Below are positions 1 to 64,000 of a stretch of DNA of 64,000 nt, piece after piece; position 1 is the first letter of the stretch; each line of letters opens with the position of its first letter. The DNA comes from Octopus vulgaris (lineage: Eukaryota), in contig OX597819.1 in NCBI GenBank assembly GCA_951406725.2, forward strand, positions 15,996,001 to 16,060,000, written 5' to 3'. A program made the translations under genes and the position numbers. A model generated the notes under the pieces. That model was not told the DNA's origin. It searched no databases and saw nothing but the letters and a program-made list of their open reading frames with translations.

Positions 1-149
1 TTGACTATAACAAGCTATTTGTTATAGAGGTGAAAAAATGTCAAAAGTTTACGCGAAAATTATGGGTATGGGAAGTAATTTTGACACCTTAATATTTATA
101 AGTGTCACTCAAACAGTATGGTTGACATATTGCGGTGAAATTTTCAAGG

Positions 150-1000
150 ATATGAATTTCATGTGTTTATTTCATATTTTATCCTTGCACGAGAGTATAA
201 CATTTTTTCAAGTGTAAAAAGTGTCAAATATTAGACTGGAGTTCTAGGATACAAATGGCGTCAAGACATTCTATGAGATATGTTTCTATCTTTTAAATTC
301 CAAATATGCATTGCTAATGAATTATCAAATTTTCTATGAACGTTCCTAAAAGTATAATTATGTTGATTGAATCTGAGATAAATGTGTTAGCAGTTAAGCC
401 AATATATATATAATACCATTCAGATGGGGATACGATTTAGCAGTTACTTGATACTTGTCCAGTTTAGCTTGGTAATTTGTCTTGAACTGGGCAAAAATGA
501 AATCTGAGTCAGTTTCAAGTTTAGTTAATGCAGGTTTATAAAAATTAATTTTATCATTTTCTTAGTGTTAATTAAGAACTTTGTAATCTCGAAATCCATT
601 ACTGTCAAGTAATTTAGTTCAGGTTAATTTCCGGGAAATATTTTTCACTTATATAACTTTAAAGGAAATGTGTACAAGTTTTAAGAATATTTTATAAACA
701 GGGATGTAACCAAAAATAGAACAAGGATAGGTTTATATCATCCTCATTAACAACCCGTCTTTATGTATTGGATAGATTTAATATATGAAATAGTTTCTTT
801 CAAAACACTTTGATTGGATTGCTACTTTATTAAACGAGGCTTCATCGTAACAGATGGTGGGCAGGAGTTCTGCTGAAATTCTTTAGTAAGTTCGTACAAA
901 TACATGGAGGCTGGTAGAATTTTTAGTAGTTTTCTCATGCAACTGCTCAAGGGAATGTTAATAGCTTCGACCTAAGCAGTTCCAAACAGACTGTAAAGGT
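150..1000 (-). mobile_element. Degenerate Penelope-like retroelement 3' part (linker + GIY-YIG endonuclease)
   Basis: Manual minus-strand translation gives FWLHP..IFLKLV (cf. IWFNPP..FLKLI), YIYIGLTANTF..FNQHNYTFRN (~340-410) and NSLAMHIWNLKDRNI (~280-325), typical of PLE linker/GIY-YIG; frameshifts and stops present; boundaries approximate. Confidence 0.75.
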
Positions 1001-1065
1001 TTAGGACCCAGCTCCTTCCTGAAAAAAAACCCCTCAAAAACCCACAGACGCGTAAATACAGTGAG

Positions 1066-1107
1066 ACACACTTATAACACACACACACACACACACACTC
1101 ACACTCA

Positions 1108-1140
<33 letters not shown>

Positions 1141-1219
1141 GCATATACATACACCAATACATGAACACGTGATGGTAGAACAGATCTCTACCAACACATG
1201 TCATACAGCAACAACAATA

Positions 1220-1282
<63 letters not shown>

Positions 1283-1283
1283 G

Positions 1284-1318
<35 letters not shown>

Positions 1319-1444
1319 ACTGCGGCTGCTCTTGCTACCGCAAGATTAACATACAAACAAGTAGCATCAACTACCACCATCGCCAGCATCACTCTTACTG
1401 CCAAGACCATTACCACTATCAGCACCACAACCAGCAGTGTCTCT

Positions 1445-1477
<33 letters not shown>

Positions 1478-1680
1478 ACGGCACAAAAAGTACCACCACC
1501 TGTATCACGACAACGACGACGAATCCTCATCTTCTAATCATCATTAATAACATCATAGACTCCACAGCATCATCTTCCATCAAGCTCTCCACCATCACCA
1601 CCACCACCACCACCACCACCACCACCGCCACCAAAAAGCCCCTGCCACTCTCACCATTGCCACCACACCCCCGCCACCAT
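1066..1680. repeat. Compound microsatellite (CA)n, (CTA)n, (CTG)n, (CCA)n
   Basis: Directly visible repeats; they explain the poly-T/A/P ORFs. Confidence 0.95.
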
Positions 1681-1871
1681 TGCAATAGCAACAGCAAGGG
1701 AGTGGCCGTGTGAAGAGGGGTGGGAAGAGATGCCAACAACCAACTGAATGTTCCCATTTCTATCAAGTGTAATCTCTTGCCCCCTCCTCTTACTACCACT
1801 CACCTCAGCTCCTCCGTGAGGTGACCACCTGCAACCTATTAACTGACTTAGACATTTCACATGCATCTCTA

Positions 1872-1930
<59 letters not shown>

Positions 1931-1987
1931 ACACACATACTTATAGCATCACATGCACAGCAATAATGTCCTTATGTGAATATATGC

Positions 1988-2020
<33 letters not shown>

Positions 2021-2343
2021 TGTATGTATGTATGTATGTATGTATGTATACACGCACGTATGTACACACACACACGCACACATTTATATATGTGTGTGTG
2101 TGTGTGTGTGTGACTATATGGCTGTGAATACATTCTAGGAAGTTTGTGCGTTTAGGCATGTGTGCGCGCGTGAGTGTGAACGTGCGCAGGATATGTAAAA
2201 AGCGAGAAGAGAAAAAGAAAAAAAAAACAAGACTTAAAGAAGGAAATCACAAAGTTATATAAACAAACTGGATTGGTGTGTGAAAGGGAAGATTGTTAAG
2301 CAAGATGTGATGATCAGGTGTGAAATTGACAATGGTGTGTGAT

Positions 2344-2400
<57 letters not shown>

Positions 2401-2772
2401 GAGAGAGAGAGAGGAGAGAGAGAGAGGGAGAGAGAGAGGAGAGAGAGAGGGAGAGAGGGAGAGAGGGAGGGAGAGAGAGAAAGGGAAGAGTGAGTGGTAA
2501 GAGGGGACTGACAAGGAGTGATAGAGGAGAGAGAGAGAGAGAGAGAGTAAGAGAAAGAGTAAGAGAAAGAAGAGAGCGAATAAGTAAAGGAAAAGAGAGA
2601 GAGATTTAGAAAAGGGGAGAGAGAAGGGGAATTACACAAAGGGAGAGCTACATAGATAAATGGATAGCTAGATAGATAGAGAGAGAAAGAGAGAGAGAAA
2701 GAGGGGAGAGAATGAGAGAGTTGGAGAAAGGGAGAGAGTGGGAGAAAAGGAGCGCTATATAGAAAGATAGAC

Positions 2773-2819
<47 letters not shown>

Positions 2820-2820
2820 A
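2344..2820. repeat. Long (GA)n polypurine tract
   Basis: About 480 bp almost entirely purine on the + strand. Confidence 0.95.
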
Positions 2821-2873
2821 GCAGATTGAAGGATAGCTATGTATATAATATATAATTTGATAAAAGTATCAAA

Positions 2874-2913
<40 letters not shown>

Positions 2914-3121
2914 TTGTGTAGATACATATGTAGATATATATGTATGTAGTCATCTGATTATCGATGTAGATATCTATAATCTATAATCATATGTGTGTAT
3001 ATATCCATCGATTTATTTATGTATCATTCTGTCTACTTTTCAATATAAGTATCTATATACCTACCCACATATCAAGCTACGCACCTGTATATATATATAT
3101 ATGTTATATGTGTGTGTCATG

Positions 3122-3202
<81 letters not shown>

Positions 3203-3229
3203 CATATATACATATATATATACATATAT

Positions 3230-3421
3230 AGGGAGAATTCACGAAAAAAACAAAAAACGAAGACAGGTGGTGTAGAAAACAAACAGATGTATTAGTATAA
3301 CGCTCGGGAATTGAAAAAGTCTTTAACGTTTCGAGCCTACGCTATTCTACAGAATGGAACACAGAAAGAAACACGGAGAGAAACAAACAGAGAAAAAATG
3401 TGTGTAGTGGCTACCGATCTA
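3230..3421 (-). mobile_element. Short (TA)n-associated element carrying a HHR-like motif (family H1)
   Basis: Homologous to 10560-10730, 19170-19410 and 48050-48220; minus strand has CTGTAGA..GCGTAGGCTC-GAAACGTT at 3321-3356. Confidence 0.7.
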
Positions 3422-4255
3422 TTAGCTGGTGTACCCGGTAATCCCCGGGGGTAAAAATGTTCTATTGAAACGCCTTATTACTCCGATATACGAAAGCAAT
3501 TTCTTTATAACTGCCAACAAACGTGTATTTTCCGTCACGAAAAAGTACAAAAAAAAGTACAATTTCTCCCTCCTGTCCGCTGGAGGAGGGAGAAATTGTT
3601 AGAGGTTGGCGAGAGAGGTTTTCGGATGTTGGCGAGAGGCAAAGACATTATTCTGCTTAGTGAAGGCATCTGGGAAATGTATAACTGCTGTCATTCACAG
3701 AAAAAAACTATTGTTTTACTGTGAGAAAAGCACTGTTGAAGTGTTACGTGAAATTTGGCAATCGAAGATGTAACCCAGGCAATGCATGCATGAAGCCACT
3801 ACTAATACGTTGTGGAATAAAAAAAATATCTACAGTCATAGAAAAAGTGTAACTTTAAAAATGCAGAATTATCAGTGTAATGGAAAGTCAGAAAAGTATG
3901 TATGTATAGAAATGTATGAATGAAGTCTTTAAGGTTTACGATTCAAATTAAGGAAGTACAATAATAATGTTTAGCAGTTCAAAACTGTGAGTAGTGAAAG
4001 GCAGAATTAGGTCGACTGATCATCAGAACCAAATATTGATCGCTTCGCTAAAACCTGCAGGTAGTATGGGTTATTTCCCTTGGGTTGTTTAAATAAAATA
4101 TTAGTAATATGTAGCAGATACAATGATCCATTGGAAGGGCCTTATTATCGATTTTTTCAACAATCTAAGTATGTCACGAGGTCTCCAGACATGAGTTATA
4201 CTCACGTGTCGAGTTTCATCAAAATCAATAAAACGATGTAGGAGGAGTTAGCTGC
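3422..4255 (-). mobile_element. Non-autonomous Helitron-like element (degenerate)
   Basis: Minus strand ends with hairpin CCCGG-GGATTA-CCGGG, then CTAA|T; contains GTTTCATCAAAATC, also present in the Helitron at 41150-41526; 5' boundary approximate. Confidence 0.55.
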
Positions 4256-4444
4256 TGTAATCATCGGAAGTAAGCTAGAACGTTAAGACTTAGTGCGTAT
4301 GCACAGCAGAGTCAATCTGTACAAAGCGGCTTCACTCTCCGTGCTTTAGCTTTGTTACTATGGCAACAGTCCAGATACTTATTGATCAAACCATGTATAT
4401 AAATGTATGAATGTATGCATGCGTTTATGTATTCATATATTCTT

Positions 4445-4680
4445 TTATTCTTTTATTCTTTTATTTGTTTCAGTCATTTGACTGTAGCCATGCTGGGGCA
4501 CTGCCTCTAGTCGAACAAATCGACCCCAGAACTTATTCCTTGTAAGCCCAGTACTTATTATATCGGCCTCTTTGCCGAACCGCTAAATTTACAGGGACGT
4601 AAACACACCAGCATCAGTTGTCAAGCAATGGTGGGGGGACAAACACAGACGCGCAAACATACACACACACACACACATAT
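4445..4680 (-). mobile_element. SINE family A, 3' half
   Basis: Reverse complement matches the 3' half of 6189-6583. Confidence 0.85.
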
Positions 4681-5237
4681 ACACACAATATTCAATAGTT
4701 AATTCTTGACTTCTTCACTAGGAAAACCAATAAATATCTATTTAAAAAAACTTCCTAAAGAAAATCCTGGTCAAGATGTATGTGTATGTACATTCAGAAT
4801 TACCAGATAAGGAGCTATATTCTATTTCAAATTAATATTTAAACTTTCTTAAACGTCATCTATCATACCCCTATGTTTCTAAGTAAATTCGAAGTTAGAA
4901 CTACCAAGTGAGATTGATTAATAGTTTAAATAGGTTTTATTTTATTTAAGCACTTCAGAAAAGTCAATAATCCACCGACAATCTAGGTATTATATGTTGC
5001 ATTAATTATCTAAAAACAGCTAGATAAATTTAAAAGAAAGAAACTCCTGTAAACTCCTGTAAAGATATATTTAAAGGGGACCGCTTACGTGATTATCGTA
5101 AAATTTAATAAAAGTAATATTGAGCTACACTTTGTATTGAAGAAAAGTTTCTTTAAAACAATAAAAAAGTTATGTTCTCGATATATTTGCTTACAGCGAA
5201 ATTATTATGTATTTCCTAAAAGGGAAGAGCGAAAACT

Positions 5238-5319
<82 letters not shown>

Positions 5320-5557
5320 TATATACATATATACATATATGTATGTACATACCTATATATATATATATATAAAAACGTAGACAAAATGAGAAACAAGAAC
5401 ATAAAAAACAAAAACATAGAAAACGAACTTTTTTTCGAAGAATGTAAGAAACAAACCAACAGAGAAACGAGACAGGCAACATAAAGAACATTCCCTTCAT
5501 CAGTTGTTCCCTGTTTTATCTACTCCGCGTTTCTAAATTTAAAAAATTTAAATTCTA

Positions 5558-5624
<67 letters not shown>

Positions 5625-5723
5625 TATATATTATATTAATTATATTTATATTATTTGTTATTTATGTATTGGTTTATGTCTATCACTGTTTGAGTTGTCT
5701 AATAGTGGTTTTATCTCTAATTC

Positions 5724-5800
<77 letters not shown>

Positions 5801-6188
5801 CAATACAAAAATGGGACAAGAGCGCAAAACATCCAGACAGTTAGGTGAAACAAAAAAAGGAAAAACAAAATATCCAGACAGACGATTCAAGGAAAACAAG
5901 GAGTTGAGTTCAGGATTATCCTTGCAATTTCAGCTGATTATACTCGAGATTGCTCCAATCTGGTCAGCCCCAAGGAAAAGATAAGCTAAGAGCATTACAT
6001 TCCTTGGAAGAAAGAAGCGAATATATACGATACACACACGCACACACACATTAAATACATATATACATACATGTATATATATATACATATATAGGTATAT
6101 AATTTTTGCATATATATATATATAATATATAGACAACATCCATAAACATAGATATATAAATATTTATGTATATATGATTATATTTATA

Positions 6189-6583
6189 GGCGCAGGAGTG
6201 GCTGTGTGGTAAGTAGCTTGCCTACCAACCACATGGTTCTGGGTTCAGTCCCACTGCGTGGCATCTTGGGCAAGTGTCTTCTGCTATAGCCTCGGGCCGA
6301 CCAATGCCTTGTGAGTGGATTTGGTAGACGGAAACTGAAAGAAGCCTGTCGTATATATGTATATATATGTATGTAAATGTCTGTGTTTGTCCCTCTAGCA
6401 TTGCTTGACGACCGATGCTGGTGTGTTTACGTCCACGTCACTTAGCGGTTCGGCAAAAGAGACCGATAGAATAAGTACTGGGCTTACAAAGAATAAGTCC
6501 CGGGGTCGATTTGCTCGACTAAAGGCGGTGCTCCAGCATGGCCGCAGTCAAATGACTGAAACAAGTAAAAGAGTAAAAGAGTA
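6189..6583 (+). mobile_element. tRNA-derived SINE family A, full length
   Basis: Head GGCGCAGGAGTGGCTGTGTGGTAAG..GGTTCAGTCCC (A/B-box-like), internal (TA/TG)n, tail ATGACTGAAACAAGTAAAAGAGT; about 14 copies in the window. Confidence 0.9.
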
Positions 6584-6594
6584 ATTTAAGTTCT

Positions 6595-7735
6595 TAAGAG
6601 AGTTCACGCCAATCACTAAGAAAACGGCAAGACGTTTTTTTTTTGAGTTAAGAGAGTTCGCGGTGTTTGTAAGGTACTGACCATCACTAACAACGTGTTT
6701 CTGTTCACATAAGAATCTCAGTTGGAGAATGTTTGGAATGTCTTACAAATCTTCATTGTGCCACTAATGGATAGGATTTAGAGAATGCGTGTCTGTTTCT
6801 TTTCATCAGACTCATGCAACTATGACAACAGGTACAAATGAGAATCCATCGTCAGAACTGTAAGTTCCGCATTGATTCCCCAGAAATGTTCTCTTTTTCT
6901 TGCACTTTTGATGGTACATTCACATCTGCTAAGCAGCTGACCTCTACAACAGGGCATTTGTTCCCTGTCCAACAGAACAATATCAGGTCTGCTTGCATCG
7001 AATGCATATTTTATTGGAGTGTTCTGCCAGCATTCCTTGTTCCCACATGTCTCTGATGCAAACGTCAGGGGCCATCCTTCCTGCGGATAGCATTGTAAAT
7101 AGTCTTTGTAACTATATCTTGCCTCGGGGGCAGGTAGTATCTCGTAGACATTTTGGGGCAACTACTGATGATGTGGGTAATATCTTCCACATTGGTATAA
7201 CAGAGCCGACATTTTTAATCAAAACGTGGAGGTTTGATGGTTTCTTTGTCTTAGAAGCTATCTGCTGTTCCTACGTAGCGAAAGCATATCCTTCTAGTTT
7301 GGATGTAATGTATCTATCGCAGGTCCAGAAGCCATTCTTATTCCCAATGCTGTTGTTGCCTTCTAGCTTACGGAATATAAACCATGCGTTGTATCTTTTT
7401 TTTTTGCTAGTTCGATGTCTGCTTTTCCTCCAAGCTTCTGTTTAGGTAGGCCAGTCCAGCCTCCTTTGGATCGCATGAGACAGCTGTTTTCTGAGAGTAC
7501 CTGCACAGTAGCTCTTCTCCAACTCTGATGATATTGTTGCTCTCATTTTTTGTAAATGCATGGAATGTACTCGTTTCTTTCTTTACTGTTCAGCAGGTGT
7601 TGTCTGAGTGATACAATGCGACATTCAAAAGGTGTTTAGGCTGACCTTATGCCTCTACCACCATCACTTCGTCTCATATAAATCATAACTGTGTCACTGT
7701 TAAATGTAGAGGTTGTTAGCGATGGTCAGTACCTT
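6595..7735 (-). mobile_element. Degenerate RLE-type non-LTR retrotransposon 3' part
   Basis: Minus strand LYMRRSDGGRGIRS (post-RT motif) and ASRPDIVLLDREQ (PD motif of restriction-like endonuclease); many stops. Confidence 0.7.
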
Positions 7736-8172
7736 ATGTATGTATGTATGTATGTATGTATGTATGTATGTATGTATGTATGTATGTATGTATGTATGTA
7801 TGCATGCATGTATGTATGTATGTATGTATGTATGTATGTATGTATGTATGCATGTATGTATTTATCTATAATTACATATTTACACATGCGCATACGTATG
7901 TGTATACATACATACATGCATACATACATGCATACATACATACATACATACATACATACATACATGCATGCATGCATACATACATACATACACACGTACG
8001 TACATACATACATGCATACATACATACATACATACATACATACATACATGCATGCATACATACATACATACATACATACATACATGCATACATACATACA
8101 TACATGCATACATACATACATACATACATGCATACATACATACATGCATGCATGCATACATACATACATACA

Positions 8173-8207
<35 letters not shown>

Positions 8208-8220
8208 GTATATGTATATA
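7736..8220. repeat. Inverted pair of tetranucleotide arrays (TATG)n / (CATA)n
   Basis: Directly visible. Confidence 0.95.
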
Positions 8221-8309
8221 AATATGGAAACATAAATATGGAGCTATGTTGGTAACTATGTTTATAAGCCAAGAGATCGATTGATTACACGCATGCGCCT
8301 CTGCTCATA

Positions 8310-8510
8310 TGCTTTATCTTGTACATGTTCCAGTCATTATGCTGCGGCCATGCTGGGGTACCAAGTTGATGGATTTAGTCGGACGAATCGACCCGAGTCC
8401 TTATATTTTTAATCCTGCTGTTAATTCTACCATCTCTTTTGCCGAACCTCTAAGTTAGGGGGACGGGAACTCTCAAATACAGGTTGTCAAGCGGTGGTAA
8501 GGGACACACA
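8310..8510 (-). mobile_element. SINE family A, old diverged 3' half
   Basis: CAGTCATT..GCGGCCATGCTGG..TTTGCCGAACC similarity to family A. Confidence 0.75.
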
Positions 8511-8636
8511 CACAAACACACGCACACAGACAAAAAGACAGACGCACACATACACAGACACACACATGTGAGTAGTTATATGCATGTATATATAACTGTG
8601 AGCTCGTGTATGAGTGTGTACTGTGTGTGTGTGTGT

Positions 8637-8680
<44 letters not shown>

Positions 8681-9405
8681 TAATGTGTCATGAGGGATTC
8701 GTCGTTTTGATTCTCTGTGTCAGTATGTTTGTATGCGTTTGTGTGAGTGTGTGCGTATACGTGTGTGTGTGTATGTGAACGCTGGCACCAGTGTGTATAA
8801 TATCTGTGTGTGTGTGTATGGATGTATATGTGTATAGATATATATGTGTGTGTGTGTGTATGTTTCAGCTTTAGTTTTAGAGCGCTGGTATGTTTGTCAG
8901 TATCACTGTGTATGTGCGTGTGTGTGTGTATGTGTGTGTGTGTATGTGTGCGCGCCTATGTGCGTGCATATGTGTGTGTACATATGTGTGTGTGTGTGTG
9001 TGTGTGTCTATGGTAGGAGAAGTGAGAGGAATAATGTGGACTATTATTGTGACAATCCTGTCAACACCTGCTCTGGCTTATGTAAGTACACTCGCTCTAC
9101 TCATCTCGTTCTCTTGCTCCCTCCCTCCCTCTCTCTCTCCCTTCCCTCAGTCCGTCCCTCCCTCCATTCCTCTCTCTCTCTCTCTCTCTTTATATCACAG
9201 GTTCTGTCCATCTGCGTATGTTCCAGAATGCACGAGCGTGTGTAAGTGCATGCTTGTGTGTTGCTGTGCACTTCAATGTGTTCACATGGTATTACTGCGT
9301 GTTTGTATGCAAATAGTCATGCACTCCCACTCGGTCACTCTCTACCTATCTTTCTATCTATGTCTGACTGTCTTTATGTCTGTCCATCTGTCTATTTACC
9401 TATAC

Positions 9406-9441
<36 letters not shown>

Positions 9442-9477
9442 GTATATATACACACACACACATATATATATACATAC

Positions 9478-9530
<53 letters not shown>

Positions 9531-9535
9531 CATAC

Positions 9536-9566
<31 letters not shown>

Positions 9567-9949
9567 CATATATATATATATACATATATATATATACATG
9601 CATATACATACTCACACACATATATATACATACATTTGCATACACACACACATATATATATACATATTACATGTATACACATGAAAGTATGCTTATTTTA
9701 CACACACACACACATACATACATATATAGATAGATACACTAGGAACGTGTGTATATGCGTGCCTATGAATAAATGTATTTACATTCATATGTATAAATAC
9801 ATGTATGCACATGTGTGCATGTTTGGATATGTGTATATACAAATAAATGGATGATCGCGCTACTGTTATGGTTTGTTTACATTGAAAACCTTCAGACGAT
9901 AAGACAGACATGTCTGCATAAAAATACAAACTTTTACAATTTCTTACCC

Positions 9950-9985
<36 letters not shown>

Positions 9986-10206
9986 ATATATTCTGTGTAA
10001 ACATCCATAAATGTGTTAACATAGATGGTGTCCAGTATTTGAACACTTGGGAGGACGTGTGGTCAAGATGGCGTTGTTAGTTCTATGCTCGAAGACAGCA
10101 AATATTTGACAGTAGCTGCACTTCATGGGAATCGATAGCCGCCTCTGTTGCAGCTGCAGATTGTGATTTTTGTAGCCATGAAAAGCATAAGAATATTGGC
10201 CAAAAC

Positions 10207-10241
<35 letters not shown>

Positions 10242-10602
10242 TTATAATAAGTGTAGCTGGCATACGAGGGGGTATATATTTATAAAAAAGAAGTTTGAAA
10301 ACGCCACTATATAAGATAAATTACAATTTTCTTAGAGATTTTACATGTTTCGGTTCTTCTTTAAAAAACGAGCCTTATCAAAAATATTTTTAAAAGTTAA
10401 GTGTAATAAAAAAATTCATAATTGTTTCTTAATAGTCCCAACAGAGTCCACGTGGTGGTGTTTTGTGGGGGGGGGAGCATAATGGCTGTCTTGTGTGTTG
10501 ACTAGATTCGTTGGCTGTAATTGTGAAAATAACCAGCGGCCGAAATAGCACTGCTATCTTTTTCATTTTTTTCATTCTCTCTCTGTTTATTTTCTCTTAT
10601 TC

Positions 10603-10638
10603 CTTTCTGTTGAAGAGCGTAGGCTCGAAACGTAAAAG
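10603..10638 (+). ncRNA. Minimal type I hammerhead-like motif, U6 variant (family H1)
   Basis: CTTT CTGTTGA A GAGC GTAG GCTC GAAA CGTA AAAG: stem I CTTT/AAAG, stem II GAGC/GCTC, palindromic ACGT stem III, GUA site. Confidence 0.65.
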
Positions 10639-10723
10639 ACTTTTTCATTTTCCCGGGCGTCAAACTAATACACTTGCTTGTTATTCATACAACTTTCTTC
10701 ATCTTTTGTTTTTCTATAAATTT

Positions 10724-10834
<111 letters not shown>

Positions 10835-10920
10835 TGTAGAAGGTTGAAAAGGAACACACGAGTTGATATATATGGAAAAAAGTCAAGGTAGAACAAACTA
10901 AAATAATTTTATAAAAAACA

Positions 10921-10963
10921 TTTCAGTACCGGTTTCAGTCATTGAGACTTTTTCAACTGCAAA
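10921..10963 (-). ncRNA. Minimal type I hammerhead motif with U3-A8 core
   Basis: Minus strand: TTTGCAG TTGAAAA AGTC TCAAT GACT GAAA CCGG TA CTGAAA. Confidence 0.6.
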
Positions 10964-11889
10964 GATGGAAAGCAATTGAATTTTGGAAAAATTAAAAGAA
11001 AAGTTTTTTTCAAATACAAGGGGCATTTTCCTTGTTTCTGCCTGTCTCTGTCTTTCTTGTTTACTCTCGTGGGTTCGAGGTCGTTGTGAATTCTTGGTAG
11101 GGAAGAAGGAGAAGGAGAAGAAGAAGAAGAAGAAGAAGAAGAAGAAGAAGAAGAAGAAGAAGAAGAAGAAGAAGAAGAAGAATGTGGGAGTGCCATGATA
11201 GTAGTATGTTAAATGGTTAAGTGCCCTGAAAGTGACCCGTTGTGGATGGTAGTAGTGATTGAATTCTTGAGACATCTCTTTCGAATATTTTGTTTATAAA
11301 ATTTCCGTGGGTGTTATTCTAAATAGCAATAGTGGTAAAGTTAGGAAGGATGTGGCGGAGAGGAAGAAGACGAAGAAGAAAGAAGAGGGAGAATAAGAAG
11401 GAATGTAGGTAATATGATAGTAGTAGGGTGTTAAATGGTCAAGTGACCTAAAAGTGATTCGTTATGGATTATAGCAGTGATTGGGACTGTTTTTTAAATG
11501 AATTCTTGGGAATCTCTTGAGTGTATAAAATTTGCAAAAATTTACAAACTGCGGGAAAATATCTTAAAATTTAAAGGTTGCTTCACATTGGGAGCCACAC
11601 GAACAAATTTTGGAGCTCAAAAATAACATCGGTAAATATCGAAGAACTTTGCAAAATTTACAATCGTTTTTAATCGATATAAAAAAAGTAAAATATAGGG
11701 GTATTAATTCAAATTTTTATAAAATATTGTAAAACACCGAAAGAAAAAACCAAACAAAAACATAACTAAAGTAATCGCAAAATAGCAAAATATGAATGAA
11801 AAAATGTTAAAAATATTGCAAAAACATTAAAAAACAGAAAAAATTAGAGTGTTTCTGGTTTTATTAAAATTGTAATGTTTGTTATGCTT

Positions 11890-12363
<474 letters not shown>

Positions 12364-12481
12364 TATGTGTGTGTGTGAGTGTGTGTTTGTGTGTGTGTGA
12401 CTGTGTGTTTGTGTGTGTGTGTGTGTGTGTGAGTGTGGGAGTGAGTGTGTGTGTGGATCTATGTGTGCATGTCTTTGCACC

Positions 12482-12690
12482 TGTGTTTGTCCCCCATCCC
12501 CGTTTGACAACCGGTGTTGATGTGTTTATGTCCCCGTAAGTTAGCGGTTCGGCAAAATAAACCGATAGAATATTACTAGGCTTAAGAAATAAATCCTGGG
12601 CTCGATTTGTTCGACTAAAACCCTTCCAGGCGGTGCTCCAGCATCATAGTCGCAGTCAAATGATTGAAACAAGTAAAAGAATAAAAAAGA
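12482..12690 (+). mobile_element. SINE family A, 3' half
   Basis: TTGACAACCG..GGCGGTGCTCCAGCAT..GAAACAAGTAAAAG. Confidence 0.85.
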
Positions 12691-12814
12691 AAGGAAAAGA
12701 CAATACGTTAAACATTGCGCAAGTTAACAAAACATGAAAATTCTGAAACATTTTACGTTGCGCATCAGAAGCAAAACAACGAATATATTACGTAACAATA
12801 TCAGAATATTTTTA

Positions 12815-13210
12815 AGGCGGGGGGAAGTTGGCAGAAACGTTAGCACGCCGGGCGAAATGCGTAGCCGTATTTCGTCTGTCGTTACGTTCTGAGTTCATAT
12901 ACCGCCGAGGTCGACTTTGCCTTTCAACCTTTCGGGGTCGATAATTTAAGTACCAGTTACGCACTGGGGTCAATGTAATCGAGTTAATCCGTTTGTCTGT
13001 CCTTGTTTGTCCTCTCTATGTTAAGCCCTTTGTGGGTAGTAAAGAAACAGGTATCTCGCCTGTCTTTATGTTCTGAGTTCAAATTCTGCCGATGTCGACT
13101 TTGCCTTTCATCCTTTCAGGGTCTAAAAATGAAATTCCAGTTGCGTACTGGGGTCGATCTAATCGCCTCCCCCCAAATTTCAGGCCTTGTGCCAAGAGGA
13201 GAAAAGAATA
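12815..13210 (+). mobile_element. SINE family B, dimer (head-body-tail1-body-tail2)
   Basis: Head TGGCAGAAACGTTAGC..GAGTTCA; body GTCGACTTTGCCTTTCA present twice, with two different tails. Confidence 0.85.
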
Positions 13211-13313
13211 TTTCTAAATTCAGATTGCCGCCTTAAAATATAGCAAAATATTGCAAATGAATTAAACAACATCGCAAGAGAGAGAGCAAACATTGTAAAA
13301 TATTGTAAATTAT

Positions 13314-13660
13314 GTGGCTAGGGCAGCGGACTCGCTGTCGTAGGATCGTGGTTTCGATTCCCACACCGGGCCTTGTGAATATTTATTGAGCGAAAACACG
13401 ATCTCCGGCAGGGGGTTGGTGGCGAACTCTGCTGTATTCTTTCACCACAACTTTCTCTCACACTTCCTGTTTCTCTTGTACCTGTATTTCAAAGGGCCAA
13501 CCTTGTCACACTCTGTGTCACACTGAATCTCCCCAACAACTACATTAAGGGTACACGCGTCTGTGGAGTGCTCAGCCACTTACACGTTAATTTCACCAGC
13601 AGGCTGTTCTGTTGATCGGATCAACTGGAACCCTCGTCGTCGCAACCGACGGAGTGCCAT
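13314..13660 (+). mobile_element. tRNA-derived SINE family C
   Basis: Matches the reverse complement of 28646-29028; B box GTTTCGATTCC. Confidence 0.85.
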
Positions 13661-13749
13661 GATTGCAAATGATAGTAAAATAGTGGAAAATGCTTTAAAA
13701 ATATTACAAAATAGACTAAAATCCTGAAAACGTAAACCATTGCAAAATA

Positions 13750-13895
13750 TATCTTTTACCTTTTATATGTTTCAGTCATCGGAGTACGGCCATGCTATAG
13801 CACCGCATTGAAGATATTTTTGTCGAACAAACCAACCCCCGGTACTTAGAGTTTTTAAAAAAATCTGGTACTTATTGTGTCAGTCTCTTTTGTCG
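13750..13895 (-). mobile_element. SINE family A, 3' fragment
   Basis: GTTTCAGTCAT..GGCCATGCT..GCACCGC. Confidence 0.7.
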
Positions 13896-14391
13896 ATAAA
13901 CAATATTAAAAAAGAGAAATGAAAATATCTCGGCTAAACGTTAACAAAATTGACGAACATTGCAAAAGATAATTGAACTTTGTAAATCAATGGAAAATAT
14001 TGAAAAACACGAAAGCAGATGAAAGATGTGGAGACAGACAGAGAAAAACCGAGCAAGACATTGAAAAATATTGGAAAAGGGTAAAATATTGCACGTAAAA
14101 GCAATATGTTGGAAATCATTGCAAAGTATAGCTAAACAGGAAGAAATATTGTGGCAATCTTTCAGAATAGAGAAAAAGCATAGAAAACAGAAAACTATTG
14201 AAAAACATTGAAAAATAATTTTAAATCGTTGAAAATCATTATAATGCTTATCAAAACGAGGTAAAACATTGCAAAGCAAAGCAGAGAATATTTGCGAAAT
14301 ATCGCAAAATAGAATGACGTTGCAAAGTGTTGCGAAATATTTCAAAACATAATACACACATACAGTTCTATATTTAAGAGCTAAGGAACTA

Positions 14392-15076
14392 TTTACATTA
14401 TTTACATTATTTGCATTATTTACATTTGACGGAGATATTGATAATTCGGGTATAGCTGATAATGAATGGAAAAATGGAGACCATCTCCTTCCTGTGGGAT
14501 GAAGTTAAAATAACAGACAGAGAACACCACAGCAAAATACGAAAACTAAAAGAAGCAGCACATATGCTAGGACACAACAGCCTCCTAAGCAGTCCGAGTG
14601 CAGATATGAGTAGCATATGGGAACCGGTATTAAGGAAGGATAGGAAATTATTAGATTTATAATCCCTAAAATTCACTCCATAATTGTCCATAGGCATATG
14701 GCGTAGCAGACTACTAACCCCCAAGATACCGAGTTCGATTCCAAGCAGTGACCTGAATAATAATAGTAATCATATCTATAAAAGGGAGGATGTGTGTGCG
14801 CGTGTGTGTGTACGTTATTGTAATTTATGCATATCCACAAATTAGCACGCATGTCGCTCAAATTTTAGGACATTTGTCAACATCCTATCTGGGCTTTGTC
14901 AACTTATTTTTTTCCCCGAGGCACCCGCGGATAGGGTAAAAATCTATTTTCAACCATTTTCAACCATAGCTTTTAGCCATAACAAATATCAGCCATTGCT
15001 TTTTGATGGCGTCTAACAAAAAAATAAGATAAAGAAAAGGGGAAGAAGGAGGCAGAGAGTTTCACGGGAAAGACAA

Positions 15077-15122
<46 letters not shown>

Positions 15123-15504
15123 AGTGACTACGTTCATAAAAAATAAAAGGTAAAATGTTTTGTTTTTTGTTTTTGAAAGGCACACTATATTTTATAATCA
15201 TAGTATATATACTTTCTCACACAACAATTACAATATATTTATTTTAAATCATTTATTTATTTTAAATCGTCCATCTTTCTCCCCCCCTCTCTCTCACACT
15301 TTGGGTGCGAAAGAGTTTTGTTTTTATTTTACGCCGAATAAAAAAGTGTTTTGATGACAATCCATTGATTTAACAACAAAGAAACAAAGAGGCGATTAAC
15401 AATTTGTCAGTGAATTACACAATATAAATGGGTACAATTTGCCAGGCTTGCCCATATATATTTATATTATATTATATATATTTAATATGTATAATATATA
15501 TATA

Positions 15505-15545
<41 letters not shown>

Positions 15546-15826
15546 ATAACTAATTTCAACGGATTTCGCCCAAATTTGACGTCTATATTACTTAGTTTGG
15601 TTTGAAATAAAGAACTTGATTAGCTTAATAATCGTAACTTAATCCCGGGCAAGGCCGGGTTATACTGCTAGTAATAATAATATCGAAAAATACGTTAGGA
15701 ATGAGAACCGAAGGTTCGAAATTTCCCTAAGACACCCGATGAAGACTGGAGAGTATATCAGTCAAAACGTTGTGTTAACAACAAACAAGAGGAAGACAAA
15801 TATCCGTCAACTTTAAATAATGTATA
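14392..15826 (+). mobile_element. 5'-truncated Penelope-like element: inverted pLTR tip + GIY-YIG C-terminus + pLTR (tRNA-like head, AAT, HHR), split by a Helitron
   Basis: ORF 14462-14662 LWDEVKITDREHHSKIRKLKEAAHM resembles a PLE endonuclease C-terminus; 14392-14438 is the reverse complement of the end at ~15798-15826; 14690-14769 plus 15672-15826 match 54722-55115. Confidence 0.75.
14770..15671 (+). mobile_element. Non-autonomous Helitron-like element
   Basis: A|TC 5' end, subterminal hairpin CCCGG-GCAAGG-CCGGG (15644-15659), CTAG|T 3' end, no TSD. Confidence 0.85.
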
Positions 15827-16029
15827 AGACGCAAACATTGCCAAATATTACGAACCAGAAAGAAGAAACAGGAGAAGAGAGTGCAAAAAAAAAAAGAGCA
15901 TAAAATACTTAGGGAAAATGTTGTAAAGCCTCAGTAATACTTTGGAGACTGGCGCAGACATAGCGATGCGGTTAAGAAGCGCATTTTACAAACACATCTT
16001 TTCGTAGACGGAACCTACGTGGAAGCCCG

Positions 16030-16060
<31 letters not shown>

Positions 16061-16066
16061 CATACA

Positions 16067-16132
<66 letters not shown>

Positions 16133-16234
16133 CACACATACACATATATATATATACGCATATATATATATACGCATATATATATATTATTTATTTTAAT
16201 ATTTGATTGAACGCCACGCATCCATTTCCAAGTA

Positions 16235-16276
<42 letters not shown>

Positions 16277-16977
16277 TATGCACATATATATATATATATA
16301 GGTATACATATTTATATATACACATTTTTATACATGTATATATGTACATATGCATATATATGCATACGTGTGCGAGGGCTCACATATGCCAGTGAGTGGG
16401 TGTGTATGTGTGTGTATGTGTGTGTATGACATAGACAAAAACGAGATGACACCTGCACACCGACACAATCGGTCAGGTTGCTTTGATGTATGTCAGTAAC
16501 AGTACTCACACACAGTGACACACGCACACACACACACATATACACACTGACGCACACACGCACACACATTCGTTGCCACACACACACATACGCATTGTAC
16601 TGTCGAGACTAAACATTTCTACTTCTCACACGCTTCGCACACCTCCCCCTTCTTACCTTCTCCTTCTTCCCTTCCCCTCTCCCACTTTCTCTCACCTCCC
16701 CCTCTTCTTCATTCCATTCTATGCATATTTATGCGTAGAACCACATATAAACGCACACGCACACATATCTCCATACCTACACTGTGTACATATGTATGTC
16801 TGCATGCAAATATGCATGCATATATAACTATATATATTTTATGCGCGTGAGTCTATGTGTATACATATATACATACATTACACACACACACACGTGTGTG
16901 CATAAACATATATATATCTACACGTATATATATATATGTATCAACATTCATACATACATATATACATGCATACATAT

Positions 16978-17044
<67 letters not shown>

Positions 17045-17078
17045 TATATATGAATGTGCATATATATATATGAATGTG

Positions 17079-17115
<37 letters not shown>

Positions 17116-17169
17116 GATATATACACATATTTTGAGTTCTATTTTCCTACTTGCATCAACATACCTGTG

Positions 17170-17227
<58 letters not shown>

Positions 17228-17295
17228 TATATATATAATTAGATATATACACATATTTTGAGTTCTATTTTCCTACTTGCATCAACATACCTGTG

Positions 17296-17387
<92 letters not shown>

Positions 17388-17739
17388 TATACTTACATAT
17401 ATACATACATATATATACATATACACACATACATATATATGTATATACACCATGTATTATACTTTGGAGCTGTGTACTTTATTATCACTGTTACATGACC
17501 GAAGACTTGATCTTAGGTCGCATTTACACCCTCTCCTTTGTTAGAGATAATTTTTTCTTTAATTTTTGGTCTTTAAGGCTAAAAACTGAGCTTCATGTGC
17601 ATCTCCTTGTTCCCCCTTTATAATGTTTAACGTCGAAGAAAAGATAATACAAATTAATATTATAGTGCACATATTCGTCATTTATATACAGAAGAACGTC
17701 GGTTTTCGCACTACTCTGGTCGCGAATAAATCATACCTC

Positions 17740-17810
<71 letters not shown>

Positions 17811-17868
17811 AACAGACAGACAGAGACAGAGATAGATAGATAGATATAGATATAGATATTGATATAAA

Positions 17869-18030
17869 GGCGCAGGAGTGGCTGTGTGGTAAGTAGCTTG
17901 CTTACCAGCCACATGGTTCCGGCTTCAGTCCCACTGCGTGGTACCTTGGGCAAGTGCCTTCTACTATAGCCTCGGGCCAACCAAAGCCTTGTGGGTGGAT
18001 TTAGTAGACGGAAACTAAAAGAAGCCTGTC

Positions 18031-18104
<74 letters not shown>

Positions 18105-18328
18105 ACGTGTGTGTATATGTTTGTGTGTTTGTGTTTGTCCCCCGACATCGCTTGACAACCGATGCTGGGTTGTTTACGTTCCCGTAACTTAGCGGTTCAG
18201 CAAAAGAGACCAATAAAATAAGCACTAGGCTTACAAAGAATAAGTCCAGGGGTTGATTTCTTCGACTAAAGCTGGTGCTCCAGCATGGCTGCAGTGAAAT
18301 GACTGAAACAAGTAAAAGAGTAAAGAGT
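17869..18328 (+). mobile_element. SINE family A, full length
   Basis: Aligns end to end with 6189-6583. Confidence 0.9.
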
Positions 18329-18695
18329 ATATTTAAATCAATTCGTGATCAGAGGCGTGCGTGAGCCGAGGTACTACTGTATTAAATGAATATGAGAAAG
18401 ACAGGAGATGAAGTACGATTTATTCGTGATCAGAGTCGTTCGAAAACCGAGGTACTACTGTAATGTAAGTACTTTTCAAACATCTGAATAACTTTTAAGC
18501 ACGCGACGCAACTTAAGGATGACCAATAAATATCAGATGATTATATCACGCAAAATACCTCCAGATTATCAGGTACCTATCTATAAATATCACAATAAAT
18601 AGTGAAACAAAACATAGTAGAATAAATCGTTCTGACTAAGAAAGACAAGGGCAGTTCTGCAATGGGTTTGAAGGCACGCCCTTTGACACTGTCAT

Positions 18696-18789
<94 letters not shown>

Positions 18790-18929
18790 TACATACACAT
18801 ACACACACACACACATATATATATATATACACATATACATACATATGTACACATATACACACACACATATATAAATACACATATACATACATACATACAT
18901 ACATACACACACACATATATATATATATA

Positions 18930-19158
18930 TTTCTTTACTACCCACAAGGGGTTAAACACAGAGGAGACAAACAAGGACAGACAAAGGGATTAAGTCGATT
19001 ACATCGACCCCAGTGCGTAACTGGTACTTTATTTATCGACCCCGGAAGGATGAAAGGCAAAGTCGACCTCGGCGGAATTTGAATTCGGAACGTAACGGCA
19101 GACGAAATATGGCAACGCATTTCGCCCGGCGTGCTAACGTTTCTGCCAGCTCGCCGCC
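18930..19158 (-). mobile_element. SINE family B (tail 1)
   Basis: Full head to GTAGTAAAGAAAT tail, in (TA)n context. Confidence 0.9.
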
Positions 19159-19169
19159 TTGTATATATA

Positions 19170-19410
19170 TATTGTGAGAATTTACAAAAAAAAAAAAAAA
19201 ACAACAAAAGACGAAGACGGGTGTATAAACGACAAACAGATGTATTAGTTTAATGCTGGGGAAGTGAGAAAGTCTTTTACGTTTCGAGCCTACGTTCTTC
19301 GACAGCAAGGAACACAGAAATAAACAGAGAGAAAATAGAAAAGGTTTAGTGGCTAGCGATCTATCATGGCGAATGTCAGACAGAAGGGTCACACAGGAGA
19401 GCTAGGAAGA
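19170..19410 (-). mobile_element. HHR-bearing short element, family H1
   Basis: Minus strand CTGTCGA A GAAC GTAG GCTC GAAA CGTA AAAG at 19274-19309. Confidence 0.7.
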
Positions 19411-20989
19411 AGTACACACACATACATACACACACATATATATATATACACACGCACACACACACATCTATAACATATATATATTATGTTAATATATGTT
19501 ATGTTACAATATATGCGCTGTTATATATTATGCTACAATAGATATTATGTTGATATGTATTATGTTTCCCACTCAGTTTTTAGATTTTAAATACCTCTAG
19601 ACGAAATGTTTGACTAAAAAATGTGTGGAAAATCTCAGTGTTGTGTTCTGTAAAGATCCACTACACTCAGATGAATATGAGTACGAATAGCGCCGGGTTC
19701 GAGTAGAGCTGGAGGTTAATCCTACGGAAGCCGTATGTCCTCGAAAATCTGAGTAACTCGGGCCTCATGAACTTGTAGGCTTGACCTCCTCATCAGACCC
19801 TTATGAACCTGCATGTTCGATGTAGAATATGGATATTTACAAATTCTTTCTGAAATATTTACTAATTCTTCCTCAAATCCAATCCCTTATTGTCTGACAA
19901 CAGGGAAAGACAAATCGGAAAATATTCACATCTGATGTCTCTTGGCCATATATCTGCTTGACCAGGTTTAGCCAAAGGAAAAAAAAGACCTCTGACGAGC
20001 TAGATCGAAATCTGTCCTTTCCTTTCACCATTTGCCTTCACTCAATATGGTCTATATTTTTCGGTCAACTGATCCCTTTTTTTTTTCATGTCTACTGATT
20101 ATTTGGATAATCTCAGTTGTTTGACATTTTCCAACTCACTATATTGCAGAAGGGAAGCCCTACTGTAGTTACTCCTAGATGGACTGGTCCATCTGAGAAC
20201 TGGCTGCCTTCGCCCTCGGCAATTCACTGCAGTTGCAACGTTGACATAGTTGGAATTTTGTGACATATGCCAAAATTGTAAATACAGAAAAAATGATAAC
20301 TAAACTGAAATCAGTTATAAGGGTTAAGTTACCCAAGGAGGTGTATGGTGAAAATGTGAAAGCAATTTTAATCGACAAGGAAAAATATAGCAAGTTGAAG
20401 GGAAAATGTCAAGTTGAACCACCAGGATTCGTGGTGGAGTTCGATGAACTACCGCCAGTAATAGAACTAAGTGAAATAGAACCATATATAAAAGAGAGAG
20501 TTAATTGTTGTTTTTTTTTTAAAAAAAGGAGGTGGAAAAGGAGAAAAAAAAGAGTAAACAAAATGATGCTAATAGTAAAAAATCACCGAAAAAGAGAAAT
20601 ATTATAAACTGGAAGTAAGAACGTTCAAATGGCACCGCATGTAAGTGGGGCGCATGCAGCCATTTCATCACCATCGGTTTCATTGTACATTTTTCCATTT
20701 TTCATTCGTTTTATGTTTTTTGTCCCCATTGTTCTGCTCTGTCTGTCCTTGCATCGTCCCCATCTGTGTATGAGCCTGAATGCTCAAATAATGAAGGAAG
20801 TTGCAACGTTGACAATAAATAAACCAACAGATTAGTTTTCCAATGGTCGCCCCGTGGTTGCTTGGATTATCACAAAATCGCTACAAAATATAAGTGAGCA
20901 ACCGTCAGTAGATTCGATACTTGACAACTCTCATCATTCTGAGACAATTCTAGAAGAGTTGCGTTGAAAGGTTATGAAACTGCCCCAGT

Positions 20990-21230
20990 GAACTAACCAA
21001 CTACACAACCACTCGATCCAAACCCCATGTATCTTTGCCTTATCTCATCTCACTGCCCACCACACACAGAGTTAACCACTTTATCCAATACTCTTCACAG
21101 AATCGTCTTCTCCAGGAATTATCTTCCTACTCTCACCGTAGACTTACAGATGTTCAAACCGGAAGCGTATCACATATCGTACGCAAAACTCTTTCAGTTT
21201 AATATCACTACTCAAACAATACATACCGAA
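20990..21230 (+). mobile_element. Possible very old PLE RT-thumb remnant
   Basis: YLCLISSHCPPHT..LHRI resembles YL..sScHP.H...LRI of PLEs. Confidence 0.4.
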
Positions 21231-21666
21231 TAACCATCATCATCATCATCAAATGATTTGACTGGGGGGTGATTGTGTGGCCCGTACGCAGCACATATTC
21301 TGGGGTACAATCGTCAACACAGCGTGTAACACATGACATAGCGTACAGACTACAAAAGCGTTACCCAATAAAATAGTACAAGACATATTCTTATACAAAT
21401 GATAGCCGACTCACCAGACTTAAATTGTACACAGATGTCGCCCATTAATAGAATACAATCTTGTCAGCTCAGACTCTACGCAATCACATAACACTTCACG
21501 TCGTCTCATATATAAAAGTCGACACCCAACGAAATAATCCATCTCACATCACACAAATCCGACACAACAAAAGAATGACTAAAACAACGCTAGGAACAAT
21601 TAAATAGAGCAGACGAACCCTGAACTAAATCCCTCAAATACACATACACACATATACACACGCATG

Positions 21667-21733
<67 letters not shown>

Positions 21734-21861
21734 CACGCACATACACATCTCAGGAACGCGGTGATGCAGTAGAAAATTGCATAAAAGTGCTGAAAACATC
21801 ATGTTGACGATGGTAATAACGGTGATGATAGTAATAGTAATAACAACAATAATAATAATGA

Positions 21862-22995
21862 TAATCCTTTCTACTACAAGCACAAAGCCTGAAATGTACG
21901 GGGAGGAGGTAAGTCGATCGCATCGACCCCAGTGTCTCACTGGTACTTATTTAATCGACCACCGAAAGGGTGAAAGGCAAAGTCAACCTCGGCGGAATTT
22001 GAACTTAGAACGTCGTGGTGGACAAAATACCTATTTCTTTACTGCCCACAAGGGGCTAAACACAGAGAGGACAAATAAGGACAGACAAACGGATAAAGTC
22101 GATTAGATCAACCCCAGTGCGTAACTGGTACTTATTTAATCGACCCCGAAAGGATGAAAGGCAAAATCGACCTCGGCGGAATTTGAACTTAGAACGTCGC
22201 GGTGGACAAAATACCTATTTCTTTACTACCCACAAGGGGCTAAACACAGAGAGGACAAATAAGGACAGACAAACGGATAAAGTCGATTAGATCAACCCCA
22301 GTGCGTAACTGGTACTTATTTAATCGACCACCGAAAGGGTGAAAGGCAAAGTCAACCTCGGCGGAATTTGAACTTAGAACGTCGCGGTGGACAAAATACC
22401 TATTTCTTTACTACCCACAAGGGGCTAAACACAGAGAGGACAAAATAAGGACAGACAAACGGATAAAGTCGATTAGATCAACCCCAGTGCGTAACTGGTA
22501 CTTATTTAATCGACCCCGAAAGGATGAAAGGCAAAGTCAACCTCGGCGGAAATTTGAACGTAGAACGTCGCGGTGGACAAAATACCTATTTCTTTACTAC
22601 CCACAAGGGGCTAAACACAGAGAGGACAAAATAAGGACAGACAAACGGATAAAGTCGATTAGATCGACCCCAGTGCGTAACTGGTACTTATTTAATCGAC
22701 CCCGAAAGGATGAAAGGCAAAGTCAACCTCGGCGGAAATTTGAACGTAGAACGTCGCGGTGGACAAAATACCTATTTCTTTACTACCCACAAGGGGCTAA
22801 ACACAGAGAGGACAAATAAGGACAGACAAACGGATAAAGTCGATTAGATCGACCCCAGTGCGTAACTGGTACTTATTTAATCGACCCCGAAAGGATGAAA
22901 GGCAAAATCGACCTCGGCGGAATTTGAACTCAGAACGTCGCGGTGGACAAAATACCGCTAAGCATTGCCGCCGGCGTGCTAACAATTTTGCCAAA
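21862..22995 (-). repeat. Tandem array of ~185-bp SINE-B internal units (6 bodies)
   Basis: ATC(G/A)ACCCCAGTG recurs at 21922, 22107, 22291, 22477, 22663 and 22848. Confidence 0.95.
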
Positions 22996-23184
22996 GAAGA
23001 ATTTCTTTTGACTGCCACCAGAGTGAATGATGAGAGGGACAATACAAGGACAGACAAAATGTTTGGGTTTGCATTCATAAAAAACATGGATGTACACACG
23101 GTGTGTAATAAAACGGAGAATGGGAAAAATGGATGATAGCGTTATGGTTCTCCGAATACAAGAATGGAAAAAATGGATGATAAA

Positions 23185-23358
23185 AGGGATTAAGTCGAGT
23201 ACATCGACCCAGTGCATAACTGGTACTTATTCAATCGGCCCCGAAAGGATGAAAGGCAAAGTCGACCTCGGCGGAATTTGAACTCAGAACGTAACGGCAG
23301 ACGAAATACAGCTAAGCATTTCGCCCTGCGTGCTAACAATTCTGCTTGCTCACCACCC
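23185..23358 (-). mobile_element. SINE family B (tail missing)
   Basis: Head and body match family B. Confidence 0.85.
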
Positions 23359-23879
23359 TAATATATATTGCTAAAGTGGAATATTCACCGATCATCACAT
23401 TGACCAACTGGTAGAAGTCTGTAAGCGTCTGACGATACTCTAGGTGCCAGGAGCCCAGTCTTTCCTTTCCCCAGTACTGCAGAAATACGTGTCTCATAAA
23501 CAGAGCCAATACATGTTTACCGTTTAGAAATCGTTGCAGATGACAACCTGAGAGCGTGTCTGCGCGTCAGAAGCCACTGCATACCTAAGCTGCCATGCAG
23601 AGGGTATTGGCAATAGACTGATCACCTGACCATTGGAACGTGTTCCTTCCACAAGAAAGTAAATAAGAGATTCTCCAGCCTGATCAAACCAGGGCAGGAG
23701 ACGATGGTCAGGCGATAAATAGCGACGGGGGTGATGTAGGCAGTCACCACTTCTGCCCGACCTTTCAGGCACAGCTTCTCAGCTCATTTCTGAGTAAGAC
23801 TGGCCGCCCTGTTCGTCACCTCGACCCAGTTTCTATTCACCTGGGAGTCGGGACCAAGTAAATCAATGTATCGTATTTA

Positions 23880-24250
23880 GTAAGAAATTATTGCTGTTAC
23901 TCAGTGAGTACATAAATGACAGCACTACCTCGTAGAAAGACGGTCTAACCTTATTACATACCGACAAAGTGTCCAATTTAGGCTTCATAAATCTTGTAAA
24001 TGCGAAATGAAGAATGACAAAAACGTTTTGACATATCAGCGTGAAAAAGAAAATATATGCGCTGATATCTTGTCTCGATCTATTCTGTTGAACGAAAATA
24101 TAATTTTCTTCAAAATATTCATGAAGAATTGTGTCATCCAGGTGTGAGCAGACTGTTGCATAATGTAAAGGTAAAAACCTTCAATTTTCTATTAATGATA
24201 TTCATAAAATCTCTAATGCCTGCCGTATTTGCTCCGAAATAAATTTACGT
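23880..24250 (+). mobile_element. Ty3/Gypsy pol remnant (RNase H end + integrase HHCC finger)
   Basis: HYLVERRSNLIT..KNDK..KENICADILSR, then IHEELCHPGVSRLLH..NACRICSEI, with frameshifts. Confidence 0.75.
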
Positions 24251-25041
24251 TTTTTTTCTTTTCTATTAACACTTGTAAAATCATTTAAGGAAATAGAAAT
24301 GTTTACAAAGAAATTGAACGAATCTCATTGAATTTTTGTGCAACATGCTTTCGTGGCGGCAGTTCATAACTCTTCTCGTTAATCTGTTAATATTCTCTCA
24401 ACTAATATTCTGTCTCAACCCCATGGCTGATATCTCAAAAGACTTTTCATTAGAATGATACAATCCATCGCCATATGATGGCTATTCTTGTTTAGCTCAC
24501 TCAAAATGGAACTCTTGGTTTTATCCACATTAATAGAGAAAGGGGCTTAATTTGTGTCAAGAGAAGGGTAAAATCCTCCAAATCAATAAAGAACTGTGTA
24601 AAGCAGAAACTTTTTCCAAATCATGGAACCACACAGATTTTGGTTTGCAAAGCGTTCATTATACTGCACACGTAAATACGTATATACGTATACACACATA
24701 CATACATACATACATACATACATACATACATACATACATACATACATACATACATGTCTAACGCATACGTACATACATACATATGTATGTACGTCAGACG
24801 AAGGCTAGCAAGCCGAAACTTCGAAGTCCCTGTCACCCCTCTTCTTGTAATAGTATAATAGATATATACTCTACAAAAAGTATTGAGTAATTTTTCGGTT
24901 TAATGTTAAATTGTTTTTATCGTAACTCGACATAAAAACATACATACATACATACATACATACATACATACATACATACATACATACATACATTCAAGCG
25001 TACACACACACACATACATAAGTGATCAATTTGTTGAAGTA

Positions 25042-25410
25042 GACGCAGGAATGGCTGCGTGGTAAGTAGCTTGCTTAGCAAGAACATGGTTCCGTTTTCA
25101 GTCCCACTGCGTGACAACTTGGGTGGGTGTCTTCTGGTGTGTTCTTGGGCCGACCAAGGTCTTGTGAATGGATTTGGTAGGCGGAAACTGAAAGAAGCCC
25201 GTCGTGTATATATATGTATGTGTGTATATGTTTGTGTGTGTGTTTGTCCCCTCACCATCGCTTGACAACCGATGCTGGTGTATTTACATGCCCGTCACTT
25301 AGCGGTTCGGCAAAGGAGACCGATAGAATAAGTACTAGGCTTACAATTTGTTCGACTAAAGGCGGTGCTTCAGCATGGTCGCAGTCAAATGACTGAGACA
25401 AATAAAAGAA
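25042..25410 (+). mobile_element. SINE family A
   Basis: Aligns with 6189-6583, with a small internal deletion. Confidence 0.9.
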
Positions 25411-25529
25411 TATTGAAATGTATTGAGAAATTCTCTTACATGCAATCAACAACGGGGAATTTATCCAAAGATAAAGATCTGGGAATTAAGATAACCAAGA
25501 TGTGGGGAGTGGAAAGAGAAATAATTTAA

Positions 25530-25740
25530 TGGTTTCTGTCTTAAGAACCAGGCCAACTTTTGAGGGAAAGGATTTAATCAATACCATCGATCTCAGTACT
25601 TGACGGGGACTTTATGTTATTGGGTCGAAAATGATGGAAGACAAATGTGACTTCGGTGGAATTTGAACTCAGAACGTAAAGTGCTGTGACAATTAGCACA
25701 AAGCAATTTTTCTGATGCTCTAAGAATTTTGCTGACTTAA
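25530..25740 (-). mobile_element. SINE family B, old diverged copy (tail-2 type)
   Basis: GGAATTTGAACTCAGAACGTAAA and a GGCCTGGTTC tail. Confidence 0.7.
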
Positions 25741-25939
25741 CAATGATTAGGTGGATTAGGAATGATTAGAATAGACTGCGATGAATACAAGGGCACTCAG
25801 CACAGAGACAATATCACTGTTAGAAACATATTATGCAGAGTATATACAACACAATGGGAAATCGAAAGCCAAAAGTATAACACAACTGGGAACCAAGCCT
25901 ATTCAGAACGGCTCTCAGTTGTGCATTGAAAGTACGCAA

Positions 25940-26450
<511 letters not shown>

Positions 26451-27632
26451 CTCAGGTGTGGTCGCCGTTTGTGAAGCACGCATTCCCGCAACTCGTCTCC
26501 ATGACCGAACTGCAGTCGTGGATCAAAAAGAGGCAGAGGAAGGGCGAATGGCACCGCGAGTGTCGCGTTGCTCTCAAGCAACTCTGCCGTCCCGGGTCGA
26601 CCTTGAGTGACTTCAACACAACCAAAGCATTCTATAGGGGATTAGTGGAGGGGAGGTACGACGACGATCTCGGGGCAAACCTGGGCGTCGACGAGGAATA
26701 CCTGACCCGCCTGTTTCAAACGACTTTCGGCCCGACCTATGGACAACTTCCAGAGATCCCTGGCCTGGCGGTGCTACCGAGAAGCGCTACCCGTTCGGGA
26801 TAAGCTCTATAGGCATGGCTCGAGAAACACGGGGCCGACCTGCCCGAGATGCGGTCAGAGCGACGAAACCGCTCTGCACGCAATCGTGCAGTGTCCAGCA
26901 ATTTCCGACCTGTGGGCTTATGTCAAACGACTGCTGTCACGTGTGGGACGTGTCGGTTTATCAGCCGAGTCTATCGTTAATATTGTCACGCCTCCTTCCT
27001 TCAAACGGGAAGGAAGAGCTATTTTTATCATACTTGTGGCTATGGCGAAAGAATGTATCTGGTGGACGCGCCTGAAAGGATTAGAGACAAACACTTTCCT
27101 CTCTGGTCAATCTCTCATCAACTTCTTCAAGTATCACTTGAAGAGGAAAGTGAGAGTAGAAAGGCAAGTTTTGTCTAGTGAATGTTTAAAAAAAATGGGT
27201 GAATGTAGCAAGGATGGCACGTATGAATGACGAAGCCACCTTGACTATGATTCTATGAACCGTAAAAAATTAATACAGAGAGTTGCTTATTTGCAAAAAA
27301 AAAAAAAAGAAATATAACATGTGACTTCATTGACCGAGGTTACCGTGGTCTTTTCCGTAGGCTTTTCTTTCCACGGGTAAACCTCACCTGTCCTCCCCTT
27401 TACACTTCATATTGACATATCTGTGATTACGATCCCTATTGATCAACTTTTTTTTTCCTCTCCCCTTTTCTCCCCCCCCTTTTTTAAATCCTCCCCTTTT
27501 TTTGTCCTCTTTCTTTCCTTTTACGATCCCTTTTGATCGAAAACCAACACCCTTTTTTTTACCCCCAAAAGAAAAGCTCTACCTTGTAATTTGTTCTGTC
27601 TGTGTGTAGCCTTGTGTGGCTAATAAAGAAAC
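26451..27632 (+). mobile_element. 5'-truncated Tx1/L1-clade LINE (ORF2 C-terminal zinc finger + 3' UTR)
   Basis: LAWRCYREALPVRDKL..CPRCGQSDETALHAIVQCPAISDLW = zf-RVT-type CCHC; (CTAT)n on both sides. Confidence 0.85.
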
Positions 27633-27715
27633 ATATCTATCTATCTGTCTGTCTGTCTGTCTGTCTGTGTGTCTGTCTGTCTGTCTGTCTGTCTATCTGT
27701 CTGTGTGTCTGTCTG

Positions 27716-27778
<63 letters not shown>

Positions 27779-27779
27779 C

Positions 27780-27887
<108 letters not shown>

Positions 27888-28246
27888 CCGACCGGCTCAT
27901 TTTCCGAATAGAATGCCAACCAACCAACCACCTAATCACCTGACTAGCCGAGCTAGCTGCCCAGCCGGCCAGCGGCCAGTCGGCCAGCCAACCAGCCGTC
28001 GAGCCAGCCAGCTATCCACTTTACGTTGCACGTCATTCAGCACCTGCACAGACCTTCCCAGAACATATTATCACACACAATCGTAGCGAGACGACCACTT
28101 CCGCCTGTTACGCTGGTCGTTTCCGCTGGATTGCTTTAGTCAAAACTCCACCCATTGTAACGTTGTACCCTCCACTCCAGTACCATCACCACTTTATACA
28201 CACACAAGCACCTACACATGCCATACACACCCAGAGACACATAGAC

Positions 28247-28284
<38 letters not shown>

Positions 28285-28645
28285 GTAGACGTGCAGACAC
28301 GCATTCAGACTGGTAACCAGAGAGACAGACAGCCAGCTAGACAGGTACACACACACACACACAGACGCACACAAACACAAACACATAGACGCACACAAAC
28401 ACATACACAGCATGCATGCATATTAGGCACATATACACGCACAAACGCTCCACCCTGTTTCCTCACGCCACTTACAGACACAACACACGTGTGTATATAA
28501 TGCATGCACAAACTCCGATTACACATACCATTCAAATAAGCATTTACACATACTGTGACACACACACACACTCACATACACAAAGATTACCCTGACCCCT
28601 TATACTACTCACAGACACGCGTAAACATAAAAATTTGAAGAAGAA

Positions 28646-29028
28646 GCACTCCGTCGGTTACGACGATGAGGGCTCCGGTTGATCCGATCAACGGAACAGC
28701 CTGCTCGTGAAATTAACGTGTAAATGGCTGGCTGAGTACTCCACAGACACGTGTACCCTTAACGTAGTTCTCGGGGATATTCAGCGTGACACAGAGAGTG
28801 ACAAGGCCGGCCCTTTGAAATACAGGTACAACAGAAACAGGAAGTAAGAGTGAGAGAAAGTTGTGGTGAAAGAGTACAGCAGGGATCACCACCATCCCCT
28901 GCCGGAGCCTCGTGTAGCTTTAGGTGTTTTCGCTCAATAAACACTCACAACGCCCGGTCTGGGAATCGAAACCGCGATCCTACGACCGCGAGTCCGCTGC
29001 CCTAACCACTGGGCCATTGCGCCTCCAC
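28646..29028 (-). mobile_element. tRNA-derived SINE family C, full length
   Basis: Minus strand GGCGCAATGGCCCAGTGGTTAGG (A box)..GGTTTCGATTCC (B box); tail ends CGGAGTGC(TTC)n. Confidence 0.9.
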
Positions 29029-30055
29029 CATAAAAAGTTATATATATACATATGCATATAGACACATATATACTGCCCCGCTTATTTAGAACTTCTCACA
29101 AATATCCATTTGTTCAGATATACATAGGCTAACCTCAGTTTCATAGAGTATCTCCAGGTATGGTTATCTAGAGAGTTCTATGATGACCATCTTCTTTAAT
29201 CGTGGGCCCTTTGATGATTGTAGTTCGTAAAGAACTGCAGCAACGGAATACGCAAACGCGCGGACGACCGAAGAAACAAGACTGCTACCGGCCATGCTAT
29301 ACCTACCGTGTGTCTTCACGGACGAAAAAAATACGGAAGTGGTGATATTTCATTGCTGTAGACAGTCACGATATCCCGACTACCGCAACGATAACGACCA
29401 GTACCTGAGATCCAGGATATATGGTCCACACTGCAGAAGATAATCTACACAATAATTCATTATAGTAGTTTTAGGAGTTCGCATTTCCCGTTATCTTCAT
29501 TATTTTCATCGTGAAATAGATAGATCAAGTGGTATGGGTAACTCTAGACGAGTGGTACTCCTTCTCAGCTGCAGTCTATTTGAAACTACTTGAAGATCAT
29601 CGTCACAGCTATTTTCTGTCTCATTGTGTACTCTCTAGAATTTGTCTTACTAAACGCAACTGCAAGATAGAGAGATAGAGAGGTTGCGTTCGTCACAAAA
29701 AGAAAGCCTATCCAGCCTTCTCCTAGACAAGTGTCCCAACAAGAACTAGGGGTCAGTCACTCACAAAGTGGCCTTACAATACGCTCGTGCACCATCTCGG
29801 GTACTCCTATGTCCTCAGACACTAATGCTAGATATCTGTTGACCATATTCTGGTTTCAGCCGTCCTTTTGACAGGTCATGTTTTTTTCTATATTGCTCAA
29901 TTTTCAAGCAATTGACCCCCCCACCCACGAGCTTGGTCTAGTGAAGAGTTTCAGTTTTGTCACCGCTGACCTGACCATGTAAAAGGTTTAACTGGACATA
30001 TGCTGCCACTGGCCTGACATACACAGCCACACTTATATATATATATATATATATA

Positions 30056-30107
<52 letters not shown>

Positions 30108-30569
30108 AAGAGAGCACGTGTGTCTCAAGAGGTTTAACAAAATCGCTCGCGCACTAGAAAAAAGCTTCTTTCCAAAAAATATTAGTAACATCCTCATAAA
30201 AAATTTCATAACATTAAAAAGAAAAAGTTTTTAAAATCACCTCTACGCTTCCAAAACTGTATTAAGTGATCCTCATAGACTTTCAAATATATATATATAC
30301 ATAAATATGATTACATCTATGTAGGCTACTTATGGTTCCGTAGATCACTAATAAGACATGTATGCACTCAGACAGAGGCTAAGCCTGCTATTTCAGATTC
30401 TTCACTGATATATAGATGTTAGCACACGGACGTAGATATATACACATACGCAAAATGACCCTCATATCTGTAGACTTCGTAAGGACACACGTACACATTA
30501 CATAAACCATGACCACTCACACACACATTCGCAAAGACACAAACATCCACTCACACAGGCTATCCTAGA

Positions 30570-30926
<357 letters not shown>

Positions 30927-31268
30927 GACATGCATACTCTAACCGGTTTACCTCGATCGCACTTTCACCCATCGGTGTGTACACGGATTTTGGCCAGCAC
31001 TCGTTAGATCGACCACTCACTCACATACTCATGCTGATATCAAACTAGCGCCCGATCAACTTGACCACTAACACAAGCTCATATACGTACACAGTCACAT
31101 GCATACACACATGCACACAATAAAAAAAAATTATAAAGGCTACCACCCGTTTTCCTACCCGTATTTGTAAGCTCCATCCTCCCTTCTCGTCTCTCCATCT
31201 GTTTGTGCAGTGAAGCAGAAAGATAGACAATCTCTAGTCTTCAGCTGCAGGATACATTTTGTTTGGTT

Positions 31269-31323
<55 letters not shown>

Positions 31324-31406
31324 ACACACACACACACACATTACATAAATACATATACATATATACATAGTTCATAACATTCATATATACATACATATAT
31401 GTGTGT

Positions 31407-31439
<33 letters not shown>

Positions 31440-32103
31440 TGTGTGTGTATGTGTGTGTATGTGTGTGTATGTGTGTGTGTGTATGTGTATGTGTGTGTGT
31501 TTATATCTTATATATATATATAAATATATATGTACGTATATATATACACACACACATATATACAGTAGTACTAAAGGCGTATTGTGGTGTAGTGGTGGTG
31601 GGCGATATAGCTGTGGGGTTAGTCGTAGTCTAGTGGTAGTGTGGTGATGATGGTTGCTGTGTAGTGGAGGTAATAGTGCAGTGGTTATGTACTAGATTTG
31701 GAGTTACTGCAGTGATAGTGTTGGTGATATAACAGTGGAAGGGTTAGTAGTGTAGTAGTCGTGAGGATGGTTCGAGGATCTTGTTCGAGAACTGATAACT
31801 TGAAATATAATGGCTATTAGCATGATGGCAGAAAGGCGATTTTCACAGTTCTATAACGATCATATCATATTCTCTACATTCTCTCGCTCTCTTTTCTCTC
31901 TGCCTCTGCCTGTCTGCCTGCCTGTCTCTATGTCTCTGTCTCTATGTCTCTCAGTCTCTCGCTCTCTCTCTCTCTCCCCCCTTCATTGTCTCTCTCTGAC
32001 AAAAGGTGTTAGTCCGAAACGTCGGATTTGTGTTTCCTTACGTAAATCAAACTATATTTCTCTTTGTTCTATAAGATTTTATTGATTACATTTTACCAAC
32101 ACA

Positions 32104-32182
<79 letters not shown>

Positions 32183-32188
<6 letters not shown>

Positions 32189-32715
32189 GAAGTAAATATA
32201 TGGCACAACGAAGTACCGATATTTACTGGAAATAGCGAACGTAATAATACGACGCTAATGTATAGCTTCACCGCGTATGTACTAGCAAAAATGCGTGAGT
32301 GCAACAGACTTGAAAAAAATTGTCTTACCTCCAGGGAGAACATCTGAAAGATGAAATACCTGGAAAAGGATAATGTGGGACCGGAGCCGGTTTCAGATTT
32401 TTCAAGATATACTTGATCTATCTTCATCAGCCAAACATATACCACGACAACATCAGCCAAACATATACCACAACAACATTTCAGATGTTACCACATTAAT
32501 GCCAATACACTCGACTGAAACGCCGAAACGCTAACAGAACGAGAACGGTGAAGAAGTTTCAATAAATTAGTAATGCAATACTAGAGTATTGCTTTCCAGT
32601 AAAGAATAGCCCGTATAGCCCGTGAGGGAAAAATATACATAGAAGTAAATATATGGCGCAACGAAGTACCGATATTTACTGGAAATAGCGAACGTAATAA
32701 TACGACGCTAATGTA
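32183..32715 (-). mobile_element. HHR-containing unit with 80-bp direct terminal repeat (453-bp period)
   Basis: 32183-32262 = 32636-32715 (one mismatch seen); HHR-like motif at 32381-32434. Confidence 0.65.
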
Positions 32716-32924
32716 AGAAAATGGAGAAATACATCGAAATCAAATATCAATTACCAGATAATACTCAATCACATACTTTATTAAACCACTACATAAGAAA
32801 CTATAAGGTTGAACATGGGTACAGGACGTCACCAACAGTAAACAACATGAAATACGCAAACAATGAGAGAAACAAATGGAAAACTGGACAAGTAACCTAA
32901 AGAACATAAACCTAGTAAAGTACT

Positions 32925-33380
32925 AGATTTAAGAAATATAAAATGTTGTGTGACTTTAACATCGAGACTGACAGAGTAATAGCATCTGGAAGGTCTTAGT
33001 TAGTATTAGTAGATAAAGAGAATAGAAAGTGACAGATAATTGAGTTTACAGTCCAAAAGGATGAAAAAATCAATATGAGAGGTATAGGAAAAATAGAAAA
33101 GTATCAGGAGCTGGCCATTGAATTACAGAGATTATAGACAGTGCGGGTAGAATGTAATCCAGTAGTTATAGGTCCTTTGGGAAGTATCCCTAAAGATCTG
33201 AACAGAAGGATAGAGAAAACAGGCATGAAACCTATTTTAGTGTAGCTCCAGAAAACAGTGTTATCAGGGATAGCCTAGAAGCTTAGGAGGGTTCTTGGCA
33301 TCTAAGGTTACTTGTTGTAGTCCGATGTTAGGAATTTTTCTTTCCCAACGGTCTAATCTATTGTTTGCATATGAGGAATA
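32925..33380 (+). mobile_element. R4/Dong-like LINE RLE 3' fragment
   Basis: MLCDFNIETDR..KIEKYQELAIELQRL..PVVIGPLGSIPK; ends at AATAATAAT. Confidence 0.75.
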
Positions 33381-33385
33381 ATAAT

Positions 33386-33590
33386 GGTTTCAAATTTTGG
33401 CGCAAGGCCAGCGGGTTTGGGAAGTCGATTAAATCGACCCCAGTGTTCAACTGGCGCTTATTTTATCGACCCTGAAAGGATGATAGGCAAAGTCGACCTT
33501 GGTGGAATTTGAACTCAGAACGTGAAAGCGGACGAAATGCCGGTGAGCATTTTGCCCAGCGTGCTAACCTATTCTGCCAGCCCTCCGCCT
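33386..33590 (-). mobile_element. SINE family B (tail GGCCTTGCGCCAAAATTTGAAACC)
   Basis: Head and body match; lies within (AAT)n. Confidence 0.85.
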
Positions 33591-33625
33591 TAATAATAAT
33601 AATAATTACAATGATGATGATGATG

Positions 33626-33681
<56 letters not shown>

Positions 33682-33682
<1 letters not shown>

Positions 33683-34235
33683 CCCTGATGCAGTACCAGG
33701 CTGTGGCTCTCATGGCTTCTGATCTTAACTGATTGGAAGTGTTATCATGTACATTGTTTTGTCTTGGTATAAAAGATGGGCTACAGCAAATATTCTGCTC
33801 AATACCACAGATTTGCTTGTCAGTTGTTTGACCTTAACCAGTTGAGCATGTCCCTTAGTGGCTGACGATATGTGCATCTCTGATCACGAGCAGAAGTAGT
33901 GGGGGAGCATCATAGCCATGTGTTGAGAGGGATTCTTTGGGGTTTGAATAGTTCACCTCTGGAAACATGGATGGTTTTTTCAACATCCTTAAACAACCCT
34001 TATTCAGGGACCGTTTGAGCGGGATGGGCTACTCAACCTGAAGAAAATTCTAACTGGGCCCCATCTGCAAGGTCATGTGCTGTTTATCTTGATATGAGAT
34101 CACCATGTCGCGCACATATGGTTGTGATGCATGTGCCTAGTGTACCTTTATCAGACGGGTAGTCAGGATGGGTATATTGGGCTTCGTATATTTTACCCCA
34201 GTGTCACTTTGATGGCATGAACTGCTCTCTCACTC
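33682..34235 (+). mobile_element. ~555-bp non-coding interspersed element in (AAT)n (family D)
   Basis: Near-identical reverse copy at 54106-54659 with the same two ends. Confidence 0.85.
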
Positions 34236-34264
34236 AATGATAATAATAATAATAATAGTAATAA

Positions 34265-35097
34265 TAAAACAAATGAAATCCAAACTAAAACTAGAACAGC
34301 AACGGACCATAATAAAACGATGGCAAGAAACGCCCCTTCATGGCAAATACTGGACTGAACTAAATGCAGAAGAAATAGACAAAGAAAAATCCCAGCAATG
34401 GTTGAGAAGCTCAGGACTCAAAGCAGAGACAGGAAAAGAAATATAACAAGTAACTGCAGAATATGTGATGGACAAGAAACAATAAATCATATTGTCGTGG
34501 CTAAGAAGGAATATATTCACAGACACGACAGAGTTGGGACCTTCATACACTGGAAGCTATGCCAACATTATGGAATAACAACAGAAGGAAGATGGTATTG
34601 GCACACCCCAGAAAAGGTCACAAAAAACGAGAAAGCAACCATACTCTGGGATATACCAATACACACAGATAGAGAAATTAAGGCCAACAGACCAGATATA
34701 GTTGTCAGAGATCATGAAGAAAAAAATGATTTCTAATTGATGAATCAATACCAGCAGATGACAACGTGTCTCTAAAAGAAATGGAGAAACTTTCAAAATA
34801 CAAAGACCTGGAAATAGAGGTAACTCGAATGTGGAATCTAAAAACAGAAACAATTCCTATCATAGTAGGTGCATTAGGCATGATAAAAAATATTCAGACA
34901 AATACATAATAAAAACACCAGGACTTACAAACACATATAACATACAGAAAATTGCACTACTGGGCACTGCCCACATCCTACGCAGAACACTTTCAATACA
35001 GTGAATATAAGAGCATCACAACAAAGCACAGCACATACACAAGGCACACAGAGCTGCGCTCGGTAGTGAAGTGAAAGCACGATAAAAAAACTACTGA
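34265..35097 (+). mobile_element. R4/Dong-like LINE 3' part (zinc finger + restriction-like endonuclease)
   Basis: LHGKYW..WLRSSGLKAETG, CRIC..ETINHI, RHD, LWD..ANRPDIVV, EKLSKYKDLEIE, PIIVGALG; (AAT)n on both sides. Confidence 0.9.
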
Positions 35098-35115
35098 ATA
35101 ATAATAATAATAATG

Positions 35116-35209
<94 letters not shown>

Positions 35210-35220
35210 TAATAATAATA

Positions 35221-35418
35221 ATCCTTTCTACTATAAGCACAATGCCTGGATTTTTGTGGGGAGGGGACAGTCGATCACATTGACACTTGTACTTAACTGG
35301 CACTTAATTTATCGACCCCTAAAGTATGAAAATCTAAGTCGATCTCGACAGAATTTGAACTCAGAACGTAGAGACAGACGAAATACTTACCGCTTAGCAT
35401 TTTGCTCGGCGAACTAAC
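35221..35418 (-). mobile_element. SINE family B (tail 2)
   Basis: Body similarity and tail GGCATTGTGCTTATAGTAGAAAGG, in (AAT)n. Confidence 0.8.
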
Positions 35419-36119
35419 GATAATAATAATAATTTCATTTACTAAAATATATCAGTTACGTTTACATTTGTAGATGACTAAGCTGGGATTGAAGGCAAAT
35501 ACGTGTATTTTGCATCCTGAAATGAAGTCGATGTCAAAACACAGAGCACTCACCGCAAAGGAAACTCAGTTCTTGAAAGAAACAATTTTAAGTTCAATCC
35601 CCACCGGTGTCACCGTTGAGTTTCCAATCATCCGAAGATGATAATCTAAATCTTTGTGCTTGATCCACCTGTGCATTTACTATGTTGTATATAATGATGA
35701 GGGTGATGCTGTTCTGCTGCTGCTGCTGCTGCTGTTGCTGATGGTGGTGATGGTTGTCGGCATCGTCATGATGATGATGATGATGATTTTTGAATGTTGA
35801 AACGAGACACTCAAGCAAGATTTTTGCCGCCCACCTTAAAACAAGAAAGAAAAAGAAAGAAAAAAAATGCAACACTCCTCCACTCACAGCAAAAAAATGT
35901 AAGGAAATAAAACAGAAAAGACAAAAATGGAAACCAAAAAAAAAAAAAGAAATGAAAAAGTTCCTCCACCATCTTCCCTGCGAACTATCTCTCCCACCCG
36001 CCCACCCACTCATCCATGGCCATCACCTGTATTTTTATAGTAATAGGAGGAAATGTTTTGATTTACATGCATACGTGCATACATACATACATACATATAT
36101 ATATATACAAATATACATA

Positions 36120-36159
<40 letters not shown>

Positions 36160-36306
36160 AACATCACACACACACACACACACATATATATATACATATA
36201 TGTATATATAATGCATATTCATACACAAGCATACTATAATACATATACATGCATTATATTCACACACGCAGTCACATGTATGTAAGTATGCTTATGCATA
36301 TATGTA

Positions 36307-36344
<38 letters not shown>

Positions 36345-36427
36345 CATATATATCTATATAGATATTTATATATACATATATATATATATTTATCTATATA
36401 TATATATATATACATATATGCATACAT

Positions 36428-36466
<39 letters not shown>

Positions 36467-36552
36467 TATATATGTATATATATATATGTATGTGTACATA
36501 CATATGTATACATATGTATGTATACACATATATATATGTATACACATATATA

Positions 36553-36587
<35 letters not shown>

Positions 36588-37290
36588 TGTATGTATGTAT
36601 GTATGTATGTATGTATGTATGTATGTATGTATGTATGTATGTATGTATGTATGTATGTACGTGTGTATGTGTGCATATGTGTGTCGTTGTGAATTGCCTG
36701 CTCAGTGAACAAGTGAAGGTGCGAGTATTATGAAGAATTGTATTATGGGTCGGATGAAAGATGAAAGGAGAGCGAAAGGAGGTTGAAAAGAGTGACGAAG
36801 CTGAAATCGCATCAGTTGCAGTGAGCTGTTAGATTACAAAGGAAGGGCTCATGAACGGCCCGGCTACTTGACAAAGGCTGCGTGGCCCTTACAATGAGTC
36901 GTCATTATATCTGCGTTGCATTTACCACAGTTTCATTAAGAAGTGTCGCATTCACACTAAAGGATGTTATACGCATAAATATCCATATACATATTTTCAC
37001 ACACACACATGCACACGCGCACGCACACACGCGCACGAGCACACACACGTATACGCATATACTTTCGTATAGTACATACATATGCTCGCACATAGATGCA
37101 TACATAAATACTTATACTCATTTATATAGCCATACCTTCATATGTATATATGTGTGTATGTATATATACACATATATACACACATACATAAATACATATA
37201 AATACACATATATATGTGTATATATATTTGTATGTATGTGTGTATGAATGTATATATATATGTATGTATATATATATATATTTTGTATAT

Positions 37291-37366
<76 letters not shown>

Positions 37367-37439
37367 CATATACATATACATACACACATACATATATGAT
37401 ATTTAAAAGGAGAATTCAGGTAGGTTCAACAATTTAGAA

Positions 37440-37600
37440 TAATACATTCCTCTCTTCATCACCGAAATTGTTCTTCAAAATTTTGAAAGGAAATTTCCCA
37501 AAATATCATAAATACTATCCTATCTTCAACAAGTCGACTGTGAAACTCTCGTATTCAACTACACCAAATTAAGGATTGATTATAGCCTCAATTGATAGAT
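37440..37600 (+). mobile_element. Penelope-like linker fragment
   Basis: KFPKYHKYYPIFNKSTVKLSYSTTPN. Confidence 0.7.
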
Positions 37601-37999
37601 CCAAACTTAGACTTGTATTGGTCCCCATAATTCAAAAGCCCATACTAGTTCTAATAAAAGTGATATGCCAGGCCACCCCTACCAGTTGAGGGTGTTCTGA
37701 TCTCAGTTAAACGGAAGATTAATGCTGAAACAAGACAAATATGTAATTGACGCATCCAGGAAACATGCCCACTTGCTGGATCCTGTCTGCGCAGAAATGT
37801 AGTTTATAAGTGCTGTGTAGAGATATCTGCTACATATAGGGTAAGAATTTACATAGGAAATACTATTGATTTTAAGCGTCGCTATAGGGCTCATTTGTAT
37901 TCTTTTACTAATTTAAAATATAAATTCACAACAACGCTAGCCACCTATACACACGACATTAAGCTAAATAATATACAATATTCATTATCTTAGTCTATA

Positions 38000-39050
38000 A
38001 TAGCAGAAGCCCTGCCATATGATACAATTACGCGTGTATGTAAATTATGTATTAAAGAATCTATAAACATTCTCCGTCAATATAACTACATTATTGAATA
38101 AGTTCTCTGACGCTATGTACTATTGTAACCATAGATACCATTCAACATTCAAGACTTGTGTTTTTGAATAACCATCAGTGTCATCTTATCCTTGACCTTT
38201 GAAATTCGTAATTATTCAAATCACAAATCTAATGAAGCTAAATTATATTCAAAGCTATTCTACCCATCCTAGGCATAGTGATAACAACCTTAACTTCATC
38301 ATCACCCGTAAACTTTCCAAATATTCGACTAAGGAATTGATTTTCCGAAACGCATCACAAATGTGGCTTTAAGAAAAAAATCTATTACATAAGAACGCCA
38401 ACCTCCTCATTTAAAAAAACGCTGGAAAAGAAACATAAACTGGCACTCACTTTCATTGAACTTTACAGTAACTACACCTTTGTCTCAAATATTTTTAAAA
38501 CTCTTTCAGAAGCATTATCTCTTAAACTGTAAATACCACCAGATCATTGATAAAAATACTATCAGACTTTCATATTTCACTTCCCTAAGTTGTTATTTAA
38601 ATTTAGGGAACACAGTAAAACTATAAACCAACGTACCGCCAATACAAAGTAATTGACCTCATTCAACGACTCCTTTCAAGAATATAAAAATATAAGAATC
38701 TAACTGAATGGATAAGGTGTTCCAAATTTTACCTACAAGCTTAAAAGTACAAGCTATTTGTAACAACAGCAAAGCTATTTAAATCGAGGTTGTATTCTCA
38801 CTCTTATAATTTCAAGAGCCATAACCGAAGCAAACATCTTTGACTTCATATATTTGATCGTTAAGGATAATTCAATCCCTTATCATCTTAAATGGAGCAT
38901 AATTTGAAGAGTTAAAGCTCATGAAGGAAATTATAAGCCATGTAATCATTGCATCACGGAGAATTACCAAATACTTTTTGCATAATTCGGCTGTCGTTCA
39001 GAAAAGATTTCGGATTGCAATCATATAAAAAAAGTTGTATAAATTTACAA
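38000..39050 (+). mobile_element. Degenerate Penelope-like element (RT thumb, linker, GIY-YIG end)
   Basis: RNINWH..IFLKLFQKHY..YHQIIDKNTIRLSY; KDNSIPYHLKWSII..KPCNHCITE. Confidence 0.75.
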
Positions 39051-39419
39051 GCTGACCACTTTCCCACATCATTAACGCTAGTTTATACCAATGTATTTGT
39101 GCGTTTACGCATAATTGTGTCATTCCATTTATGCAATATTTCACGTTCTGAAATCATCTGCTATCTTGTAGCTGTCATCTTCATAATTATCAAACGGTCG
39201 TCAATCTATCAATGCTAACTCGGAGATGATGTATATGACTGTTAGTGTTGTTTTGACTTTGATTTAAACATTATTTTCTCTGCTTTCATCTATATTTCAT
39301 TTATACTTGATTAAACAAAAAAAGGACACTGGAATATTTAAGAAACACCTTGATCATCTCGTAAATGTCGCTTTTATTAAGTAGAACAAAGAAGCCTTTC
39401 GCTCCTAGTACGTTGTATA

Positions 39420-39645
39420 GGCGAGCTGGCAGAAACGTTAGCACGCCGGGTGAAATGCGTAGCCGTATTTCGTCTGCCGTTACGTTCTGAGTTCAAATTC
39501 CGCCGAGGTCGACTTTACCTTTCATCCTTTCGGGGGTCGATAAATTAAGTACCAGTTATGCACTGGGGTCGATGTAATCGACTTAATCCCTTTGCTTGTC
39601 CTTGTTTGTCCTCTCTGTGTGTAGCCCCTTGTGGGTAGTAAAGAT
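39420..39645 (+). mobile_element. SINE family B (tail 1)
   Basis: Head to GTGGGTAGTAAAGA. Confidence 0.9.
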
Positions 39646-40340
39646 ATATATATTGAGTACTTTTATTTTGGCACTGGCTATTTCTCTTATTACAAACAGA
39701 TTTTCGTCAGTACACGCATGCGCGGGCTCACATACACTCACACACACACACACGCGCGCGCGAACACACAAGTCCTTTCCCCAGAACTCTCTGTTGAATT
39801 CAGTGTCACTTTATCGCACCTTCATTTTCTGTTTTACCCCGTTTCCACCCTTATCTGCCATAGTACCTATCACCCCACCCTATGCATTCACATTCACTCA
39901 CTCACACAGAAATGCACACAACTAAACACAAACACACACACACACACACATGCCCTACCGACCCCGATCTTGCCTCGTTTGCTCTCCGATATTCAATTTA
40001 TCCTCGCCACCTCCCTTCCGCTTCAATCCCTAGAGCCTCACATCCACCCAGTTACCCACTCTCCCCTCCGCCGCATTCTGTAGCGCTCTTTCACCAACGT
40101 ACCCAACTGACAGTCTGACGAAGCCATCAATCACCTTATCATACCTGGCCACGTTCACAGCTAACTGCTCCACCCGTATCTCGTGTCAAAGACAGATTTT
40201 TCTCGGGTACATGACTGGCTATCGGCACGTATTCACGCACACACACTCTCACTCTTTTGCATACGCACACACGCACACACACATACACACACACACAGAC
40301 ACACAGACACACACAGACACACACACACGCACACACACAC

Positions 40341-40402
<62 letters not shown>

Positions 40403-40591
40403 TCTATTACACATTAAAAGTGCTAACACATTTGTACATACACTCATTGCAGATTCTCGGACACACAAATATAAATACATATCTTTCTTCTCTCATATAC
40501 ATAGATACATATAATTACACACACACACACACACATATACATGTTCACACACATAACATAAATATGTATGTGTATTTATATATATACGTAA

Positions 40592-40640
<49 letters not shown>

Positions 40641-40763
40641 TATGTATTTACGTATATATGTGTCTGTATGGGTATATATGCATGTACATTCGTATATACA
40701 TACATATATACATACATATATATATGTATTTTATATATATATATATATGTGTGTGTGTATAAT

Positions 40764-40805
<42 letters not shown>

Positions 40806-40906
40806 CGTGTATGTATGTATGTATGTATGTATGTATGTATGTATGCATGTATGTGTGTAGTGAAGTATAGCATTGCTACGAAACTCTACGCAACAGTAAT
40901 TTATTA

Positions 40907-41635
40907 ATCGAACTCGTTGCCAAGGATGTGTCTTGTATATATACAAATCAGTTTACAGAAATAGCACGACTTAACAAATGAATTGGTTCTAAATTACGAA
41001 TCGGTGAGAGGGGAATTTACATTGAATTCATGTTATAAATGGCGGTTTTGTTGTCCGCTGGTGAGATTTGATCTAACAAATATCGAAAGGCGTGAAACAA
41101 GCAGCAATGAATTAAGGCATGAACACCGATTTGATTTATTTATAATTGACTAGCAGTATCGCCCGGCGTTGCTCGGGTTTGTAAGGGAAATAACTATAAA
41201 GCATTTTTAGAGAGTTATAGCCAAAAAATAGCAAAAAAATGGAAAAAAAATTATGGTAAATTTTTTTTTGAGAGTTAAAAAGGTCGTGTTGTATCACCTA
41301 GACAGTCTGTGGTTTGTGTTTCTGATTCTTGACCCCATGTCGAATTTATTGATTTTTTTCAGAACTGGGGGAACTTTCCAAAATTTTCGCTGCGTTAGTT
41401 TTGAATTATGACATTGGGCTATGTGTGTGTCAAGTTTCATCAGAATCGGTTGAAAGCCGTGGTCAGAGTGAGGGTACAACCTGACAGACACACAGACAGA
41501 CAAACTGCCGTTTATAAAGAGAGAGATAATCAATTAAATATCTCTAGTTTTTCTTTTATTCATCACTCGATCTTTCTTTCAGCTTGTTTTAGGTTCATCA
41601 CTTAATGCGTCTTGTATTTTGGCAACGAGTTCGGT
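40907..41635. mobile_element. MITE-like TIR element (contains a nested Helitron)
   Basis: CGAACTCGTTGCCAA at 40908 and its reverse complement TTGGCAACGAGTTCG at 41619; TTAA at the left flank. Confidence 0.6.
41150..41526 (-). mobile_element. Non-autonomous Helitron-like element
   Basis: Minus strand A|TC...CCCGAGCAACGCCGGG..CTAG|T. Confidence 0.85.
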
Positions 41636-41859
41636 TTTAGGATATCCTTTCCTTTTAGGACATCCCCACCAGTTTTGGAAACCCCGTTTAAATCAGCAGC
41701 CTTTTTAAACAAAACGGTAAAATAAAAACTAGGATTTCTTAGTTTAGTTAATTTCCTTGCTGGGTCTGTTGTATTTCAACTCGACGCAGCTATTAATATC
41801 GTTATCTAGTAGATGGTTATAAATCTAGTTACTTTAAAAGAATATTGTTATCATATATA

Positions 41860-42021
41860 GGCGCAGGAGTGGCTGTGTGGTAAGTAGCTTGCTAACCAGC
41901 CACATGGTTCCGGGTTCAGTCCCACTGCGTGGCATCTTGGGCAAGTGTCTTCTGCTATAGCCCCGGGCCGACCAAAGCCTTGTGAGTGGATTTGGTAGAC
42001 GGAAACTGAAGGAAGCCTGTC

Positions 42022-42069
<48 letters not shown>

Positions 42070-42290
42070 GTGTGTGTGTTTGTGTGTCTGTGTTTGTCCC
42101 CCTAGCATTGCTTGACAACCGATGCTGGTGTGTTTACGTCCCTGTCATTAGCGGTTCGGCAAAAGAGACCGATAAAATAAGTACTGGGCTTACAAAGAAT
42201 AAGTCTCGGGGTCGATTTGCTCGACTAAAGGTGGTGCTCCAGCATGGCCGCTGTCAAATGACTGAAACAAGTAAAAGAGTAAAGAGTAAA
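41860..42290 (+). mobile_element. SINE family A, full length
   Basis: Aligns with 6189-6583. Confidence 0.9.
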
Positions 42291-43099
42291 AGCTAGTATG
42301 TATAATTATATATAAATGTGTGTGTGTGTATGTATGTATGTATGTATGTATGTATGTATGTATGTATGTATGTATGTATGTATGTATGTATGTATGTATG
42401 TAGTGAAGTATAGCATTGCTACGAAACTCTACGCAACAGTAATTTATTAATCTAGGATTTCTTAGTTTAGTTAATTTCCTTACCACACAGCCACTCCTGC
42501 GCCTATATATGATAACAATATTCTTTTAAAGTAACTAGATTTATAACCATCTACTAGATAACGATATTAATAGCTGCGTCGAGTTGAAATACAACAGACC
42601 CAGCAAGGAAATTAACTAGCTAGTTTAATTGTTAGTTTCACTGTTAATAACTGTATAATTATAATTAGATGTCTTAATGATATTTCTTGGATAAACTATT
42701 AGCAAATTTAAGGACTAATTACATTTACCATTTGCAGAAGAGCAACACCGTTTATTATAGTTGAAGTGGCGTAAGGATTACTTGAGCGCCTGTAGCCTCT
42801 AGTAATGACCCGGTATATAAACCTTATGAGCATTTTGTTCGCATTTCCCCTCATTTTCTCCTAAATCAACTTCCTATTTATTGTTTAAAAAAAGTGAAAT
42901 TTAGATGTTACTCTAAATAATTTGTGGCTGATCTTTTAGGGAAATGATATTTTCTTTTAAAACAATCCATATTTTAATTTATTGTTACCGTAATTCTTTT
43001 AAGAAGCATCTTTCGCGGCTATATTCTTAGTTGACTGAAGATTTGGTTCGCTTGAAGTTGAAAAAGTATTTTTTCTCTTTATAAACACAGCAAATGTCC

Positions 43100-44150
43100 C
43101 TGTCTTCAACGAAAGTCTCTTCTTTAAATAGTTCATGGTTCATATGTAGACCTGCAACAACTTTCTACTTCGTTAGAAATTTCACTCCAGAAACTCGAAC
43201 GCGAGAGTGAACGAATAAACAAGAATTTCCATTCTCAGATCTGCAGATTTTTTTATAATGCTCTTCCATTTCAATGTTTCCGTTGTCAATCTCTTGATTA
43301 TGCCATTGCAACAAATCATCAATGTTTATATAACAGGTGTAAACATCAAGAGGCAACTCATTAATCAGACCAACACCCAATTGAGTTTCATTGCGAACAG
43401 TTTCTATTGGTTCTTTAAGTCTCTCAAAACTAAATATGTTGAGGGCAGATTTTTTTCCAAACGCTTTCATAGTTTCTTAGCAACTTCGTTCTATGCACCT
43501 TTTACTATTTTTACTGCATCCAGCACACCGAAATATTTCCAAATTTCTTTTAGCTTTTGGCCTTGAGCTGTGCTCATTCAATTCTGATCCCGGTGCACAA
43601 GTTCCGTCTCCAGCTGTAACCAAATAGAAAAGTTCGCTAATCTTTAGCTACTTCAACACTTGGCGTTAATAATTTTTCTTTTACAATGAAACTTCTCAAT
43701 CGCAAGCGCTTCCAAAATGAGATTCTTTCTTCAACATTAATAATGTGTGAGGATGATTTACCACATTTACTCGGTTACTTTTTTCTTGGTTGTGAACAAA
43801 TTTGCTGATTCAGCATCAGCGATCCTACCTACTCCTCACACTCTAACATTATGCTTAGTCTTTTTTTTATAGCGATGAAACCAGACATTGCTTGCAGTAG
43901 CTGGTTTTCTAATAAACGTTTATTCACAGCCGCCTTCTTATCTTTAAGCGTCATAAAATTAGATAAGGTTGTAGTACGAATAGAAGCTTGTATAATAGGC
44001 ATGCTTAAACGTTGCGTTTGATCAGTTAACTAATGTTGATAAAAGCCGTTCCGGGCGAGGAATGAAGAAGACCAGTTCTTTAATACTGATCTTCGTAGGT
44101 TGCAATGAGTGCACACTTTTCATTTCCTTCAAGTAGCTTTCTTTAACCAT
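43100..44150 (-). mobile_element. pogo/Tigger-like transposase fossil
   Basis: Minus strand TASNVWFHRYKK..HNVRV (CENP-B-type HTH), IINVEERISFWKR..SFIVKE (cf. FNvDETGLFWK), and acidic IDDLLQWHNQEIDN C-terminus. Confidence 0.65.
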
Positions 44151-44183
44151 TAAAATCGTACAGCTGATTGACCTAAAGACACG

Positions 44184-44310
44184 TTAGGCAATAAGCAATG
44201 ATATCTCCTGGGCCAACTGCCTAAAGGACCGGTGCGGATTCTCGTGGATGAGACTGTTCAATCGATCGTCGTTAAACTGAGGAAGTCGGCTGGAACGTAC
44301 AGTCTGTGAG
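44184..44310 (-). mobile_element. mariner transposase HTH fragment
   Basis: RSSRLPQFNDDRLNSLIHENPHRSFRQLAQ. Confidence 0.65.
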
Positions 44311-45721
44311 GTTGAATTTATTTTCTTTGAAACGTGAAAACCACTTTTGTGTAGTTCTTTCAGAATGGCGCTGTGTCCATACTCAGAACAAACTTTTGGA
44401 GTGGCTTTGGCAGGTTCCATCGGCGTGTCTCTCCCTTTGACTTCTGCAGTTTTCAAGCAATTCTTTCCCTTTTCACTCTCTCTTTTTATTTATCTTGTCT
44501 CTTTCTTTTCCTCATTTTCCTCCTCTGCAATACTTTCTCTCTTTAAGTCTATGTCTGTCTGTCTGTCTCTCTCTCTGAAAATTGACTTCAGTGTTTTTCA
44601 GCTTTGTCGTGCGTAAATATCTTTCACTTCACGCCATTTGTACGTTCTCCCTACATTACTTATTTAAATTTTTTTGCAGTCCGTCTATTTAAATACACTA
44701 TTTACATTTCTCCCTCTATCAAAAAACACTGTGATACAGCCGATAAGCCTTCATTATTAACCAATGAGAATTCAACCACGTCACTGAGCATTCATGCGTT
44801 AGAAAAAGATATCCCACAGTGGCTCAAGTCTTTTCCACTCAAGCTATTTTCTTCTACAGCTTTATACACTACTCATATTTGGTTAATTTATATAACATAC
44901 AAAAATATAGACATACTACGTACATAATAGAGATTAATGTATATATTTTTTCTATGTTCATAAATTTTTGTCTAAAATATTGAAAAAATATACCACCAAA
45001 GAAAAAACGTTAGATGGAGTCTCAATATAGAAGGGACATGACATTTTTCAAAGATCACCAAACTCATGTTGCAGCACGTGAAATACAGTCTCAAGAGAGA
45101 AGGGAGAGGAGACTTTCTCAACATCAGCAAAAGCATGCTGCAGCACCGTCTGTTGGAATCTCAAGACAAGGAAGATGAGACTTTCTTAAGATCAGAAAAG
45201 GCCTGCTGCAACACTTAATGCTGAATCATTAAAACAGCGTTTAGCACACCAGATGCTATATATATATAGCTTTTAGAAACAGACCACGTACAAATTCGTT
45301 CTTCACAACACCTGGAGCTGCTTTCAGATAGGATCCATCCCATTCTTATAAAAAAATGATAATTCTCTCCAAATCAATGTGTTAAACTCCAATTGTTGTT
45401 TATGCAAAGCTTTAAAATTTCTCCACAAATGTTTTCTTGTCAATGCTGCACTTTCCTGTACCACCTGTTTCCTGTGTCATTGTGTGAGAATAAATAAATA
45501 ATAAAAAAAGCGTCCAGTTTCTAAAACATGATAGAAAGAAAATTATCAAGTGAAAGTAAATCGTTGTGGGTTCTCTACTTCAGTACGCACGCAGGCACAC
45601 ACAAACACACACACGCGCACACAAATACACATACATGTATGTAAGTGTGCTTGCATAGACTTAACGTGTACATATGACCATGTATATATGCATGCCTGTG
45701 TGTGTGTATATATATATATAT

Positions 45722-45968
45722 ATTCTTTTGCTCCTTTTAGTCATTTGACCGCAGCCATGTTGGAGCACCACCTTAAGGGGTATTAATCGAGTAAATCGAC
45801 CCCAGGTCTCATTCTTGTAAGTTCTAGTAATTCTTCTATCGGTCTCTTTTGCCGAACTGCTAATTTATAGGGACGTAAACACCAACATCAGTTGTCAAGC
45901 GATAGTGGAGGACAAACATAGAAACAAGCACACACACACAGACACACACACAGACACACACACAGACA

Positions 45969-46016
<48 letters not shown>

Positions 46017-46048
46017 TACATGACGGGCTACTTTCAGTTTCCGTTGGT
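45722..46048 (-). mobile_element. SINE family A, 5'-truncated
   Basis: Tail and middle match family A. Confidence 0.85.
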
Positions 46049-46116
46049 ACAGAAACAATTGTAAGGAATCATTAAAGATATGTTAAAGAATTTTCTTTGT
46101 TTTTTTCTTAACATTT

Positions 46117-46156
<40 letters not shown>

Positions 46157-46290
46157 AATTGTAAAACATACCTGTCATCACTACTACATGAACCTGAAGA
46201 TTACATAGTTTAATGCATGAAAGTACTTGTTCAACCAGAATCGATCATTATTATACTCTATCACTTCATTATATAACATATTCTTATATA

Positions 46291-46683
46291 GGCGCAGGAG
46301 TGGCTGTGTGGTAAGTAGCTTGCTAACCAACCACATGGTTCCGGGTTCAGTCCCACTGCGTGGCATCTTGGGCAAGTGTCTTCTGCTATAGCCCCGGCCC
46401 GACCAATGCCTTGTGAATGGATTTGGTAGACGGAAACTGAAGGAAGCCTGTCGTATATATGTATATATATATGTATGTGTGTGTGTTTGTGTTTGTTCCC
46501 CTAGCATTACTTGACAACCGATGCTGGTGTGTTTATGTCCCCGTCACTTAGCGGTTCGGCAAAAGAGACCGATAGAATAAGTACTGGGCTTACAAAAGAA
46601 TAAGTCCCGGGGTCGAGTTGCTCGATTAAAGGTGGTGCTCCAGCATGGCCGCAGTCAAATGACTGAAACAAGTAAAAGAGAGT
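46291..46683 (+). mobile_element. SINE family A, full length
   Basis: Aligns with 6189-6583. Confidence 0.9.
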
Positions 46684-46775
46684 ATATTATTATAAGATTG
46701 CAAATAAAACGTGAAAATCAGATAAAATTGGAATTTCTTTGAGTAATATATTCTTCTATATACGATCATACACAC

Positions 46776-46891
<116 letters not shown>

Positions 46892-47092
46892 CAAAATGTA
46901 ACCACGTGTGAATCGTTGGCGATTTTTTTCCTCCGTCTTCCTTTCTATTGGAACTTCCTCTGTTTCTCAAGAAGACCTTTGCTCGTAACGTTAAACCATC
47001 TTTCTTTCCTTCCCTGAGAGTCTGCTAATACTTTACATGTACCACGTCCTTACGTTGTTGTTTTTTATGTTTGCTGTTCTTTTTTAACGATT

Positions 47093-47224
<132 letters not shown>

Positions 47225-47271
47225 ATATATATGTATATATATATACATACACACACACACACACACATATG

Positions 47272-47312
<41 letters not shown>

Positions 47313-47336
47313 ATGTATATATATATACATATATAT

Positions 47337-47370
<34 letters not shown>

Positions 47371-47456
47371 GTATGTATGTATGTATCTATATATATATAT
47401 ATGTGTGTGTGTGTATATATCTATGTTCGTACATATACACACATATATACCATTAT

Positions 47457-47493
<37 letters not shown>

Positions 47494-48049
47494 CATATGT
47501 ATATATTAGTCTGCCTCTCATTCTCTACCGTCCCACACCTTCTTAATACCGTTATACTCAGTACACACACCACGCACACACATATACACTTAACAAACCA
47601 CAGAAGAACACACACACGACTCGCACAAAGTAATCGCACACACATTAGCTGCTACACACGTACACACACGCATCTGATAGCTTCACACACTCCCACACAT
47701 ACACACACGTTCATAACACACACACACACACAGACACATAAATATACTGAACACTCACGTACACATCGCTCCACACATGCGCACATACATGTTTACTCAC
47801 ACACATACACACACACGCATACACACGCCCATTCCCTTACATACATGTTTACCCACACATACATACACATCCACTAGATCATAAAAACATATACATACGC
47901 ACACATTATAGCCCCATACACACACTTGGTTGAAAACACACACACTTTAGCCAGGTCACTGTTGTCTCCCTAGCCACACTTATCTCCATGTACTTCCTTC
48001 TGGTTAGTTCAACATGTGCAACTGTTAACCCGGACACCTTTTCTCTCTC

Positions 48050-48220
48050 AGATTTTTCCTCCTCGCCATCTATTTTCTCTTCTTATTCCTTTCTGTAGAA
48101 GGGCGTAGGCTTGAAACAGCAAAGACTTCTTCCATTTTGCCCGAGTGTCAAACTAATACACCCAGCTTGCTGTTCCCCCTCACTTGTCTATCTTTTTTTC
48201 TTTTGCTGTACAAATTTGAA
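48050..48220 (+). mobile_element. HHR-bearing short element, family H1 (diverged)
   Basis: CTTT CTGTAGA A GGGC GTAG GCTT GAAA at 48089-48116. Confidence 0.65.
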
Positions 48221-48506
48221 TCACACACACATATATATATAATTTTAAATTAATAATAAAAGGGTAAAATTTATTAATTAAATTAATTAATATATCAATT
48301 AATTAATAATTTTACCAAGTAGATCGGTACGTTAAAATAACCTTTATAGGTAAAATTATACAAATATTTTATCATTATATACATAATTATAAAATTATGG
48401 TGGTAATAGTGTTTTTGACGTCTATTTTTTCGCTGCGTGATGAGGCACAAACCAAGCCCTTGTTATGAGTATGCATATAATTATAATATATAATATTATA
48501 TATAAC

Positions 48507-48582
<76 letters not shown>

Positions 48583-48699
48583 GAAATAAGGGCAAAAGAA
48601 AAATTCTAATGCCAAATATGCCGAATATAGACAAAATTGTCAATAACCATTATAATTTTTGCGTCTCGAAACAAGCCGATAGAAATTTCTAAACAATTC

Positions 48700-48770
48700 C
48701 GTTATTACCGTATTGGTCCCAATTTCAGAGTTATTTCATAAGAATTTTCTCCTCCTCAGCGATAAATACG
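48700..48770 (-). ncRNA. Complete type I hammerhead ribozyme candidate
   Basis: Minus strand: TATCG CTGAGGA GGAG [18 nt] CTCT GAA ATTG GGAC CAAT A CGGTA; all three stems present and an AUA site. Confidence 0.7.
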
Positions 48771-48788
48771 TTAGACATAAATGAAATA

Positions 48789-48847
<59 letters not shown>

Positions 48848-49676
48848 TATATAAACCAGGTTGATTCAGCCCAATATTACAGAAAGTTTCGTAATTGTCT
48901 TACAAACACCTTGAATGGAGGCGTTACGTCAAGTCCGAGACTGCCACTGGAAACTGGGGTGCCATTGGTCAAGGCGGATCACGTGATGTTGCTAGAAGTG
49001 AGATCTACATTACTGCGACAACAGATGTATTTAAAGGGATAACCTCTGTGCATGTGTGTGTGTGTGTGTATCTGTGTGCGCCTGTGAGTGTCAATGAATG
49101 TACACATTCACCAGTAATTTCATTATAATCACCGCCAAGACGGCGACGACGCCCTCCAACACCATCATCACCACCATCACCATCAATACCACCGCCACCA
49201 GCACCAGCACCAGCACCAGCACCACCAGCACCACCAGCACCACCACCACTACCACCATCACCACCATCACCACTACCTACACCACTACGAGTATCCTGTA
49301 AATTCCTTAAACTTACGTAAATAACTGAATTGTAGTCAGTGTTTGATGTTGTACGGGTTTGTCATGTGACGTACAGCTTTTACATCTCCTCCTAAATAGA
49401 GAGCTCCAGCTGTTTTATAGGCCTCAAATACTCTGATATGCTGTACTGGAGTTAGGAATTCACACATTGGAGACAAACGTTGTACATTTTCACACACAGA
49501 CACACGTAAACACCCTCACGCACGATCTCATACCCACTGCTACACTCTTCGGACATACACGAACTTACACGCACATTTGCTTGTGCGTGTTTATGGGTGC
49601 ACTTATAAAATAAGTACACAGAAACATGTGTAACAACAATATACATTCAAATATATAACCACATATATTATTATCC

Positions 49677-50197
<521 letters not shown>

Positions 50198-50320
50198 ACT
50201 ATCTACCCGCGTGGGTATGAGTATGAGTGTATCAGACTTAGAAATCTATATTCTCATAAAGCATGCCATAATACATACATACATACATACATACATACAT
50301 ACATACATACATACATACAC

Positions 50321-50551
50321 ATTTCTTTACTACCCACAAGGGGCTAAACATAGAGGGGACAAACAAGGACAGACAAACGGATTAAGTCGATTACATAGAC
50401 CCCAGGGCGAAACTGGTACTTTATTTATCGACCCCGAAAGGATGAAAGGCAAAGTCGACCTCGGCGGAATTTGAACTCAGAACATAACGGCAGTCGAAAT
50501 ACGGCTACGCATTTCGCCCAGCGTGCTAACGTTTCTGTCAGCTCGCCGCCT
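50321..50551 (-). mobile_element. SINE family B (tail 1)
   Basis: Full length, within (CATA)n. Confidence 0.9.
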
Positions 50552-50677
50552 TGTTACATACATACATACATGCATATATTCATACATACATGTGTGTATA
50601 AATACGTACATACTTTCTCCCAGATTTTTATATATAAAATAGCATGCATACATATGTGTTCGTATACAGTCATGTAC

Positions 50678-50714
<37 letters not shown>

Positions 50715-50779
50715 TTAAATAAATACCTATTTCTTTACTACCCACAAGAGGCTAAACACAGAGAGGAATAAATACCTGC

Positions 50780-52632
50780 ATGAAGACTATCATCAATAAC
50801 CAAAGAACAGATGAGGAGAAATGGACCATTGGAAAATCAAACTCAACCCCAAAGTGTTTTTCTCTTTTGCAAAAAACCACAAGGTCATTTTCCACTGTTG
50901 GCCCTCTAATTGATGAAAATGGCACTCTCCAAGATAATGCCAAAACCACGAGTGAGATACTGCAGAAACAGTACTGCTCTGTTGTTAGCAATCCTGATAT
51001 GGCTGATCTGGACTGTGTCAGTGATGTTAATCCTCAACACAATATATCGGGCATAACGTTTGATATCTTAGCGGCAGTAAACGAAATTAAATACAATTCA
51101 GCAGTAGGCCCCGATAGGTTCCCTGCTTGTGTCTTGAAGGTGTGTCGACACCATCTTGTATCTCCTCTTGCTAATCTGTGGAGGAACTCAATGGATGCTG
51201 GTTATATCCTTGAGAACTTTCTGTCCCAGTCTGTTTCAGTTTTCAAAAAAGGGAAACAAGTCCCTTGCAGTGAACTCCCGGCCGATCTCGCTCATCTCTG
51301 ATATCATCAAGGTACTTCAGAGGGTGGTGAGGTCACAGATAACCCAATTTCTTGAAAGCAACAGACTGATGAACCCCAACCAACATGGGTTCCGTAATGG
51401 AAGGAACTGCCTAACGCAGCTCCTGCATCACCTTGATGACATTTTGAGAGCTTTGGGAGAGGGCTCGAATACTGATGTCATCTACCTTAATTTCAACAAG
51501 GCCTTTGACAGCGTGGATCATAAGATCCAACATTGGTGTCTCTGGAAAGTTACTACAATGGATCAAGTGTTTTCTGACAGGCAGAACCCAACACGTTGTA
51601 GTCGAAGGAGTAACATTAAACCCTGCCAAAGTCAGTAGTGGTGTTCCACAGGACACTGTGTTGGGCCCACTTCTTTTCATCATCTACATCAATGACATTA
51701 CTGACATCACCCAGCACAGCAACATAAGAAACTTTGCAGATGATTCCAAGATCAAGAAGGTCATCAATGAAGTGGGTGACCGGGCATGCTTTCAGTCAGA
51801 TCTACTGGTTGTCATCCAATGCGCGGAAAATAATATGTTGCTGAACGAGGACAAATTTCGGAAAAGAGGATACTCTGAAACTCCCATACTCACTTCCTTC
51901 AGGTGAAACTCTCATGGCATCCAACAACATCGAATACTTGGGAATAATTGTGGACAACGACATAAGCTGGGCCACTTATATAAATTGCAAAGTTGACATG
52001 ACCCGCAGAATGTGGTCTTGGATTCTCAGAACTTTCCATTCGAGAGATATCCACACCATTATCCCCCACTTCTCTACTTTTGCTCGACCTCACCTTGAAT
52101 ACTGTTATTCACTGTGGTTTCCCCACACGAAACAAACTACCATGAAAAGTGAAGCACGTCAAAGGTCAATTACAAAAAAGATAGATGGCACGATAGGCCT
52201 TGACTACTGGGGGTCGACTAGAAAAGCTCAAGCTTTATTCTCTCCAAAGCCGTGGGCGCTACATCATCTGCACGATGTGGAAAATATTCCATCAGCATTG
52301 CCCAAATGATATTTGGCATCGCCTTTAAGATACGCCCAAGACTTGGACCCTGTGCTATATGCCCACAACATACATCATACTCGCAGCACATAACAACAAT
52401 ACGGTACAATTATTTCACCTCAATTGGCCCCACTCTCTTTAACATTACACCAAAACACCTTAACACAGAGACAAATTCCTTAAAAAATCCCCGGTTAGAC
52501 CTCCTACACGCGGATGTCTCGTAAATAATAACTCTCTCCTCTAGTTGGCCATGTTGTCCGATTCCTGATTTGAATGACTTTGCCAGGTGGTGACATTAAG
52601 TTAGACATAGCCTTGCCCAATACCGTCGAAAC
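50780..52632 (+). mobile_element. CR1-group LINE, 5'-truncated, frameshifted RT
   Basis: GPDRFP, RPISL, NQHGFR, DVIYLNFNKAFDSVDH, SGVPQDTVLGPLLFIIYIND, FADD, RPHLEYC. Confidence 0.9.
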
Positions 52633-52946
52633 CTCTCTCTCTCTCTCTTCTCTCTCTTCTCTCTCCACACACACAAACACATATATATACACATACGTAC
52701 ATACATACATACATACATACATACATACATACATACATACATACATACATACATACATACATACCAGATTAAGCACATAAATGTGAAACAAGGTGAGATA
52801 AAACAGTACTCAGATACTGGAGAGAGAGTAATATACTTTATCATTAAAACTGCAAAAACATCACAAAATCATCACAAAAACTGCTACTCAGAGTTTCATA
52901 TTCCTGTTCGTTGGAAAGTTGTAATTAAGAACTGTCATATATATGA

Positions 52947-53032
<86 letters not shown>

Positions 53033-53310
53033 GTATAAATTATGTAGATATATGTATATGTGTGTGTGTGTATGTATGTATGCATATATGTATGTATATA
53101 TATATACACACACATATATGCATACATACATTTAGGCACACGTGCACGCGCACACGCGCACATACATATGTAGATATATAAATACATTTAATCTCGTTGC
53201 CACATGTACACACTCATATACTCGTATTTATACACATGGATGTTTGTTTTTGTACAGATACATGGACTAATTAACCTACACACACGCATACGCGCACGTG
53301 TATACATATG

Positions 53311-53362
<52 letters not shown>

Positions 53363-53964
53363 CACATATACAAAAACACATGGTTATGCATACGTATTCA
53401 TAAAAAAATATAACATATACATAATGATTTTAAATGCAATGCACCAGTACACTCATACACACACACACATATCTATATACATATATATACAAATATATAT
53501 AATTTTGTGTGTGTGTGTTTGAGCAAATTGCACCCACAAACTCGGTCTGTGACATATGAATAATCAACGAAATGACGCAACTGTACACGACTTTATCAAC
53601 AACATAGCAACCACCATATGCTGGAAATCATAGCATACGACTTGAAGAGAGCATGTGAAAGATAGATTTTGGAGTCACTTTGAAACACGATAGCAATCTG
53701 TTCGTTTTCTTCAACTTCAATCTTGACAATGCTTACGGCCATTAAGTTCTCCTCGGAATATTACTTCCGGATCGTAGGCAATCAGAAATTCTCTTTGACA
53801 TGCTAAAAATGTTTTATGAGTTTCAAGCATATCTTTATAGTTTTGAAGTTTGGTTCGTATCTTTGTTTTTTCTGTGTTCGATATCATCGCCCATGGTATG
53901 TGGCAGAAAGCTAAGCTTTGTAACGTATCCGTGGATTGATGGAAGCCTTTCGAATCATACAGTT

Positions 53965-54100
53965 CGTCCTCATCTTGTTTGTTGTTAACACAACGTTTCG
54001 GCTGATATACCCTCCAGCCTTCATCAAGTGTCTTGGGGAAATTTCGAACCTGGGTTCTCATTCCTAAAGCATTTTTAGATGTTTATTATTATTATTATCA
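53965..54100 (-). mobile_element. PLE terminal-repeat fragment with HHR (inverted partner of 54722-55115)
   Basis: Minus strand GACAC TTGATGA A GGCTG..CAGCC GAAA CGTT GTGTT at 53987-54032. Confidence 0.75.
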
Positions 54101-54105
54101 TCATT

Positions 54106-54659
54106 GAGTGAGAGAGCAGTTCATGCCATCAAAGTGACACTGGGGTAAAATATACGAAGCCAAATATACCCATCATGACTACCCGTCTGATAAAGGTACA
54201 CCAGGCACATGCATCACAACCATATGTGCGCGACATGGTGATCTCATATCAAGATAAACAGCACATGACCTTGCAGGTGGGGCCCAGTTAGAATTTTCTT
54301 CAGGTTGAGTAGCCCATCCCGCTCAAACGGTCCCTGAATAAGGGTTGTTTAAGGATGTTGAAAGAACCACCCATGTTTCCAGAGGTGAACTATTCAAACC
54401 CCAAAGAATCCCTCTCAACACATGGCTATGATGCTCTCCCACTACTTCTGCTCGTGATCAGAGATGCACATATCGTCAGCCACTAAGGGACATGCTCAAC
54501 TGGTTAAGGTCAAACAACTGACAAGCAAATCTGTGGTATTGAGCAGAATATTTGCTGTAGCCCATCTTTTATACCAAGACAAAACAATGTACATGATAAC
54601 ACTTCCAATCAGTTAAGATCAGAAGCCATGAGAGCCACTGCCTGGTACTGCATCAGGGC
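54106..54659 (-). mobile_element. Family D element in (ATT)n
   Basis: Reverse complement of 33682-34235. Confidence 0.85.
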
Positions 54660-54717
<58 letters not shown>

Positions 54718-54721
54718 GTAT

Positions 54722-55115
<394 letters not shown>

Positions 55116-55618
55116 TTATATTGTTATTATCATCATCATTATCATTATTATTATATATACGTATGCCAATGATAATAGCACACGCACTGGTCCAATATAA
55201 TTTCTTTACTGGTAGTCAATTGTTTGAATAACAATAAAGAAGTGGTATTGAGCCAGTGCATTTGTTATTATCACTGGCGTAATGACCTTTCCAATACACA
55301 ATAAGATTTGTTTCAACACAAATTCGCATCAAGTATTTTGCAAAAAACGGACAAGAACAAATTAAATGGAATAAAATGTAATTATTGATTCTCTAAGTTT
55401 ATGTCTGGTGAAATGGAATTGCTTCAAAAAATCGGAAATACACGTTGCTACTGTCATATCGATAGCAATCCAAATGGAATCGATTATATCGGAATGACTG
55501 CGAACGAATTAACGCGTCTGCATAAATCTTCACTGCAAACAGAGCGACGAAGAATTGATTTGGATTAGATCACACATTCAGTTCAAGAGTCATACACACA
55601 CACGCACGCACACACACA

Positions 55619-55666
<48 letters not shown>

Positions 55667-56243
55667 CATAACAAGTCATCACCATAGCACTTTTCGAAAA
55701 AAGTAAAGCACACTAACCCTCGAAAAAAGACCAGTATGTTGGCAATTAAATATTGTAATTTATGTACGGCGGAAAAGCGATTCATTTGGAAACACCAAAA
55801 TCTTTTAAACAAACATTCAGGAAATAAATTCCATCTATTTACAAAATCCCTATGATATTATAACTAGGAGTAAATGAAATTATATTGACATTTTCAGTAT
55901 ATTTTTTTTCACACTTGCTACATGCACACAGACGCACACACAGACTTACACACACATGCATATGTTTGTATAATGCATGTATGTGTGTGTGTTTATTCTA
56001 GAAGAGGCAATTTAGGACTAGCTAGTAGAATTTAATCTAACTTTAGCATGTTATTAAGTAGCCTGAGAAAAATAGTTGTTTTTCGAACAGAAAAACTAAT
56101 TATGTTCAAATAATCTCTCTTCTGACTTAATTTAAACCTGAATTAACACGGATCATAGAAATAATTATACATAAACTTATATACATATACATACTTTGAT
56201 ACATTCATGCATACATATATACATACATACGTACGTACATACT

Positions 56244-56287
<44 letters not shown>

Positions 56288-56880
56288 CACATCTATTTAT
56301 ATATACCACATGTGTGTATGTGTATGTAGGTATACATGTGTATATGTTTTTATGCGCATAATCTTTCGATAAATACACACACACACACTAATATAGTGGG
56401 TTAAAAATTACACAAAGGCACACATACGCTCTCGCACACACAAACATACATGTTTATGTGTATGTGTGCGCGTGCTTGAGCGTGTGCGTGCCTTTGTGTA
56501 ATTTCTAACCGCACATATTAGAAATTATTTTTATATTTCTATTCATTTCAAAGTGTACCACTAATTCTAAGAGAGGTATTATTTACTGCTTTCTATATTT
56601 AGAAACAGAAGTTCTGGCCAAACACTAAATGACCGAAGTGGAATCTGATCCCAGGAATCAAAGCAAATACTGTGAAGCATTCAATACAACGCTGTAGTGA
56701 CTACCGTTTTGCGCGCATGCGCGCACACGCACACATACATGTATGTATAATATGTATGTGTGTCATTTTTCAGTTTTATTTAAAGATTTCTTGCCATCAA
56801 AGTACCGGTTTCTAATAAAGTCTCCTTCATTGGAATTTTAACATCAACAACAGGATATTTTTGTATAATATGTATGTATA

Positions 56881-57306
56881 GGCACAGGAGTGGCTGTGTG
56901 GTAAGTAGCTTGCTAACCAACCACATGGTTCCGGGTTCAGTCCCACTGCGTGGCATCTTGGGCAAGTGTCTTCTGCTATAGCCCCGGGCCGACCAATGCC
57001 TTGTGAGTGGATTTGGTAGACGGAAACTGAAAGAAGCCTGTCGTATATATGTATATATATATATATAAGTGTGTGTGTATATGTTTGTGTGTCTGTGTTT
57101 GTCCCCCTTGCATTGCTTGACAACTGATGCTGGTGTGTTTACGTCCCCGTCACTTAGCGGTTCGGCAAAAGAGACCAATAGAATAAGTACTGGGCTTACA
57201 AAGAATAAGTCCCAGGGTCGATTTGCTCGACTAAAAGGCGGTGCTCCAGCATGGCCGCAGTCAAATGACTGAAACAAGTAAAAGAGTAAAAAGAGTAAAA
57301 GAAGAG
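56881..57306 (+). mobile_element. SINE family A, full length
   Basis: Aligns with 6189-6583. Confidence 0.9.
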
Positions 57307-57364
57307 TATGTGTGTATTTATGTACGTATAATTGCAGATTTGTATGTTTTTTTTTATGTATGTA

Positions 57365-57963
57365 TTCTTATGCATATAGTTTCGTATCTAGACATGCTCA
57401 TATATACTTAAATAATAAAGGAAAGTTTTACAGATTTTTACAGTTCCAATGATGGATTCGATCTGTAGTCTTCGAATTAGCTTCCTCCTTCCTGGTTTTG
57501 AGAAGCCTAATTTCTCAAGATTGGTATTTAGGCAGTGTGTTACATATCCCGGAGCCCCAATAATTACAGGTACAAACCTGAACCTGTAATCCGGATCGAG
57601 TAACTGCAGGTTTCTCAATAGTTCAGTATAGGTGTTCTCTTTTTCACTGATCTTCATCTTTATGTTAACATCCGCTGAGCAGCTAATTTTCACACTCTAA
57701 ACAGTTTCTCTTCTCTATCCCAGATCATTATATTAAGTCTGTTGTGCTTTTCACTATTGAGGTTTTCACTGGGACATTCCACCAGGACTCCTTTTTATTA
57801 TGAATGCCTATGGCTTTTACCATACTGTGGGTTCTTATTTCTTTGACCTCGGGGTTATATTTCCAACAGGCTTCATTATAGTGTCCTAGCTACAACATCC
57901 TGTCTCATCGGTAGATAATACCGGGATTACATTTTCGGACAACTGCTTATGACATGGGTGATC
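57365..57963 (-). mobile_element. RLE-type non-LTR retrotransposon 3' fragment
   Basis: ITHVISSCPK, KISEKENTY..L, FVPVIIGAPG. Confidence 0.75.
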
Positions 57964-58017
57964 TGTATGCATGTATGTATAAACACTCACACATATCAAT
58001 GTCCCGTATCTAATGTT

Positions 58018-58332
58018 CATGTGTTGTTTAAACGCCAGAATCTGCGATCTTTCGTACAGAAAATATCCCTTTAAAGATGTATAGTGCTAAAAAGACACAA
58101 TATACCTCATACGAGTGATTTCGATTTCGTTTCAGAAGTGACGCGAGTGAGTGGCATTGATAAGTCATAAATACAACGTAAATAATTTTCTGCCGCACTC
58201 GTAATCATTTCTGGGTCGATTTCGTTTTGCCTCACTCTGAGGCATATTGTGTTTCTTTTTAATACTATACGTCTGTCAAGGGATTTTTTCCAGACGAGAA
58301 ATCGCAGCTTCTGGCGTTTAAAAAACACACGT
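58018..58332. mobile_element. Foldback/MITE-like element with ~100-bp imperfect inverted arms
   Basis: AAACGCCAGAATCTGCGAT..CACAATATACCTCA versus the reverse complement of 58235-58320. Confidence 0.7.
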
Positions 58333-58884
58333 ACGTTATATATGTGATATTAATAATGTTTACATTATAGGACTGCTTGTATTGCATAATTTGAATTTAT
58401 ATACATACACACATATATACAAACATACATACATATACTTATATATACATACATAAATACATACATACACACACACACATATATATATACACGCACACAT
58501 ATATACATGCAATCCTGCAAGAATACATACACACACACACATATGTATATGCATGCATATATACATGCATATATACATACATACAATTTATGCACAACAA
58601 AAGCATTATTAGATTTAAATAACTATCAGTGCATCATACTTTAAATAAAGAAATCGGAAATTTATTAGCAGTTTTCGTCCGGATATAATATTTCCTATGT
58701 ACATGCTGTGTTTAAAAACAATAAATATTGGAGGCAGACAAACATTGTCCTAGCAGCGGATTGGTCAGAATGCTAGCTGCATTTCTATCTCATTGGTCGT
58801 TGACAATAGCATGCAAATACAACCAGCCTCATGAGAACTGAGAGAGAGAGAGAGGGGGGGAGATAAATAGAGACAAACAGACAG

Positions 58885-58914
<30 letters not shown>

Positions 58915-58917
<3 letters not shown>

Positions 58918-59120
58918 AAGTTAATCCAAACAAGAAAACAGAAAAGACAACAACGCAAAGAGGTGGAACAATTAAAGTATTATTAGGCGCTCAGGAAAAA
59001 AAGGGAAGAAGGAGGGTATGACGTTTCGAGCGGAGCTCTTCGTCGGAAACATAAGAGAAAGAAAGAACCCGAGGTGGGAGGACAGAGGGAAAAAAAACGC
59101 GAGTGGTCTTCACGAGGTAA
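58915..59120 (-). mobile_element. (TA)n-associated short element with HHR-like motif (family H2; older copy at 46890-47100, + strand)
   Basis: Minus strand GTTT CCGACGA A GAGC TCC GCTC GAAA CGTC ATAC at 59017-59050. Confidence 0.65.
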
Positions 59121-59138
59121 ACATACTGAAAGGCGGCA

Positions 59139-59320
<182 letters not shown>

Positions 59321-59729
59321 CATCTCAAAAATGGTCTGAAGAACACCAAAGGCTATTCGGGCTATTTTTGTCAATTGCATGTACTCGCAGTCAGCCACAT
59401 ATTCGGACGAGAATCAGTCGTGAGTGGCGGCGAGTAAGCACCATTGAAAAGACCACAAGAGGCCAAAATGCATCTGGCGCTCTTCTCGCCACTGCTGAGA
59501 GGAATTTGTATTCTTTATGCTGTTGTTTATTGTTTGTTTTTGTTCTCAAATATTTTAAAATTGTATTTTATAGCTGTATTTGTTACTATTTGTGTGCTTT
59601 TGTTGTTGATATATCTATGATTATATATTTTGGGGGGTGAGGGTGGGGTGTCTGCTTGAAATAGTAGGGAAATAAAAAAACTTGGAAATTTTTTAATAAA
59701 TTTAGGACGTTCTATCTTCTTAGAGCAAA

Positions 59730-59960
59730 ACTATAACATTTTTACCTTTCTGGACTTCAAATTGGACATTGGTACTGGACTTCGTCATTCTTACCATAAA
59801 CCAAATGGAGAGGTCCAATACGTGAATCTGAAATTCAACTATTCAAGAGCTGTGATTAATTCCATAACAGAAGTATCTCATTCGGAATATCAAAGCTCTC
59901 CGCTAAAGAGGAGATTTTCTTACAGAATATGGAATATTTTGACGGCGTTTTAGCTAGGGC
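59730..59960 (+). mobile_element. Penelope-like RT thumb fragment
   Basis: TFLDFKLDIGTG..YHKPNGEVQYVN. Confidence 0.7.
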
Positions 59961-60299
59961 AGGATGTTCCTAGAAGATCTAGTATATTCCCGAGGTAAAC
60001 ACTAAAAACAGCGAGAAACATTAGAATATGATAGTCGATGCATAAAAGAAATAAAAATCATGGTAACATGAATGATTATAAGAATGGACATAGGAATAAT
60101 ATTGCTCATAACCAGGATAAAGGTTAGAAACATATGGTGAAGACAGCACACCAAGCGAATAATGAAGCTTACCTTCCAATCAAAAGGATAAATCGTTTAA
60201 ATAACTCTATTGTCTCCCGTGAACGCCGTGGAAAATATCTGGATAACTCACAGACTGGTCACTAGCCAGGCACATGTAAACGGGCTAAGCATAGCAATA

Positions 60300-60640
60300 C
60301 ACTCGCCTCCTTATGAGAGCTCAAAATCTCTCGTGGAAGCGCCATCCAACCAAAATGCAAATATATGGGAAACTACCACCTGTGTCATCTCTTGTGAAAG
60401 GTAGGAGAGTCCAGTTTGCTGGACATTGTTGTAGAGCTGAAAAAGAAGTAATTTCTACTCTTCTCCTCTGGAAGCCATCTACTCGCAATACCAGAGGGCG
60501 CACACTCTCCTACCCTGATGTAATCTCCAGGGAAACAGGCATCCAGCAACAGGACCTCCATAATGCCATGATGGACCGTGAAGTCTAGCGTAGCATGGTA
60601 AATTCCATTGTCTCGACCACGGTCGAACAATGATGGATGA
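60300..60640 (+). mobile_element. RTE-group LINE 3' fragment
   Basis: NLSWKRHPTKMQIYG..RRVQFAGHCCR..LLLWKP..MMDRE; short (TGA)n tail. Confidence 0.75.
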
Positions 60641-60782
60641 TAGCAATAAGGCGTTTAACTCTGAGAACAACCACAATATTTCATGCAACCAGGAGGGAAC
60701 TAATGTACACGAAAATAAACTTTACTAGCATTAATTATAGTAACAAATTAAAGAGAAACAGAGAACACAATAAAAAAAAAAT

Positions 60783-60897
60783 TGTTCCCAAATTTTGGTA
60801 CAAGGCCGGCAACTTCGGGGAATTGGTTAAGTTGATTACATCGACTGCAGTACTCAATTGGTACTTCTTTTATCGACCTCGAAATGATGAAAGGTAA
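60783..60897 (-). mobile_element. SINE family B, 3' fragment (tail GGCCTTGTACCAAAATTTG)
   Basis: Body and tail similarity. Confidence 0.7.
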
Positions 60898-61195
60898 ACC
60901 CCCTTTCTAGCAGGTATAGTAAGATATTCAATTCCGTGAAGTTTGCATGTCATATTTCACTGCACCTAATTTAGTGGTTCTTAACTTGGAAAAACTGAAC
61001 ATCTTTAAAATAAATGAACTTACGTGTATTTATTCTGAGCGCATAAAACAATCGGGGTCTCCCTTTCATGGAACATATCTATCGGGTATTGATAGCAGGT
61101 TGATATCTTGGTATCTCCTCAGGGTAATAACAATAATAACAGTAACATTAATATAATAAGATCTCCTATAAATGCATACGTAATAATATGGATGG

Positions 61196-61474
61196 AAGCA
61201 CTCCGTCGGTTACGACGACGAAGGTTCCGGTTGATCCGAATCAACGGAACAGCCTGCTCGTGAAATTAACGTGTAAGTGGCTGAGCACTCCACAGACACG
61301 TGTACCCTTAACGTAGTTCTCGGGGATATTCAGCGTGATACAGAGAGTGACAAGGCCGGCCCTTTGAAATACAGGTACAACAGAAACAGGAAGTAAGAGT
61401 GAGAGAAAGTTGTGGTGAAAGAGTACAGCAGGGATCACCACCATCCCCTGCAGGAGCCTCGTGGAGCTTTAGGT
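61196..61474 (-). mobile_element. SINE family C, 5'-truncated
   Basis: Nearly identical to 28646-28925. Confidence 0.9.
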
Positions 61475-61519
61475 ACGTAATAATATATCTAATTATGGGA
61501 CCATGGTAACCGCTTCCTG

Positions 61520-61850
61520 AAGAATCAGTGCTAAGGAAGAATATTATAAGAGCTCAGTGAAATAACCTGAGAGCGCCTACTACTACATAGACGCTTCTGC
61601 CACAAGATTCAAGGAAAGATCACACAAGCATATTCATTCTTTTAAATACAAAAGAATTGAAAACAGTACATCATTGGCCAGTTTCACATATTTCGTGGTC
61701 TCCTGTAAGTAGTGCTCTTCCTTACAGAAGGGGTGGTGGGAGTTGTAATATGTATTATTGGTGGAGGGTTTGACTTACTCAATTACAAATCCAGCTTAAT
61801 TAACAAACTTATTTAATAAAATGTTCTTAAAATTTCCACACCAAAATCTC
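61520..61850 (+). mobile_element. Penelope-like GIY-YIG fragment
   Basis: YYYIDASATRFKERSHKHIHSFKYKRIENSTSLA; may continue 59730-59960. Confidence 0.65.
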
Positions 61851-62200
61851 ACATAATTAACTTACCTGGATATGAATAAGTACTCATTTCCTAATTTTAA
61901 TCTTTAATTTAATTCTTAACTATTACACCTAACGTAATCCAGTTTAATATCTTATTTAATTGAATTCACTTTAACGGTAATAAACCTGATATTTCTCGAA
62001 AAAAATAGTGAGATGGATAATTATCCATAATTTCTACTCACCGTTACTGTGTACGCAGCCGATACTTCCCTGTATCCTCTTCTGGTTACTTAAACACAAA
62101 TCTCTACTGCAGATTGACCGCTAGGCTATGTTCTCACAGATTAGCATATCCCAGCACTTGATGACATCTTGACCTCACAGATACATTTAGAATATATATA

Positions 62201-62617
62201 CTCTTTACTCTTTTACTCTTTTACTTGTTTCAGTCATTTGACTGCGGCCATGCTGGAGCACCGCCTTTAATCGAGCAACTCGACCCCGGGACTTATTCTT
62301 TTGTAAGCCCAGTACTTATTTTATCAGTCTCTTTTGCCGAACCGCTAAGTAACGGGGACGTAAACACACCAGCATCGGTTGTCAAGCAATGCTAGGGGGA
62401 CAAACACAGACACACAAACACACACACGCATATGTATATACATATATACGACGGGCTTCTTTCAGTTTCCGTCTACCAAATCCACTCACAAGGCTTTGGT
62501 CGGCCCGAGGCTATAGTAGAAGACACTGACACTTGCCCAAGGTGCCACGCAGTGGGACTGAACCCGGAACCATGTGGTTGGTAAACAAGCTACTTACCAC
62601 ACAGCCACTCCTGCGCC
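62201..62617 (-). mobile_element. SINE family A, full length
   Basis: Reverse complement aligns with 6189-6583. Confidence 0.9.
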
Positions 62618-62893
62618 TACATATATGTAAAAAAAAAAGCGCAACAAGAATGATGCCTGTTATCTACAATCCTACTTCCACAGTTATATTCGTAGCATCT
62701 TCTGAAAATCTAGCACAATGATATTTTTAAAGAAAATGATTGGAGGCTAACTGTTCCGTTAATTAATTGATTAATTAATTGATTGATTATGCATAAAAGC
62801 CACTGTATAGTGTGAAAAAACAGTTTCTTAAGCTATTTGAAACGTCCGTAAATGAATAAATTTATGCAAGAATATAATTTCTCATTCTTGCTC

Positions 62894-62991
<98 letters not shown>

Positions 62992-63156
62992 CCGGATCGG
63001 AGTGATATCGAGATTAAACAGCCGAAATTACTAAGATGATCCGGTTCCCGACTGAAGATTAGAGGTTTCGAGTGACCCGTCGGTTTTTTGTGTCGTCTCC
63101 TTGTGTGTTTTTGCGTTCTTGTCCCACTTTGTAATTTATATCTTATATCAAATGCT

Positions 63157-63244
<88 letters not shown>

Positions 63245-63401
63245 GCATACAAGATTCTCTAGAGACAACGTAAGAAAAACTCCGCTTTATATTACATTCA
63301 CCTGTATTCGTCTAACTGCTTCCATTCTGCTTGGACACATTAGAACTAGCATCAGATAAACCCTGCAGGAAATGTAGACCGATATGTAGCAGACGACTCA
63401 C

Positions 63402-63458
63402 CATTTCTCTGCAATAAGGTACTGACAGTATTTCCACATTTGAACCATTCCAGGGCTA
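63402..63458 (-). other. Candidate short exon of an unidentified host gene
   Basis: Long T-rich tract, TAGTAG acceptor, 54/57 nt, ATG|GTGAGT donor; the 54-nt form is open in all frames. Confidence 0.35.
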
Positions 63459-63906
63459 CTATTTTAAGCAGGAAATATAAGAAAAATAAAACAAGACAAT
63501 AAATATATTAAGAAAACAAACAAGGAAATAATAACAAATACAAAACACAATAAAAACACGAAGTGGAAAATAAAAGCAAACTCAATAACAATAAGCAACA
63601 CAAATAAGAAGGCGAAGAAGAAAATATAAAATGCAAAGAAAGGGAAAACGAAATCTTAATGGTTTCTCACTCCCTTTATACTCTCTCTCTCCCCCTCTCT
63701 CCTCTTTCTCTCTCTCTCTCCTCTTTCTCTTACCGCACACACGTGACACGTACATATGTCTGCACCTATAAACACACACACGCGCGCGCACACACAGACA
63801 CACATATGTAGGTGTGTGTGCGTGTGTGTAATTAGTGTATATAAATATTGTGTGTATATATATGTATATATATATATATCTATGTATAAATAAATATATA
63901 TATATA

Positions 63907-63942
<36 letters not shown>

Positions 63943-64000
63943 GTATATATACGTATATATATATATATATATATATAGTTACACACACACGCATATATAT

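Follow-up and report, generated by a model that had tools for sequence, protein, structure and literature searches.

A 5′-truncated, hammerhead-bearing copy of a retrozyme-like repeat family between (TA)n tracts in the genome of Octopus vulgaris

What a complete hammerhead motif is doing in octopus DNA is the question raised by positions 48700-48770 of the stretch analysed here, which comprises 64,000 nucleotides of Octopus vulgaris (assembly GCA_951406725.2, contig OX597819.1, 15,996,001 to 16,060,000) and is referred to as the window. The window is animal DNA rich in microsatellites and transposons. A preliminary description had placed the motif in an ~200-bp island between two (TA)n tracts, on the same strand as candidate exons, where it could cut a host pre-mRNA. 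The answer has to begin with the motif itself. The minus strand at 48765-48705, from the 5′ to the 3′ strand of a 6-bp stem I, is a complete type I hammerhead with an intact core and proximal helices I, II and III of 6, 4 and 4 bp. All of the positions called for by the core criteria in PMC3088659 are present (C3 U4 G5 A6 N7 G8 A9, G12 A13 A14 A15.1 and U16.1 H17), and three helices that are paired beside the core close it, with helix I open. The C3-A9 segment is CUGAGGA (48753-48759, minus strand; N7 is the G at 48755) and the G12-A13-A14-A15.1 segment is GAAA (48723-48726). Stem II (48727-48752) consists of four proximal pairs, GGAG at 48752-48749 with CUCU at 48730-48727, followed by an AA/AA internal loop, a 5-bp extension and a UUAU loop; its 10.1-11.1 pair is G·U instead of the usual G-C. 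Stem III (48712-48723, AUUG/CAAU) has 4 bp including A15.1-U16.1 and carries the near-palindromic loop GGAC (48719-48716). Hammerhead numbering puts A17 at 48711 and U16.1 at 48712, with the predicted cut after AUA between 48711 and 48710. Stem I pairs 48765-48760 with 48710-48705 and, beyond a 2x2 internal loop holding an unpaired U1.7 (48704), is extended by three pairs (48770-48768 with 48702-48700), giving the full span of 48700-48770. Base by base, this agrees with the core, stem II and GGAC-capped stem III first proposed, with the predicted cleavage position and with the G·U pair, which is read directly in this copy; stem III is indeed a real one, and helices of 6/4/4 bp are canonical, unlike the minimal type found in the pseudo-LTRs (pLTRs) of Penelope-like elements (PLEs). 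Stem I, described there as 5 bp and extendable, is refined to 6 bp with the extension given above.

A descriptor demanding helices of at least 5, 4 and 3 bp matches once in the window and not at all in 300 block-shuffled windows. The core and the three-helix junction resemble the Rfam hammerhead families by inspection, yet none of the 4227 Rfam models matches the window or the motif, at the gathering threshold or at E<=10, nor do they match a subfamily copy with a G-C closing pair or four other loci. The long insert in helix II is probably the cause of this miss.

Stronger evidence comes from other copies of the motif. An alignment of 110 copies spanning it (that of the window and 109 taken from loci L001-L111) was obtained mostly through ribozyme-anchored searches, which inflates conservation; in it the fixed core bases are retained in 105-110 copies, and each of the four bases occurs at N7 (G 46, U 32, C 23, A 8). 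The core is intact in 91 copies and the core plus all 14 proximal pairs in 67, including that of the window, and 2028 of 2090 paired cells can pair. Pair 2.1-1.1 is GC in 72 copies and AU in 29, 10.1-11.1 is GU in 66, AU in 29 and GC in 11, 10.3 is AU in 67, GU in 27 and GC in 12, a distal stem II pair is AU in 78 and GC in 26, and 15.3 is UA in 74, CG in 23 and UG in 10. Compensatory changes between subfamilies thus occur in all three helices around a fixed core, and go back to a small number of events that many copies share by descent. Among 20 hand-picked copies 96% of cells are paired as against 25-46% in slid-register controls; two of five shuffle measures on the same copies are not unusual. 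Loop III is 3 nt long in two further subfamilies, and in one of these stem I pairs are altered as well. On this covariation between subfamilies, a comparison of sequences, the motif is taken to be a real hammerhead. The window copy differs from its subfamily by four private changes in 145 positions, an ordinary divergence for the family; one of these, at 48734, disrupts a pair of the 5-bp stem II extension. The 10.1-11.1 pair is described as the most conserved after 15.1-16.1, although change is tolerated (PMC3088659), and the subfamilies offer a natural series of G-C, A-U and G·U at this position.

Whether the ribozyme would cut efficiently is a separate matter. Positions 48770-48765 can also pair with 48714-48709, across the cut site, and in a folding model without tertiary terms the competing fold of the window copy is put at -13.3 kcal/mol versus -9.8 for the hammerhead, a gap of about 3.5 kcal/mol that leaves the hammerhead fold a probability of about 0.001. 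The competing fold is therefore predicted to dominate in the window copy. As a predicted gap of 2.9-4.2 kcal/mol favours it in all four subfamilies, it is a trait of the family. Other features bear on activity. U1.7 is unpaired in 104 of 110 copies and an A immediately preceding the 3′ strand of stem II is present in all 110, which fits the U1.7-A Hoogsteen contact between loops described in PMC11875169; here that A sits in an internal loop. AUA is a natural yet slower cleavage triplet according to PMC1636495. It is plausible that the hammerhead acts as a monomer, and a double hammerhead is also possible because loop III is near-palindromic; the double mode is reported for most metazoan motifs, in which helix III has just 1-2 bp (PMC4209133). 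For Xenopus retrozyme dimers, one of nine tested is reported to have cleaved in vitro (Li, Clavereau & Pollet 2026, bioRxiv 10.64898/2026.07.22.740005).

The island between the (TA)n tracts turns out to be one of many. A search of the 2.8-Gb genome with the 208 bases that separate the tracts produced 2147 candidates, of which 43 are scored matches, at 93-100% identity. The copy-number search proposed in the preliminary description yields 104, 831, 1035 and 1611 exact genome-wide matches to four motifs (831 for the degenerate core plus stem II) and none to reversed-pattern controls, and a subfamily B motif has 418 matches with at most two mismatches. The family thus occupies roughly a thousand sites in the genome, or more. 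In the flanks of the copies a longer unit is seen, repeating head to tail, and the predicted cut at 48711|48710 coincides with its head-to-tail junction. From cut to cut the unit measures 466 nt in L028 and 457-480 nt, with a GC content of 30-34%, at 10 independent tandem loci (13 rows in the tandem-unit table, three of them duplicated). The notion of a self-contained ~200-bp island therefore does not hold: the piece in the window is one truncated insertion among the many made by a mobile repeat. It is a 209-bp, 5′-truncated copy of the ~466-bp retrozyme-like unit (48584-48792, minus strand, subfamily A) that spans unit positions 385-466 and then 1-127, counted from the cut site, and it is 94-95% identical to the L028 unit.

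The unit is short and non-coding with one type I hammerhead each, it is low in GC (<45%) and self-paired, and as a circle it folds better than shuffled sequences (z of -2.2 to -7.4, 12 shuffles each). Tandem copies with at least two ribozymes exist in the family; the window copy has one and is a solo derivative, a kind of copy also reported in Li et al. 2026. Mapped copies have no terminal repeats and no fixed termini, and no ORF linked to the unit was found in the sampled loci. Immediately upstream of the ribozyme (unit ~330-395) a long hairpin is predicted in units of both subfamilies A and B (L018, L077) despite about 20% divergence between them; it is mostly missing from the window copy. 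DNA depth raised over unit ~113-190 had suggested a segment in common with another element; 30 loci gave just more subfamilies of the unit. Contigs of putative RNA runs cover the unit and one joins its end to its start; DNA contigs show the same join, such contigs reveal neither ends nor strand, and this was set aside as a sign of circular RNA. A related unit is found under a second organism label (L076 1451-1928; runs X9 and X10, only guessed to be RNA), where the same contig, which takes in flanking DNA, has core position A6 altered in two studies.

How such copies arise can be read from their ends. Both flanking tracts noted at the outset are there, (TA)n at 48482-48582 adjoining the 3′ end of the element, where it is the likely priming and target site, and (TA)n at 48791-48853 adjoining the truncated 5′ end. 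In a survey of 239 distinct segments of at least 60 nt, in which overlapping loci may count twice, 107 of the 3′ ends lie at unit 120-162, 88 at 220-246 and 44 elsewhere, so that 195 fall within two windows of the unit, and the 5′ ends are scattered across it. (TA)4 adjoins 175 of the 3′ ends versus 40 of the 5′ ends, against a background of 8.7% in the window: (TA)n tracts are the usual landing site of the family. Segments longer than one unit number 61 and longer than two units 3, with a maximum of 1227 nt; arrays are short, at most 2.6 tandem units in 3-kb loci, and at 73 of 150 loci a piece at the 5′ end is inverted. The 5′ ends rarely stop at the cut. In two samples of copies that were selected through motifs lying downstream of the cut, in which three insertions appear twice, 1 of 30 and 0 of 20 end within 5 nt of the cut site, and 16 of 30 and 13 of 20 cross it. 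Because 5′ ends cross the cut rather than stop there, the template was not a cut linear monomer and is therefore a ligated circle or an uncut concatemer, the read-through fitting both equally. Neither a poly(A) tail nor a fixed 3′ end is seen in the copies, which have instead two internal 3′ ends and circular permutation. These marks are those described for PLE insertions (Craig et al. 2021, PMC8557442), and the several internal 3′ ends fit what Frangieh et al. 2024 (PMC11167929) showed of internal initiation on AT-rich DNA.

Very probably, then, the window copy is a 5′-truncated non-LTR retrozyme that was copied into (TA)n by the reverse transcriptase/endonuclease of a PLE from a circular or concatemeric RNA. 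Such an insertion would start with transcription of a locus with two or more ribozymes, from which the hammerheads would excise unit-length RNA that could then be ligated into a circle. A PLE protein would nick a (TA)n target and prime at one of two AU-rich sites inside the unit, ~+127 to +160 or ~+225 to +235 from the cut, and reverse transcription would run backwards through the cut-site junction and stop early. With its one ribozyme the window copy alone cannot release unit-length RNA and most likely represents a dead end, one that might inefficiently cut a passing transcript.

A candidate for the PLE partner is present in the genome. A PLE reverse transcriptase fragment beside one locus led to a search for PLE families, in which a young, high-copy PLE accounted for 150 scored matches out of 8749 candidates; in many of them an 811-aa frame is intact (L142-L147, e.g., L142 2327-4759, plus strand). 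This frame has an RVT_1 domain followed by a cysteine motif and a GIY-YIG-type end, the latter two recognized by eye, and lies downstream of another frame of ~495 aa. Autonomous PLEs thus share the genome with the retrozyme, and other PLE families are present as well. Like the retrozyme copies, the 811-aa element targets (TA)n, ends at two 3′ positions and shows partial tandems as well as inversions. It remains just a candidate helper because the two families have no significant DNA similarity and a simple scan of the element finds no convincing hammerhead; Craig et al. 2021 (PMC8557442) describe hammerheads as universal in PLEs outside Naiad and Chlamys. A more specific proposal, that a (TA)n-targeting PLE protein uses the two internal sites to prime on a ligated ~466-nt circle and then runs on through the junction, and that its source may be the 811-aa element, is tentative and somewhat doubtful. 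In the locus L111 a second repeat lies in (TA)n (3639-5415) as near-identical units of about 360 bp, in tandem plus inverted copies, and a similar one is found in L006 at about 2000-2600. It has no match in Rfam and no hammerhead by eye, and is possibly another non-autonomous element mobilised by PLEs.

The closest rival makes the unit a part of a PLE. It could be the pLTR or 3′ tail of an undiscovered autonomous element, its copies being 5′-truncated insertions of that element with no retrozyme cycle of their own. PLE pLTRs typically carry hammerheads (PMC4209133; Craig et al. 2021), the insertion anatomy is of the PLE type, and the loci examined are about 200, many overlapping, of at least 1000. 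The unit would then be expected beside a PLE frame, and instead every copy that is long enough wraps into another unit, as the 61 of 239 segments exceeding one unit do. With a PLE protein as query, tblastn finds PLE coding sequence at 7 of 140 retrozyme loci and at 0 of 60 further ones. By eye, the hits at L018 and L166 are separate neighbours, and by coordinates the other five are unjoined; among these about 200 partly overlapping loci no PLE ORF is joined upstream of the unit and no unit is contiguous with an RT/GIY-YIG ORF. One locus with a pLTR-ORF-pLTR look, L111, where two same-strand ribozymes are 2.9 kb apart, proved to be a local duplication around another repeat. The 6/4/4-bp helices also differ from the minimal pLTR type as it is presented in PMC4209133. 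All this makes the pLTR reading unlikely.

Far less room is left for a cis-regulatory role in which the copy would cleave a host pre-mRNA, as first suggested. Its core and 14 proximal pairs are intact, and a sense-strand transcript through the copy could in principle be cut. A host regulatory hammerhead would be single-copy, conserved and within a transcription unit; here the insertion is a high-copy repeat and no gene is found. A Pfam search of 118 non-repetitive window ORFs of at least 62 aa detects no host gene family, with three reverse-transcriptase-related hits and one weak hit below the cut-off. The candidate exons likewise find no confirmation in Pfam, own-genome and homologue searches of such ORFs. 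Nearby on the minus strand, the one single-copy ORF is a protein-like stop-to-stop frame of 103 aa at 43168-43476, with no Pfam hit and no homologue among longer proteins, which is weak evidence against a gene. The divergence of the window copy is no more than the family shows, one private change even breaks a stem II pair, and the competing fold is predicted to dominate. The searches covered frames of 62 aa and more, so that a position in an intron between short exons is conceivable; nothing marks the copy as special, and a regulatory role is very improbable. Least probable of all is that a LINE, or recombination at the DNA level, has moved a satellite or SINE-like repeat whose hammerhead is a non-functional relic: the lack of an Rfam match, a best predicted fold other than the hammerhead and a self-cleavage that is a prediction would allow it, and compensatory changes in all three helices with N7 free, together with two internal 3′ ends and circular permutation in place of a poly(A) tail or a fixed 3′ end, speak against it.

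Several other elements surround the copy. Broken LINE-type reverse transcriptase fragments with RVT_1 and zf-RVT hits lie at 50756-52309 and 26285-27230, both on the plus strand. At 21911-22956 a 186-bp unit based on the SINE-like repeat that is common in the window is repeated in tandem about 5.7 times. Minimal hammerhead-like motifs of the PLE pLTR type are seen at 55045-55088 and at 19992, again on the plus strand, the former following an (AAT)n tract.

The animal non-LTR retrozymes, exemplified by a 350-390-bp family in mussels, are the closest known system (PMC7229834; Li et al. 2026). As these sources describe them, they share with the octopus family one canonical type I hammerhead per non-coding unit, low GC, a self-paired unit, tandem and solo copies and the presence of autonomous PLEs alongside. 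By its sequence features the family meets the definition of non-LTR retrozymes given there. Its unit of 457-480 nt is slightly above the 150-450 bp of PMC7229834 and inside the 51-972 bp of Li et al. 2026. In contrast to the animal retrozymes so described, the octopus copies are mostly dispersed partial units rather than long arrays, and their hammerhead combines a 4-bp helix III with a helix II that contains an internal loop and an extension. The octopus circle is moreover predicted to block its ribozyme, whereas most animal retrozyme circles are predicted to leave it free. The PLEs, according to the accounts in PMC4209133, PMC8557442 and PMC11167929, have pLTR hammerheads of the same type I topology, and their insertions resemble those of the octopus family in being 5′-truncated, in their partial tandems and 5′ inversions, in targeting (TA)n or AT-rich DNA and in having internal 3′ ends at more than one place; the octopus unit differs from their pLTRs in having no ORF and in its full helix III, as opposed to the minimal, dimer-dependent form. 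A literature search found no description of this family or of any octopus retrozyme, and the supplements of PMC7229834 and Li et al. 2026 may list cephalopods. The words ribozyme and retrozyme are absent from the accessible text of a 2026 octopus repeat annotation (PMC13282606), and the giant squid genome paper gives 235 Rfam hammerhead hits, in its available text without detail (PMC6962438).

The locus in the window, one stranded copy, is itself of little importance. The family to which it belongs bears on a wider question, as mobilisation of retrozymes by PLEs through circular RNA is described as proposed, not shown (PMC7229834; Li et al. 2026). If a PLE protein does prime on a ligated circle as outlined above, the retrozyme and its helper would form a pair that can be identified and tested in vitro, and the conserved alternative fold would be what keeps the circle from cutting itself again. 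Hundreds of young copies are available in which the ends of insertions, their inversions and their passage through the cut site can be mapped, and since this record of insertions coexists in one genome with intact candidate helpers, the octopus makes the question of PLE mobilisation testable.
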